This document shows, one piece after another, positions 1 to 27,357 of a DNA stretch of 27,357 bases. Below the pieces are notes generated by a model that was not told the DNA's origin, did not search any database, and saw nothing but the letters and a program-made list of their open reading frames with translations. The DNA lies in the UHGV virus genome UHGV-0082481; one strand, given 5' to 3'. This DNA is from a virus. Numbering within the stretch: the stretch's first letter is position 1; each line of letters opens with the position of its first letter. The position numbers and the translations under genes were made by a program.

Positions 1-19
1 GCTCCAGATATTGAATGGC

Positions 20-613
20 CTACGCCTCCGGCAGTTCAGGCCAGATGACATCCGGCGCGGTGCTGGTATCTGTTGCCGTCACCGCGTCAATGTAATCCAG
101 CACGGCGTTAAGTCGGGTTGTTTCTGCCTGCGTCAGTTTACGTGCGGCCTGCAATTTCAGCTGAATCAGACTGATGGAAGCCATTGCAGCATCAATCAGT
201 GACTGACGCTGTGCTTCTGCCGCGTCTACTGCGGCGCTATGCTGTGCCTCAGTATCGGTCACCCATTTCTCACCATCCCATTTATCATATGGCGTTAACG
301 GTGAAAGCGTGACATAACCGTCTTTGATGGCACCGATATAATCCACTGTAACAGCTGCACCATTTTCTGTTGAGTAAACAGTCTCATTGCGATGGTCTTC
401 TTCATGGCTCCATCCCTTACCCGTAAATACTGCCACTTTTCCCGGAATGTTTTCGCCCGGGTCAATACCAGTGGAACAGGCGGGCATACTTACACCAGTA
501 TTAATATATTCATCAGACCAGCCCGTATATTCATACGTTACTGCATCATAATAAAAACAACGCATATCACCCGGCACTGTAGCCAGTCCATTTTCATCAA
601 AAACAGGTTTCAT
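20..613 (-). CDS. G: Tail fibre assembly protein (P2 gpG-like chaperone)
   Basis: 197-aa ORF immediately downstream of the tail fibre gene on the same strand, start at 613 abutting its stop; C-terminal region has the look of Tfa-family chaperones. Confidence 0.75.
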   Translation of the reverse strand: MKPVFDENGLATVPGDMRCFYYDAVTYEYTGWSDEYINTGVSMPACSTGIDPGENIPGKVAVFTGKGWSHEEDHRNETVYSTENGAAVTVDYIGAIKDGYVTLSPLTPYDKWDGEKWVTDTEAQHSAAVDAAEAQRQSLIDAAMASISLIQLKLQAARKLTQAETTRLNAVLDYIDAVTATDTSTAPDVIWPELPEA

Positions 614-2118
614 TATTTAGCCCTCACCAGAAAGTTAAATGCAATATTGCGCGGTCTGACAGCAACAAAATTCACACCATCACCCACAGAGTTACTGGTG
701 AAATTAAATCGTGAAAATCCTGGCTGATTTCCGGCGATGCCATCATGAAAGTTAATTGCGTGTCCCGCACCTCCGCCTATATTCCCGGCAAACTGAGAAA
801 AGTTTGTAGCTTCCTGCCAGCTTAATAATTCGCGACCACCATCTGCACCTCGCCCGTCATCCCAGATACGAATGAAATCACCGCGGGCTTCAGGTAATAC
901 CAGCGAAGGAAACACTTTCGCCAGCACAGGGTAATCAGAGGCAGAAAATTTCGCCCCGTTGAACTTCAAAAACACCATACTGGACCAGCTGTCGATTACA
1001 GTATTTGGCATTGCAGCGGACGGCCAGAAGAACGGAACGCCAATAGCTGGAGCACCTTCTCCCAAACCAAGGTATGTGAGAAGACCAGCTACATCCTTTC
1101 CACTCAAATTGGTAAGCGTATTGTCCAGCGGTTGTTTACCTGCCAGCGCATTAAGCATTGTCGTGGCAAAGTTCGGATCATTCCCCAGTGCCGCCGCCAG
1201 TTCGTTCAGTGTATCCAGTGCAGCAGGTGCAGAACCCACCATTCCTGCAATCGCCGATTTCACAAAAGCCGTAGTGGCAATCTGTGTATTGTTGACCGAC
1301 TGCGCCGCCGTGGGGGCTGTTGGCGTTCCGGTGAGTGCCGGACTCGACAACGGTGCTTTTAGTGCCAGCGCATTGTTAATGGTGGTACTGAAATTCGGAT
1401 CATTGTTAATGGCTGCGGCTATTTCTTTCAGCGTGTCCAGCGTGGCTGGCGCACCATTAATAAGGGCCGTCAGTGCCGCCTGTACAAACGCAGTGGTCGC
1501 AACCTGCGTGGTATTATTTCCCGCCGCTGGCGTTGGCGCTTTGGGGGTTCCGGTAAATGTCGGGCTGGCTTTTGGCGCGTACTGTGAATGCGGGTCCGGT
1601 GCGGCAAGATGTTTTGCCATCTGATCATCCGCGTACACCTTCAGCTCCAGTGCCTTGTCATCCACATACTTGCGGGTTGCCAGCACTACAGCAGGGTCGA
1701 TTTTCAGGGTGATATTGTCCGTGCTGCTGGTAATCAGCACCATGCGCACGGTCTGAGTGCGCCCGCTACCTTCAGCCAGTTGCGGCTTATAGCTTTCCGG
1801 GCAGTTGCCCACGGCAATCAACGCCCCGGACTCATCAAACAAGCCCACTTCACGTATCCACCAACCGCCCTCGTTTTCAGGGATCACCTGTTCGGCAATA
1901 ATCTGGCTGCTGTTCTGCGGGTCGATATAAAGCATATTCAGCGCAGCCCGGCGTTTCTCATTTACCAGTGCCGTCTGCTTTGCGTCCGGCGTTGGCAATA
2001 CTCCACCGCCATCGCCCACCGCCATATGGGTAATTTTTAGCGGCACACCGAGCGCGGCGGCGCTGGCAAGTTTCGCCGCGCCAATATCCGTCAGCAGGGT
2101 ATAAAATTTTGTGCTCAT
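613..2118 (-). CDS. H: Tail fibre protein (P2 gpH-like)
   Basis: 501-aa ORF; N-terminus MSTKFYTLLTDIGAAKLASAAALG...HMAVGDGGG matches the conserved gpH N-terminal domain; Ala/Thr/Asn-rich repetitive middle region; ATGA overlap with upstream gpI stop. Confidence 0.85.
   Translation of the reverse strand: MSTKFYTLLTDIGAAKLASAAALGVPLKITHMAVGDGGGVLPTPDAKQTALVNEKRRAALNMLYIDPQNSSQIIAEQVIPENEGGWWIREVGLFDESGALIAVGNCPESYKPQLAEGSGRTQTVRMVLITSSTDNITLKIDPAVVLATRKYVDDKALELKVYADDQMAKHLAAPDPHSQYAPKASPTFTGTPKAPTPAAGNNTTQVATTAFVQAALTALINGAPATLDTLKEIAAAINNDPNFSTTINNALALKAPLSSPALTGTPTAPTAAQSVNNTQIATTAFVKSAIAGMVGSAPAALDTLNELAAALGNDPNFATTMLNALAGKQPLDNTLTNLSGKDVAGLLTYLGLGEGAPAIGVPFFWPSAAMPNTVIDSWSSMVFLKFNGAKFSASDYPVLAKVFPSLVLPEARGDFIRIWDDGRGADGGRELLSWQEATNFSQFAGNIGGGAGHAINFHDGIAGNQPGFSRFNFTSNSVGDGVNFVAVRPRNIAFNFLVRAK
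1148..1555. repeat. Diverged tandem duplication (~200 bp units) inside the tail fibre gene
   Basis: Two adjacent DNA segments (about 1148-1335 and 1370-1555) are visibly similar and encode two copies of a ~65-aa motif (NNTTQVATTAFVQAAL...LDTLKEIAAAINNDPNF / NNTQIATTAFVKSAIA...LDTLNELAAALGNDPNF). Confidence 0.55.
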
Positions 2119-2720
2119 GGATTCACTCTCATTGTGTCAATAACATGGACCGCCCCGCCTTCATGCGCGGTGCCACCGGAAATAATCGTTTCGTTGATAT
2201 ACGGATAGATCGTGATTTCTTCGCCAAGATAGCTGGCGGCTCCCACCCAATGCGGGCCGCTGGTCTGCAGATTGATGGACATGCCGATCATGTGGCGGCT
2301 ACATGGTTTGGCATCGCTTATCAGTCGCTCAAGTTCCAGATAGGTATCTTCAGTGATGCCCTGGTCCTGCACGCCGATATCCAGGCGAAACGTGCCCGGT
2401 GTTTCTCCGGTCTGCCACCACTCAATAATGCGGATCAGGAATCCGAACGGCTCCACCACCCGCCGCACGGCACTGGTGGTCCCTTTATGCTGATGAATAT
2501 AAAAAGCATCCTTCACCACCTGGCGCTTGACGCTTTCTGTCCAGCCCTCGTCCCAGCGATCCACAGAGAACGCCCAGGCGAGATAAGGCAGGAAACTGAC
2601 CGGACAGGTTGCCGGATTCCACAAGTCACGAAGCGGCACCTGCAGATCAGAAATCCCGCTGCAGGTTTGCGCCAGTCGGCGCTCCAGTGGTGTTGAACCC
2701 GGTGGCAGCAGACTATTCAT
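2115..2720 (-). CDS. I: Baseplate protein (P2 gpI-like)
   Basis: 201-aa ORF between J and H in conserved P2 order; N-terminus MNSLLPPGSTPLERRLAQ typical of gpI; overlaps neighbours by a few bases. Confidence 0.85.
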   Translation of the reverse strand: MNSLLPPGSTPLERRLAQTCSGISDLQVPLRDLWNPATCPVSFLPYLAWAFSVDRWDEGWTESVKRQVVKDAFYIHQHKGTTSAVRRVVEPFGFLIRIIEWWQTGETPGTFRLDIGVQDQGITEDTYLELERLISDAKPCSRHMIGMSINLQTSGPHWVGAASYLGEEITIYPYINETIISGGTAHEGGAVHVIDTMRVNP

Positions 2721-3621
2721 CCGTTCCTCCGTTGGTTACGCTCCACTGCGTACATGATGCCGCCTGTGTTTTGTTCAGGACCACATCCGCCAGAGGAGAA
2801 GCCAGCTCCACACGCTGCACCCCCTCAACATGCAGGGCGGCAAAGATGGCGCTACGGCGAATATCCCGACCAAGACGCGTCTGACTGGCGATGTACTTCT
2901 GCAGGCTGGCTTTTGCCGCTGCCATTACCGGCTCTGCTTCCGGTCCAGGATAGAGAAAAATGGTGGCTTCCACGCGATACGGGATGATTTCTGCGCTGCG
3001 AACCGTAAGACGGTCAGCCACCGGGCGGACGTTCTCACTGTTCAGAGCTTTTTCCACCACGTCCAGCAGGTCTTTTTCTGCAGTTCCATCGCCTTCGCGG
3101 CTAAGGACAGTCAGCACCACCTCTGCAGGTGCCGGGCTGGTTGCACTGGCATCCGCCACCCGACCGTCGGCGCTTCGGGCATGAAATTCATAAGCTGCAG
3201 TTGGCCCCGCAACAGAAAGCCCTTCAAAGGCTGCAGGCACACGCAGGCGCAACGCTTCATCGCTTTCCATCACAGCTGCAACGGGCGGCACAGCATCATT
3301 ATCAGCAGGCGTCACCGTCAGGCGTGTCACGTTGTAGTTGGCAGCGAGCTGGTCAAGATCGCCGCCCATCGCGTAAGCCACCATCACCGCCTGCGCGGCT
3401 TCGTTAATGCGCTGACGCAGAAGCAACTCACGGTAAGCGTTCTCCTGCAACAATTTAGTGGCGGGTTCAGATTCCAGTTCCAGCGTGCGGATCACTGCTT
3501 CCTGCTCATCTTTCGGATGAAGCGCCACAAATTCTGCCTTGCGTTCGGCAAGCAGCGTCTCAAAGTCCGGCACATCCACAATCTGCGGTGCAGGCAACTG
3601 CGAAAGGTCAATCACTGCCAT
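2713..3621 (-). CDS. J: Baseplate assembly protein (P2 gpJ-like)
   Basis: Six-frame ORF 2713-3660; likely start is the internal Met (MAVIDLSQLPAPQIV...) at 3621, which matches the gpJ N-terminus; conserved W-J-I order. Confidence 0.85.
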   Translation of the reverse strand: MAVIDLSQLPAPQIVDVPDFETLLAERKAEFVALHPKDEQEAVIRTLELESEPATKLLQENAYRELLLRQRINEAAQAVMVAYAMGGDLDQLAANYNVTRLTVTPADNDAVPPVAAVMESDEALRLRVPAAFEGLSVAGPTAAYEFHARSADGRVADASATSPAPAEVVLTVLSREGDGTAEKDLLDVVEKALNSENVRPVADRLTVRSAEIIPYRVEATIFLYPGPEAEPVMAAAKASLQKYIASQTRLGRDIRRSAIFAALHVEGVQRVELASPLADVVLNKTQAASCTQWSVTNGGTDE

Positions 3622-3967
3622 TCTCTGCTCCTGTTGATACGGAAAGGGACACAGGCACACCGTTATTCCGCCGCCCGGTCAGCTCCACCACCATTGAACC
3701 GTCAAAATTGCTGTTGATGGTGATGGAATCCAGCGTCAACCGTGGCTCCCAGCGACTCAGCGCCACATACACTGCCGACATGACCTGCAGGCGTAATGCC
3801 GGATTTTGTGGCTGATCTATCAGTGCCGACAGCAGGGAACCATATTCCCGGCGGGCAATACGGCTACCCTGCGGTGTCAGCAGAATGTCCCGCACCGACT
3901 GGCGCAGATGATCAATATCAGTAATGACTTTGCCGCTGGTATTGTTCATCCCGCTATAAAGCGTCAT
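3608..3967 (-). CDS. W: Baseplate wedge protein (P2 gpW-like)
   Basis: 119-aa ORF, size and position (between V and J) as for gpW; ATGA overlap with the V stop. Confidence 0.85.
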   Translation of the reverse strand: MTLYSGMNNTSGKVITDIDHLRQSVRDILLTPQGSRIARREYGSLLSALIDQPQNPALRLQVMSAVYVALSRWEPRLTLDSITINSNFDGSMVVELTGRRNNGVPVSLSVSTGAENGSD

Positions 3968-4557
3968 ACCGGGCCTCCGGTTGTATCGCCGCCTTTCAGG
4001 ACGCCAGTATGCTGATGCGCATCAACCACGATCCCGTTAGAACTCATCGCTCCGCCGCCCTGGGTAACGCCACCATTGATCACCACTTCGCTGTTAATGC
4101 GCGTGCGGTCAGCCTCCAGTACAAACTCACTGGTTTTCATGGTGATGTTGTCAGCAGCCTCAATGACCATTGATTTGATGCCCCTGACATACCAGCGCCC
4201 GGTGGCGGGTTCGTATTCAAACCAGCCACCGTCAGGATGTTCTGTCACGCAGGCGTCCGCCGACGTCGACGGTGGTGCGAACTGATTCGAATAGATGGCG
4301 GGCAGCGCAAACGCGGTTTCCAGATTGCCGCCCATGCTCAGCACCACCACCTGCTCATCTGGCGACGGGCACCACCATGTACGGGCACCACCGGCGCGTA
4401 GCGTCAGCCAGTTAATCCAGTTGGTTTCAAGCTCGCCTACCTTCACCCGGCACAGCCATTTGTTCCGGTCCACTTCGGTCACAATGCCGGTGCGGATCAG
4501 ATTGGTGATAAGGCGCATAATTTCTGTGAGTTGTGCGTTCATGGTTGCAGTTTGCAT
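3964..4557 (-). CDS. V: Baseplate spike/hub protein (P2 gpV-like)
   Basis: 197-aa ORF, first gene of the V-W-J-I-H-G tail operon; the true start may be a downstream Met (4542 or 4518). Confidence 0.8.
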   Translation of the reverse strand: MQTATMNAQLTEIMRLITNLIRTGIVTEVDRNKWLCRVKVGELETNWINWLTLRAGGARTWWCPSPDEQVVVLSMGGNLETAFALPAIYSNQFAPPSTSADACVTEHPDGGWFEYEPATGRWYVRGIKSMVIEAADNITMKTSEFVLEADRTRINSEVVINGGVTQGGGAMSSNGIVVDAHQHTGVLKGGDTTGGPV

Positions 4558-4574
4558 GAAATCAAAAGAAAATA

Positions 4575-6443
4575 GTGATTTTCAAATTGTATGAAGGGTC
4601 TTACAATCCAATGAATTACAATGAAGAGCTAACCTCATATCTTAATTATTTAGTGGATCTTGAAAAATCCCCTAATTTCGCAGTAATGATTGACGGCGAA
4701 TGGGGAAGCGGGAAAACATGGTTTGTCCGTAAATTAATGAATGAAGAATCACTAAAAGGGAAAGTTAAGCCATTAATGATCTCATTATATGGAATAAAAT
4801 CCACCGAACAAATTGACGAAATAATTTTCAAGCAAATGCATCCCTTCCTTTCATCTAAAGGCATGTTGCTTGCTGGCACACTAACTAAGGCACTAATTAA
4901 AGGCACACTTAAGATTGATTTAAGTGATTCATTCGTTACAAGTGTAGAGGGCTCCCCAGAACTACCCAACGTAAGCATTAAAGACTTTTACTACTCACCA
5001 GAAAACACCATATTGATATTTGATGATCTTGAACGCTGCGAATTAGATTGGAATTCTATATTTGGTTATATAAATAATTTCGTTGAAGAAAAAGAATGCA
5101 AGGTTTTGATTATCGCCAATGAGAGAGAAATATTAAACCCCGCTAGAAATAAAAATCATGATGGTATTTATTTAGATGCAAAAGAAAAAGTTATAGGTAT
5201 AACTTTCAAATATCAACCTCAACATTCTCACGCCTACGAATATTTTCTAAAAAATATAACTAGCGAACTCAACACCATTCTGAACATAAAAAATATTGAG
5301 AGCTTACTCACTCTTTCAGAGTGTAATAACATTAGATTAATTGAAAGGCAAATTTCTTTTTTTGAAAGAATATTCAAAATATTACCAGCACAGTTTCAGC
5401 AAAATTCAGATTTGACACTCAGATTATATCAATTACATTTTATACTCTATTTTGAATCTAATAAAATAAAACGAACCGTTTCTGACTTGTTAACATATAA
5501 AATAGATGATGATAATAAATACACATCCAATTTAATTGAAAAATATGGTACAACTTATTTGTCAAATTTAATCTTAGACGAGGATACCTGGATCGATATA
5601 ATTGACAATCAGAAAATCAATCAAGAAAAAATAATATCTGAATTAATAACATTCGTCAGTGTTTCTAATAAAACAATTGAGCCATGGACACAACTTTGGA
5701 ATTATGATCGATTAAAATACACAGAATTTGAGGAAAATTACAATTCAACACTTCATACGCTTATTAATTTTGAAATATTGAACGAGCATGTTCTTAAGCA
5801 TATTTACGGATTATTACTTCATTTATCCAGAGAACATATAAAACCCATCAACGAACACTATTTAACAAACTTAGCCCACTCTGCTGTTGATATTTTAGCA
5901 GAAAAAGGAATGATACAAACTAGTTATGAAATTTTTGATGAAGACATTAAGGATGAGCGATGGAGAGGATTAACTTTTCATTGCAAAGAAACTAGGGAAT
6001 TCAAGGAGCTTGTTAATTACATAGAACAAAAGAAAAATGTATTAATTGCATATCAACTTAGCCAAGACGCTCAAAAGATATTCAAATTAATACAGTCCGG
6101 AAATCATGAATATTACGCACATCTAAATTTCAACAACAAAGATATTTATTCATTTCACGACAAACCAGTTCTTTATTTTGGTGATGCTGAACAACTAACA
6201 AAAATACTGATAGACTCAACCGAGATGCATTTCTTTGGCTATGCTATAAAAAACCGATACAACAACACCCCTTATCTAAAAGAGCTTTCTGCAGAGCGTT
6301 TTTTCCACCGCGAGCTAATTAGAAAGCTAATTGAAAAGAAAACTCAAATAAACTCAAATATATTATCATTACAAATCGATGAGCTCATAAATGATTGTTT
6401 AACTCCCGCAATAGATAAATTAAAGCAAAGCATTGAAAATTAA
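4575..6443 (+). CDS. KAP-family P-loop NTPase (accessory/moron gene)
   Basis: 622-aa ORF (GTG at 4575; alternative ATG at 4611), strongly AT-rich against GC-rich flanks; Walker A GEWGSGKT (GxWGxGKT) and Walker B-like ILIFDDLER are the KAP NTPase signatures; sits in the S-V intergenic slot, opposite in orientation to the flanking structural operons. Confidence 0.75.
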   Translation: MIFKLYEGSYNPMNYNEELTSYLNYLVDLEKSPNFAVMIDGEWGSGKTWFVRKLMNEESLKGKVKPLMISLYGIKSTEQIDEIIFKQMHPFLSSKGMLLAGTLTKALIKGTLKIDLSDSFVTSVEGSPELPNVSIKDFYYSPENTILIFDDLERCELDWNSIFGYINNFVEEKECKVLIIANEREILNPARNKNHDGIYLDAKEKVIGITFKYQPQHSHAYEYFLKNITSELNTILNIKNIESLLTLSECNNIRLIERQISFFERIFKILPAQFQQNSDLTLRLYQLHFILYFESNKIKRTVSDLLTYKIDDDNKYTSNLIEKYGTTYLSNLILDEDTWIDIIDNQKINQEKIISELITFVSVSNKTIEPWTQLWNYDRLKYTEFEENYNSTLHTLINFEILNEHVLKHIYGLLLHLSREHIKPINEHYLTNLAHSAVDILAEKGMIQTSYEIFDEDIKDERWRGLTFHCKETREFKELVNYIEQKKNVLIAYQLSQDAQKIFKLIQSGNHEYYAHLNFNNKDIYSFHDKPVLYFGDAEQLTKILIDSTEMHFFGYAIKNRYNNTPYLKELSAERFFHRELIRKLIEKKTQINSNILSLQIDELINDCLTPAIDKLKQSIEN

Positions 6444-6449
6444 AATAAA

Positions 6450-6468
6450 GCCCAGATCGCCACTGGGC
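6450..6468 (-). terminator. Hairpin terminator downstream of gpS (end of the O-to-S late operon)
   Basis: GCCCAG-atcgcca-CTGGGC stem-loop followed on the minus strand by a T-rich run (plus-strand ttaaaataaa at 6440-6449). Confidence 0.4.
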
Positions 6469-6483
6469 AACAATATACGCAAG

Positions 6484-6927
6484 TTATGAAATACAATATA
6501 TCAAAAATCTCTCAACTTCTTTTTTAATAGGCTCATTAATACCTAGCAAGCATCGTCTGGAATAATGAACTATCGGCCCACGTTTACTGACACGATCACG
6601 CAGTCCATAATGGTGAACACGGGCAATGCGCTGCACCTTACCTTCAAACTGCACGCTGGCAGAATCGGCGCTGGCGGCAGTTTTCAGGTATTTTGTGGTG
6701 CGCAGCTTCGCAAACATCTGACGTTTGATGCGGCCTTTTTTACTGCGCGCTGTTACCCGTCGCGGCTCATAACTACTGCCATCTGGATTGCGCTGCATCC
6801 TGATGTTTTGCTGCTGTGTCCGGCGCAGCTCCTGTGCCAGTTGGCGCATCATGCGACTTCTTGCAGCTGGCTCCAGATTCGCCAGTAAGGCACTCAGCCA
6901 GTCGTCCACTTTCTGCAATTCAGCCAC
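6484..6927 (-). CDS. S: Tail completion protein (P2 gpS-like)
   Basis: 147-aa ORF, conserved position after R; overlaps the R stop by 8 nt; the last ~18 codons are AT-rich unlike the rest of the gene. Confidence 0.85.
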   Translation of the reverse strand: MAELQKVDDWLSALLANLEPAARSRMMRQLAQELRRTQQQNIRMQRNPDGSSYEPRRVTARSKKGRIKRQMFAKLRTTKYLKTAASADSASVQFEGKVQRIARVHHYGLRDRVSKRGPIVHYSRRCLLGINEPIKKEVERFLIYCIS

Positions 6928-7372
6928 GTTTCACCGTCCACATTTCTTCAGGTTCATCGGGTTCCGTTATCGCTTCAACGCTCGACACACTGCCGTCAGT
7001 GCTGACCAGCACACGCTCCGTCAGTTGCAGGTTCAGGCTGATATCACAGACATCATTGCGCAGAATATCCACCTCAAAGGTGAATAACTTTTCCCGTAAC
7101 GCCGGGTTATTGATGGCATCGGGCTGGTTATCCCGCAGCCACAGCAAAACCGGGGCCATCAACAGATTCTGGTCGCCGCTGAAATCCTCAACCACCACGT
7201 TCAGGGTGTAACGATACTCCCATGACATGGAGCTGGCCCCTGTAGCAACCAGCGAACCGTTATCCACAAACAGATGCAGTTTGTCCGGGTTATTGCGGAC
7301 ATAAGGCACCGCTTTATTGAGGGCGTGGCGCAGGGATTGTGGTTTGTTCACTGTTTCGCTCCTGACACGCAA
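6920..7372 (-). CDS. R: Tail completion protein (P2 gpR-like)
   Basis: 150-aa ORF in conserved position between the lysis genes and S. Confidence 0.8.
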   Translation of the reverse strand: MRVRSETVNKPQSLRHALNKAVPYVRNNPDKLHLFVDNGSLVATGASSMSWEYRYTLNVVVEDFSGDQNLLMAPVLLWLRDNQPDAINNPALREKLFTFEVDILRNDVCDISLNLQLTERVLVSTDGSVSSVEAITEPDEPEEMWTVKRG

Positions 7373-7604
7373 TAATCATGTCCACTTTATCTGCACAGAC
7401 CGCCCAAGCGGCTTCCGTTTCATCCAGCAATGCGCTCAGATCACCGTTAGTGTGCGGCGCGGCCTGATCCAGCCGACACGGCGTCACTCGCGGACAACCA
7501 CTGACGGTAAGCTGCACCTCCGGTGAATGCTGGACGTTTTCGCAGCCGGATAATGTCAGCAGGCAAAGGAGTATCAGCCCAGCGGCGTAAATCCTCGTTC
7601 TCAC
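7314..7604 (-). CDS. lysC: Outer-membrane lipoprotein spanin (LysC / Rz1-like)
   Basis: 96-aa ORF in an alternative frame within the 3' part of lysB and running into R, as in P2; signal peptide plus lipobox LTLSGC. Confidence 0.6.
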   Translation of the reverse strand: MRTRIYAAGLILLCLLTLSGCENVQHSPEVQLTVSGCPRVTPCRLDQAAPHTNGDLSALLDETEAAWAVCADKVDMIIACQERNSEQTTIPAPRPQ

Positions 7605-7875
7605 GTTTCAGTTCCTCAATCCGGTGTTGTCGTTGTCTCAGCAGTGCACTGGTCTGTTCTGCTTCGGCATAGAGCCGCGCCTGCTCCCGGTTGTTAGTTT
7701 CAGTCAGAATGGACAGGCTGATAAGCTGGTTGTTGCTCTTTGCCAGCGCCTGGCTTTTGCTCTGCAGCTCGTCTGCCTGCGTGCTGATGGTCTGGCTGGC
7801 ATCAGCCAGCCGCCACGTCTGCCAGCCCAGCGCCGCCAGTAATAACGCCAGCACACCCAGCAGCAACCGGTTCAT
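7447..7875 (-). CDS. lysB: Inner-membrane spanin (LysB / Rz-like)
   Basis: 142-aa ORF with N-terminal transmembrane segment (LLLGVLALLLAALGW) followed by a charged helical region; ATGA overlap with lysA. Confidence 0.7.
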   Translation of the reverse strand: MNRLLLGVLALLLAALGWQTWRLADASQTISTQADELQSKSQALAKSNNQLISLSILTETNNREQARLYAEAEQTSALLRQRQHRIEELKRENEDLRRWADTPLPADIIRLRKRPAFTGGAAYRQWLSASDAVSAGSGRAAH

Positions 7876-8249
7876 GCTGCTACCTGTTGCGCCATCTGAT
7901 TACGGGTGATCCAGAAGGCAATAACGGTCAGTAGATAAAAGACCAGGGTAATAGCCCACCCCGTCCAGGCGAGACTTACAACAATCAGCAATCGCATCAC
8001 CCAACTGGTAAATACGTTTTCTTTTCGGGTAATTGTCTTCAGCAAAGATGCCCTTAACTCCTGCCAGAGCGGGCCATTCTTAATTAACGCAGCCAGTGCT
8101 ACCGGAATTACCGCCCATGTCAGCAAACAGGCTACCCAAACGCCGGACGCTGCCAGTACCGGAAAAATCCCCTGCGGATACACCATTGCTGCGATTAACA
8201 GCGCCATCCATAACATCAGAAACAGTCCGCTGATTAATTTCTTTTTCAT
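7872..8249 (-). CDS. lysA: LysA-like membrane protein (lysis timing)
   Basis: ORF 7872-8321; probable start at MKKKLISGLFLML (8249); several hydrophobic transmembrane segments; position after the endolysin as in P2. Confidence 0.65.
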   Translation of the reverse strand: MKKKLISGLFLMLWMALLIAAMVYPQGIFPVLAASGVWVACLLTWAVIPVALAALIKNGPLWQELRASLLKTITRKENVFTSWVMRLLIVVSLAWTGWAITLVFYLLTVIAFWITRNQMAQQVAA

Positions 8250-8250
8250 T

Positions 8251-8763
8251 TCAGTTTGCTCCCTGTAAACACCAGGCCATCTCCCGCGCACGGCGGTTAT
8301 CCAGCCCCTGATTAAAAACACCTTTCACATAAACCCAGCGCGGCAACTGTCGGCATGCATCCGCCCAGCGCCGCTGATTGAGCAATTTCACCAGCGTGGA
8401 ACTACAGGCATTGCCCGTCCCCACGTTGAAGGCAAACGACACCGTAGCGTCATACACCTTCTGCGGCGGCTGTTGCTTCACACACCTTTCCAGCGCCCGC
8501 TCCACTCGTAGCACGTTGGAGATCAGCCCTTCAGCTGCCTGTCGTTCCGTAATAATTTTGCCGGGAATGACGCCCGACGTATTACCAATGCCGTCGGTCC
8601 AGACACCCGCGCTGCACTGATACGGCTGCAGACGACAGCCTTCATAATCGGCGATCAGTTTCAGTCCCTCCTCGGAGGTGTGAAGCTGCTGAAACCCCGG
8701 CAGCGTGGCAGCAATAGCCAGCACGGCCCCGACAAGGCAGCGTTTAACGATTGATGGATTCAT
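8251..8763 (-). CDS. K: Endolysin (P2 gpK-like lysozyme, probable signal-anchor type)
   Basis: 170-aa ORF; hydrophobic N-terminus then lysozyme-like region (EEGLKLIADYEGCRLQPYQCSAGVWTDGIGNT); conserved Y-K order. Confidence 0.85.
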   Translation of the reverse strand: MNPSIVKRCLVGAVLAIAATLPGFQQLHTSEEGLKLIADYEGCRLQPYQCSAGVWTDGIGNTSGVIPGKIITERQAAEGLISNVLRVERALERCVKQQPPQKVYDATVSFAFNVGTGNACSSTLVKLLNQRRWADACRQLPRWVYVKGVFNQGLDNRRAREMAWCLQGAN

Positions 8764-8959
8764 AGTCCTCCCGCGAGATCTGCCCGTCGCGCAGAAGCTG
8801 GTAGGCTTTGTGTTTGTAGTACCAGTTGATAGCCAGCATCAGCACACCGATCATCAGGCCGCCCAGCGTTGAGGCATCCTTGATGGACAAATCGCCCAGC
8901 CAGGCCAGCACGACGGCGATGCAATACGTGATAAAGGCGCTGATTCGCTCAAGCGTCAT
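8744..8959 (-). CDS. Y: Holin (P2 gpY-like)
   Basis: 71-aa ORF with two hydrophobic segments and a charged C-terminus, directly upstream of the endolysin. Confidence 0.65.
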   Translation of the reverse strand: MTLERISAFITYCIAVVLAWLGDLSIKDASTLGGLMIGVLMLAINWYYKHKAYQLLRDGQISREDYESINR

Positions 8960-8962
8960 AAT

Positions 8963-9166
8963 TCAGTCCCATAGCTGGACGGTCTGCACGGTGGTGGTTG
9001 TCGGAATGTCCGGCAGCTCCACCTGCAGCCCGTGAGGTAAAAAGGGGACGTATTCGGCAAGCCCCGGATTTGCCTTCAGTACCTGCTCCGTGACACCCTG
9101 CGTGCGCCCGTAATGACGCCAGCAAAGTGCGTCCACCGTGTCATACTGATGCGCACGCACTTTCAT
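8963..9166 (-). CDS. X: Tail protein X (P2 gpX-like)
   Basis: 67-aa ORF, size and position as for gpX. Confidence 0.8.
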   Translation of the reverse strand: MKVRAHQYDTVDALCWRHYGRTQGVTEQVLKANPGLAEYVPFLPHGLQVELPDIPTTTTVQTVQLWD

Positions 9167-9693
9167 CAGATAAGCTCCACTGTGCAGTGCGGCGCATCCT
9201 GCACCCGGCTGATGGCCCAGCGGGCGTCACGCCATAAATCACCGCTTGCTTCCGCCAGTTCCTCGCCTCGCTTCGCACCGGATGCCGTGGCGTCATAGTC
9301 CTGGTAACGTTCGTTGAGCATGGCGCGTGCCCAGCAATAAACCGCGTTGAAATAGTGCTGAATGCGCTCGCTTTTGCCGTCCAGTTGTTCCGCCGGGACT
9401 TCTGCCAGCGAGGCATACCCCAGCATCTGCTGGCGTCTGCGAAACTCATACAGCTCTGCGTTGACCTCCGAAATTGCCGACAGGGCAACCTGTTTTAAAC
9501 GCGGCTGCGTCACCGTGCCGTCAGTGCGCATCACACTGCGAAACTCCGACAGGTCCACATCAGGCCAGAACGGCGTATTCCTGATGATTTCCGCCTGTTC
9601 CGGTGCCTGTTCTGGCGCAACAAACTTCATGCTGCTTTCTCCTGAAATAGAGGGCGGTGGACGGGGTTTTGATGTGGCAGTGCCTTTCGCCAC
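9166..9693 (-). CDS. L: Head completion/stabilisation protein (P2 gpL-like)
   Basis: 175-aa ORF in conserved position between M and X. Confidence 0.85.
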   Translation of the reverse strand: MAKGTATSKPRPPPSISGESSMKFVAPEQAPEQAEIIRNTPFWPDVDLSEFRSVMRTDGTVTQPRLKQVALSAISEVNAELYEFRRRQQMLGYASLAEVPAEQLDGKSERIQHYFNAVYCWARAMLNERYQDYDATASGAKRGEELAEASGDLWRDARWAISRVQDAPHCTVELI

Positions 9694-9725
9694 CCCGTGC
9701 CGCCCGTGCGCGGGGGCACGTTCTG

Positions 9726-10376
9726 TCAGCGGCTGTCATTGCGCAGTCTGCGCTCCAGCTGCTGTTTGTCTTTTTTCACGCCACAGCGGGGATCGAGCTG
9801 TAACGCATGGTTGAGATGATTAAGGGCAGACGCCGGATTTCTTTCACTCAGGACAGCGCCAATCGCTTTATGCAGACGCGCCCGTGACTGGTCCGGCATA
9901 TCCATACCGTCTGTCAGCTCCAGGGTCTGCAGCAACAGATCGGCATCAAAGCCGGTGGCGGCAAGCATTGCGCTCTGGGCTGCATCTGCCATTTCCTCTG
10001 CCAGCACGGTCTGCACGTTGCGGTTACCTAACGGCATCACCCAGCCATGACGCAGGGCGTGACGCCCGATCTCCAGCGCCCCGGCATAATCTCCGGCATC
10101 AATGCGCCACAGCATCACGTACATCAGCACGTCATCCTGTTGAGCGCCTCCGGCAGCCAGGACACCCTCCGCCCAGGCGGCGTACTTCGGCAGCAGCTCC
10201 ACCTTGATTTCCGCTTTTTTGACCGTGGACTGAACGCCCTTGAGACGGCGGCGGTCTTCCGCCAGTTGCAGCAGCATCAGGTCATAGCCCGACGCGTGGC
10301 GAACGCTGCCGCCCTCGCGGGCGGCCTGTTCAGCCTGAACGCGCAGGCGATGCTGCCGTGCGGGACTCAGGCTCAT
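9726..10376 (-). CDS. M: Terminase small/endonuclease subunit (P2 gpM-like)
   Basis: 216-aa ORF immediately downstream of the major capsid gene in conserved O-N-M-L order. Confidence 0.8.
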   Translation of the reverse strand: MSLSPARQHRLRVQAEQAAREGGSVRHASGYDLMLLQLAEDRRRLKGVQSTVKKAEIKVELLPKYAAWAEGVLAAGGAQQDDVLMYVMLWRIDAGDYAGALEIGRHALRHGWVMPLGNRNVQTVLAEEMADAAQSAMLAATGFDADLLLQTLELTDGMDMPDQSRARLHKAIGAVLSERNPASALNHLNHALQLDPRCGVKKDKQQLERRLRNDSR

Positions 10377-10379
10377 GAA

Positions 10380-11438
10380 TTACGCTCCGGTTTCTGCTGC
10401 TGCGGCGCTGAAGTCGCCAATCTGGATGTTTTCCACCAGTGCGGCGCAGCGGTAGTCCTCAACCACATAGGCTTCGTTAACGGATTCAAAGTTTTCAATC
10501 CGGTCACGTTTCGGGTTGTCGATAACTGAGCGGCGGCGGGTGTCTTCCTGCCAGTAGATGGACAGGTTATCCAGACGGGTGATCAGCAGTGCATTCGGCG
10601 GGAAGAACGGCGCACGCACGGCCTGCAGGCCACCCATGCGTTTCTGACTGATGATCATATCGGCAGCCAGTTTTTCACTGTTTTCCTGCTCTTTGTTGAC
10701 CAGCGGGAAATACTTGTCAGACAGCAGTTCACGACCGCAAATCACCACCAGATCGTCATCGTCCTGGTAGACCACATCGATAAGCTCATTGACGGCATCC
10801 ATCACCACGGCGTCCAGGTTGGCATATTCGCCACCTTTCCCGACTTTCACCGCACCCGGTGTGGTTTCACCGCCCGTGGTGGTGCTGCCCATGACGTGAT
10901 CCGGTGCATCTTCACGGATTTTCTGCAGCCAGCCTTTGTTCACATCCTGCAGCAGCGGGTTATCGCTACGGTTGGAGGTTTTCGCACGCTTCACGCCGTT
11001 AAAGCCGATCATGATGCGGTCCAGTGCCTGACGTTTCACGATGGCGTCACGGATGCGCACCTGGAAATCCTGAAACTTCGCCCACAGGTCCAGCTTCGCG
11101 TAGGTCAGCACCGTGTCAAAGTTGGTCTGCTCGCATTTGTATTCCACATCGACCATCAGCGTCGGATCGACAGGTTCACGCTCTTTCGCGGTGGTGTCAG
11201 TGGTTCCGGCAATGGTGCTGCCAACTCCCAGCCCCAGCAGCTGACCGGACTGCTCAGTCACTGGCGTGACGTTAATCAGCGTCAGGAAAGCGGCGGACTG
11301 CTGGATCTGGTCTTCCAGCGTCTGCTGTACAGACGGCTCCACGGTGAACTTGCTGGACAGTTCTTCAACTGCCACACCGTTCAGACGCGCCAGCTGCTGC
11401 AGGTAAGCGTTAAAAGCAAAGCGGGTATTCTTCTTCAT
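10380..11438 (-). CDS. N: Major capsid protein (P2 gpN-like)
   Basis: 352-aa ORF, size and position as for gpN. Confidence 0.9.
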   Translation of the reverse strand: MKKNTRFAFNAYLQQLARLNGVAVEELSSKFTVEPSVQQTLEDQIQQSAAFLTLINVTPVTEQSGQLLGLGVGSTIAGTTDTTAKEREPVDPTLMVDVEYKCEQTNFDTVLTYAKLDLWAKFQDFQVRIRDAIVKRQALDRIMIGFNGVKRAKTSNRSDNPLLQDVNKGWLQKIREDAPDHVMGSTTTGGETTPGAVKVGKGGEYANLDAVVMDAVNELIDVVYQDDDDLVVICGRELLSDKYFPLVNKEQENSEKLAADMIISQKRMGGLQAVRAPFFPPNALLITRLDNLSIYWQEDTRRRSVIDNPKRDRIENFESVNEAYVVEDYRCAALVENIQIGDFSAAAAETGA

Positions 11439-11454
11439 CAGGTTTTGTGCTCCA

Positions 11455-12288
11455 TCAGCAATTGGTCAGAGTGTCAGCGGGGGCGTTACCGCCTGTTGCA
11501 CGCTGGCGGTAGTCCTGGCGGCTGTCTTCATGACTCAGCTTGTCCACCAGTTCGTTAAAGGCGGTTTGCTGTGCCTGCAGGGCAGTCTCCAGCGCAGACA
11601 GGCGTTCTTCCTGCTCAGACAGGGATTTTTCGGTGCGTGCGCTCAGGTTCTGCTGCTCAGTGGCGACCAGCTCCACGGCCTTATGCACATCAGAGAACCG
11701 GGCGTCATCGGACTGCTCTTTTTTGGTAAACAGCGCCGTGACGCGGGCAAACAGGGACGGTTTGTCGTCCTGGACTTCTTCCAGTTCGATCACCGTTTCC
11801 TCTGCGGCGGTAAAGAGATTGGCGGGATTCTGCTTGCGGTTTGCCAGCGGGTTATGGGCTGCACTGGCGCTGAATGTCAGCATTTCAGTGCCCAGACTGG
11901 CAGGGTCATCAGTGGCAGCCAGGCCGACCAGGTAGGCTTTGCCCGTATCAGCGAACTTCGGGCTGACTTCCATAGAGGTGAATAATTTCTGGCCTTTTTT
12001 CACCAGTTCCACCAGGGACTCCGTTGGCTCAACGTCAGCATACAGCGCCATCTTGCCTGCCAGCGGACCTTCCGTGATTTCTTCAGCAAACAGCGCCGTC
12101 ACCTTGCCGTAGCGGTTAAAGGTGCTGTCCGGCAGATAAGACTTGATGTGCTCAAGGTTAATCAGCGCGGTATACACCGCCGGGTTATAGCTGGCTGCCA
12201 TCTGTTCCAGCCATTCACGCTGGATTTCGCGTCCGTCGGTGGTGGCACCTTCCACCCCGATGCGAAAACGCTTTGCTTTCACTGTCAT
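11455..12288 (-). CDS. O: Capsid scaffolding protein (P2 gpO-like)
   Basis: 277-aa ORF, first gene of the minus-strand late operon, divergent from P. Confidence 0.85.
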   Translation of the reverse strand: MTVKAKRFRIGVEGATTDGREIQREWLEQMAASYNPAVYTALINLEHIKSYLPDSTFNRYGKVTALFAEEITEGPLAGKMALYADVEPTESLVELVKKGQKLFTSMEVSPKFADTGKAYLVGLAATDDPASLGTEMLTFSASAAHNPLANRKQNPANLFTAAEETVIELEEVQDDKPSLFARVTALFTKKEQSDDARFSDVHKAVELVATEQQNLSARTEKSLSEQEERLSALETALQAQQTAFNELVDKLSHEDSRQDYRQRATGGNAPADTLTNC

Positions 12289-12366
12289 GAGCCGTGCTCC
12301 GTTAGAAAAAACTTACTGGAGCCTTATGGTTGCGGTGATGGGGGCAGTGAAACAATGCGCGGTATT

Positions 12367-12384
12367 TGTACCGACAACCACACA
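12367..12384. promoter_or_regulatory. TGT-N12-ACA dyad, candidate Ogr/Delta-type activator site for a late promoter in the O/P divergent region
   Basis: TGTaccgacaaccacACA between divergent O (start 12288) and P (start 12431); P2-family late promoters carry a TGT-N12-ACA dyad centred near -55, which would place a leftward start about 30 nt upstream of O. Confidence 0.3.
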
Positions 12385-12430
12385 AACCGCAGGCGGGGAA
12401 AGCCTTCATTCAAGGCTGTAGGTTTGTGCC

Positions 12431-14197
12431 ATGAACACCACACTGACACCCGCAGATCTCGATCCCCGTCGGCAGGCCATGCTGCTGTACTTTCAGGGAT
12501 ACCGCGTAGCCCGCATTGCTGAAATGCTGGGCGAGAAAGTTGCAACCGTTCACAGCTGGAAAAAACGCGACAAGTGGGGTGACTATGGGCCGCTGGATCA
12601 GATGCAGCTCACCACCGCCGCACGCTACTGCCAGCTCATTATGAAGGAGCACAAAGAAGGGAAAGATTTCAAAGAGATTGACCTGCTGGCGCGCCAGTCG
12701 GAGCGCCATGCGCGGATCGGCAAGTTTAACAATGGCGGCAACGAAGCCGACTTAAACCCTAACGTCGCCAACCGCAACAAAGGCCCGCGCCGTCAGCCGG
12801 AAAAGAACGTTTTCACCGATGAACAGATTGAGAAGTTGGAAGAAATCTTCCATTCCTCCATGTTCAACTACCAGCGCCACTGGTGGGAAGCCGGAAAAAC
12901 CAACCGCATCCGCAACCTGCTGAAGTCACGCCAGATCGGCGCGACCTTCTATTTTGCCCGTGAAGCCCTGATTGACGCCCTGCTAACCGGGCGTAACCAG
13001 ATTTTCCTTTCCGCCAGCAAGGCTCAGGCCCACGTCTTTAAGCAGTACATCATCGACTTCGCCAAAGAAGTGGAGGTGGAGCTGAAAGGCGATCCGATGG
13101 TGCTTCCTAACGGGGCCACGCTGTACTTCCTCGGCACCAATGCCCGCACGGCCCAGAGTTACCACGGCAACTTGTATCTGGATGAATATTTCTGGATACC
13201 GAAATTCCAGGAGCTGCGCAAAGTGGCTTCCGGTATGGCTATTCACAAAAAATGGCGACAAACCTATTTTTCCACGCCATCCAGCCTGACACACAGTGCT
13301 TATCCGTTCTGGTCCGGTGCGCTGTTCAACCGAGGGCGCAACAAAGCCGATAAGGTGGACATCGACCTGTCCCACAGCAATCTGGCCCCCGGCCTGCTGT
13401 GCGCAGACGGGCAGTACCGCCAGATAGTCACTGTGGAAGATGCGGTGCGCGGCGGCTGTAACCTGTTCGACCTCGACCAGTTGCGCATGGAGTACAGCCC
13501 GGACGAATACCAGAACCTGCTGATGTGTGAGTTCGTGGACGATCTCGCGTCTGTGTTCCCACTCAGCGAGCTGCAGGCGTGCATGGTGGACAGTTGGGAA
13601 GTCTGGACCGACTTTCATGCACTGGCCCTGCGCCCGTTTGGCTGGCACGAAGTGTGGATCGGATATGACCCGGCGAAAGGTACGCAGAACGGCGACAGCG
13701 CCGGATGCGTGGTGGTGGCGCCGCCAGCCGTGCCGGGCGGTAAGTTCCGCATTCTTGAGCGTCACCAGTGGCGCGGAATGGACTTCCGCGCCCAGGCTGA
13801 CGCCATCAAAAAACTGACCGAACAGTACAACGTGACCTATATCGGTATCGACTCAACCGGCGTTGGTCACGGGGTTTACGAGAACGTGAAAGCGTTTTTT
13901 CCTGCCGTCCGGGAGTTTGTCTACAACCCCAACGTTAAAAACGCCCTGGTACTCAAGGCCTACGACATTATCAGCCACCGCCGTCTGGAGTTTGACGCCG
14001 GACACACCGACATAGCGCAGTCCTTTATGGCAATCCGTCGCGCCACCACCGCCAGTGGCAACCGCCCGACCTATGAAGCCAGCCGCAGCGAAGAAGCCAG
14101 CCACGCCGATCTGGCCTGGGCAACGATGCACGCACTGTTTAACGAACCGCTGCAGGGCGAATCCGCCAATACCAGCAATATTGTGGAGATTTTTTGA
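12431..14197 (+). CDS. P: Terminase large (ATPase) subunit (P2 gpP-like)
   Basis: 588-aa ORF, divergent from O and followed by the portal gene with ATGA overlap, as in P2. Confidence 0.9.
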   Translation: MNTTLTPADLDPRRQAMLLYFQGYRVARIAEMLGEKVATVHSWKKRDKWGDYGPLDQMQLTTAARYCQLIMKEHKEGKDFKEIDLLARQSERHARIGKFNNGGNEADLNPNVANRNKGPRRQPEKNVFTDEQIEKLEEIFHSSMFNYQRHWWEAGKTNRIRNLLKSRQIGATFYFAREALIDALLTGRNQIFLSASKAQAHVFKQYIIDFAKEVEVELKGDPMVLPNGATLYFLGTNARTAQSYHGNLYLDEYFWIPKFQELRKVASGMAIHKKWRQTYFSTPSSLTHSAYPFWSGALFNRGRNKADKVDIDLSHSNLAPGLLCADGQYRQIVTVEDAVRGGCNLFDLDQLRMEYSPDEYQNLLMCEFVDDLASVFPLSELQACMVDSWEVWTDFHALALRPFGWHEVWIGYDPAKGTQNGDSAGCVVVAPPAVPGGKFRILERHQWRGMDFRAQADAIKKLTEQYNVTYIGIDSTGVGHGVYENVKAFFPAVREFVYNPNVKNALVLKAYDIISHRRLEFDAGHTDIAQSFMAIRRATTASGNRPTYEASRSEEASHADLAWATMHALFNEPLQGESANTSNIVEIF

Positions 14198-15228
14198 TGG
14201 GAAAGAGTAAGAAGAACCGCGCTGCGGCGACGAAACAGATCCAGCTTAAAAGTCAAACTACAGCCGAAGCATTCAGCTTCGGCGATCCCGTTCCTGTTCT
14301 GGACCGCCGAGAACTGCTGGATTATGTGGAATGCGTACAGATGGACCGTTGGTATGAGCCGCCCGTCAGCTTTGACGGACTGGCGCGCACCTTCCGCGCC
14401 GCCGTGCATCACAGTTCCCCGATTGCAGTAAAGTGCAACATTCTGACCAGTACCTATATCCCTCATCCGCTGCTCAGCCAGCAGGCTTTTTCGCGTTTTG
14501 TGCAGGACTATCTGGTATTTGGTAACGCCTACCTGGAGAAACGCACGAACCGATTCGGTGAAGTTATCGCTCTTGAGCCTGCGCTTGCAAAATACACCCG
14601 ACGCGGATTAGACCTGGATACCTACTGGTTTATGCAATACGGTATGACAACCCAGCCGTATCAGTTCACGAAAGGCAGCATTTTTCATCTGATGGAACCG
14701 GATATTAATCAGGAGATCTACGGCCTGCCCGGCTATCTTTCTGCCATCCCATCCGCTTTGCTCAACGAGTCCGCCACGCTGTTCCGCCGCAAGTATTACA
14801 TTAACGGCAGTCATGCAGGCTTCATCATGTACATGACCGATGCGGCGCAGAACCAGGAGGATGTGAACAACCTCCGCAACGCGATGAAAAGCGCCAAAGG
14901 TCCAGGCAATTTCCGCAACCTGTTTATGTACTCACCTAATGGCAAAAAGGATGGGCTTCAGATCATTCCTCTGTCAGAAGTTGCGGCGAAGGATGAGTTT
15001 CTGAATATCAAAAATGTCAGCCGCGATGACATGATGGCTGCGCACCGCGTACCACCGCAAATGATGGGGATTATACCTAATAATGTTGGAGGATTTGGGG
15101 ATGTGGAAAAGGCTAGCTGTGTGTTTGTGAGGAATGAGCTAATACCATTACAGGAAAGAATAAAAGGATTAAATAGTTGGTCTAATGAGAATATAATCCA
15201 ATTCAAACCGTATACACTTGAATTCTAA
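14194..15228 (+). CDS. Q: Portal protein (P2 gpQ-like)
   Basis: 344-aa ORF, same length as P2 gpQ, immediately after P. Confidence 0.9.
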   Translation: MMGKSKKNRAAATKQIQLKSQTTAEAFSFGDPVPVLDRRELLDYVECVQMDRWYEPPVSFDGLARTFRAAVHHSSPIAVKCNILTSTYIPHPLLSQQAFSRFVQDYLVFGNAYLEKRTNRFGEVIALEPALAKYTRRGLDLDTYWFMQYGMTTQPYQFTKGSIFHLMEPDINQEIYGLPGYLSAIPSALLNESATLFRRKYYINGSHAGFIMYMTDAAQNQEDVNNLRNAMKSAKGPGNFRNLFMYSPNGKKDGLQIIPLSEVAAKDEFLNIKNVSRDDMMAAHRVPPQMMGIIPNNVGGFGDVEKASCVFVRNELIPLQERIKGLNSWSNENIIQFKPYTLEF

Positions 15229-15231
15229 GAT

Positions 15232-15257
15232 AATGGGCGCCTACATAGGCGCCATTA
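15232..15257. terminator. Hairpin between convergent Q and the 422-aa ATPase gene
   Basis: Inverted repeat aatgggcgcc-tacata-ggcgccatta (self-complementary GGCGCC arms) in the 48-bp convergent intergenic space, A/T-rich flanks. Confidence 0.4.
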
Positions 15258-15276
15258 TCTATAATAAAGACATGAA

Positions 15277-16545
15277 TTAATTTGGCAACTCCAAATCATC
15301 CTTTAGATCTTTGATATCTTGATGTTGCAACCATATTAGGAAGCCTTTATCAACAACATTCAGTTTCCTATTTGTTTGGTCATAATCCAAAATAATAGGC
15401 ATTATATTTTTCTTTATTTGCAAAGACGCCGTTGATTGTAACGACTGAGTAACATTACCCAGGTTTAACTTCTCCCCTCTTGGATGTACACTTTGTAATA
15501 TTGCCCTTATATCTTTAAATTTCAAACCTAATTCAAGTTCACTAATGGTTGATGAAAGGACAGGATATAAAATCCATTTATGCATTTGAAGTTCAGTATC
15601 TTGAAATCCATCTGAAAAATTAATAAGGAAAGAATTGTAACGAGCCGATTGGTCATTAACAATTTTTGCAATGATATCCTTTCCATCCAAACCAGCTCCA
15701 ATAGTTCTTTTTGTTTGCTGAGTCTCTGATATTCCGCATTCAATACACGCACGCCTACATGCTTCTTGCACTAAATAAATACTATTGAGACAGTGTGTTA
15801 CTACATCTGCTTTGAAAGTTGGATCAAAATCAATGTTAAGGAGTAAACCTCCTTTATCAATTGCCATCTCCAGTTCAGAATCTTGCCATTTGTCTGCGTT
15901 AACAGAAATAATCCTGCCAGTTAAGTCACCATTGTAAACAATGAGCCGATTATCTTCTAGCCAAACTCCAACAATTACAAAAATAATGCTTGATGTTTCA
16001 TGAAAGGCTTTTAATGCGATCGAAAAATCTCTTTGAGTTTCGAAAGGCATATAATGAAAATCCTCAAGAACGATAATCTTCTTGAAATTTATAGATTTTA
16101 AAGCCGCTATAACATCATTAACATCATCAACATCAATTTCTAAAGGCGCGGTTACTTGTTCATGAGATTTCGTATCTTCGATCTCGCCTCCGGCACTCGC
16201 CACAAAACCCAAAATAGAAGTTTTTATTGATGCGATTATTTTATTTTTCCCCGTAATACCTTTCTTGGTAGACTGAGTTATTTCGAATCCAGCTCTTTTT
16301 AAAATACTTGCATTCAATTCAGATACATCAGAACGATTCGAACACTGCACCAAAATATAATCATCAGAATTAATACAGTGTTTTCTTACGCAAGTCTTAC
16401 CCTGCTTTGAACTGCCGTAAATAACAATATGTTTCTTTGCTTGTAATTCCTGTTTAAGTTTGAAATCAACATCAGGTCTTTCAATGTAATTAAGTGGCAA
16501 ATCTCTTGAGAGCCCAAAGATATCATTCGTATCAAAAATTTCCAT
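15277..16545 (-). CDS. P-loop ATPase of unknown function (accessory/moron gene)
   Basis: 422-aa ORF, strongly AT-rich; Walker A GSSKQGKT and Walker B-like KIIVLEDFH; convergent with Q, lying between the portal gene and the candidate cos/accessory region. Confidence 0.7.
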   Translation of the reverse strand: MEIFDTNDIFGLSRDLPLNYIERPDVDFKLKQELQAKKHIVIYGSSKQGKTCVRKHCINSDDYILVQCSNRSDVSELNASILKRAGFEITQSTKKGITGKNKIIASIKTSILGFVASAGGEIEDTKSHEQVTAPLEIDVDDVNDVIAALKSINFKKIIVLEDFHYMPFETQRDFSIALKAFHETSSIIFVIVGVWLEDNRLIVYNGDLTGRIISVNADKWQDSELEMAIDKGGLLLNIDFDPTFKADVVTHCLNSIYLVQEACRRACIECGISETQQTKRTIGAGLDGKDIIAKIVNDQSARYNSFLINFSDGFQDTELQMHKWILYPVLSSTISELELGLKFKDIRAILQSVHPRGEKLNLGNVTQSLQSTASLQIKKNIMPIILDYDQTNRKLNVVDKGFLIWLQHQDIKDLKDDLELPN

Positions 16546-16660
16546 TTTAATATTCTCAACGTTCAGAATTTGCTACTAAACATATAATGCTCCGCGTTTT
16601 TTTGCAACTTGTCTCGAATATTTATATGAGATTGTTCTCATATAAATTAACCAGCGCGCG

Positions 16661-16679
16661 CTCGTATCCCCGCCACGCC
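16661..16679 (-). other. Candidate cohesive-end (cos) core
   Basis: Minus strand reads GGCGTGGCGGGGATACGAG; the first 13 nt match the 19-nt cohesive end I recall for phage 186 (GGCGTGGCGGGGAAAGCAT; P2 differs by one base in that stretch). Recalled from memory, not verified. Confidence 0.3.
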
Positions 16680-16728
16680 TGCCCGCTTTATGTAGTGGTT
16701 TTCATGCAGGTGCATGATCTACGCAAAA

Positions 16729-16748
16729 GCCCGCCAGTTCTGGCGGGC
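16729..16748 (-). terminator. GC-rich hairpin with T-run on the minus strand
   Basis: GCCCGCCAG-ttc-TGGCGGGC perfect 9-bp stem preceded on the plus strand by AAAA (TTTT after the stem on the minus strand). Confidence 0.4.
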
Positions 16749-17021
16749 CTTAGCAAAAACGATCCTCAAACGATCATGCAATCTCATGCAGCATAGACAT
16801 GCACAGACGAGTAAAGCGAATCGGACTTTACGCAAGGTGAACTCCTCAGCGGGTATAATCAGTATGTCGGAAAATCTCTAAAAATAAATAATTCGGTTAA
16901 CAGGTATGCTTACAAAAGCATATATTTGATTAAAAATCATGTAAGGGGGAGGATCTCAAACTGAATCGCCACGGGTTTTACAAATTTCGATAGTCTCTCT
17001 AACGTTTCGGATGAGGTCAAA

Positions 17022-17447
17022 ATGAAAAGCTTTTACGTATTAATTTTAATTCTGGTTGCAAGCTTTGTTAGCGTCCCAGTTCAGGCGGTAACAGCTAAAA
17101 ACTATGAGAAAGGAACTAAAGCTCAACAGAAATCAATATCTTACCTTTCATGTGCATTCTATGGCAGTAGCACACAATTAGATCCTAGCTACACGGGGCA
17201 AGTACCTACAGCCGATATCAAGATATTACAGAAAGCAGCTTACCACGCTTACAACGATGCGCTCTCATACTTTGGCTATGAGGAACCAGATCACGAACAA
17301 CGCATAATTGATTATGCTGAATTTGTGGCGTCGCAAGAAGCTGTGTTATGGGATAAGCCGGGAATGAATGGAAAGCAGGTAACACTAATTGCTCGTTCTC
17401 TCTACAATGAGAGTAACTGTAACTTGTTACTGGACTCAATTAAGTAG
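17022..17447 (+). CDS. Small secreted protein of unknown function (accessory gene)
   Basis: 141-aa ORF with a typical signal peptide (MKSFYVLILILVASFVSVPVQA), GAGG about 8 nt upstream of the ATG, AT-rich; opposite in orientation to the flanking phage genes. Confidence 0.6.
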   Translation: MKSFYVLILILVASFVSVPVQAVTAKNYEKGTKAQQKSISYLSCAFYGSSTQLDPSYTGQVPTADIKILQKAAYHAYNDALSYFGYEEPDHEQRIIDYAEFVASQEAVLWDKPGMNGKQVTLIARSLYNESNCNLLLDSIK

Positions 17448-17606
17448 GAAAAAGATGGTATTTTGCCGGTAGTTTCAACCTTAATCTCCGAACCTGTCGC
17501 AGAACGGGCGTTCACTCATCAAATAAACGCCACACCTAACGCCTCACTGTACTCGTTGTTCAACCTTGCTGACGCCAGAACCAAGTTCAGACGCCAGCAA
17601 CTTTTC

Positions 17607-17840
17607 TTAATGCAGCCAGCTGTCGTCTTCCCACACCTTCTGCATAATTTTCATCACTTGTTTTCTTTCTTCGTCCAGTTGCAGTCCGGTCAGTTCCACA
17701 CCGTTAGAGCTACCTTTGCGGATGCGAATTACCGTTTTGGGATACAGGGGGCGCAGATTGCGGTAAAGCTCTGATTCAAGGGCGTCCAGGGTAGACTGGC
17801 TAATCTTCTGCTCTTTATCGATCATTATTTCAATGCGCAT
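17607..17840 (-). CDS. DinI-family protein (186 Tum C-terminal-like; possible SOS antirepressor component)
   Basis: ORF 17607-17912; start at the internal Met (17840) gives a 77-aa protein MRIEIMIDKEQ...KVWEDDSWLH that parallels E. coli DinI (MRIEVTIAK...ETWESADDWFVSE); GAGGTG RBS upstream; downstream of a LexA box. Confidence 0.7.
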   Translation of the reverse strand: MRIEIMIDKEQKISQSTLDALESELYRNLRPLYPKTVIRIRKGSSNGVELTGLQLDEERKQVMKIMQKVWEDDSWLH

Positions 17841-17850
17841 AAAAGTCACC

Positions 17851-18039
17851 TCAACTGATGACATCCATTGAGCGGTTGTATTCGTGAGTTCTGATTTTTG
17901 CCATGAGTTCATCAGTCAACTCAGAAACCCACTGCAGAGCCAGCCCCTTCTCTTCATCACTACACTCACTAGCCGCTACAAGCTTAAGAAAAAAATCAAT
18001 GCGCTGGAGCTTCAAAGACTCCAAAAAATAGTCCTGCAT
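17851..18039 (-). CDS. Small protein, first ORF of the LexA-controlled operon
   Basis: ORF 17851-18138; plausible start at the internal Met (18039, MQDYFLESLKLQRIDFF...) with GGAGG upstream, about 40 nt below the LexA box; ends 10 nt before the DinI-like start in a different frame. Confidence 0.4.
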   Translation of the reverse strand: MQDYFLESLKLQRIDFFLKLVAASECSDEEKGLALQWVSELTDELMAKIRTHEYNRSMDVIS

Positions 18040-18077
18040 CTTTCCTCCTATGACACCAAAAATACTGTATATACAAT

Positions 18078-18097
18078 CACTGTTTATATTTACAGTA
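18078..18097. promoter_or_regulatory. LexA (SOS) box
   Basis: caCTGTttatatttACAGta fits the CTGT-N8-ACAG consensus with an AT-rich spacer; an overlapping half-site TACTGTATATA lies just upstream (18063-18073). Confidence 0.7.
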
Positions 18098-18189
18098 TAT
18101 AATAATCTTACTGATGTAAAACGTTTTTTTACGTTCATCAGCCTGATATGCCTGGTATTATTAAGAGCACGAATTGTTAACCCGCGTAA

Positions 18190-20604
18190 TTAATACAGCT
18201 CCCGCCACTTATCATCTTCCTGCAAACGCTGGTTCCGATAGAAGATACGCAGGCCTGCTCCTGACGGAATACTGCCGCCGCGAAGGAGTAAATCGACTTC
18301 TTTCTCGCTGCCATCAAATCCTCTGGACTTCAGTTCATAGACGAGCTGCTGTCGCTGATGGTCTGTAATTCGCTGTTTGTAGTCTTTACGCCGTTTCGGT
18401 TTCACCAGGCGTAACCTTGCAGCCAGTTCCCGGCGCTCTTTTTTGCTCATACTGTGCAGGTAATCGTGCAACTCCTTGTCATCCATGCGGGTGATATCCG
18501 TTCTGGTATCTCCATCAGCTGATTTGTCTTTCCCTTGTTGGTACAAATTTTCAGCAAGGGGACAGTTATTGCCACGAGTCCAAGGGGCGCAAGCGCCCTG
18601 GTCGGCTGCCGCCTCCTGAACGTCAACGGCCTTACGAACCATTTTCCACTTCACGGCATGAGTGCAGATTTTGCCCTCTGCAATGGGTGACCAGATGCCA
18701 TAAATACGAATGCCGTGATCGCCATAGGCGGTCGGCTCTTCGTTGATTTCATAAGCGGTTCTGATGAGGTGATATTTACGGGGAACCAGTACGCCGCCCT
18801 GCTTCATGATGTAGGTGGCAAAACAACCAGCATCAGCTGCAGCCAGAATGGCATCAAGGCGCGGGTTATCCAGTACCGGCGCACCTGCTTTTTTGTCACC
18901 CTGTTGCCTTGCCGCCTGACCAGCCAGCAATCGCAGTTCACGGTAAGCCTGACGCCCCGGAATGCCAAAGAAGCGGAATTGCTGAACACGATGCAGAGAC
19001 GCCCAGGCATTAACGTATTCAGCGTTATCACGCAGAGATTTACCCGTTTCCTTGCTGATCTCGCCAGCCAGACCACGCCCGTCAATGTTCTTACTGATGT
19101 ATTTCGCGATGTAGCTAGTCGGCGTTCCTTTGCGCGGGTTTATCAGCTCAGACTTAAAGCGTGGCCCCGTGTTATTACCCAGCTCCTCGCGGTCTTCACG
19201 GATAGCAAACTTACGCAACAATGCAGTAATGGCGCGGCGGTCTTTTTTGCGCATGAAACACAACAGGTGCCAGTGAACTGTGCCGTCATGATGCGGCTCA
19301 GCCACCCGCACGCCATACCAGCGCAACCCGGCTTTGTGCATCGCCTTACGAAATGCAGCAAACATGCCGACCAGATAATCGCTGCTTTGTCTTACCGTCG
19401 CGTTTGTCCAGGTCGGGTTTGGTCTGCCGTTATTTAGCGTGGAATGGAAACGCGACGGACAGGTGATAGTGTAGAAAACGGCGCAGTCACCGCGCATTTC
19501 CGCGATAAGCTCCAGACCTTTAACACAGGCCATCATCTCATTGCGGCGATGCGCAGGGTTGCTGCTGCTGGCGTTTACCACATCCTCCATGTCCAGCGTG
19601 TCGCCGTCTTCGTTCACCAGTTCATGAGAACGGAAAAACTCCAGCGACTTACGGCGCTGCTCACGTTTATGCATCACGGCTTCATAGCTGACATAAGGAG
19701 ATGCTTTTTTGCTGACCAGGCAAACAGCGCGCAACTGCTCTTCCCGCCATTCGCAACGCATCTTCCATAATTTCCGATACCACCAGTCGGCGCACAACAT
19801 ACGCGCCAGCGAACCCGGAATGAGTTCATAGGGCACGGGTTTACGGCGGTTTCTTTTCCGACGGAGTTGCTCAAACGCAGGTGGGATGACATCCAGACGC
19901 AGGGTTTCCGCTGCCACCTTTTCCCATGTCTTGCGGATTTCTTCTGGCTTAACGTCATCGGTGGCATACAAATCACCACAAGCTGCATCAAGGCACATAC
20001 TCATATGCGCAGCTACCAGGGTGGATAGGCGTTTCACCTGATCCTGACTCATTTCAGGCAGGATCAGCAGACCGTCCAGCCCTTCATGGCTTGCCATAAA
20101 GCGAAAAGAAGTGGATAGCTGACTGTCGCGTACATGCTCCAGTCGTTCCAGACATGGCTTAATCGTCTCACGCAAATAGCGGGAATAAGCCTTTGGCCTG
20201 CCCAGGCTGCTGAAGTATTCAATACGTTGCATCAGCGGCTTGCTGATATGGGAAGGCTGGGCGTTGACGTCCGCCAGAATGACCATATCCGGATTAAAAC
20301 GCTGCTGCTCATGCGCCAGCTTTGCCCGACTAATGAGCTTATCCTGTTCCATTTCGCGCTGGACAGGATCACGGGATTCATTAAAGAAATAACGCTCCCA
20401 GACCTGATCACTCAGCGCCTCACGGCGCAGCTGTTCCTGCTCGTTATCGGCAGCGTACAGAGTGATCAGGTTTGAAAGCGCAGAAACCGGCGCAACTTCC
20501 GCCGGGTCCAGATAAGGGTTAATGGCCTTTTTCGGGCTGTTCCATGAGAATGCTGCGGCGACCTCGTTAAAGCCGCTGCAGTTGTTCATATCAGCATGGC
20601 TCAT
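18190..20604 (-). CDS. A: Replication initiation protein (P2 gpA-like rolling-circle endonuclease)
   Basis: 804-aa ORF, size and position as for gpA, last large gene of the early operon. Confidence 0.85.
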
Positions 20605-21458
20605 GCACGCACTCCGTACACGGCAGAACTATCCACGCCACGCGAAGGATCAAATCCCACCCAGCAGCGCGGCCCGGAAACAGCGATGATTTCTGTTGCA
20701 GATTTACTCTCACCAGCTGCCACACCGATGCTGCGTTTTGCCTTGATGTAGTGGTGAGTAAAATTGCGATATAGCGAACGGATCAGGGATGTGTCACTGT
20801 TAGAAACAATGACCGGATGTCCTTCTGATGACCGATGTTCAAGAACGGATGCCAGGTGATACTGGTCATCTTCAGTGAAACCATCAGTGTGATAGCCGGA
20901 AAACGTACCGTCATACGGCGGATCGCAATACACCACATCCCCCACCTGCAGCATCGCCAGCGTTTCATCAAAGCTTGCGCAGATAAACGTTGCCCGCTGG
21001 GCTTTCTCTGCAAATGCGCGAATTTCTTTTTCAGGGAAATACGGATTTTTATAATTACCGTACGGAATGTTGAAATGCCCGCTCTTGTTATAGCGACATA
21101 AACCACGGTAACCGTGACGATTGAGATACAGGAAATATACCGCTTTCATGAAATCAGTAATTTCAGTTGAGTAATTAAATTCCTGCCTTATGTTGTAATA
21201 AGCCACCTCCCTGTTTGCTTCCTTAAATAAAACTCTGGCGCGAGATATAAACGATTCACAATCAGCGGCAACCTTTTTATAGAGGTTGATTAAATCAGGA
21301 TTAATATCCGCAACCAGATAGCTTGGATAATCCGTCGCCATCATCACAGCACAGGAACCCGCGAAAGGTTCAACCAGTCGCGGGCCAGCAGGAAGGTGTT
21401 TTTTCAGTTCGGACATAATTGCGGTTTTATTTCCCGCCCATTTCAGGATGGTGCTCAT
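20601..21458 (-). CDS. dam: DNA adenine methyltransferase (Dam-like)
   Basis: ORF 20601-21518; probable start [11 protein letters not shown] (21458); Dam-type N-terminal motif (LKWAGNK, PFAGS) and catalytic DPPY ([10 protein letters not shown]); ATGA overlap with A. Confidence 0.85.
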
Positions 21459-21682
21459 ACAGCACCTCCGTTGTAATGTTTGCCTTTCAGCTCTGCGATT
21501 TCCTGACAGGTAATGCAAAGCTGCACACCTGGAATGGCGCGGCGGCGTGCTGGCGGAATTGGCGCTTCACACTCAATGCAAAGCACGCGGGACACGCCCG
21601 GCGTTTTGGCACGGGCAGCACGGATATGGCGCTGGCGTTCTTCTTCAACGCGCTGCTGTACGAGATCCATTGCATCAGCCAT
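21455..21682 (-). CDS. TraR/DksA-type C4 zinc-finger protein (P2 orf82-like)
   Basis: 75-aa ORF with CIECEAPIP...CITCQ (CxxC-N17-CxxC); ATGA overlap with the dam start. Confidence 0.7.
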   Translation of the reverse strand: MADAMDLVQQRVEEERQRHIRAARAKTPGVSRVLCIECEAPIPPARRRAIPGVQLCITCQEIAELKGKHYNGGAV

Positions 21683-21921
21683 TAGTGGATCTCCTGCGCT
21701 TCGTTCTGGATTGCTTCAGCAGTTACACGCAGTAGTTCTGCTGCTTCGACGTGGTTTAGCTGGCGGGATGTGATATGACACGCCAGGCTATCAAGGCGAG
21801 CTGCCATTGCTTCAGCCCTTGCCCGGCGTTCTTCCAGACGAGCCTCTGTCAGTAAAATATTAAGCCCTGCATCATCCGGTCCGGTTTTAGTCGTGAGGGT
21901 TTCAATATTACGCATAATCAA
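21682..21921 (-). CDS. Hypothetical early protein
   Basis: 79-aa ORF in the early operon, co-oriented and tightly packed with neighbours; no recognisable motif. Confidence 0.45.
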   Translation of the reverse strand: MIMRNIETLTTKTGPDDAGLNILLTEARLEERRARAEAMAARLDSLACHITSRQLNHVEAAELLRVTAEAIQNEAQEIH

Positions 21922-21982
21922 TTCTCCTGAATTTAGATAAAGGGATACCCGGCGGGTTTACGCCATTAATTTCATTAGTTGG

Positions 21983-22324
21983 TTAATTCGGCATGGTTAG
22001 CCGTCTGGGAAATAAGCTCACCACTGCACGAAAATGATTCATTGCTTTAATCAACTCCCGCTTTTCGTCAGTGGTCAGCTCATTAATGCTGATGCTATGA
22101 CGTTCAGCTGGAATTTTTGCCATAAAGAATATAGCAGCCAGTGCCCGTTTATTTTGTTCGTTATTGATATCCCGTGGATCACGCATATCTTTAATAAACC
22201 GCTCAAGCTCTGACTCAATATTCAGGCCAAAAACTTTCGCCCTTAGCTCCGCAATGTGATTAAGTCCATTCAGGCGTTCACCGGGGCTTAATGGAACAGT
22301 CGCCGCAGCGCCATTAATTGCCAT
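21983..22324 (-). CDS. Hypothetical early protein
   Basis: 113-aa ORF in the early operon; no recognisable motif. Confidence 0.5.
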   Translation of the reverse strand: MAINGAAATVPLSPGERLNGLNHIAELRAKVFGLNIESELERFIKDMRDPRDINNEQNKRALAAIFFMAKIPAERHSISINELTTDEKRELIKAMNHFRAVVSLFPRRLTMPN

Positions 22325-22346
22325 AATTCATATCCCCAAAACGCAA

Positions 22347-22571
22347 CTATCGTTGTTTGTTATTACGGTAACGTTCAAGAGGAGATACATTTTTTCGTAT
22401 CGTCTCTTTAACCTGCTCTCCCCGTAAAAACGTCCCATCTTTTAGCGTGAAAAAGTAACTGCCATCGCCCGACAACGACGGATAACAACAGAGCAAATCA
22501 TCTTCAGGTACTGAATAACTCTCCCCTCTGTAACGAAACTGATAAACCACTTCACTTTCCGCTGCATACAT
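22347..22571 (-). CDS. Hypothetical early protein
   Basis: 74-aa ORF with GGAGAAAG RBS about 7 nt upstream of the ATG; overlaps the longer ORF 22442-22768 in another frame. Confidence 0.45.
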   Translation of the reverse strand: MYAAESEVVYQFRYRGESYSVPEDDLLCCYPSLSGDGSYFFTLKDGTFLRGEQVKETIRKNVSPLERYRNNKQR

Positions 22572-22745
22572 TTTGACTTTCTCCGTTTCCTCGTGGTCAA
22601 TTCAGACAGCAATTCATCTTGTGAATGACATGGATGCCAGCGTTTTCCATCCTCACCCATGATCCAGCCGTGACCGTAGTGCATTGCCGGGCTTTGCTTT
22701 ACCAGCAGCGATGCAAATGATGGTTCTTTCGTCAGCATAAGTACC

Positions 22746-23255
22746 TCACAGCAAACCGAATGAAGCACCGAGGCCAGTCACGGTATCAACTGCACTCGCC
22801 ATCGCAGGGTTAGCCTGTAAACGGGCCTGCAATGAAACAGCAGCCAACGCCATCAGTCGTGTTACAGAGTTAATGCTGCTGATGGCATCACGACGACCTG
22901 CACTGGTTTTTACATCGCCAGATACCGCACCTGCAGCAACACGCCCGATCTCTGCGGTTGCACTCATGACGTAATGTGGCAGTTTCTCTTTTGCCACCTC
23001 ATTAATCGGTACACATGGCAGACAATGAATCTGTGCCAGAAAACCGTCTACCAGCGTTGAATCTTCAGTCAGATCGGTAAGCAGCCAGATTTCTGGTGCG
23101 GTTAATAAATGAGGTTGAGCTGGGTTCAGTTTGTTCCGCAGAATCTGCACATTCATGCCTGCACGTTCTGCCAGTTGCACCAGGTTGTGGCGCAGTGCGA
23201 ATGCACGACAGGCTTCATCAAAATGTGGATGTTTGGAAACTTGGTAATCAAACAT
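22746..23255 (-). CDS. cII: CII-like transcriptional activator (phage 186 CII family)
   Basis: ORF 22746-23309; start at internal Met (23255) with GGAG RBS gives 169 aa, [24 protein letters not shown]..., matching my recollection of 186 CII in length and N-terminus; sits after the Apl-like gene as in 186. Confidence 0.65.
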
Positions 23256-23287
23256 AGTCGACACTCCTGATGCACCCCAAAATGGAA

Positions 23288-23509
23288 CTAGTTGAATACA
23301 ACATTGCAATCAGTAAGTGCATCAACGGTAAGAGCAGCAAGGTTGATCATTACCTTTTCTCTTTTCTTGTCTTTCCGAAGGCGATGGCGAGGGATGCGAC
23401 CATCAGCCAGCATATCGTTGATGGTGTCGATAGAAAGACCAGTAAGTTCGCTATAACGCTCAATTGTGACGTGTGGCGTATTCAGAGTTATTGAAATGTT
23501 AGGGGTCAT
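23288..23509 (-). CDS. apl: Apl/Cox-like excisionase and lytic-switch regulator
   Basis: ORF 23288-23590; start at internal Met (23509, [10 protein letters not shown]...) with AAGGAG RBS gives a 73-aa HTH-like protein, first gene of the rightward early operon, divergent from the repressor. Confidence 0.6.
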
Positions 23510-23552
23510 GATGCAACATCTCCTTTTAGCTTGTGGTGAGCTGGTTTTAATC

Positions 23553-23568
23553 GTGATAACAACATCAC
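23553..23568. promoter_or_regulatory. Inverted repeat in the cI/apl switch region (candidate operator)
   Basis: GTGATaacaacATCAC lies in the 88-bp interval between the divergent apl and cI starts. Confidence 0.3.
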
Positions 23569-23597
23569 AAAACGGAGAATAGGTTCGCATAAAGAAT

Positions 23598-24542
23598 ATG
23601 TCAACTCAAAAATTCACATTTCGCCATATGGATGACGATATGAAAGCCGTTGTCATACAAAATCGTGGTGGTCAGAAAGTAATCGAACGGATACTCATGG
23701 CTTATGGCTTCAAGTCACGCCAAGCATTCTGTAACCATCTAGGTATTTCCCAAAGCACGATGGCTAACAGATATGCCCGCGATACATTTCCTGCAGATTG
23801 GATTGTTATCTGCTCACTGGAAACAGGAGCATCAATTAAATGGCTAGCATTTGGTTCAGATGATGACGAACAAATGCCATCCCCTTCACCAGAACAGCAT
23901 GTTGAAACACACTCCGAAGATGGTTCTTATCATGATGTTCACTATAAACAACCAAAGTTCGACAATGAAAACATCATTGATTATTCTCGGGGTGGCAAGG
24001 AAGCAATAGAGCGAATTGTTAGGGCTTACGGTTATAAGACTCGCCAAGCCTTAGCTGATCACTTAGGTATTTCAAAAAGCACATTAGCCACAAGATATAT
24101 GCGTGATGTTTTTCCTTCAGACTGGATAATTAAGTGCGCTCTCGAAACGGGTACTTCACTAATGTGGCTAACTACTGGTAAAGGCCCAAAGTTTGACGAT
24201 GCAAGAAATGATGTAATTGCTATTACTCACAAAAAAATTACTGACGGGAATCTATTTGATTCAAATTTCTATATGCTTGATAAAGCGTTACTACCAGACT
24301 CAATCCAATTACCATTGATTGTTAGCACCGAAAAAAAAACCTACCTATGTAATCAATCATTCGATGAAATTACAGATGGTAAATGGATTGTTAAAATAGA
24401 AGGGAAAGTGAGCATTCGAACCCTAACTAGAATACCTGTAGGAAGATTAAAAATTTCAGACAATGATTTATCATTTGAATGTAAAATTTCAGATATTGAT
24501 GTTATTGCAAAATGCAAATTTATTCTGATAGAAGAATTATAA
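23598..24542 (+). CDS. cI: Immunity repressor, 186 CI-type, with tandemly duplicated N-terminal DNA-binding domain
   Basis: 314-aa ORF divergent from apl/cII; two copies of a CI-type HTH module (IERILMAYGFKSRQAFCNHLGISQSTMANRYARDTFPADWIVICSLETGASIKWL and IERIVRAYGYKTRQALADHLGISKSTLATRYMRDVFPSDWIIKCALETGTSLMWL) plus a ~120-aa C-terminal domain; AT-rich. Confidence 0.75.
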   Translation: MSTQKFTFRHMDDDMKAVVIQNRGGQKVIERILMAYGFKSRQAFCNHLGISQSTMANRYARDTFPADWIVICSLETGASIKWLAFGSDDDEQMPSPSPEQHVETHSEDGSYHDVHYKQPKFDNENIIDYSRGGKEAIERIVRAYGYKTRQALADHLGISKSTLATRYMRDVFPSDWIIKCALETGTSLMWLTTGKGPKFDDARNDVIAITHKKITDGNLFDSNFYMLDKALLPDSIQLPLIVSTEKKTYLCNQSFDEITDGKWIVKIEGKVSIRTLTRIPVGRLKISDNDLSFECKISDIDVIAKCKFILIEEL

Positions 24543-24554
24543 AAGGATATTGGA

Positions 24555-25532
24555 ATGAGTGGTTCTGATTATAAAAGTAATAGTGAAAAATACACGTCTA
24601 GAAGTATTAAATTAGGAGAATTAAAATCACATTTAACTAATGACACCTATAATACTTTGAAAACCCTATTGGATTCTCTAGCGTTTGATGAATTCGATAT
24701 GCTATTTGATGCTTACAGTCGAAATTTTTCTAAAAAAGAATATAAGTATGCCCCCTTCATGTCCGACCATACATCATTGCAAAACAGTGAAGTAGATAAG
24801 TACCTTTTAAAAATTGAGGAATTAGAACATAAACTACGTGAGTTTCAAAAAAGCCATAACGCTCATTCAGAGCAAATGGAAAAGTTGAAAATGGAATTAT
24901 CAAATGAAATAGAAAGTAAAGAAAAAATAGTATCACAGCTAAAAGACCAACACATCAAAAACAAAGAACTACAGTTTAAAAACCAAGAACTTTCAAGCAA
25001 AATTCAACAAAAGAAAATTGACGAAAAGGTTCCTGAATATGTGCAAGGCGTCAAAGCAAAACTACAGCAGGACGATAAAGACTTCACTACAATGTCTTAC
25101 AATTGGGCGATAGCCGGAATACTATTTTCATTATTATCTATAAGCGCCGCCTTTTTAACATTTTTTTATAAAATCGATATAAAAGATACTACCACCATTG
25201 AACTTTTTTATTATTTCACTCGGGGCTTACTTGGGGTTGCATTACTTTCTTGGCTTTCTTATTTTTGTTTAAACAATTCAAAAAAATACACACATGAAGC
25301 AATCATAAGAAAAGACAGACAACATGCTCTAATGTTTGGTGAGGTCTTCTTACAAATTTATGGTTCAACTGCAACAAAACAAGATGCTATTGATGTGTTT
25401 AAAGATTGGAATATGTCAGCTAATTCTGCATTCGCAGATAAAACGCAGCCACCTCCAAATTTATTTAACATTTTAGGCTCACTTGTAGATAAAAAATCAG
25501 CCGCAAATGATGACATCATTACCAAAAAGTGA
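24555..25532 (+). CDS. Membrane protein of unknown function, co-oriented with repressor and integrase (candidate lysogenic-conversion/exclusion gene)
   Basis: 325-aa ORF 13 nt after the cI stop with AAGGA RBS; strongly AT-rich; charged helical region (residues ~80-170), two hydrophobic segments (WAIAGILFSLLSISAAFLTFFY and GLLGVALLSWLSYFCL), then a ~90-aa C-terminal domain. Confidence 0.65.
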   Translation: MSGSDYKSNSEKYTSRSIKLGELKSHLTNDTYNTLKTLLDSLAFDEFDMLFDAYSRNFSKKEYKYAPFMSDHTSLQNSEVDKYLLKIEELEHKLREFQKSHNAHSEQMEKLKMELSNEIESKEKIVSQLKDQHIKNKELQFKNQELSSKIQQKKIDEKVPEYVQGVKAKLQQDDKDFTTMSYNWAIAGILFSLLSISAAFLTFFYKIDIKDTTTIELFYYFTRGLLGVALLSWLSYFCLNNSKKYTHEAIIRKDRQHALMFGEVFLQIYGSTATKQDAIDVFKDWNMSANSAFADKTQPPPNLFNILGSLVDKKSAANDDIITKK

Positions 25533-25613
25533 TGATGTATGACAACATGTATCTAATACATTGACACTGGTTATACATACAGTAAAAATGCTCTCCACTG
25601 GAGGGCATTTTTT

Positions 25614-26666
25614 ATGGCAGTACGAAAACTCACCACAGGAAAATGGCTTTGCGAATGTTACCCCGCCGGACGTAGTGGGCGTCGTGTGCGTAAACAATTC
25701 GCCACCAAAGGCGAAGCACTGGCTTTTGAGCGTCACACGATGGAAGAAACCGAAGCAAAGCCCTGGCTGGGTGAATCAGTGGATCGTCGAACACTGAAAG
25801 ACGTGGTTGAGCTATGGTTCAAACTACATGGTAAATCTCTGACAGCTGGGCAGCATGTCTATGACAAATTGCTGTTGATAGTTGACGCTCTGGGCAATCC
25901 CCTTGCAACCGATCTCACATCTAAAATGTTTGCCCACTATCGAGATAAACGCCTGACAGGTGAGATCTATTTCAGCGAGAAATGGAAAAAAGGAGCAAGC
26001 CCGGTCACTATTAACCTGGAGCAAAGCTATCTAAGTAGTGTTTTTAGCGAACTATCCCGCCTGGGCGAATGGTCGCATCCGAACCCACTGGAGAACATGC
26101 GAAAATTCACTATCGCAGAAAAAGAGATGGCATGGCTTACCCATGAGCAGATTGTTGAATTGCTGGCTGATTGCAAACGTCAGGACCCAATTCTGGCACT
26201 GGTAGTTAAGATATGCTTAAGCACAGGCGCACGCTGGCGTGAAGCCGTAAATCTTACCCGCTCACAGGTGACTAAATACCGAATTACCTTTGTCAGAACG
26301 AAGGGGAAGAAAAACAGAAGCATCCCTATCAGTAAAGAGCTTTACGAAGAGATCATGGCGCTTGATGGGTTCAATTTCTTTACAGACTGCTATTTTCAAT
26401 TTTTATCCGTGATGGAAAAAACGTCTATCGTGCTCCCTCGCGGTCAACTCACACACGTTCTGCGCCATACGTTTGCGGCGCACTTCATGATGTCGGGTGG
26501 AAACATCCTGGCCTTACAAAAAATTCTCGGACATCACGATATAAAAATGACGATGCGTTACGCACATCTGGCACCGGATCATCTGGAAACGGCGCTCCGT
26601 TTCAATCCTCTGGCAACGCTGCCAAGTGGCGACAAAGTGGCGGCAGCGGTTGGCATTACCCCGTAA
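25614..26666 (+). CDS. int: Tyrosine integrase (P2/186 family)
   Basis: 350-aa ORF; N-terminus MAVRKLTTGKWLCECYPAGRSGRRVRKQFATKGEA typical of P2-family integrases; C-terminal catalytic region HVLRHTFAAHFMMSGGNILALQKILGHHDIKMTMRYAHL with the conserved Arg/His/Tyr residues. Confidence 0.9.
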   Translation: MAVRKLTTGKWLCECYPAGRSGRRVRKQFATKGEALAFERHTMEETEAKPWLGESVDRRTLKDVVELWFKLHGKSLTAGQHVYDKLLLIVDALGNPLATDLTSKMFAHYRDKRLTGEIYFSEKWKKGASPVTINLEQSYLSSVFSELSRLGEWSHPNPLENMRKFTIAEKEMAWLTHEQIVELLADCKRQDPILALVVKICLSTGARWREAVNLTRSQVTKYRITFVRTKGKKNRSIPISKELYEEIMALDGFNFFTDCYFQFLSVMEKTSIVLPRGQLTHVLRHTFAAHFMMSGGNILALQKILGHHDIKMTMRYAHLAPDHLETALRFNPLATLPSGDKVAAAVGITP

Positions 26667-26689
26667 TAACCACCACTGACCACCAACCC

Positions 26690-26721
26690 AACTTATTGTT
26701 TTTACTCTAACTTATTGTTTT
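26690..26721. repeat. Direct repeats at the integrase-proximal prophage boundary (candidate integrase arm sites / att region)
   Basis: AACTTATTGTTTT occurs twice (26690-26702 and 26709-26721) in the AT-rich interval between the integrase stop and the convergent TetR-family gene. Confidence 0.4.
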
Positions 26722-26770
26722 CATTAACCCGTTTACATAAATGGGTTTTTTGTTATCTAAAACTTATCTA

Positions 26771-27337
26771 CTACCCTGCAACCCTCTCAACCATCCTCAA
26801 AATCTCCTCGCGCGATAGCGGCTTACGGTCGGTGACAAAATGCAGCGTCATCCCCTCAATAAACGCATCAAGCGCGCGGGCGGTTCCGGGTTCAAACCAT
26901 TGTTCGAGCGTTTGCTGACTGCGCTGCATCCAGTTTTGCATTACCGTTTTTAATAGCGGTTTTCGGCTAGCCAGCGCGTAGAGCTGGTACATCAGCTCCA
27001 TGTTATCCGGCGTTGCAACCTGTGAGCTGTAGATCATATCGGTGATAGCCTGGCATGCGCCCGGAGCATCACTAACATCGCTAAAAAATGCCTGATATTG
27101 CCGGGACATGATCTCAGTAAAACTGCTGAACGCCTCCAGTAACAACTCATCAATTCCTGAAAAATAGTAGGTCATCGATCCCAACGGTACCCCGGCAAGG
27201 GTAGCAATTTTGCGGTGCGTAACAGCATGTATTCCGTAAAGTTTCACCGCCTCCAGCGTGGCCTGGATAATTTTTTCTCGCCGTTGCGGATCGTTAGCGC
27301 GACGCATGTCATTTCCTCTCTCTGCAATTGTGTACAA
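26771..27337 (-). CDS. TetR-family transcriptional regulator (probably host chromosomal flank)
   Basis: 188-aa ORF with N-terminal TetR-type HTH ([40 protein letters not shown]); convergent with the integrase; composition unlike the AT-rich phage accessory genes. Confidence 0.8.
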
Positions 27338-27357
27338 ATGTACACAACCTTGCTAAT

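Follow-up and report, generated by a model that had tools for sequence, protein, structure and literature searches.

A PDC-S49-type KAP NTPase in the S-V cargo slot of a P2-like Escherichia coli prophage is a candidate single-gene anti-phage defence

Why does a P2-like prophage carry a long, AT-rich gene for a P-loop NTPase between two of its structural genes, and what might that gene do for the lysogen? The question is posed by a complete P2-like E. coli prophage (UHGV virus genome UHGV-0082481; the window, i.e. the whole stretch of DNA that was analysed, comprises 27,357 nt), in which a gene for a KAP-family P-loop NTPase of 610 aa (4611..6443, plus strand, ATG to stop; RefSeq WP_001108703.1; PADLOC family PDC-S49) lies between the genes for baseplate assembly protein V (3964..4542, minus strand) and tail completion/virion morphogenesis protein S (6484..6927, minus strand), the left and right borders of the slot, and runs antiparallel to both. 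The first-pass annotation had described this arrangement correctly and had rightly pointed to a 1.9-kb ORF of deviant, AT-rich composition (GC 0.31 versus about 0.56 in the flanks). The precise values for the gene are a GC of 0.308 and a GC3 of 0.278, against 0.55-0.59 for the neighbours V/W/J and S/R. An in-frame GTG at 4575 would yield a 622-aa form (ORF 4575..6443, plus strand), but the ATG at 4611 is preferred over it as the start on the basis of the RefSeq call, the N-termini of the family members and the conserved residues N4 and Y14. A putative antisense ORF of 110 aa (4646-4978) is located inside the gene, and a search of Rfam returned no ncRNA in or near the module.

The gene occupies the slot that in P2 is taken by orf30, as was proposed earlier: position, orientation and the relation to the P_V activator site are the same, and orf30 is annotated as 'nonessential'. 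Homology to phage 500465-1, in which the slot is empty, stops at 4542 and restarts at 6586, and the interval in between (4543..6585; 2,043 bp, GC 0.31) constitutes an exchangeable AT-rich cargo module that encompasses the spacer between V and the KAP gene, the KAP gene itself, the spacer between the KAP gene and S, and the last ~34 codons of S. The 3' 102 nt of S thus belong to the module, and the C-terminal tail of S is distinct in each slot variant. On the left side, a TGT-N12-ACA dyad (4588..4605, no strand assigned) represents the Ogr-type activator site of the P_V late promoter, and the ATG of the KAP gene follows 5 nt further on. In its extended form (TTGT-N12-ACAA) the dyad is invariant and at a fixed distance to the ATG of V in eight slot variants, it forms the left boundary that all slot variants have in common, and the annotation of P2 labels this element 'activator binding site; activation of pV promoter'. 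On the right side, a GC-rich, terminator-like hairpin with a T-run (6450..6468, minus strand) is found at the end of the operon that closes with S; it is the sole such site between 4300 and 6700, although on its own it is weak evidence because shuffled sequences contain on average 1.6 terminator-like sites. The statement that the ORF interrupts operons therefore had to be dropped, as the KAP gene sits between the hairpin after S (6450-6468) and the P_V activator site (4588-4605).

We found no convincing promoter for the KAP gene: the number of promoter-like sites equals the expectation from shuffled sequence, and the one such site close to the start codon, with its -10 at 4602-4607, would put the start of transcription after the ATG. 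The spacer between V and the KAP gene seemed conserved above the coding sequence (81% by hand count versus ~70%), a difference so small that it is not relied upon. An insertion of the transposon-like or integrase-mediated kind was considered and rejected, as there are neither flanking direct or inverted repeats beyond the chance matches of AT-rich DNA, nor a tRNA.

The S-V interval proved to be a genuine slot for cargo, in line with the earlier suggestion that it would be variable. In a sample spread over E. coli prophages it is empty in 28/58 and filled in 30/58, with at least 14 different cargos. These include PARIS AriA/AriB, FRG/PDC-S15, GmrSD, SIR2 and AIPR proteins (PARIS and FRG/PDC-S15 being verified by profile), next to many hypothetical proteins that lack an annotation. 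The slot thereby combines conserved flanking core genes with a variable content in which known defence systems take part, and its turnover of cargo resembles that of the published hotspots of P2-like phages, namely the gpA-portal, Z/fun and cI/integrase regions (PMC9122126; 10.1101/2024.10.15.618418). A further hotspot, situated among the tail genes 'downstream of GpL', is mentioned in a paper in NAR of 2026 (PMC13586616). None of these three sources (PMC9122126, 10.1101/2024.10.15.618418 and PMC13586616) points to the S-V slot as a hotspot of defence.

The same comparison bears on the role that the surroundings of the gene would suggest at first sight, that of an accessory factor in the assembly of P2-type virions or the expression of late genes. 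Nothing other than position speaks for such a role, i.e. the location between the structural genes and a start codon 5 nt from the P_V activator site. Against it, many infectious relatives and roughly half of the prophages sampled leave the slot unoccupied, and elsewhere it is filled with unrelated genes; no full-length homologue of the protein is present among 50,697 phage records; a viral structure library yields only generic AAA+/clamp-loader matches; and the homologous position in P2 holds a nonessential gene. The virion does not need the KAP gene, as had been claimed from the outset, because numerous phage records show S and V directly adjoining each other. The virion role is effectively refuted, and the gene is a cargo gene rather than a virion gene.

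What kind of cargo it is can be approached via the encoded protein. The assignment to the KAP family, which initially rested on motifs, is not spurious because the Pfam model KAP_NTPase (PF07693) matches with E=3e-16 and a score of 60 bits, above the gathering cut-off of 20, over aa 19-240 of the 622-aa form. Both diagnostic motifs are present: a Walker A of the type GxxGxGK(T/S) (GEWGSGKT, aa 29-36; 4695..4718, plus strand) and a KAP-type Walker B of the form hhhhDDL(D/E)R (ILIFDDLER, aa 134-142; 5010..5036, plus strand). Their key residues, G29, W31, G32, G34 and K35 in the former and F137, D138, D139, E141 and R142 in the latter, are invariant in an alignment of 65 homologues, and so are N240 and R242. 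The KAP family is annotated for all 120 homologues listed, and the GenBank record already names the protein as KAP. According to Foldseek, the fold of the NTPase module resembles that of the switch ATPases ORC/Cdc6, Apaf-1, RFC, RdrA and NLR, where the similarity to Apaf-1/NLRs is weak (E ~6e-4, TM 0.23) and common to ORC, Cdc6 and RFC.

Over its full length the protein matches PDC-S49, a single-gene 'phage defence candidate' that is represented by three models in PADLOC-DB v2.0.0 and that is a computational candidate only. The best model, PDLC05029, aligns with E=1e-134 (aa 14-618 on profile positions 3-617 of 619), followed by PDLC05031 (E=6e-133) and PDLC05030 (E=1e-74); nothing sets our protein apart from the other members of the family. 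It furthermore matches phrog_4740 in PHROG (E=2e-60). A search of the literature revealed no paper that mentions PDC-S49 or WP_001108703.

Sequence comparison within the slot yielded two diverged alleles (61% and 60%), and the comparison of the KAP gene with the former gives a dN/dS of ~0.13. The gene is thus under purifying selection, an observation that bears on the possibility that it is inert, hitch-hiking foreign DNA, i.e. a silent and functionless AT-rich gene that is tolerated between two late operons. Such a history would agree with the GC of 0.31, which is typical of xenogeneic DNA, and with the failure to detect a convincing promoter, but it is hard to reconcile with that ratio between alleles that share the slot, with an ORF that is intact and without pseudogene flag in 10/10 complete genomes, with an identical protein (WP_001108703.1) on 242 contigs, and with catalytic motifs and C-terminal residues that are invariant over a family that spans phyla. 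We consider inert DNA very improbable.

The genomic context of the homologues informs both on the number of genes involved and on the type of element that carries them. Members of PDC-S49 are found in Proteobacteria, Cyanobacteria and Bacteroidota, in variable regions that are TA-rich or integron-like, and the neighbours of the distant homologues include toxin-antitoxin genes, a methyltransferase, resolvases and integron-like cassettes. A pseudomonad homologue shares its island with a small serine recombinase, which PMC13552941 employed as its marker. Within E. coli, a paralogue of 28% identity that matches the same PADLOC models is located in the gpA-gpQ hotspot, where it adjoins a gene with a RES domain. 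The neighbours differ from context to context, and across P2 prophages, pseudomonad islands, Flavobacterium, Vibrio, Methylobacter and Dolichospermum no conserved partner gene was found. Together with the full-length match to PDC-S49, this upholds the earlier proposal of a candidate single-gene system.

These contexts would also accommodate a weapon in conflicts between other mobile elements, directed against incoming plasmids or the P4-like satellites that hijack P2, or an addiction module that exacts a price when the prophage decays or is lost. P2-like phages are locked in constant conflict with P4 satellites, and hotspot cargo is present in both (PMC9122126, PMC13586616), and KAP proteins of the PifA type are plasmid-borne. 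Toxin-antitoxin genes often adjoin the distant homologues, and the 60% allele, which is intact in a ~10-kb prophage remnant with truncated V and S, would also agree with an addictive element. However, no antitoxin-like or partner gene is conserved beside the KAP gene, nothing ties the PDC-S49 family to satellites in particular, and the sister cargos of the S-V slot are mainly classical anti-phage systems. We hold this explanation to be rather unlikely.

In terms of architecture, the protein belongs among the soluble KAPs. Transmembrane helices with or inside the NTPase domain, as typical of the KAP family, are lacking: no transmembrane segment was found in the protein (best 19-aa Kyte-Doolittle mean 0.98), so that a transmembrane protein in the manner of Tmn or EF_KAP is rejected on hydropathy. 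This is compatible with membership of the family, as PifA is likewise devoid of such helices. At the site of the classical KAP transmembrane hairpin, between Walker A and Walker B, the protein has a Lys/Gly-rich insert without hydrophobic character (aa 77-125; 4839..4985, plus strand), of which block 81-100 is among the most conserved parts (0.69) and in which P78, K83, K97 and D103 are conserved at 90% or more. The insert is modelled with low confidence (pLDDT 31-54 for aa 86-122), and an amphipathic membrane-surface helix within it found no support (hydrophobic moment at most 0.32).

C-terminal to the NTPase follows an alpha-helical extension (aa 205-610; 5223..6440, plus strand) of ~400 aa, for which the structure model is confidently all-alpha. 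It is specific to the family and presumably acts as a sensor or scaffold. No enzymatic fold matched this region, and it is found only in fusion with this NTPase and never without it, so that a domain common to other architectures was rejected. Part of its residues are invariant across the phylum-spanning family. The first-pass annotation had left this part without family assignment, which stands, whereas the length given (450 aa) should read about 370-400 aa. Domains of the nuclease, protease, TIR, SIR2 or membrane type are absent from the protein.

Comparison with characterized systems shows both how plausible a defence role is and how far the protein is removed from the known examples. The year 2026 brought the experimental validation of KAP NTPase defences that consist of a single gene (PMC13552941; 'Reve', PMC13586616), and in the former study KAP NTPases fused to uncharacterised regions defend against phages, for which neither Walker B nor the C-terminal region is dispensable (PMC13552941). 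The EF_KAP-type defences of Enterococcus resemble our protein in that one polypeptide combines an N-terminal KAP NTPase with a C-terminus of ~320-400 aa that lacks a known domain (PMC13552941), but EF_KAP possesses two transmembrane helices, one of them inside the NTPase domain, where ours has none. The KAP defences of PMC13552941, compared here by description, stem from Firmicutes hosts and ours from E. coli. Reve is likewise a single-gene KAP-type ATPase from a P2/P4 mobile-element hotspot of Enterobacteria; the ATPase, with its KAP P-loop, resides in P4-satellite hotspots and protects E. coli against several phage families (PMC13586616). Compared by description only, Reve differs in being carried by P4 rather than P2, and it is probably not PDC-S49, since it was picked from loci that lacked a DefenseFinder or PADLOC match (PMC13586616).

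In the case of PifA of the F plasmid, which is described in PMC13001434 as a KAP protein without transmembrane helices that excludes T7, the likeness comprises the KAP NTPase with its GxWGSGKT Walker A and DDL(D/E)R Walker B (DDLDR in PifA), and the fact that a large single polypeptide (741 aa in PifA) is encoded by a mobile element. Only the P-loop motifs are alike in sequence (BLASTP E=0.006 over 25 aa around Walker A; hhalign 43 columns at 79% probability). PifA matches its own PADLOC model (E=3e-290) as well as QatA and PDC-S20, and not PDC-S49, while our protein does not match the PifA model at E<=1; moreover, pifA is preceded by the repressor gene pifC, for which there is no counterpart at the KAP locus. 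Homology to PifA was therefore rejected. The same applies to QatA, as the QatA model gave no match: QatA is part of the four-gene operon qatABCD, whereas the neighbours of our gene are V and S, without Qat-like genes. QatA and Tmn are nevertheless instructive, as both are P-loop NTPases with helical or solenoid C-terminal parts, like ours, and both are used in defence. QatA oligomerises (as heptamer or octamer) and binds DNA (PMC13279940), and Tmn senses a phage protein via its solenoid arms, upon which ATP turnover is raised (PMC13001434). Unlike our protein, Tmn is a decameric membrane protein with two transmembrane helices in the P-loop domain, and among the PADLOC matches at E<=1 there is no tmn model, which together with the missing transmembrane segment argues against membership of Tmn/YobI. 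The protein is no STAND member either (NACHT E=0.024 and 14.9 bits versus a cut-off of 26.7; no effector domain), yet STAND proteins offer a possible working analogy, namely that of a sensor coupled to an NTP switch.

A single-gene anti-phage defence is the most likely function of this PDC-S49 protein. Observed here are the identity of the domains, the conservation of the catalytic motifs, the lack of transmembrane segments and of a partner gene, the cargo nature of the slot and purifying selection; defence as such, sensing by the C-terminus, oligomerisation and the output step are inferred. In full, our main reading, to which we assign a probability of roughly 0.6, is that a stand-alone cytoplasmic PDC-S49 KAP NTPase, carried as prophage cargo in the S-V slot, protects the lysogen from other phages by means of a sensor and an NTPase switch. 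Modelled on Tmn, the STAND/Avs proteins and the Enterococcus KAP defences, the mechanism could run as follows. The all-alpha C-terminal region would recognise a protein or nucleic acid made by the phage, after which the AAA+/STAND-like NTPase module would switch state through the binding and hydrolysis of NTP, probably accompanied by oligomerisation. Lacking any nuclease, protease, TIR, SIR2 or membrane domain, the protein would draw its output from the NTPase-driven assembly itself, which might sequester or remodel a phage complex, sustain a runaway turnover of NTP or act through the Lys/Gly-rich insert; for want of a recognisable effector domain this step is speculative.

The validated KAP defences are of different families, which counts against a role in defence. 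Cargo slots of phages also hold genes that do not serve defence, and many fillings of the S-V slot are uncharacterised, so that the gene could be a lysogenic-conversion 'moron' that has no part in any conflict, for instance an NTPase with an influence on host physiology or on fitness in certain niches. The carriers of the gene include APEC and animal isolates, several being avian or animal, and eukaryotic KAP proteins, as described in PMC13001434, act in signalling. On the other hand, a family that spans Proteobacteria, Cyanobacteria and Bacteroidota in variable regions is not bound to one niche, PADLOC lists it as a defence candidate, and the paralogue sits in the canonical gpA-gpQ defence hotspot. 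A moron without a role in conflict is in our view rather unlikely.

Defence by this protein is less novel than the first-pass annotation implied, because the family is present in a defence database, the GenBank record carries the KAP label and single-gene KAP defences were validated in 2026. A bolder interpretation, which we put forward tentatively and consider doubtful, is that PDC-S49 embodies a mechanistically new type of immunity, i.e. that of soluble, effectorless KAPs in which a Lys/Gly loop takes the place of the membrane hairpin, and that the S-V slot is a major unnamed defence hotspot of P2. Immunity would then be brought about by an NTP-driven assembly on a phage component, by its remodelling or sequestration, or by nucleic-acid binding of the loop, and not by the killing action of a toxin domain, and the S-V cassettes would be exchanged at a fixed joint lying between the P_V activator site and the 3' end of S.

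If the gene conferred no protection, it would be one more uncharacterised prophage moron. If it is a working defence, as we favour, it would provide an E. coli-native and genetically tractable representative of the KAP NTPase defences. Being soluble and effectorless, and available as three diverged alleles in one slot, it would be convenient for the search for the phage trigger via escape mutants, and it would also lend itself to structural studies of the way in which a KAP NTPase halts a phage although it lacks a toxin domain. For the P2-like prophages at large, the S-V interval is worth mining beside the old/tin and Z/fun hotspots, as several of its fillings are proteins without annotation and thereby candidates for new systems.

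An AT-rich open reading frame between tail-completion gene S and baseplate gene V that runs opposite to both had been reported in the first-pass annotation, and this observation is confirmed. The KAP gene lies on the plus strand and has a GC content of 0.308 and a GC3 of 0.278, versus 0.55-0.59 in the adjoining V/W/J and S/R genes; its left neighbour V (3964-4542) and its right neighbour S (6484-6927) are both encoded on the minus strand and are parts of a complete ~35-kb P2-like (Peduoviridae) prophage between ybjL and rcdA. The ORF listing gives a GTG-start form of 622 aa (4575..6443), and RefSeq an ATG-start form of 610 aa that begins at 4611 (WP_001108703.1, 'P-loop NTPase fold protein'; annotation read from E. 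coli APEC IMT5155, whose DNA matches at 100% identity). The ATG start is supported by the family alignment, because the conserved residues begin at position 4.

In most related phage records S and V are 68 bp apart and separated by a spacer only (e.g. Escherichia phage 500465-1, Klebsiella phage 4LV2017, Fels-2 and SopEPhi). The virion therefore does not depend on the KAP gene, as had been claimed, and the idea that the protein is an accessory of the virion is the least probable of those considered here, with hardly any weight. Other phages carry other cargo in the slot: vB_EcoM-813R9 has AriA and AriB (PARIS) there, SEN8 an FRG-domain protein that matches PADLOC PDC-S15, Cartapus a hypothetical protein of 176 aa, and Klebsiella phage Kp4865-2 a 502-aa ORF (locus L006, 1362-2873, minus strand) without a match in Pfam or PADLOC, which unlike the other slot cargos is oriented like S and V. 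The V/S flanks were found in 1,061 records of complete E. coli genomes, of which 60, evenly spaced, were sampled. Both flanks were present in 58; of these, 28 had an empty slot and 30 a filled one, the fillings being of 14 or more kinds: DUF6216 (6), a hypothetical like that of Cartapus (4), AAA+DUF4435 (3), GmrSD (2), and further SIR2, AIPR, FRG, a PcfJ-domain protein (one slot) and several hypotheticals. The comparison of the interval across P2-like prophages thus bears out a variable cargo slot; the KAP gene fills it in 10 E. coli records.

The foreign module extends from 4543 to 6585, i.e. homology to empty-slot phage ends at the V start codon and returns within S, ~100 bp short of its 3' end. 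Each slot variant has its own version of the final ~20-33 residues of S, and in the window the last ~34 codons (6484-6585) have a GC content of 0.32 versus 0.55 in the remainder of the gene. An AT-rich end that differs in every slot variant implies that each cassette brings its own C-terminal tail of the tail-completion protein. The left joint of all cassettes compared is a TTGT-N12-ACAA dyad (4588-4605), which is invariant and at a fixed distance from the V ATG in 8/8 slot variants (comparison loci L002-L007, L020 and L023 + the window). The P2 record annotates the same dyad as the activator-binding site of the pV promoter and places the 'nonessential' orf30 antiparallel and directly beside it, in agreement with the proposal that the slot is the orf30 position. 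In that record the V transcript begins with the first base of the V coding sequence, so that the V mRNA would be leaderless. Only 5 nt separate the dyad from the KAP ATG, and a terminator-like hairpin with T-run follows S (6450-6468, minus strand). The cassette thus occupies the gap between two late operons, bounded by the terminus of one and the promoter of the other, and the earlier view that it interrupts two structural operons has to be abandoned. No flanking repeats, tRNAs or Rfam families were found at the module, which fits cassette exchange by recombination rather than transposition.

With respect to the protein, the Walker A (GEWGSGKT) and Walker B (ILIFDDLER) motifs are present, their key residues being invariant in 65 homologues, and the score with the Pfam KAP_NTPase model is 60 bits, the cut-off being 20 (E=3e-16), so that the proposed KAP assignment is sound. 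At the level of sequence, the decisive result for what the protein is comes from PADLOC, where all three HMMs of the single-gene 'phage defence candidate' family PDC-S49 match full-length (E=1e-134, aa 14-618). It is also matched by phrog_4740 (PHROG, function not known; E=2e-60), and NCBIfam yielded no match. The database search recovered 542 relatives, the best 120 of which are almost all 600-670 aa long, mostly align near full length at 26-39% identity, and come from Enterobacteria, Vibrio, Pseudomonas, many Cyanobacteria, Flavobacterium and others.

The AlphaFold2 model built with the family alignment is confident (mean pLDDT 85.3) and consists of a P-loop alpha/beta domain at the N-terminus, an insert of low confidence (aa 86-122) that separates Walker A from Walker B, and an all-alpha region from ~aa 205 to the end (pLDDT 91.8 when modelled alone). 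The NTPase module has an AAA+/STAND-like fold. The insert occupies the position of the TM hairpin in classical KAP NTPases, is Lys/Gly-rich and is one of the family's best conserved blocks (P78, K83, K97 and D103 at >=90%); amphipathic character was not found in it, and the protein has no transmembrane segment (best 19-residue hydropathy mean 0.98). A phmmer search with aa 241-610, run exhaustively on 1.84 billion representatives, returned 331 proteins, nearly all of 600-650 aa and matching at the same position, the short matches resembling truncated gene calls; the C-terminal region is therefore family-specific and always fused to the NTPase. The protein is thus shown to be a KAP NTPase that is soluble and retains its catalytic motifs intact, has an all-alpha C-terminal domain of its own and carries a conserved basic loop in the place of the TM hairpin. 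No effector domain was recognised in it and no partner gene was found, and this soluble, effector-less architecture with a conserved basic insert may be new.

The exact protein occurs on 242 E. coli contigs, and its 90% cluster takes in Salmonella too. Two diverged alleles (61% and 60% identity) are found in the same slot and orientation, one in an intact P2-like prophage and the other in a remnant of ~10 kb that occupies the same ybjL site and has an intact KAP gene and truncated V and S. This remnant (the P0003 locus, L007-L009), which encodes the 618-aa, 60% identical allele, keeps the cI repressor, the integrase and a GIY-YIG_2 gene near ogr, has lost the head, lysis, replication and most tail genes, and turned up in three independent samples. 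The window allele and the 61% allele give a dN/dS of ~0.13 (first 600 nt; dS near saturation), and that the gene is inert foreign DNA appears very improbable.

A different P2-like prophage, that of E. coli KE47 (NZ_CP141089.1, a 4.9-Mb chromosome entered as 'plasmid' in PLSDB; locus L014, 8947-12407), has in its classical gpA-gpQ hotspot a 647-aa PDC-S49 paralogue of 28% identity (PADLOC E=3e-156). A 384-aa RES-domain protein follows it, and the two may form one two-gene unit or be independent cargos. The settings of the distant homologues vary: an island that splits comM and encodes serine recombinases of the small and the large type, a neighbourhood with HigBA, a methyltransferase and a resolvase, another with BrnTA and dynamin-like GTPases, and one with Panacea/PIN genes. 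A Vibrio cholerae homologue (P0010, L016-L017) is flanked by small DUF645/DUF3709 genes, a pattern typical of superintegron cassettes, which suggests that the family also moves as an integron cassette. No conserved partner gene was found across the examined contexts of alleles and distant homologues. With such neighbours in view, a role in some other conflict between elements, or in addiction, is conceivable, though unlikely.

The PDC-S49 match, the lack of a conserved partner and the varied slot cargo support the earlier suggestion of a candidate single-gene defence system, and we put the probability of anti-phage defence by an NTPase sensor-switch at roughly 0.6. The C-terminal helical domain would sense a phage product, NTP binding and hydrolysis would drive a conformational or oligomeric switch, and infection would be blocked by the assembly itself, which might sequester or remodel a phage complex, consume NTP or act via the basic loop; we place much less trust in any single output step than in defence as a whole. 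A moron with a function outside conflict is about as unlikely as another kind of inter-element conflict or addiction.

Defence by KAP NTPases has experimental precedent. The single-gene systems of this kind validated in 2026, EF_KAP included, require Walker B and the C-terminal region, and EF_KAP does not act by abortive infection according to its authors (PMC13552941). Reve, a single-gene ATPase+KAP from P4 hotspots described in the same year, protects E. coli (PMC13586616); since it was picked from loci without PADLOC hits, it probably represents a family other than PDC-S49. In Tmn, a related transmembrane P-loop NTPase, solenoid arms sense T2 RIIB and ATP turnover is raised (PMC13001434). 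QatA is an oligomeric, DNA-binding KAP NTPase (PMC13279940), and PifA, a KAP protein without TM helices, excludes T7 (described in PMC13001434) and resembles the window protein in the P-loop motifs only. Identity with PifA, QatA or Tmn was rejected, as their PADLOC models, among others, are unmatched. The novelty is modest, because PADLOC already lists the family among its defence candidates, GenBank already labels the protein KAP and the class has this precedent.

The same prophage encodes a 421-aa PADLOC PDC-S59 candidate (15277-16545, minus strand; E=6e-72) in its gpA-gpQ hotspot, adjoined by a DUF4145 protein (~16950-17690, plus strand), and beside the PDC-S49 match this means that it carries at least two candidate defence cargos. 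The hotspot contains an AT-rich island (~15000-17400, GC 0.36-0.40). A third low-GC stretch (24000-25200, 0.31-0.34) extends over the cI repressor, one small hypothetical gene and the integrase start, where published work puts another P2 hotspot. The window starts within an invertible tail-fibre region (1-720; L001 14055-16145; GC 0.43-0.45) with tail-fibre assembly genes in opposite orientations and a partial tail-fibre gene, beside which a Hin/Cin-like recombinase lies just beyond the window edge.

Earlier papers place P2 hotspots at gpA-portal (old/tin), at Z/fun and in the cI/integrase region (10.1101/2024.10.15.618418; PMC9122126), and one 'downstream of GpL' in the tail genes is also mentioned (PMC13586616); the S-V slot was not found as a named defence hotspot in these three sources. 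The description, in numbers, of this slot as a much-used site for cargo and defence genes, whose cassettes share a fixed joint, may be new. Many of its fillings are unannotated hypotheticals of ~0.6-1.7 kb (e.g. sampled slots H91, H102, H116, H118, H127, H129-H131, H134 and H146), and these are candidates for further phage-borne systems.

Follow-up and report, generated by a model that had tools for sequence, protein, structure and literature searches.

What does a small exported protein do for a P2-like prophage that carries its gene beside the cohesive-end site, oriented against the phage genes on both sides? The question is raised by the virus genome UHGV-0082481 (27,357 nucleotides, here called the window), of which an earlier note, made from the letters alone, had described positions 16546–17447 as AT-rich cargo around a candidate cos site. 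These positions belong to the variable locus beside cos in a P2/186-like (Peduoviridae) prophage, where the gene order is Q, cargo, cos, cargo, DinI, A (Table 1). The cargo of the locus is indeed AT-rich, with a GC content of 40.5% in the right cassette and 33.8% in the ATPase cassette, against 49.8% in the remaining window. The described span, however, lumps together the 5' flank of the ATPase cassette, the cos block and the cassette containing the 141-residue open reading frame (ORF), which actually ends at 17535. The type of locus is already known; the family of the 141-residue protein is uncharacterised.

Table 1. Features of the cos-proximal locus, in window coordinates.
Feature	Position	Strand	Basis
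Left-slot cargo (Q to cos): 422-aa NLR-like AAA ATPase	15277..16545	-	PADLOC, Pfam, Rousset 2022
Conserved cos block, 154 bp	16651..16804	-	cohesive end, CATGCA/TGCAT repeats and hairpin
Predicted 19-nt cohesive end GGCGTGGCGGGGATACGAG	16661..16679	-	column-for-column alignment with annotated cos of 186 and P2
Strong GC hairpin inside cos block, followed by UUUU on the minus strand	16725..16751	-	RNA folding
Right-slot cargo cassette, 731 bp, carrying the 141-aa gene	16805..17535	+	sharp boundaries against relatives
Candidate sigma-70 promoter TTAACA-18-TATATT	16897..16926	+	consensus scan, 10/12 matches
Pseudogene remnant: last 19 codons and stop of a 2-TM membrane-protein gene	16934..16993	+	comparison with Hafnia and K. 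aerogenes
141-aa exported protein (phrog_7437)	17022..17447	+	full-length HMM match, dN/dS, signal peptide
Predicted signal peptide, residues 1-22	17022-17087	+	n-h-c layout, hydropathy
Hairpin directly after the DinI-like stop codon, outside the cassette	17566..17600	-	RNA folding
DinI-like (Tum-type) gene, conserved right-arm neighbour	17607..17912	-	Pfam DinI, 1.3e-22

The cos site and its conserved block

Judged by homology to the annotated ends of phages 186 and P2, the cos site is a genuine one of the P2/186 type. A motif search of the whole window locates the 13-mer GGCGTGGCGGGGA once, at 16667–16679 on the minus strand, where 0.03 matches are expected by chance. In line with the earlier note, this motif corresponds to the 186/P2 cohesive end: it is identical to the start of the 19-nt cos annotated in phage 186 (NC_001317) and has a mismatch at one of the 13 positions in P2. 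Alignment with the annotated sites of 186 (GGCGTGGCGGGGAAAGCAT) and P2 (GGCGAGGCGGGGAAAGCAC) extends it to the predicted cohesive end, in which the leading 13 nt and 14 of the 19 nt in total are identical to 186, while the last 6 nt differ (ATACGAG in the window, AAGCAT/AAGCAC in 186/P2). The same 19-nt variant is present in Salmonella phage RE-2010, in phage 500465-1 and in Klebsiella aerogenes prophages. For 186 and P2, 19-nt 5' cohesive ends are on record (Ziermann & Calendar 1990, as cited in Rousset 2022). The homology reaches well past the 13-mer, with about 125 bp of flank aligning with the annotated cos of both phages; on the A-gene side the window reads ...TGCATGAAAACCACTACATAAAGCGGGCA and 186 ...TGCATTAAAACCGACCCATAAAGTGGGCA, on the Q side the window reads CGCGCGCT and 186 TGCGCGCC.

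As in 186 and P2, the portal gene Q is found on one side of cos and the replication gene A on the other, and the flanking sequence is conserved on both sides, together with the TGCAT repeats on the right-end side. The CATGCA/TGCAT repeats of the block occupy positions 16703–16716 and 16775–16803. The distance to Q is 1.4 kb instead of about 190 bp, because cargo has been inserted between Q and cos, and, unlike the 186 and P2 sites, the block contains a GC hairpin. The 154-bp block is present in 1275 of 5426 complete E. coli genomes, and is the only part of the query common to 47 deposited records of Klebsiella, Salmonella, Escherichia, Erwinia and Yersinia phages.

The strong hairpin noticed earlier is present, with a stem at 16729–16749 (deltaG -27.6 kcal/mol, z = -5.2, none of 200 shuffles folding equally well), but it forms part of the conserved cos block and not of the cargo. 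RE-2010 and 500465-1 retain it, K. aerogenes has a degenerate form and P2 has none, while 186 has a weaker stem. The hairpin probably serves as an intrinsic terminator of transcripts that come in from the DinI/A side; in this candidate role it would be comparable to t95b of 186, although its position is different. The hairpin after the DinI-like gene, comparable in position to t95a of 186, folds on the minus strand with a stem of 11+4 bp as part of a 96-nt structure (deltaG -28.4 kcal/mol, z = -1.7). It was considered as a bidirectional terminator that would also serve the 141-residue ORF and rejected, as its plus-strand fold is weak. Folding of the region 3' of the ORF revealed no significant terminator structure, and an Rfam scan of 16300–18300 gave no RNA family.

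Two cargo slots on either side of cos

Comparison with related prophages indicates that the cos block separates two independently swappable cargo slots. The left slot, between Q and cos and thus on the left-end side, holds an ATPase that matches PADLOC PDC-S59 (E = 4.8e-72) and, weakly, Pfam AAA_22. An identical sequence appears in Table S5B of Rousset 2022 (PMC9122126) under system 104, 'AAA_35/NB-ARC, NLR-like', and the gene is a defence candidate. On the right-end (A/DinI) side, the right slot holds the cassette of which the 141-residue ORF is the only intact gene, transcribed away from cos. The side of cos on which each cargo gene sits, which the earlier note wished to see decided, is thereby assigned. 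The note's description of the ORF as oriented against the flanking phage genes also holds: it and the DinI-like gene converge, and the ATPase gene is on the other strand. In relatives, RefSeq annotates a shorter, 77-aa form of the DinI-like gene.

In E. coli SCU-106 and phage 500465-1 the right slot is "empty", with 7 bp in place of 731 bp, and in E. coli PK5074 it measures 1246 bp and contains other genes; there the same ATPase gene is paired with a different right-slot cargo. At least 24 distinct left-of-cos cargos are found among 34 loci with one and the same 141-residue ORF cassette. A functional link between the ATPase and the 141-residue ORF was rejected, since the two slots assort independently. 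Absence of the ORF from close relatives had been named beforehand as grounds for dropping the cargo reading. It is indeed absent from many, but this leaves the reading standing, because presence or absence between otherwise collinear prophages is what defines accessory cargo, and the 141-residue protein is such cargo. Taken jointly, the anatomy of a terminase cut at 16661–16679, a cos block between independent slots, an NLR-like ATPase on the left and a 731-bp cassette on the right is very probably correct.

The 141-residue protein and its family

The ORF has a GAGG sequence 5 nt 5' of its ATG. Against 77–91% identical copies from Klebsiella, Hafnia and another tailed prophage its dN/dS is 0.17–0.27, from which we infer that it is a real gene; in two of these contexts the homology is limited to the ORF and stops at its ends. 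That it has no function in the lysogen, either hitch-hiking by its linkage to cos or acting only lytically by read-through from the late P–Q operon, is very improbable. Recent spread instead of selection could account for a cassette that is 99–100% identical in 28 of 32 IMG/VR loci, but the dN/dS values, the homology ending at the ORF ends and a full-length family with invariant residues down to about 25% identity all speak against a lack of function. The late operon does run in the same direction as the ORF, but a strong tQ-like hairpin is located immediately 3' of Q and the ATPase cassette intervenes before the ORF is reached. The candidate promoter is partly kept in the K. aerogenes cassette (CTAACA...TATGTT); promoter-like sites in the region show no enrichment over shuffles.

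The clean signal peptide and two cysteines reported earlier are both found. Judged by inspection and hydropathy, the amino-terminus (MKSFYVLILILVASFVSVPVQA, with VT after the predicted cleavage point) has a lysine at position 2, a 12-residue hydropathy maximum of 3.0 and V-Q-A at -3 to -1. The layout is thus MK, 17 hydrophobic residues and VQA before V, with no lipobox and no twin-arginine motif. All of the at least 20 family members share an MK-hydrophobic-AxA amino-terminus, and by all sequence criteria the protein is predicted to be exported via Sec. The predicted mature protein has 119 residues (13.3 kDa, pI 5.3). AlphaFold2 models it as an all-helical domain of five helices with a pLDDT of 95.3 and a pTM of 0.87; when the signal peptide is kept, the pLDDT is 77. 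The family invariants are C44, W110, Y128, N132 and C133, and the loop W110-D-K-P-G-x-N is conserved. A Cys44–Cys133 disulfide probably stabilises the modelled periplasmic domain. As only structural residues and the W110 loop are conserved, with no catalytic constellation, the protein appears more likely to be a stoichiometric binder than an enzyme.

The phrog_7437 HMM matches the protein at E = 1.5e-98 over positions 1–141 of 141. Its homologues form a tiny family, confined to gut Enterobacterales, whose members are full-length down to about 25% identity; about 2% of complete E. coli genomes carry one. A search for homologues in the cargo of other prophages, proposed in the earlier note, was productive: they reside in P2-like prophages, in other tailed prophages and in IncFIB plasmids with phage-type genes. 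A Hafnia P2-like prophage has its homologue between S and V of the tail genes, with a PDC-S11 defence candidate next to it; a further tailed prophage carries one at its end, after the tail-spike gene; the K. aerogenes homologue adjoins an integrase; and the one in Citrobacter is at a prophage end with T5orf172, UmuDC and DinI. These are classical moron positions. A Salmonella plasmid segment that carries a homologue is flanked by IS elements and a mer operon.

The structure prediction suggested at the outset thus yields a confident model, but no solved relative: the best Foldseek match of the mature model against the PDB has an E of 1.1 and a TM below 0.4. Ferritin-type Foldseek alignments (PDB and BFVD for the first model, PDB for the mature model) were discarded as junk, with E > 1 and an r.m.s.d. 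of about 15 Å. Two profiles gave no matches to PDB sequences, one of them with a threshold of E <= 10. The ORF has no match in Pfam, NCBIfam or PADLOC (PADLOC-DB v2), and Pfam searches with 16 family members returned scattered noise only. No match was obtained by tblastn against 50,697 deposited phage genomes, and no relative in the GTDB species-representative genomes scanned. A 157-residue neighbour in K. aerogenes is at best a putative paralogue: hhalign of the family against it aligned the signal peptide alone, and the local hmmsearch match was weak (E = 4.8e-4).

Upstream of the ORF lies the remnant of another gene, which translates as KSCKGEDLKLNRHGFYKFR in the window and aligns with KSGKWEDLKPWEFYRFRDAL in Hafnia; the DNA alignment reveals a 25-nt deletion and upstream stop codons. 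In Hafnia alvei and K. aerogenes, an intact gene for this protein with two transmembrane segments (2-TM; 215 residues in Hafnia) is found upstream of the homologue, and the remnant is also found in K. aerogenes cassettes (tblastn, 64% identity over 28 residues, E = 0.003). The 19-codon remnant marks the cassette as a descendant of a two-gene module encoding a 2-TM membrane protein and the 141-residue protein. PADLOC-DB v2 has no family matching the 2-TM partner, and Orf97 of phage 186, considered as its relative, has no homology to it.

This ancestry admits another explanation, which we regard as improbable: the protein could be the surviving half of a two-component module, formerly the periplasmic antidote, regulator or sensor of the 2-TM protein, and retained as an orphan in P2-like phages, for example to neutralise copies of the 2-TM protein from other elements. 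The pairs are 29–34% identical in two distant contexts, spaced 20 nt apart in Hafnia and 74 nt in K. aerogenes, remnants of the partner's 3' end persist in the window and in the K. aerogenes P2-like cassettes, and the topology predicted from the positive-inside rule would place the partner's carboxy-terminal domain in the periplasm. Yet purifying selection acts on the ORF between two lineages that lack the partner, one of them the window (omega 0.17), the 141-residue gene is solitary in most contexts and the partner family also occurs alone, for example beside a HEPN gene in Enterobacter. Each occurring without the other, the two genes are separable.

Possible roles beside cos

The gpA–gpQ cos-proximal locus (tin-old, or 'TO' region) is the defence hotspot of P2 and contains its exclusion genes old and tin (Rousset 2022, PMC9122126). 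The window locus is in the same place, between gpA and gpQ beside cos, and the 141-residue gene is transcribed away from cos like old and tin. Old and Tin are cytoplasmic, whereas the 141-residue protein is predicted to be exported. In the P2 hotspot survey it is present as WP_021561694, labelled 'hypothetical' in Table S5A and given no defence annotation (Rousset 2022, PMC9122126).

In phage 186, orf97 occupies the same slot, between the DinI/Tum gene and cos and downstream of tum, and its GenBank note states that 'expression from plasmid blocks 186 infection'. Orf97 is an envelope protein with two predicted transmembrane segments and an extracytoplasmic domain. It has no sequence similarity to the 141-residue protein and is membrane-anchored, whereas the latter is predicted to be soluble; orf97 is co-directional with tum in an SOS operon, whereas the 141-residue gene is antisense, with its own putative promoter. 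The right slot of RE-2010 contains an unannotated 243-residue ORF with an LTGC lipobox, and that of PK5074 a multi-TM 280-residue protein. Orf97 and the RE-2010 ORF were compared as possible homologues; no homology was seen, and their equal length is a coincidence. Right-slot occupants are often envelope proteins, a trend from a handful of cases. P2 Old and Tin, by contrast, are cytoplasmic, and elsewhere in E. coli the slot also houses proteins that appear to be so (DUF2971, HNH endonuclease).

The cassette also resembles the morons of temperate phages, Hendrix-type 'more on' elements such as bor and lom of lambda (Cumby et al. 2012, PMC3594210). It is a discrete AT-rich insert with sharp junctions, which some collinear genomes have and others lack, and its gene opposes its neighbours, encodes a predicted exported protein and occurs in several unrelated phage types. 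Unlike lambda-type morons, it bears the scar of a deleted upstream gene, and its promoter is putative.

The protein probably acts in the periplasm of the lysogen, and we infer that a periplasmic exclusion or conversion factor is its likeliest role. Our tentative preference, held at rather less than even confidence, is for a prophage-expressed, envelope-level exclusion factor. The hotspot context, the moron positions and envelope-type right-slot neighbours such as 186 Orf97 point this way; there is no homology to exclusion proteins, no conserved neighbouring gene that would suggest a function, no PADLOC, Pfam or NCBIfam match, and no solved structure matched by Foldseek at E < 1. T4 Spackle (Sp) and P1 Sim are small, Sec-exported, phage-encoded superinfection-exclusion proteins that act in the periplasm. 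They offer a mechanistic analogy, not family membership, as neither sequence comparison nor Foldseek links the 141-residue protein to a PDB entry at E < 1.

In an exclusion mechanism of this kind, the 141-residue gene would be transcribed in the lysogen from its own promoter, away from cos, as are old and tin of P2. The product would be exported by Sec, cleaved after VQA22 and folded in the periplasm into a compact five-helix domain, probably with the Cys44–Cys133 disulfide. Its target would be a conserved component of the periplasm or inner membrane, or else an ejection protein of the incoming phage, and by binding it the protein would keep the genomes of superinfecting phages out; in P2-like phages the 2-TM partner would not be needed for this.

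The conserved loop suggests a conserved target, and this is as compatible with host physiology as with anti-phage action. Possible, although on balance somewhat unlikely, is a conversion factor that serves host fitness and has nothing to do with phage: a periplasmic binder that shields the lysogen from a periplasm-acting insult, be it an orphan immunity protein that counters toxins aimed at peptidoglycan or membranes (T6SS effectors, bacteriocins), an inhibitor of host lysozyme or protease, or an envelope-stress chaperone. Such a factor would suit a solitary gene spread over unrelated mobile elements, among them the Salmonella plasmid segment and IncFIB plasmids, in a family confined to gut Enterobacterales, and the W-D-K-P-G-x-N loop and disulfide may resemble the architecture of small periplasmic inhibitors. 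However, none of about 10 contexts contains an adjacent cognate toxin gene, there is no Pfam or PDB similarity to known immunity or inhibitor families, and almost all occurrences are in temperate-phage genomes and not in effector-immunity islands.

A bolder form of the exclusion proposal is unlikely in our estimation. The protein would found a new fold family of periplasmic phage-entry blockers, with the invariant W-D-K-P-G-x-N loop binding a conserved host envelope component, and the right slot of 186-like phages would be specialised for envelope-level exclusion (Orf97, the RE-2010 lipoprotein, the 141-residue protein) and the left slot for intracellular abortive infection. On this reading the family is common to P2-like and other tailed prophages and IncFIB plasmids, and was once paired with the 2-TM partner.

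The cos site and the hotspot themselves are textbook or recently published knowledge, to which the locus adds little. What is resolved here is the division of the P2 hotspot into two independently assorting slots on either side of the 154-bp cos block; one right-slot cassette with at least 24 left-slot cargos marks cos as a recombination joint. The right slot also provides an uncharacterised exported family with a confident model and no relative found in the PDB, and assays of phage exclusion or envelope protection with the 141-residue protein, a well-defined candidate, would be cheap. Current defence catalogues are biased to cytoplasmic systems, with envelope-acting defences under-represented; if the exclusion role is correct, the protein would add one envelope-acting defence to them.

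The cos block and its prophage setting

The window is a P2/186-like (Peduoviridae) prophage, the features of which are listed in the table. Its GC content falls from about 50–55% to 33–43% between positions 15200 and 17600. The cos-like 13-mer that the earlier note had picked out, GGCGTGGCGGGGA, is present as a single copy, where 0.03 matches would be expected by chance. Circular junctions were rebuilt from the ends of phages 186 (NC_001317) and P2 (NC_001895), both with annotated cos, and the window can be aligned with them over the entire cos region. Conservation covers the right-end flank (TGCATGAAAACC...CATAAAGCGGGCA), the cohesive-end 19-mer (window, GGCGTGGCGGGGATACGAG; 186, GGCGTGGCGGGGAAAGCAT; P2, GGCGAGGCGGGGAAAGCAC) and the left-end flank (CGCGCGCT). 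The 19-mer and its flanks thus locate the predicted cohesive end and, by sequence comparison, identify a real cos site. TGCAT/CATGCA repeats on the side of gene A are common to all three genomes and are plausible terminase-recognition elements. No second cos-like sequence adjoining Q was found in the window. In a megablast search with 16546–17447 as the query, only the cos block was common to 47 deposited phages (93–97% identity; from Klebsiella, Salmonella, Escherichia, Erwinia and Yersinia), and it was found in 1275 of 5426 complete E. coli genomes.

Features of the cos region and its surroundings (window coordinates)
Feature	Coordinates	Strand	Basis or sequence
Terminase P	12431–14197	+	
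Portal Q	14194–15228	+	Pfam Phage_portal
Hairpin directly 3' of the Q stop codon	15228–15262		GATAATGGGCGCC-loop-GGCGCCATTATC
ATPase gene (422 aa), Q–cos interval (left slot)	15277–16545	-	PADLOC PDC-S59, 4.8e-72
Perfect 11-bp inverted repeat	16621–16646		TTTATATGAGA-TTGT-TCTCATATAAA
cos block (154 bp)	16651–16804	-	shared with 47 phages
Predicted cohesive end	16661–16679	-	alignment with 186 and P2 ends
cos-like 13-mer	16667–16679	-	GGCGTGGCGGGGA
Hairpin, putative terminator	16729–16749	-	stem followed by UUUU
Right-slot cassette (731 bp)	16805–17535		comparison with relatives
Candidate promoter	16897–16926		TTAACA-18-TATATT
Remnant of partner gene	16934–16993		last 19 codons
141-aa gene	17022–17447	+	phrog_7437, 1.5e-98
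DinI-like gene	17607–17912	-	DinI, 1.3e-22
LexA-box core, CTGT-N8-ACAG	18080–18095		CTGTTTATATTTACAG
Replication protein A	18190–20604	-	Phage_GPA, 1.4e-127

A strong hairpin had also been noted among the cargo. The stem is there (-27.6 kcal/mol on the minus strand, z = -5.2), but it lies within the conserved cos block and occurs in relatives regardless of their cargo, so it is not cargo itself. As a putative terminator it would stop LexA-controlled transcription of the DinI operon before cos, a role comparable to that of 186 t95b, which is located farther from cos. The LexA-box core is perfect and lies upstream of a phrog_698 open reading frame and the DinI-like operon, the same arrangement as in the SOS-controlled p95/tum of phage 186; by this analogy, the prophage is probably SOS-inducible via a Tum-like antirepressor. 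The longest reading frame of the DinI-like gene encodes 101 residues and the RefSeq form in identical prophages 77 (234 nt). Alternative initiation may apply here, given the several nested starts of 186 tum. Another strong hairpin follows Q (-20.3 kcal/mol, z = -5.7), in a position equivalent to P2 tQ and 186 tW, and has been kept although cargo now intervenes between Q and cos.

Two cargo slots joined at cos

This locus, which lies between gpA and gpQ, is the P2 hotspot that Rousset et al. 2022 (PMC9122126) describe as 'adjacent to the cos site'. Slot junctions, set by comparison with relatives, are sharp. To the right of the cos block, the cassette has 40.5% GC; E. coli SCU-106 and phage 500465-1 have 7 bp in its place, and E. 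coli PK5074 has 1246 bp coding for a multi-transmembrane protein of 280 residues and a protein of 71. A cassette present, absent or replaced between relatives bears out the cargo status proposed for the 141-aa gene. To the left, homology to relatives ends about 10 nt past the 19-mer. The ATPase is the 'NLR-like' system 104 of Rousset et al. 2022 (PMC9122126); relatives have STAS-like and hypothetical, TIR, AIPR or nSTAND genes in the Q–cos interval, or nothing. The inverted repeat is located 5' to the ATPase gene, at a distance of 5 nt from the cos block. It is assigned to the ATPase cassette because it is also found in PK5074 (homology from 16529), and may function as an operator or form part of a promoter region.

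The 141-aa gene is carried by 32 IMG/VR loci, in 28 of which the cassette is 99–100% identical to that of the window. In the 34 loci where Q, cos and this gene could all be placed, the left slots (228–3378 bp) fall into 24 sequence clusters, none of which contains the window's ATPase. PK5074 has that ATPase alongside another right-slot cargo, and the pairing seen in the window was absent from all complete E. coli genomes searched. As each cargo is found with other partners, the two are independent, and cos is the recombination joint. About 30 IMG/VR contigs match the window at 96–100% identity over the right arm (cos, the 141-aa gene, DinI and the 5' part of A). Over the end of Q (14900–15228, compared with loci L035–L066), identity is only 78–88%, so recombination at or near cos brings different left and right arms together. 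The predicted cos places the ATPase gene at the left end of the virion DNA (cos-ATPase-Q...) and the 141-aa gene at the right end (...A-DinI-ORF-cos), with the transcription of the latter pointing away from cos, like that of P2 old/tin.

The 141-aa protein and its relatives

Judged from its sequence, the 141-aa reading frame is a genuine gene, and its product is exported. The Hafnia copy shows homology to the window reaching just about 107 nt upstream of it, and homology to the Enterobacter copy and to one in another tailed prophage is limited to the reading frame. Against the window, Nei-Gojobori dN/dS comes to 0.17 for K. aerogenes, 0.18 for Hafnia and 0.27 for the copy in the other prophage, and GAGG is located 5 nt ahead of the ATG; next to these values, a protein without function in the lysogen would be very improbable. 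The amino-terminus, with K2, a strongly hydrophobic core and a predicted cleavage site VQA|V, has an equivalent layout in all family members. The signal peptide and two cysteines first read from this sequence alone hold throughout the family, in which C44 and C133 are invariant, together with W110, Y128 and N132, even in members of about 25% identity. Conservation is highest in the stretch I-I-D-Y-A-E-F-V-A-S-Q-E-A-V-L-W-D-K-P-G-M-N. No conserved constellation of acid, His or Ser residues is present across the family alignment, which favours a role in binding over one in catalysis. The AlphaFold2 model of the mature protein (20-sequence alignment, pLDDT 95.3, pTM 0.87) contains five helices, of residues 3–31, 41–61, 69–88, 98–108 and 111–118.

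The matching phrog_7437 has no function assigned. A word-indexed search of 5.8 billion proteins gave 7 clusters, exhaustive HMMER of 1.84 billion representatives 17 matches (about 14 genuine, all of 125–170 residues), and a profile search a few extra homologues from Salmonella, Citrobacter and Klebsiella. No relative was found in Pfam, NCBIfam, PADLOC, PDB sequences or by Foldseek (PDB, BFVD), nor any match in 50,697 deposited phage genomes; as far as the databases searched go, the protein is related to its own family only. At least 101 complete E. coli genomes carry both the gene and cos.

All homologue contexts are mobile, and nearly all are cargo positions of temperate phages. In K. aerogenes P2-like prophages the homologue fills the same right slot, opposite four different left cargos, and in a P2-like prophage of Hafnia it stands between the tail genes S and V, ahead of a PDC-S11 defence candidate. 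Another tailed prophage has it at its end, 3' of the tail-spike gene and adjoining the trp operon. In elements of K. aerogenes and Enterobacter its neighbour is an integrase; in Citrobacter it is found at a prophage end with T5orf172, SRAP, UmuDC and DinI, and on a Salmonella plasmid between IS elements and a mer operon. A homologue of 27–32% identity is present on 12 IncFIB plasmids (105–230 kb) with phage-type genes, which are probably phage-plasmids. A second cargo site of P2-like genomes is seen in the S–V interval of Hafnia alvei (SITA01000031, 7333–9640), which encodes a two-transmembrane protein, the homologue and a 338-residue protein (PDC-S11, 8.3e-110).

A lost membrane partner and a possible role in exclusion

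In Hafnia and in K. aerogenes locus L013, the homologue is located downstream of a 215–219-residue protein, with gaps of 20 and 74 nt, respectively. This partner (29–30% identical between the two) has two amino-terminal transmembrane segments and a carboxy-terminal domain predicted to be periplasmic by the positive-inside rule. Its family is small and unannotated, and it also occurs alone, adjoining a HEPN gene in Enterobacter. In the window, its last 19 codons are retained upstream of the 141-aa gene (KSCKGEDLKLNRHGFYKFR-stop, compared with KSGKWEDLKPWEFYRFRDAL-stop in Hafnia), preceded by stop codons and a 25-nt deletion. The same scar is kept in the K. aerogenes P2-like cassettes, so the cos-slot cassette is the truncated form of a module that had two genes. 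The best candidate for a promoter lies at the edge of the scar. An orphan-partner role for the 141-aa protein, left behind by the lost membrane protein, is improbable in our estimate, with the remnant in view and, beside it, the constraint on the remaining gene.

The L013 operon (LAAU01000005, 6267–8635) adjoins a prophage integrase; after the two-transmembrane protein it encodes four signal-peptide proteins in a row, of 131, 116, 157 and 141 residues, with overlapping starts and stops among these four; three of them come after the pair of partner and homologue. The 157-residue protein ends in LYSDKNCDLLK, resembling the family carboxy-terminus, with a weak HMM match (E = 4.8e-4); in hhalign, the signal peptide alone aligned with the 141-aa family.

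The same slot in phage 186 holds orf97, whose plasmid expression blocks 186 infection according to a GenBank note. Orf97 (L006, 1605–2336), annotated just 'blocks 186 infection', has two predicted amino-terminal transmembrane segments, joined by a positively charged loop, and a predicted extracytoplasmic domain of about 190 residues, and looks like an envelope-level exclusion protein. The cos–DinI slot of Salmonella phage RE-2010 (NC_019488, 4202–4933, minus strand) contains an unannotated 243-residue reading frame with a lipoprotein signal (…LAVILTGC, lipobox LTGC); it was considered as an orf97 homologue and rejected, there being no homology despite the same length. By analogy, these two genes would support an envelope-level exclusion role, which is suggestive, not strong, because other E. 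coli right-slot cargos (DUF2971, HNH) and the P2 old/tin products are cytoplasmic, unlike the exported 141-aa protein.

The features first reported are thus confirmed, and their interpretation was right on cos and cargo status; the conversion or exclusion function is plausible but unproven. Our leading, still tentative, reading is that the 141-aa protein would be expressed from the prophage, exported by Sec and act in the periplasm as an exclusion factor, as a helical, disulfide-stabilised binder. A protective or immunity role not directed at phages is a somewhat unlikely but real competitor. WP_021561694, the 141-aa protein that E. coli ESBL 15 encodes in a locus of 99.9% identity, is given as 'hypothetical' in several arrangements in Table S5A of Rousset et al. 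2022 (PMC9122126), and was not found in the curated system table of that paper, as far as it was available.

Follow-up and report, generated by a model that had tools for sequence, protein, structure and literature searches.

We wondered how a prophage whose repressor carries no recognisable self-cleavage domain might be woken by DNA damage, when the locus expected to do so appears to be split into two open reading frames (ORFs). The locus in question lies on the minus strand of a 27,357-bp stretch of viral DNA, which was analysed as a whole and is referred to here as the window. [quoted passage not shown] Its gene content identifies the window as a prophage of the P2/186-like kind (Peduoviridae) that carries a 186-type switch. 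The landmarks of this prophage are as follows.

18190-20604, minus strand: gene A, encoding a Phage_GPA replication protein of 804 aa (profile search, E 1.4e-127)
22746-23309, minus strand: the CII gene (PF06892)
23598..24542, plus strand: CI, a 186-type immunity repressor of 314 aa with two Phage_CI_repr HTH domains (E 5.2e-58) and a Phage_CI_C domain (2e-31)
25614-26666: the integrase gene, which completes the 186-like switch with CI and CII

A host rcdA-like gene is found at the window edge. In a domain search, the CI of the window gave no match to Peptidase_S24, the domain responsible for self-cleavage. This CI (23598..24542) is presumed to be the target of TumA, the product of the upstream ORF of the locus. 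The locus itself, tum, is situated directly 3' of gene A on the same strand, and the order gene A to tum is common to 186, PSP3, Fels-2 and E. coli HS. The placement proposed in the initial annotation, with the same position and orientation as 186 tum behind the Phage_GPA gene, was thus confirmed. Read along the minus strand, the end of gene A is followed by a stem-loop, a LexA box, the motif AGGAGG, tumA, the motif GAGGTG and tumB. The region between gene A and tumA contains the following elements.

18110..18142, minus strand: stem-loop between the gene A stop codon and the tum promoter (-12 kcal/mol, z = -4.1)
18115..18120, minus strand: hexamer TTTACA, read from the sequence as the putative -35 of the tum promoter; TACTGT follows after 17 nt
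18097..18092, minus strand: putative -10 hexamer TACTGT, the first six bases of the LexA box
18078..18097, minus strand: predicted LexA operator (SOS box) TACTGTAAATATAAACAGTG, a 20-mer with 3 mismatches to the consensus TACTGTATATATATACAGTA
18063..18082, minus strand: putative, degenerate second LexA-like 20-mer CAGTGATTGTATATACAGTA, with 5 mismatches and the left core GTGA instead of CTGT

The near-consensus LexA box that had been noticed upstream of the 62-aa ORF stands out clearly. It is the single match to the consensus 20-mer with at most 3 mismatches in the 27,357-bp window, and none of 100 shuffled sequences contained such a match. The looser pattern CTGT-N8-ACAG also occurs once in the window (18080-18095), against an expectation of 0.25 and an occurrence in 25 of 100 shuffles. 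Exactly 40 nt separate this core from the ATG of tumA. In 13 of 15 related phages, a strict box precedes the homologous gene at the corresponding position, and it is kept even in the distant 186, PSP3, ESSI2_ev015 and YenM_06.16-2, where the flanking DNA can no longer be aligned. The 186 record labels the homologous site as a LexA binding site.

A generic scan for consensus promoters reported no sigma-70 promoter on the minus strand, and the hexamers TTTACA and TACTGT are therefore assigned purely by analogy with p95 of phage 186. [quoted passage not shown] Unlike the window, 186 possesses a single LexA box placed 20 nt from the start codon. The second LexA-like 20-mer of the window overlaps the first box by 5 nt; its flanks (CAGTG...TACAGT) are kept across the Fels-2 group and its centre is variable. 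As to the stem-loop, none of 200 shuffled sequences folded equally well as RNA, its sequence is kept in the E. coli HS and Fels-2 loci, and its 3' arm overlaps the putative -35. It may serve as a terminator or insulator of the early operon. Palindromes of an analogous kind precede the LexA-controlled loci of the Gifsy prophages (Lemire et al., PMC3121763).

Downstream of the box the two ORFs are arranged as separate cistrons.

18044..18049, minus strand: Shine-Dalgarno sequence AGGAGG of tumA, 4 nt before the ATG and invariant in all close relatives
17851..18039, minus strand: tumA (ORF1), 62 aa (MQDYF...DVIS), with ATG at 18039-18037 and the stop codon TGA at 17853-17851
17847..17852, minus strand: Shine-Dalgarno sequence GAGGTG of tumB, overlapping the stop codon of tumA
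17607..17840, minus strand: tumB (ORF2), 77 aa, with ATG at 17840-17838 and the stop codon at 17609-17607

The two halves are not joined in one ORF of about 146 aa: the cistrons are separated by a stop codon and a gap of 10 nt, and tumB is read in frame +1 relative to tumA. All elements listed in the initial annotation are present, and its coordinates required small corrections only, namely the start of ORF1 (18039) and the frame of ORF2 (+1). A weak 6-bp hairpin (17845-17862) spans the Shine-Dalgarno sequence of tumB and is no better than chance. At the far end of the locus, DNA homology with Fels-2 and E. coli HS stops at the stop codon of tumB. No canonical intrinsic terminator was found after tumB; a strong stem-loop without a U-run is present there, in non-homologous cargo DNA.

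We then asked what the two ORFs encode. The downstream one, described as a member of the DinI family, is indeed one: it matches Pfam DinI (PF06183) with E 6.6e-23 and 81.3 bits (cut-off 24.2) over profile positions 1-63 of 63. Like the chromosomal DinI of E. coli, which belongs to the same Pfam family, it carries the C-terminal acidic W-E-D/E-x-S-W end. However, it reaches only 42.7 bits against the NCBIfam DinI equivalog NF007893, whose cut-off is 111, and by this measure TumB is a phage paralogue and not an orthologue of host DinI. Among phage proteins, ORF2 is 100% identical to STM2726.1 of Fels-2, 78% identical to TumB of PSP3 and 42% identical to the GTG-initiated truncated Tum of 186. 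With residues 71-145 of 186 Tum, the part that 186 also translates separately, it shares 41% identity (E 3e-24). Family membership argues that TumB probably tunes the SOS signal by acting on RecA filaments; most likely it is not itself the inducer.

ORF1 was more difficult to place. It gave no match in Pfam, NCBIfam, PADLOC or the PDB. AlphaFold2 models the protein as a hairpin of two helices (2-23 and 28-61, pLDDT 90) with a conserved cysteine in the turn; a Foldseek comparison of this model with the PDB returned generic helical hairpins only and 0 matches at E <= 0.001. TumA is acidic (pI 4.6), as are TumA of PSP3 and the N-terminal half of 186 Tum. ORF1 is 98% identical to Fels-2 STM2728, identical at 61 of 62 positions to ECHS_RS04495 of E. 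coli HS and about 22% identical to PSP3 TumA.

The initial annotation had called for both ORFs to be aligned with 186 Tum and had named a lack of resemblance between the upstream ORF and the N-terminal half of Tum as an argument against its reading. ORF2 aligns readily, as described above, whereas BLASTP produced no alignment of ORF1 with 186 Tum. A resemblance emerges, narrowly, at the level of profiles. ORF1 belongs to the family phrog_698 (E 3.6e-38) and additionally matches phrog_8554 (2.4e-8) and phrog_1993 (2e-3); residues 1-70 of 186 Tum match the same three families in a different order of strength, namely phrog_1993 (2e-23), phrog_8554 (3.3e-12) and phrog_698 (6.7e-6). These matches involve the same profile columns in register. 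Direct comparison of the two families by hhalign paired columns 4-43 with columns 4-43 without gaps (P 0.0013), at a probability of just 18% because both alignments are shallow. Aligned jointly, the family members need no gaps across about 60 residues, and E7, L20, C26, A34 and E40 are invariant. Given the negative BLASTP result and the low hhalign probability, homology between ORF1 and 186 Tum rests on profiles, synteny and size, and we regard ORF1 as related to the N-terminal half of 186 Tum at the profile level only. Read in this way, tumA encodes the SOS antirepressor.

The naming of the two genes in databases points in the opposite direction. The 62-aa gene, which we identify as the Tum antirepressor, appears as a 'hypothetical protein' in RefSeq as well as in the majority of phage records, and names related to SOS tend to go to the DinI-like gene instead. 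It might accordingly be argued that the DinI-like ORF2 is the inducing factor and ORF1 an unrelated small protein or a leader peptide: a recognised SOS-related domain is found in ORF2 only, and ORF1 lacks a match in Pfam, NCBIfam and the PDB. We consider this highly unlikely. Apart from the profile homology of ORF1 with the N-terminal half of 186 Tum, some relatives possess TumA without any DinI protein, and antirepressor activity of PSP3 is carried by the upstream gene (PMC3121763; PSP3 annotation). In the Gifsy prophages, non-polar deletions of dinI had no significant effect on induction (PMC3121763). Finally, the gene whose deletion abolishes induction of the prophage DuoHS is the 62-aa one.

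The latter result comes from the Phollow study, in which 'tum' (ECHS_RS04495) was deleted from the E. coli HS prophage DuoHS (PhiECO1). Deletion of tum or a lexA(Ind-) allele encoding non-cleavable LexA abolishes mitomycin C-induced lysis as well as virion formation (PMC12055606). According to the E. coli HS record, ECHS_RS04495 is the 62-aa gene adjoining the DinI-like ECHS_RS04500, not the DinI-like gene itself. No complementation of the tum deletion was found in the parts of the study consulted (PMC12055606); the deletion probably did not act through polarity on tumB. The locus DNA of the window is about 97% identical to the DuoHS and Fels-2 loci. Together with the alignment of ORF2 to Tum, this supports the proposed induction module of the Tum/DinI type under SOS/LexA control. 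For homologues that are 98-100% identical, those of DuoHS, experiments have shown that induction depends on LexA and requires the 62-aa gene, and a requirement of TumA for induction has been shown in both DuoHS and PSP3. As the DuoHS work covered both a deletion of the 62-aa tum and lexA(Ind-), the induction and LexA experiments that the initial annotation had suggested have essentially already been done on a near-identical locus.

Comparison with the known systems places the locus precisely. DuoHS resembles the window in the position after gene A, the LexA box, the ribosome-binding sites, the 10-nt junction and the integration next to rcdA. It differs in its CI, which has 189 aa and one HTH domain and a C-terminal domain 34% identical to that of the 314-aa, two-HTH CI of the window, and in the cargo genes downstream of tumB. 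Fels-2 of Salmonella Typhimurium LT2 (STM2728/STM2726.1) shares TumA (98%), TumB (100%), the promoter and the junction. Unlike the window, which has a convergent unrelated ORF after tumB, Fels-2 carries the orf97-sized STM2726 (243 aa) there on the same strand, and its CI is of another type, that of the closely related RE2010 being only 36% identical. Bunny et al. 2002 is said to be the original description of the split tum of Fels-2 and reportedly found lexA null mutations to be lethal in LT2 because of Fels-2. That tum is split in two in Fels-2 as well as in PSP3, and that 186 Tum looks like a fusion of an antirepressor with DinI, was noted by Lemire et al. (PMC3121763, with the fusion raised in the Discussion).

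PSP3 similarly has gene A followed by a LexA box and an operon of two cistrons, and its CI has two HTH domains. Its record annotates tumA (60 aa) as 'similar to 5' end 186 tum; UV induction of prophage' and tumB (77 aa) as 'similar to dinI and 3' end of 186 tum'. In contrast to the window, PSP3 tumB is in the same frame as tumA, with TAG and 3 nt between them, and its TumA is only distantly similar, at the level of identity given above.

In 186, too, an antirepressor part is followed by a DinI part, and the DinI part is also made alone: the 186 record lists four start codons for tum, the last of which, the GTG of codon 71, is served by a separate Shine-Dalgarno sequence, and the DinI-only product is annotated as 'truncated Tum - modulates SOS induction of 186 prophage'. 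The CI inactivated by Tum in 186 belongs to the same family as the CI of the window. What sets 186 apart is a single fused Tum of 146 aa and orf97 as the next gene in the operon. The dinI-gfoA/gftA loci of Gifsy-1/2/3 resemble the window in combining a LexA box, a DinI homologue and a small antirepressor against a non-cleavable repressor in one SOS operon (PMC3121763), but they belong to lambdoid phages, have dinI first and use unrelated antirepressor and repressor families.

These comparisons assign the locus to the Tum-type SOS antirepressor operons, in the two-gene form of PSP3, Fels-2 and DuoHS; the one feature absent from it is the fused polypeptide peculiar to 186. The architecture is already known, and its function is known experimentally through near-identical homologues. 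The initial annotation was correct in describing two out-of-frame ORFs. The oddness implied by calling the module 'split' did not hold up, as the split is the native, published tumA/tumB arrangement, not a defect, and is also the commoner architecture.

A different view would be that a 186-type tum was broken by a frameshift, leaving a decaying pseudogene and a non-inducible prophage. The ORFs are out of frame, and a one-base deletion anywhere in 17854-17915 would yield a fusion of 143 aa, close to the 146 aa of 186 Tum; stand-alone proteins of the 186 Tum-N type with frameshifted-looking tails also exist. Decay, however, is hard to reconcile with the substitution pattern. In pairwise comparisons with relatives, dN/dS is 0-0.09 (tumA) and 0.05-0.09 (tumB) at dS values of up to about 1-2, and both cistrons are under strong purifying selection. 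In addition, a separate ribosome-binding site precedes each ORF, and the DuoHS locus, which is almost identical, is functional.

Prevalence leads to the same result. Among the Fels-2-type loci that we compared, from phages and prophages alike, all 11 showed the two-gene form. Of 5426 complete E. coli genomes, 1126 contain the locus, and two genes are annotated in all of the best matches listed. Moreover, a profile built from TumA and 186-type Tum-N proteins was searched against 1.84 billion cluster representatives and retrieved 152 relatives at E <= 0.001. Of 150 Tum-N-like representatives listed, 121 are at most 80 aa long and only 3 carry a DinI part. In ESSI2_ev015 and YenM_06.16-2, a TumA-like gene stands behind a LexA box without a DinI partner. 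The lengths of the representatives and these DinI-less phages indicate that the stand-alone antirepressor is the rule and the fused Tum of 186 the exception. By dN/dS and prevalence, the pseudogene explanation is effectively refuted, and we give it next to no credence.

An intact locus could nevertheless produce a fused protein, and we considered programmed +1 frameshifting or transcriptional slippage, for instance at the A5 run 17895-17899, with a TumA-TumB fusion as the real antirepressor. The reading frame of tumB continues without a stop for 25 codons 5' of its ATG, into the 3' end of tumA; the A5 run falls into this overlap, and 186 makes full-length and truncated products. Yet it is nothing out of the ordinary for an alternative frame to remain open over 25 codons. 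The A5 run is the sole homopolymer in 17854-17915, five A's are short for slippage, and a canonical frameshift signal is absent. Furthermore, tumB has its own Shine-Dalgarno sequence and ATG, and the TumA-like genes of ESSI2_ev015 and YenM_06.16-2 have no DinI partner to be fused to.

A further argument comes from the junction. It is identical in eight loci with at least 98% identical TumA, except for the last tumA codon (agt/agc/aat). Among relatives at large, the gap between tumA and tumB measures 3, 10, 11 or 13 nt, the stop codon is TGA, TAG or TAA, and tumB is in frame 0 behind the stop codon (PSP3), +1 or +2; each cistron keeps its own Shine-Dalgarno sequence throughout. No single conserved mechanism would operate across such differences in frame, gap and stop codon. 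Fusion by frameshifting or slippage was rejected on these grounds, and the variation in relative frame in particular makes programmed frameshifting extremely improbable. Regarding the fusing change that the initial annotation had envisaged near 17841-17853, a one-base deletion would indeed join the ORFs, albeit in 17854-17915, and neither a slippery site nor recoding is needed. The fused and split architectures are one mutation apart, and nothing suggests a fusion at the RNA or protein level.

We therefore return to two independently translated cistrons. The box, the two cistrons, the family assignments and the 186-type switch are directly visible in the DNA. We have high confidence that tumA and tumB form an intact bicistronic operon under LexA repression in a P2-like (Peduoviridae) prophage of the Fels-2/DuoHS type, and that it would work as follows. 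In the lysogen, LexA would occupy the SOS box overlapping the -10 of a promoter just downstream of gene A. DNA damage would activate RecA, LexA would cleave itself and the operon would be transcribed. TumA, the predicted acidic helical hairpin of 62 aa, would bind the 186-type CI, which lacks a self-cleavage domain, and keep it off its operators; the early lytic promoter would then fire and the prophage would excise and replicate. TumB, made from its own ribosome-binding site, would tune the SOS signal through RecA filaments without being the inducer. In 186, Tum acts as an anti-CI factor that inhibits or sequesters CI and whose amount must exceed CI production (PMC7708051). By analogy with this biochemistry, TumA may sequester CI reversibly. 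The pairing of TumA with the CI of this prophage is putative, as the CI of the window differs from those of DuoHS, Fels-2 and PSP3.

A separate observation concerns the relation between antirepressor and repressor. Prophages of E. coli, Salmonella and Klebsiella possess a nearly invariant TumA (98-100% identical). Phages with a TumA 98-100% identical to ORF1 nonetheless have a CI only 36-57% identical to that of the window, with CII and A at 82-100%, and the CIs paired with the same TumA have one or two HTH domains. Split by domain, phages with a TumA of the phrog_698 type show 25-35% identity to the window in the C-terminal 100 residues of CI and 51-94% in the HTH domain, where they share the motif STMANR...RD.FPADW. 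ESSI2_ev015 and YenM_06.16-2, which have other Tum types, show 44-46% in the C-terminal 100 residues and 40-46% in the HTH domain, and the motif is absent. Written out for the phrog_698-type group, the common HTH motif is S-K/Q-S-T-M/L-A-N/T-R...R-D-x-F-P-A/S-D/E-W. By these domain-wise identities, the type of antirepressor follows the DNA-binding domain of CI and not its C-terminal domain, as a raw correlation among about 16 related, mosaic genomes with kinship ignored.

Tracking of the HTH domain fits an antirepressor that blocks operator binding, and the co-variation leads us to infer that TumA targets the N-terminal HTH domain of CI. It also suggests that TumA is able to act on several CI types. 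One could go further and speculate that TumA is a 'master key' that docks on a conserved face of the HTH domain, such that the SOS signal of one prophage could induce Fels-2-like co-residents with other repressors; we regard this as possible but somewhat doubtful. If true, swapping the immunity region would need no co-evolution of the antirepressor. That one TumA is found with very different CIs and tracks their HTH domain may be new.

The locus leaves the current understanding of SOS induction in 186-like phages unchanged. The module that decides whether the prophage is woken by DNA damage, for example upon exposure to fluoroquinolones or mitomycin C, is found in about one fifth of complete E. 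coli genomes. Prophage waking in turn matters for the spread of adjoining cargo, which in this prophage includes a candidate defence gene.

The region upstream of tumA, the first open reading frame of the split tum module, carries two further elements:

18063-18082, minus strand: degenerate second LexA-like 20-mer, CAGTGATTGTATATACAGTA, with 5 mismatches
18110-18142, minus strand: stable hairpin (-12 kcal/mol, z -4.1)

The second LexA-like 20-mer has the left core GTGA and overlaps the first LexA box by 5 nt; across the Fels-2 group its centre is variable while its flanks are kept. The hairpin is placed between the stop codon of the replication gene A and the tum promoter, with the putative -35 element partly inside its 3' arm, and it is kept in E. 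coli HS as well as in Fels-2.

Beyond the other end of the module we found two genes:

15277-16545, minus strand: AAA-like protein of 422 aa, PADLOC match PDC-S59
17022-17447, plus strand: ORF of 141 aa, signal-peptide-like segment at the N-terminus

In PADLOC, the AAA-like protein hits PDC-S59, a candidate defence family, with an E value of 4.8e-72. Its gene sits in a variable cargo hotspot located between the portal gene Q (14194-15228) and tumB, the DinI-family ORF. In relatives this place is taken by different cargo: AIPR, TIR, a retron effector, a Hypoth_Ymh gene, or RloB together with an ATPase. Searches of Pfam, NCBIfam and PADLOC gave no match for the 141-aa ORF, which is convergent with tumB. 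As the sequence shared with Fels-2 and E. coli HS stops directly after the tumB stop codon, this ORF is part of the cargo region.

On the lysogeny and integration side the following features were identified:

23598-24542, plus strand: CI repressor, 314 aa
24555-25532, plus strand: 325-aa ORF in the slot between cI and int
26771-27337, minus strand: rcdA (ybjK)-like TetR-family host gene, on the integrase side

In CI, the CI_C domain is preceded by a tandem pair of Phage_CI_repr HTH domains, which span roughly residues 24-90 and 132-198 and share 59% identity. The same duplicated HTH architecture is present in the CI of PSP3 (286 aa) and in that of Klebsiella phage 4LV2017, a 313-aa protein with 57% identity to the CI described here, whereas the CIs of 186, Fels-2-like phages and E. 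coli HS have a single HTH domain. Phage 4LV2017 also carries a 349-aa hypothetical gene where the 325-aa ORF is found. Family searches with the latter gave sub-threshold matches only, and it may represent a lysogen-expressed accessory or exclusion gene. Its product appears coiled-coil-rich, with two hydrophobic segments. DuoHS, the prophage of E. coli HS, likewise lies in the rcdA (ybjK) neighbourhood.

TumA-like genes also occur without a DinI-like partner:

L013 (ESSI2_ev015 locus), 1635-1847: TumA-like gene, LexA box upstream
L014 (YenM_06.16-2 locus), 2632-2814: TumA-like gene, LexA box upstream

Operons of this kind can therefore do without the DinI module. Four further stand-alone proteins (P0147, P0178, P0223 and P0240) are close to the N-terminal half of 186 Tum, and their unrelated tails begin just past the conserved 'FSVVF' segment. 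They look as if fused tum genes had been split by repeated frameshifts, and fusion-to-split transitions of tum may be recurrent.

Follow-up and report, generated by a model that had tools for sequence, protein, structure and literature searches.

The C-terminal domain of the phage 186 CI repressor builds dimers and a 14-subunit wheel. Its operators lie at pR, at the flanking FL and FR sites about 300 bp away, and at pB. The 186 CI switch is among the few phage switches that have both structural and quantitative models, covering the wheel, DNA wrapping and looping to FL/FR. Repressors with two DNA-binding heads in one polypeptide have reportedly been engineered by Simoncsits and colleagues, who covalently joined two HTH domains of the 434 repressor, and hetero-combinations of these single-chain proteins are said to recognise asymmetric operators. 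They resemble the protein described here in carrying two heads per chain, but are artificial and have no oligomerisation wheel. An engineered lambda-186 hybrid repressor demonstrates that a foreign head can work on the 186 C-terminal wheel (PMC8053113; PDB 7JVT). In that man-made protein, however, the head was replaced rather than added, and it came from another family. The XRE protein of Clostridioides difficile phage phiCDKH01 is a lysogeny regulator with two HTH domains (PMC11172241), but it belongs to another HTH family (cd00093) and has no 186-type C-terminal domain, and the likeness is architectural only. P2 C-type repressors (~100 aa, single-domain, binding direct repeats) belong to different domain families from CI, and a published phylogeny gives P2 C and 186 cI different origins (PMC3448106). 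We found no description of a two-head 186-type CI in the full-text literature searched, which covered few subscription journals.

The stretch of DNA analysed here (27,357 nt; 'the window') comprises most of a 186-like (Peduoviridae) prophage integrated beside rcdA in an Escherichia coli chromosome. Over bases 22000-27357 it matches strain SA53-3 (NZ_CP076279) at 99.8% identity. The only cI gene of the prophage is flanked by an apl/cox-like gene and cII on one side and by int on the other, the same gene order as in the annotated 186 genome.

23598..24542, plus strand: cI, two-headed 186-type immunity repressor, 314 aa (ORF; 2x PF07022 + PF16452)
23289..23509, minus strand: apl/cox-like excisionase-repressor, 73 aa (phrog_575, E 1e-31; RefSeq CDS)
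22746..23255, minus strand: cII (PF06892)

The CI protein contains two heads in tandem. Pfam family PF07022 (Phage_CI_repr) matched over two stretches (E 5.2e-58 for the whole protein), and PF16452 (Phage_CI_C) spans residues 209-307 (E 2e-31). When the N-terminal 110 residues were compared with the rest of the protein by BLASTP, residues 14-86 paired without gaps with residues 122-194, with 41 of 73 positions identical (56%, E 4e-32). The likeness between the heads is thus far above chance. The protein and its coding DNA can be divided into five parts.

23598..23654, plus strand: N-terminal leader, residues 1-19; common to single-head CIs of 207-209 aa (alignment)
23655..23861, plus strand: head 1, residues 20-88 (HMM domain 20-90); recognition helix SQSTMANRYARD ('Q class')
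23862..23978, plus strand: linker, residues 89-127; acidic, Ser/Pro-rich and predicted to be disordered
23979..24194, plus strand: head 2, residues 128-199; recognition helix SKSTLATRYMRD ('KT class')
24195..24539, plus strand: C-terminal oligomerisation domain, residues 200-314 (PF16452)

An AlphaFold2 monomer model, built on 43 homologues, has two separate five-helix heads (helices 13-85 and 132-193), so the second copy is not part of a known single-domain fold. The C-terminal domain (202-310) is beta-rich and modelled with pLDDT >90. Values fall below 50 for residues 89-128, the linker, which differs in length and sequence among the 43 homologues. The pTM of 0.42 fits domains that are placed independently of one another. 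A single-head isoform made from a conserved internal start codon was considered and rejected, as the Met at residue 93 is kept in just 3 of the 43 homologues.

The best solved structural match is 186 CI (2FJR), and Foldseek aligned the C-terminal domain with 2FKD at a TM score of 0.89 and an rmsd of 1.9 Å. Residues 135-305 are collinear in sequence with 186 CI residues 9-180 (2FJR), nearly the full 186 length. Head 2 therefore occupies the place of the 186 CI N-terminal domain, and head 1 and the linker are an N-terminal addition. By domains (PF07022 and PF16452 in both proteins), fold and gene position (facing apl-cII, upstream of int), the protein is a member of the 186 CI family. It departs from it in head number, with two per subunit where 186 CI has one, hence our use of the term 'variant'. 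The two-head CI has about 110 extra N-terminal residues (leader, second head and disordered linker), its heads are only ~36-39% identical to 186 CI, its candidate operators are unlike the 186 A-type and B-type inverted repeats, and the intergenic region measures 88 bp in the prophage versus 129 bp in 186. A preliminary description of this DNA had called the gene the immunity repressor of a 186-like prophage, with two tandem CI-type heads where 186 CI has one, and each of these points is borne out by the domain matches, the alignments and the gene order.

This CI does not look like a self-cleaving repressor of the Lambda/LexA type, as the Pfam scan found no Peptidase_S24 match in it. The C-terminal domains of LexA and lambda were distant fold matches only (E 1e-6 and weaker, 7-11% identity). 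Two further features of the window concern induction.

17607..17909, minus strand: DinI-domain protein, probable Tum-type antirepressor (phrog_189, E 2e-30)
18080..18095, no strand: perfect LexA-box consensus CTGTTTATATTTACAG, upstream of the Tum-like gene

The LexA box is the only perfect match in the window, with 0.25 expected by chance. Taken together, the predicted box, the DinI-domain gene and the lack of an S24 domain fit the Tum antirepressor route of 186. Induction of the prophage would proceed via a LexA-controlled Tum-type antirepressor, as in 186, and would not involve repressor self-cleavage.

Two-head CIs are common in the prophages of gut bacteria. Among the 120 closest clusters at 90% identity, 45 are two-headed (290-330 aa) and 75 are single-headed. 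When head 1 was the query of an exhaustive HMMER search of 1.84 billion 50%-identity representatives, 162 proteins were returned, and two or more heads were found in 26 of 148 further representatives at this level. All eight full-length two-head representatives that we tested had 2x PF07022 plus PF16452. Proteins with four to seven apparent 'heads' were considered as CI arrays, and the two tested (P0177 and P0192) turned out to be unrelated repeat proteins. The architecture is frequent within E. coli, Klebsiella, Salmonella, Enterobacter, Citrobacter, Kosakonia and Edwardsiella, and also occurs in deposited phage genomes (e.g., Klebsiella phage 4LV2017). In a one-genome-per-species collection, 2 of the best 80 loci were two-headed. 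The two-head N-terminal part is present in 34 of 5426 complete E. coli genomes, and the full-length allele in seven (94-99.9% nucleotide identity). Close to the protein studied here there are at least three fusion-like groups, and in a large, old two-head group the heads are 26-43% identical to each other. Judging from these comparisons, the two-head architecture appears to have arisen more than once.

This distribution bears on whether the gene could be an artefact or a product of decay, that is, two neighbouring cI genes that a sequencing error or frameshift has joined, or a pseudogene. Tandem cI genes do exist (two in the E2348/69 prophage and three CI-like genes in series in a Yersinia alsatica prophage, L068), and one relative (L011/P0047) is truncated inside the C-terminal domain. 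However, the reading frame is intact, the same architecture recurs across many genera and in many complete genomes, the gene is the sole cI in its prophage, and it is under strong purifying selection (see below). This explanation is already contradicted, and we give it next to no credence.

Each head has its closest counterparts in a different group of single-head repressors. Q-class single-head CIs (207-209 aa; P0069, L005-L007) are like head 1 and the leader. The sole head of P0069, a Salmonella protein of this lineage, and head 1 are 84% identical, and in a full alignment the 20-residue leader is also present in the 208-aa single-head CIs. K-class single-head CIs (187-199 aa; P0028, L008; L012-L022) are like head 2 and the C-terminal domain. 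Identity reaches 77-78% between head 2 and the heads of single-head CIs of 187-199 aa, and 80% between residues ~116-314 and P0028 (199 aa). Whereas these repressors carry one head each, the protein studied here has one of each kind. Within it, head 1 and head 2 have only 58% identity, which equals the family median (58%, range 43-65). In a neighbour-joining tree, 35 of 44 head-1 domains grouped with the 208-aa single-head CIs, and head-2 domains were scattered among ordinary single-head CIs; trees of 69-residue domains are weak, and the argument on ancestry leans mainly on the identity figures. We show by these sequence comparisons that head 1 and head 2 stem from two repressor lineages. The simplest reading would be that an N-terminal domain from one lineage was fused to the complete repressor of a second, and an old event followed by exchange between lineages would also fit.

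The protein had also been called internally duplicated, and that wording does not survive these figures. We consider it unlikely that a recent tandem duplication within the gene, followed by divergence of one copy, gave rise to the two heads. They are clear tandem paralogues, but head 1 is far closer to a single-head CI than to head 2, and the leader and the adjoining operator DNA follow the head 1 lineage. The two copies are 63.9% identical in their coding DNA, and third codon positions, at 45% identity, are near saturation. The divergence is therefore old, which contradicts a recent duplication for this gene and, along with the presence of the allele in seven complete genomes, an assembly duplication. 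Note that duplication may apply in three distant two-head families (P0190, P0251 and P0266), in which the heads of one protein are 66-70% identical. Those of P0190 are closer to each other than either is to any other protein, and for P0251 and P0266 only the heads of a sister two-head protein are closer. In the E2348/69 prophage, a complete 189-aa cI is followed 50 bp on by a 307-aa two-head cI. The two are 55% identical, and thus no fresh duplication is seen there either. Such a tandem pair is a possible intermediate state. We also asked if the linker DNA descends from the promoter or 5' region of a downstream-type cI, and rejected this, since local alignment of 23850-23995 to all single-head upstream regions gave a best value of 23 against a shuffle mean of 16.6 and maximum of 30.

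Candidate regulatory sites lie in and around the intergenic region between the apl/cox-like gene and cI. All operator assignments were made from position and conservation alone.

23576..23604, minus strand: predicted early lytic promoter pR (consensus scan, 10/12 matches; 17-nt spacer)
23553..23568, no strand: inverted repeat GTGAT-N6-ATCAC (GTGATAACAACATCAC), candidate operator at ~+1 to +16 of the predicted pR
23564..23573, plus strand: WTCRCA element at -34 from the cI ATG (ATCACAAAAC)
23584..23593, plus strand: WTCRCA element at -14 (TTCGCATAAA), within the predicted pR spacer
23613..23622, plus strand: WTCRCA element at +15 (TTCACATTTC), within the first cI codons

The predicted pR sits at the same relative place as pR of 186. 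Its -35 hexamer (TTGACA, 23604-23599) overlaps the cI start codon, and the inverted repeat, which had been named as one candidate operator and is present in the sequence as described, lies directly downstream of its -10 hexamer (TATTCT, 23581-23576). Across six diverged two-head loci the repeat arms are largely kept (GTGAY / WTCAC) and the spacer is variable; the exceptions are GTGGC in L002 and TTCAT in L093. The left arm lies in DNA common to KN-class single-head phages, and the right arm in Q-class-like DNA. The inverted-repeat pattern was found once, against 2.4 expected for its looser form.

The three WTCRCA elements at -34, -14 and +15 recur in two-head loci, as well as in four of the five distinct single-head loci of the Q class, although the motif is low in information and we estimate that ~10 such matches would be expected in 27 kb. 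The -34 and -14 elements are spaced 20 bp apart, which is the two-turn distance between the three 186 operators at pR (PMC3675496). In L001, the version of the -14 element (TTCACATAAAGAATAT) resembles the 186 FR site (TTCACATAAAGTGAAT). KN-class single-head phages have the -14 element too, and so it may be part of the promoter rather than an operator. The layout of elements near pR is that of single-head phages of the head 1 lineage, and so the geometry at pR may be unchanged.

Candidate sites for head 2 were less apparent. Inverted repeats of the K-class type (TCAC-N2-8-GTGA, CCCAAWTGGG) are absent from the switch region, and elsewhere in the window there were 2 matches against 3 expected. 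Thus, the prophage offers head 2 no obvious target of its own. Helix class is in any case a poor predictor of the target site, given that two K-class single-head loci with the same recognition helix (L012 and L067) have dissimilar candidate operators. Searches for FL, FR or pB sites gave no convincing candidate. Gene B is missing from the window, and the pB region was therefore that of strain SA53-3, whose prophage is 99.8% identical. Between this region and the switch there were no 12-of-14 motif matches, and 10-of-11 matches (4 versus 1.4 expected, with a shuffle maximum of 6) were not significant. We also rejected CCCAAAATGGAAC (23275-23288, at the apl/cII junction) as an FR-like, class-specific operator. 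This element is kept, with variation, across all four CI classes and so is not class-specific; it more likely belongs to cII expression or the pE region.

The switch DNA and cI form a mosaic. The apl/cox-like gene is 81% identical in nucleotide sequence to that of the KN-class locus L021, versus 55-58% to the Q class, and together with the left intergenic DNA it is 81-88% identical to KN-class single-head phages (L021) versus 55-63% to the Q class. The right intergenic half and head 1, on the other hand, resemble the Q class (L005), with 73-74% identity. The DNA of the C-terminal domain is 86% identical to the single-head locus L008, compared with 54-61% to other two-head loci, and has a G+C content of 29.6% versus 48.7% for the window. 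It forms one block with the next gene, with 90-97% nucleotide identity to L009 across the cI stop codon.

24555..25532, plus strand: 325-aa protein, function not assigned (phrog_2628)

These differing nearest relatives indicate three recombination joints, one in the operator region, another around the linker and a third where head 2 meets the C-terminal domain. From this pattern, the operator-like elements proximal to pR appear to travel with head 1. A second fusion family, represented by L095 and apparently independent, has a head 1 with a 186-like helix. Its left DNA is the same KN-like DNA, and to the right of this come quite different inverted repeats, which are 186-like (CTCACAAAATGTGAG and GAGAATTTATTCTC). 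Candidate operators proximal to pR thus follow head 1 in two separate cases.

We compared selection on the parts of the protein using pairwise Nei-Gojobori dN/dS against six other two-head genes, with synonymous sites partly saturated in distant pairs. Head 1 was the most conserved part (0.01-0.08), followed by head 2 (0.09-0.26). The C-terminal domain gave 0.2-0.7 and is highly diverged, with dN of 0.5-0.9 between relatives. The linker was near neutral (0.55-0.83) and the leader weakly constrained (0.6-1.5). These ratios indicate that purifying selection clearly keeps both heads. The heads also differ from each other in a consistent manner. Ahead of the recognition helix, all 43 proteins compared have C45 in head 1 and A153 in head 2. 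Within the helix, Q52/K160 and M55/L163 are held in 79-95% of them, and A60 (79%) stands opposite L or M at position 168. Both recognition helices equal those of single-head CIs or are one position off, and the single-head CIs with these helices are the only repressor at the same switch position.

Head 1 could in principle be a regulatory appendage that does not bind DNA, such as a docking or decoy site for Tum or an autoinhibitory domain. The structural model, in which head 1 would sit on a long disordered tether away from the wheel, and the presence of a Tum-type antirepressor gene are both compatible with such a role. Nevertheless, single-head CIs have an identical recognition helix, and in them it must read DNA; no other part of the protein is as conserved; and operator elements that look cognate were inherited along with it. 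We therefore regard this role as very unlikely.

The evidence points instead to a working immunity repressor made of three modules, namely a Q-class head with its leader, a linker, and a near-complete K-class CI of 186 type. We think that this is probably the correct description. The K-class part would bring its own head and C-terminal domain on a 186-type scaffold, and by analogy with 186 the C-terminal domain would still form a wheel; with the wheel retained, each dimer would present four heads. Head 1, on its tether of ~40 residues, would read the WTCRCA elements overlapping pR, which its sequence relatives suggest entered the phage together with it. Head 2, in the canonical position on the rim, would read the other arm of the pR repeat and weaker sites of the K-class part, or else the operators of K-class phages.

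The last option leads to dual immunity, in which head 1 shuts the Q-type pR of the prophage itself and head 2 shuts K-type phages, guarding the lysogen against both. This overlaps with the three-module explanation, and the two are not mutually exclusive. Each head is near the sole head of a separate single-head lineage, the differences between the recognition helices recur across the family, and the switch has no obvious site of its own for head 2. Furthermore, in the E2348/69-type prophage the two-head CI is a second cI behind a complete single-head cI, in a variable cargo slot. (In other relatives the same slot holds GmrSD/HEPN or a KAP NTPase.) On the other hand, the candidate half-sites of the Q and KT classes are alike (TCAC-type), so the specificities may overlap, and head 2 could be retained merely as a structural neighbour of the C-terminal domain. 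Dual immunity is possible, but we do not consider it the likelier outcome.

Returning to the three-module repressor, the single-chain 434 hetero-combinations offer a working model for a composite GTGAY/WTCAC operator. More speculatively, the protein may be a natural 'single-chain', hetero-bivalent repressor that arose when recombination between heteroimmune 186-like phages linked the operator and head of one to the complete repressor of the other, with a 28-head wheel of two specificities, composite operators in which each head type reads one arm, and immunity to two groups of phages. We put this forward tentatively. If it were true, head stacking would be a recurrent route by which temperate phages evolve or widen their immunity.

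We find that a 186-type repressor can carry two heads per subunit, and the large natural group of such relatives raises questions for the 186 model. These are how 28 heads would fit on one wheel, whether pR is read by the tethered or the rim head, and whether operators are composite. This difference is hidden in genome annotation by plain labels, such as the 'phage repressor protein CI' given to a RefSeq copy 99.9% identical to the protein studied here, or the simple 'repressor protein CI' of its two-head relatives. The module of operator and head, the second head, and the C-terminal domain have different nearest relatives, and therefore specificity seems to be reshuffled by recombination within cI, and not by point mutation alone. 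If the two heads differ in specificity, superinfection immunity could widen. Wider immunity would be relevant to competition among prophages in E. coli, Klebsiella and Salmonella, and to the design of orthogonal synthetic repressors.

The C-terminal domain of cI (29.6% G+C) and the gene that follows it (31.9% G+C) form a single low-G+C block in the window (24195-25532), which shares 86-97% identity with the metagenomic single-head cI loci L008 and L009. It follows that cI itself contains a recombination joint, located where head 2 meets the C-terminal domain. The downstream gene encodes a 325-aa product (phrog_2628) with weak coiled-coil and membrane-like matches. In Dryocola sp. BD586, a stop within the C-terminal domain shortens the two-head CI (P0047; L011 2501-3190) to 229 aa. 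Two readings fit this protein: a copy in decay, or a variant reduced to the headpiece.

Two tandem cI genes, 50 bp apart, were found in the prophage of E. coli E2348/69 (L091; NC_011601 853539-858051, reverse complement).

L091 1381-1950, first cI, complete single-head CI, 189 aa
L091 2001-2924, second cI, two-head CI, 307 aa

The second cI, which is followed by a KAP-family NTPase gene, has no Q-type pR (the early lytic promoter of the lineage that supplied head 1) ahead of it. This two-head allele is present in 17 or more complete E. coli genomes. Separately, Yersinia alsatica (L068) carries three consecutive CI-like genes (ORF starts 1881, 2543 and 3182), whose 194-198-aa products each have a different recognition helix.

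Four further features lie elsewhere in the window.

23275-23288, CCCAAAATGGAAC, intergenic element flanked by the apl stop and the cII start
17607-17909, minus strand, DinI-domain ORF (phrog_189)
18080-18095, CTGTTTATATTTACAG, perfect LexA-box consensus upstream of the DinI-domain ORF
15277-16545, minus strand, PDC-S59-like protein, 421 aa (PADLOC candidate defence family match, E 5.7e-72)

All CI classes keep the CCCAAAATGGAAC element at the apl/cII junction, with variation, and its 10-nt core, CAAAATGGAA, recurs in the gene B promoter (pB) region of the nearly identical SA53-3 prophage (L094 8641-8650). The element may be part of pE or cII expression rather than CI binding. The DinI-domain ORF probably encodes a Tum-type antirepressor; CTGTTTATATTTACAG is the sole perfect LexA-box consensus within the window.

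The slot between cI and int is represented by four loci.

Window 24555-25532
L090 2953-4558
L092 3453-5223
L091 2950-4467

Its contents vary among related prophages: some carry GmrSD together with a HEPN protein, some a KAP NTPase, and others uncharacterised proteins of 320-350 aa. In 186-like prophages this position appears to be a hotspot for variable cargo or defence genes.

What the first reader, a model, noticed from the sequence alone, without database searches (positions are those of the whole stretch)
24555..25532. AT-rich membrane protein gene inserted between repressor and integrase in the lysogenic operon
The gene starts 13 nt after the cI stop and precedes int on the same strand, so it is positioned to be expressed in the lysogen. 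The protein has a Lys/Glu-rich helical region, two transmembrane helices and a C-terminal domain, which is the architecture seen in superinfection-exclusion and membrane-depolarising abortive-infection effectors. It has no obvious role in lysogeny itself.
Basis: partly seen in the sequence, partly recalled or inferred. Interest (0 to 1): 0.7.

Follow-up and report, generated by a model that had tools for sequence, protein, structure and literature searches.

The report
Uncharacterised membrane gene in prophage defence slot
A P2/186-like E. coli prophage carries, right after its repressor gene, a two-pass membrane protein of an undescribed family. Its membrane module is fused to TIR immune domains in other bacteria, and it sits in a slot that related prophages fill with known anti-phage genes, so it is a good but untested candidate anti-phage gene.

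Summary
A 325-aa ORF (24555-25532, GC 0.32 against 0.49 for the window) starts 12 nt after a CI-family gene and ends 81 nt before int. The protein has a small helical N-domain, a long coiled coil, two transmembrane helices and a highly conserved C-terminal cytoplasmic domain.

It matches PHROG 2628 (function unknown) and nothing real in Pfam, NCBIfam, PADLOC or the PDB.

- In 48 of 51 homologue loci the gene lies immediately after CI (typically 9-14 nt) in 186-like prophages of Enterobacterales.
- At least 154 of 5,426 complete E. coli genomes carry a member.
- In sister prophages the same CI-int slot holds a P2 Old homologue, PD-T4-2, PDC-M11, an AriA-like ATPase or a PifA-like KAP NTPase. 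The slot is therefore a defence hotspot.
- Residues 148-323 are homologous (hhalign 99.4%, E 4e-21) to the C-terminal half of a large family of TIR-domain proteins.

Best reading: a lysogen-expressed membrane effector that acts against superinfecting phages, more likely triggered abortive infection than a constitutive entry block. No function is shown. I rate it a new variant of a known kind, of moderate interest.

The parts
23598..24542 (+). CI-family repressor gene, long form. 314 aa: an extra N-terminal HTH, a linker, then a complete CI.
   Evidence: Pfam Phage_CI_repr matched twice (5e-58) and Phage_CI_C once (2e-31).
24543..24554 (+). 12-nt spacer with an AAGGA Shine-Dalgarno. No terminator lies between CI and the ORF.
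   Evidence: Sequence; terminator scan. The spacer is typically 9-14 nt (median 11) in the 48 homologue loci that have an upstream CI.
24555..25532 (+). ORF325, a two-pass inner-membrane protein of PHROG 2628.
24555..24779 (+). Residues 1-75: a small three-helix N-terminal domain plus a disordered linker. This is the most variable part of the family.
   Evidence: AlphaFold helices 4-22, 29-40 and 44-60; pLDDT below 50 over 62-75. Variability in alignment A2. dN/dS 0.48-0.63. No PDB sequence match.
24780..25028 (+). Residues 76-158: a long Lys/Glu-rich helix, probably a coiled coil.
   Evidence: A single helix over 76-158 with pLDDT 86-97. Only coiled-coil proteins match in Pfam, NCBIfam and the PDB.
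24996..25523 (+). Residues 148-323: the conserved module (juxtamembrane helix, TM1, TM2, C-terminal domain). It is shared with TIR-fused proteins.
   Evidence: hhalign A2 against A6: probability 99.4%, E 3.6e-21, 176 columns. Alignment A4. Profile search.
25104..25172 (+). TM helix 1 (residues 184-206).
   Evidence: Kyte-Doolittle 19-residue windows up to 2.2. Helix 161-204 in the model.
25200..25274 (+). TM helix 2 (residues 216-240), with family-invariant R223 and G224 and a conserved Leu/Ser/Trp/Tyr/Cys face.
   Evidence: helix 214-269.
25275..25457 (+). Residues 241-301: the highly conserved cytoplasmic C-terminal domain (KKYTHEAIIRKDRQHALMFG...VFKDWNMS..SAF...PP).
   Evidence: Invariant across 63 distant members: H257, A258, G262, F282, W285, F293. 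dN/dS 0.10-0.25.
25561..25589 (+). Promoter-like element TTGACA-17-AAAAAT upstream of int. A LexA-box-like CTGGTTATACATACAG (25567-25582) lies between the hexamers. This marks the conserved right border of the cargo slot.
   Evidence: Promoter scan. Conservation in A5. 40 of 42 distinct related sequences keep CTG[TG]N8ACAG. Homology to cargo-less prophages resumes at about 25528-25558.
25584..25612 (+). 13-bp hairpin followed by a T run. Its 3' arm is the int Shine-Dalgarno GGAGGG. It is a likely attenuator or terminator of the CI-cargo transcript and masks the int RBS.
   Evidence: RNA fold of 25533-25630: -28.5 kcal/mol, z -4.45. A hairpin is kept with different stem sequences in related loci.
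25614..26666 (+). P2-type tyrosine integrase.
   Evidence: Pfam Int_N 9e-32 and Phage_integrase 7e-22. Followed by host rcdA at 26771-27337.

Best explanation
ORF325 is accessory cargo of a P2/186-like (Peduoviridae) prophage. It occupies the variable slot between the immunity repressor gene and the conserved int-upstream element.

It is most likely transcribed and translated together with CI in the lysogen. Its product is an inner-membrane protein with both ends in the cytoplasm. The parts are a variable N-terminal helical domain, a coiled coil about 80 residues long, a TM hairpin, and a strongly conserved C-terminal domain about 85 residues long.

I think it protects the lysogen against other phages as a one-protein sensor-effector. 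The variable N-domain and coiled coil would hold the protein in an inactive oligomer and respond to an infection cue. The conserved 2TM-plus-C-terminal module would then perturb the membrane, and the infection would abort.

Shown: the anatomy, the family, the position, the hotspot nature of the slot, and homology of the module to TIR-fused proteins. Inferred: expression in the lysogen, anti-phage activity, and the membrane-permeabilising, triggered mechanism.
For: 1. Position. The gene lies 12 nt after CI with no terminator between. The same tight arrangement appears in 48 of 51 homologue loci from E. coli, Enterobacter, Yersinia, Brenneria, Dryocola and others. In phage 186, int lies downstream of cI on the leftward transcript (PMC7708051).

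2. The slot is a defence hotspot. Between CI and the conserved int-upstream element, sister prophages at the same rcdA site carry one of the following:
- a P2 Old homologue (PADLOC 1e-233);
- PD-T4-2 A+B / NsnA;
- PDC-M11 A+B;
- an AriA/OLD-like ATPase;
- a KAP NTPase, PDC-S20 / PifA-like;
- only a 63-aa ORF.
A cI-int hotspot was reported for Vibrio K139-like phages (PMC9122126). In P2-like phages 8% of defence systems lie between integrase and primase (PMC13586616).

3. Domain fusion. The profile search found 427 clusters. Of 63 sampled members, 13 have TIR_2, 6 TIR, 3 ThsB_TIR, 2 CAP12-PCTIR_TIR, 2 EAD11 and 2 DUF4062. TIR_2 sits at residues about 3-115 in the proteins checked. hhalign of the phage family against the TIR family gives 99.4%, E 3.6e-21 over residues 148-323. 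One TIR-fused relative lies beside an OLD-like TOPRIM ATPase and a HEPN protein.

4. Evolutionary pattern. The N-terminal half is variable and mosaic, while the TM and C-terminal module is strongly constrained.

5. Composition. GC is 0.32 in a prophage backbone of roughly 0.52-0.62 GC. The prophage's two other AT-rich islands also carry PADLOC candidate defence genes.
Against: - No experiment exists, and there is no homology to any characterised defence, exclusion or abortive-infection protein. PADLOC gives only coiled-coil noise.
- Pfam, NCBIfam and the PDB give nothing specific.
- The gene always takes the first position after CI, and extra cargo is added downstream of it. That could mean a function tied to CI or lysogeny rather than defence.
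- dN/dS is below 1 everywhere, so there is no direct sign of an arms race.
- The periplasmic loop is only about 10 residues. This argues against some exclusion mechanisms but does not argue for a pore.
- Structure models are of moderate confidence (pLDDT 73-77, pTM 0.35-0.57), and structural matches are generic helical hairpins.
- No isolated phage in INPHARED carries the gene.
Confidence: 0.45

Rival explanations
1. Constitutive superinfection exclusion. The membrane protein blocks genome entry of incoming phages, especially related P2/186-like phages that CI immunity does not cover, without killing the cell.
For: The protein is predicted to sit in the inner membrane. It is probably expressed with the repressor in the lysogen. 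From my own knowledge, classical exclusion genes lie near immunity or integration genes, for example K139 glo. [quoted passage not shown]
Against: Almost all of the protein is cytoplasmic, and the periplasmic loop is about 10 residues. Homologues of the module are fused to TIR, EAD11 and DUF4062, which are typical of triggered cytoplasmic immune proteins. The most conserved part is the cytoplasmic C-terminal domain.
Confidence: 0.2
2. Not an anti-phage gene. It is a lysogen-expressed membrane protein that serves the prophage or host in another way, for example by modulating CI activity or induction, sensing envelope stress, or changing host physiology or virulence.
For: It always takes the first position directly after CI, with a spacer typically 9-14 nt, across genera and with both short and long CI types, while other cargo is added downstream. 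It is widespread in clinical E. coli, including CFT073. No defence-database hit was found.
Against: Only about 14% of E. coli prophages with this int type carry it: at least 154 of 1,134 genomes. It is therefore dispensable for lysogeny. It is replaced by bona fide defence genes in the same slot. TIR-fused relatives point to conflict systems. No DNA-binding or regulatory domain was found.
Confidence: 0.17
3. One component of a two-gene system with a KAP P-loop NTPase. The NTPase would be the sensor and the membrane protein the effector.
For: In L022, L045 and L052 a KAP NTPase gene follows the homologue, 20-215 nt downstream. KAP NTPases occupy the same slot alone in L002. The window itself holds a KAP NTPase (PDC-S49) at 4575-6443.
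Against: 38 of 46 loci have no gene between the homologue and int. No shared adaptor domain between the N-terminus and any of the KAP proteins was detected; BLASTP E-values are all above 0.3. The window's KAP gene is 18 kb away on a separate insertion.
Confidence: 0.06
4. A toxin-like addiction or stabilisation function. The membrane protein would be toxic unless kept low by CI-operon regulation, penalising loss or induction of the prophage.
For: Small membrane-hairpin proteins are often toxic. The gene is tightly coupled to the repressor gene.
Against: No antitoxin candidate was found. Minus-strand and overlapping ORFs are short and unconserved, and Rfam finds no RNA. The protein is large, with a conserved cytoplasmic domain. 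TIR-fused relatives stand alone with no conserved neighbour.
Confidence: 0.05

Closest known systems
Phage lambda rexA-rexB (abortive infection, co-transcribed with cI)
   Same: The gene is placed directly downstream of the immunity repressor in the lysogenic transcription unit. It encodes an inner-membrane protein expected to act on the membrane when another phage infects. This comparison rests on established knowledge of lambda.
   Different: No sequence relation was found; the PADLOC scan gave no Rex hit. From my own knowledge, RexB has four TM helices and needs the cytoplasmic sensor RexA. ORF325 has two TM helices and large cytoplasmic domains, and is a single gene.
SLATT 2TM effector domains (CBASS effectors; Thoeris type VII ThsH)
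   Same: Both have two TM helices followed by a conserved helical cytoplasmic part. Both are associated with TIR domains, by fusion in relatives of ORF325. [quoted passage not shown] Five of the top 50 BFVD structural matches are annotated SLATT.
   Different: No SLATT model is among the Pfam matches listed for this protein or for relatives of both families, or in the precomputed domains of the 240 proteins listed. The structural matches are not significant (E 0.3-0.8). ORF325 has no linked nucleotide synthase.
Defence hotspots of P2-like phages and P4 satellites (Rousset et al. 2022; the 2026 NAR study PMC13586616)
   Same: Both show variable AT-rich cargo between conserved phage genes, and known defence genes occupy the same slot in sister prophages. 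A cI-int hotspot was noted for Vibrio K139-like phages. An integrase-primase region holds 8% of P2 defence systems.
   Different: The main P2 hotspot is between gpA and gpQ. The CI-int slot of E. coli 186-like prophages, and this protein family as a frequent occupant, are not described in the papers I could read.
F-plasmid PifA / KAP NTPases (PDC-S20, PDC-S49)
   Same: They are alternative or additional occupants of the same slot.
   Different: They are unrelated proteins. ORF325 has no P-loop.
Vibrio phage K139 Glo
   Same: An accessory gene of a P2-related phage, associated with resistance of lysogens to K139-family phages (PMC4870250). From my own knowledge it lies between the repressor gene and int.
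   Different: Glo is described as periplasmic, whereas ORF325 is a mostly cytoplasmic two-pass membrane protein. I did not test for homology because no Glo sequence was at hand.

Membership tests
PHROG 2628 (phage protein family, function unknown) | Significant full-length match to the family HMM | tested here: met
   E 3.3e-71, 241 bits, protein residues 104-319 against profile 101-309 of 314.
SLATT (SMODS and SLOG-associating 2TM effector) | Match to a Pfam SLATT model | tested here: not met
   No SLATT model is among the Pfam matches listed for the protein (E up to 0.1). None appears among the 25 most frequent of 35 families matched by 63 family members. None appears in the precomputed Pfam domains of the 240 relatives listed.
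SLATT (SMODS and SLOG-associating 2TM effector) | Two TM helices followed by a conserved cytoplasmic helical region | tested here: met
   TM segments 184-206 and 216-240, then helices 241-269, 275-292 and 303-318.
SLATT (SMODS and SLOG-associating 2TM effector) | Fold similarity to SLATT proteins | tested here: inconclusive
   Foldseek against BFVD: five SLATT-annotated proteins among the top 50, but E 0.3-0.8 and TM-score 0.24-0.45. Nothing significant in the PDB. The AFDB library was unavailable.
SLATT (SMODS and SLOG-associating 2TM effector) | Genomic or domain association with nucleotide-signal enzymes (SMODS, SLOG, TIR) | tested here: inconclusive
   Relatives of the module are fused to TIR. 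ORF325 itself has no such domain or neighbour.
Lambda Rex system | Sequence homology to RexB and presence of a RexA partner | tested here: not met
   The PADLOC scan at E up to 1 gave only LeoBC and DruC coiled-coil noise. The only neighbours are CI and int.
Lambda Rex system | Located downstream of the repressor gene in the same transcription unit | tested here: met
   12-nt spacer, same strand, no terminator predicted. This is a positional analogy only.
Prophage defence-hotspot cargo (P2-like phages) | The same slot between conserved flanks holds different genes in related prophages | tested here: met
   L002, L004 and L060-L064 compared with the window. Conserved right border.
Prophage defence-hotspot cargo (P2-like phages) | Alternative occupants include recognised defence genes | tested here: met
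   Old 1e-233, PD-T4-2_A 2e-55 and _B 1e-8, PDC-M11A 2e-130 and M11B 5e-48, AriA 5e-23, PDC-S20 6e-78 / PifA 1e-16.
Prophage defence-hotspot cargo (P2-like phages) | Measured protection against phages | not testable with these tools
   Needs plaque and infection assays.
TIR-domain immune proteins | Presence of a TIR domain | tested here: not met
   No TIR match in ORF325. Only the C-terminal module is shared with TIR proteins.
DUF2207_C (PF20990) | Score at or above the gathering threshold (33 bits) | tested here: not met
   17.4 bits for ORF325. The best relative, P0044, scores 30.2 bits.

The most novel reading that the evidence does not exclude
The conserved juxtamembrane-helix, 2TM and C-terminal module (residues 148-323) defines a previously undescribed family of immune membrane effectors. 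It is SLATT-like in plan but separate in sequence. Diverse bacteria fuse it to TIR, EAD11 or DUF4062. P2/186-like prophages fuse it to a fast-evolving coiled-coil sensor and wire it into the repressor operon, giving a single-protein abortive-infection system.
Probability: 0.35. Interest if true: 0.65.

Novelty: new variant of a known kind. Interest (0 to 1): 0.5.

Why it matters
If the gene protects lysogens, it would add a new single-gene membrane effector family to bacterial immunity. The family is present in roughly 3% of complete E. coli genomes, including the model uropathogen CFT073, and is related to hundreds of TIR-fused proteins in other phyla.

It would also establish the CI-int slot of 186-like prophages as a productive place to look for new systems. 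Several of its other occupants are also unannotated.

The fusion pattern gives a direct experimental handle. One can swap the N-terminal domain (coiled coil or TIR) on a constant membrane module and ask what triggers it. None of this overturns current ideas; it extends them.

Tried and rejected
- **Family libraries.** Pfam, NCBIfam and PADLOC scans of ORF325 gave only coiled-coil or TM noise.
- **PDB by sequence.** A profile search gave coiled-coil proteins only. The N-terminal 80 residues matched nothing.
- **Isolated phages and plasmids.** tblastn against INPHARED phages found no match. Plasmids gave only six, mostly distant, matches.
- **Adaptor idea.** I asked whether the N-terminal domain is shared with neighbouring KAP NTPases, as effector-associated domains are. 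BLASTP found nothing.
- **Conserved partner idea.** I asked whether TIR-fused relatives have a conserved partner gene. Neighbours in four contexts are unrelated.
- **Positive selection.** dN/dS is below 1 in every segment.
- **Linkage to the long CI.** 18 of 48 loci have a short cI, so the long two-HTH CI is not an obligate partner of this gene.
- **RNA genes.** The Rfam and tRNA scans of the window found nothing.
- **Wasted search.** One Pfam call went to the roughly 410-aa relatives, which have no recognisable N-terminal domain except one MgtE_N match.

Full report
**What the window is.** The window is most of a P2/186-like (Peduoviridae) prophage of E. coli, integrated next to rcdA. At the right end the order is CII (PF06892), an Apl/Cox-like gene, a CI-family gene, the ORF in question, a P2-type integrase, and then host rcdA. 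The nearest record is E. coli SA53-3, 99.9% identical over CI-ORF-int. Klebsiella phage 4LV2017 (Peduoviridae) shares the integrase region and has the same long CI.

**Observation.** The ORF is real.
- It spans 24555-25532 and encodes 325 aa. GC is 0.319, against 0.487 for the window. A stop-free frame of that length is very unlikely in such AT-rich DNA.
- It has 135 relatives at E up to 1e-3 in the 5.8-billion-protein collection. It matches PHROG 2628 at 3e-71.
- It is under purifying selection against close relatives (dN/dS 0.34-0.45).
- The upstream gene stops at 24542 and the spacer is 12 nt with an AAGGA ribosome-binding site.
- Two hydrophobic segments (184-206 and about 216-240) are separated by about 10 residues.

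AlphaFold2 with a 45-sequence alignment gives an all-helical protein. It has a three-helix N-domain (4-60), a disordered linker, and one long helix over 76-158 with pLDDT above 90. A juxtamembrane helix runs into TM1 (161-204). TM2 runs into a cytoplasmic helix (214-269), and two further helices follow. There is no signal peptide and 180 residues precede TM1, so both termini should be cytoplasmic (inference).

**The family.** Alignment of 45 members shows three features:
- a highly variable N-terminal half;
- a conserved juxtamembrane motif (QQxRIDEKIPxYVxxVKxKL);
- a very conserved stretch after TM2 (KKYTHESIRRKDRQHALMFGQVFLQIYGSTATKEDAIxVFKDWNMSGDSAFSDKTExPP).

dN/dS follows this split. It is 0.46-0.63 in the N-domain and coiled coil, and 0.10-0.25 in the TM and C-terminal parts. 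Some E. coli prophages match the window at about 88% DNA identity only from 25209 onward. That region is the C-terminal part of the gene plus int, so the gene is mosaic. At least 154 of 5,426 complete E. coli genomes carry a member detectable by blastn, including CFT073. No isolated phage in INPHARED does.

**Context of homologues.** I fetched 49 loci from genome and IMG/VR collections and mapped CI, Apl, CII, int and KAP on them.
- In 48 of the 51 homologue loci mapped (these 49 plus L001 and L003), the homologue lies directly downstream of a CI-family gene. The spacer is typically 9-14 nt, median 11.
- 30 of those loci have a long CI and 18 a short one.
- In 38 of the 46 loci where int was mapped downstream, int follows 79-155 nt later.
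- In eight loci, 0.9-2 kb of further genes sit between the homologue and int. These include a KAP NTPase in three loci.
- Three Chimaeribacter loci have the gene without phage neighbours.

Many loci are near-duplicates, so these are not independent counts. The arrangement nevertheless holds from 37% to 86% protein identity and across several genera.

**The slot is a defence hotspot.** Prophages at the same rcdA site with the same int differ in what lies between CI and a conserved int-upstream element:

| Locus | Cargo between CI and int |
|---|---|
| L004, L005 | only a 63-aa ORF |
| L002, E2348/69 | KAP NTPase (PADLOC PDC-S20, also PifA 1e-16) |
| L062 | P2 Old homologue (1e-233) |
| L061 | PD-T4-2 A+B / NsnA |
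| L063 | PDC-M11 A+B plus an unknown gene |
| L064 | AriA/OLD-like ATPase |
| L060, phage 4LV2017 | unannotated genes: a 349-aa protein, followed in L060 by a 201-aa one |

Homology between the window and cargo-less prophages resumes at about 25528-25558, just after the ORF stop. Published work names a cI-int hotspot in Vibrio K139-like P2 relatives (PMC9122126). It also reports that 8% of defence systems of P2-like prophages lie between integrase and primase (PMC13586616). The kind of locus is therefore known. This protein family as an occupant is not mentioned in what I could read, and accession and family-name searches found no paper.

**Remote homology.** A profile of the family, run against 1.84 billion representative proteins, found 427 clusters, 254 of them at E below 1e-10. 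I scanned 63 members against Pfam:

| N-terminal domain | Members (of 63) |
|---|---|
| TIR_2 | 13 |
| TIR | 6 |
| ThsB_TIR | 3 |
| CAP12-PCTIR_TIR | 2 |
| EAD11 | 2 |
| DUF4062 | 2 |
| MgtE_N | 2 |

- In seven proteins checked individually, TIR_2 covers residues about 3-115 above the gathering score, and the match to our profile starts right after it.
- These belong to a large family of proteins of about 318 aa found in, for example, Pseudomonas and Paenibacillus.
- Profile-profile comparison of the phage family with this TIR family gives probability 99.4% and E 3.6e-21 over 176 columns. The match covers residues 148-323 of ORF325 (alignment).
- Residues invariant across both families are L170, E248, R255, H257, A258, F261, G262, L266, G270, F282, W285, N286, F293 and P301.
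- PADLOC recognises only the TIR part of these relatives and has no model for the module.
- In four genomic contexts the TIR-fused gene has no conserved neighbour. One lies beside an OLD-like TOPRIM ATPase and a HEPN gene.

EAD domains and TIR are hallmarks of conflict systems. EADs are by definition attached to effectors (Kaur et al. 2020, PMC7159879, and my own knowledge). This is the strongest argument that the 2TM-C module is an immune effector part.

**Comparison with SLATT.** The plan matches what is described for SLATT: two TM helices, a conserved helical cytoplasmic part with basic residues, and association with TIR (PMC7159879; bioRxiv 10.64898/2025.12.03.692087). No Pfam SLATT model is listed for any member. 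A model of residues 140-325 (pLDDT 77) has no significant PDB match. In BFVD, five SLATT-annotated proteins appear among the top 50 hits, but at E 0.3-0.8. I therefore say it works like a SLATT-type effector might, but I do not file it as SLATT.

**Transcription architecture (partly inferred).** No terminator lies between CI and the ORF. After the ORF comes an element conserved in all related prophages, with or without cargo. It has three parts:
- TTGACA-17-AAAAAT (25561-25589);
- a LexA-box-like CTGGTTATACATACAG between the hexamers;
- a 13-bp hairpin (25584-25612) followed by a T run, whose 3' arm is the int Shine-Dalgarno.

Of 42 distinct related sequences, 40 keep CTG[TG]N8ACAG. Nearly all keep a hairpin, although the stem sequence differs. 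My reading is as follows. The CI-cargo transcript forms the hairpin, which attenuates transcription and masks int translation. A transcript started at the internal promoter would lack the 5' arm and so could be translated. This fits cargo being the last gene of the lysogenic unit, but it is untested. In phage 186 itself, int is read from the leftward transcript.

**Mechanism.** Putting these together, I favour a lysogen-expressed, single-protein sensor-effector that aborts infection through the membrane (confidence 0.45). The rivals are:
- constitutive exclusion of DNA entry (0.2);
- a non-defence lysogen function tied to CI (0.17);
- a two-gene system with a KAP NTPase (0.06). Against this, 38 of 46 loci lack one, and BLASTP finds no shared adaptor;
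- an addiction toxin (0.05).

The fixed first position after CI is the main observation that the defence reading does not explain.

**Verdict.** This is a new, uncharacterised family filling a known kind of role in a known kind of locus. It is of moderate interest, mainly because of the link to TIR-fused proteins and the ease of testing.

Noticed in passing
window 23598-24542; L002 2381-3924; L060-L064: The 'cI' is a 314-aa CI with an extra N-terminal HTH domain and linker in front of a complete CI. All five sampled E. coli prophages with this long CI but without the membrane gene carry other cargo right after it, recognisable defence genes in four of them. L002 (and probably E2348/69) has a normal short cI, then a long CI, then a KAP NTPase. 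The two cargo-less prophages have the short cI. The long CI may travel with cargo or add a second immunity. The sample is small.
   Followed up: partly
window 25561-25613: A conserved int-upstream element: a sigma-70-like promoter with a LexA-box-like site (CTGGTTATACATACAG, 16 of 20 matches to the E. coli consensus) between its hexamers. It is followed by a hairpin whose 3' arm is the int ribosome-binding site. The box is kept in 40 of 42 distinct related sequences, and the hairpin is kept with different stems. This suggests SOS-controlled int expression insulated from the CI transcript.
   Followed up: partly
window 18080-18095: A second, perfectly palindromic LexA-box-like site, CTGTTTATATTTACAG, just beyond the replication gene (18190-20604, minus strand). 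It probably belongs to a tum/p95-type SOS promoter as in phage 186.
   Followed up: no
window 4575-6443 (+): An AT-rich (GC about 0.29) 622-aa KAP-family NTPase matching PADLOC candidate PDC-S49 (1e-134). It is inserted on the opposite strand between the baseplate gene V (3964-4557) and the virion morphogenesis gene (6484-6927). The closest relative, SA53-3, has no insertion there.
   Followed up: partly
window 15277-16545 (-) and 17022-17447 (+): An AT-rich island between the portal gene and the replication gene, which is the classical P2 gpQ-gpA hotspot. It holds a 422-aa AAA-type protein matching PADLOC candidate PDC-S59 (5e-72) and a 141-aa ORF with no match.
   Followed up: partly
L005 5270-6498: In E. 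coli AH04 a Panacea-domain gene and a 251-aa hypothetical gene lie between int and the att site next to rcdA. This is a second cargo position at this end of the prophage.
   Followed up: no
L032 4012-6013; L033 6552-8553: A 2-kb insertion between the membrane-gene homologue and int carries a 495-aa ORF on the opposite strand. It was not identified and may be a mobile element. It replaces the left part of the conserved int-upstream element.
   Followed up: no
L010-L012 (Chimaeribacter), H119: Homologues of the membrane protein (353-408 aa) stand alone, without CI or int nearby. One is on a 352-kb plasmid.
   Followed up: no
L057 1942-6951 (Paenibacillus kribbensis): A TIR-fused relative of the module sits in an apparent defence island with a HEPN_RiboL-PSP gene and an OLD-like TOPRIM/AAA ATPase.
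   Followed up: no
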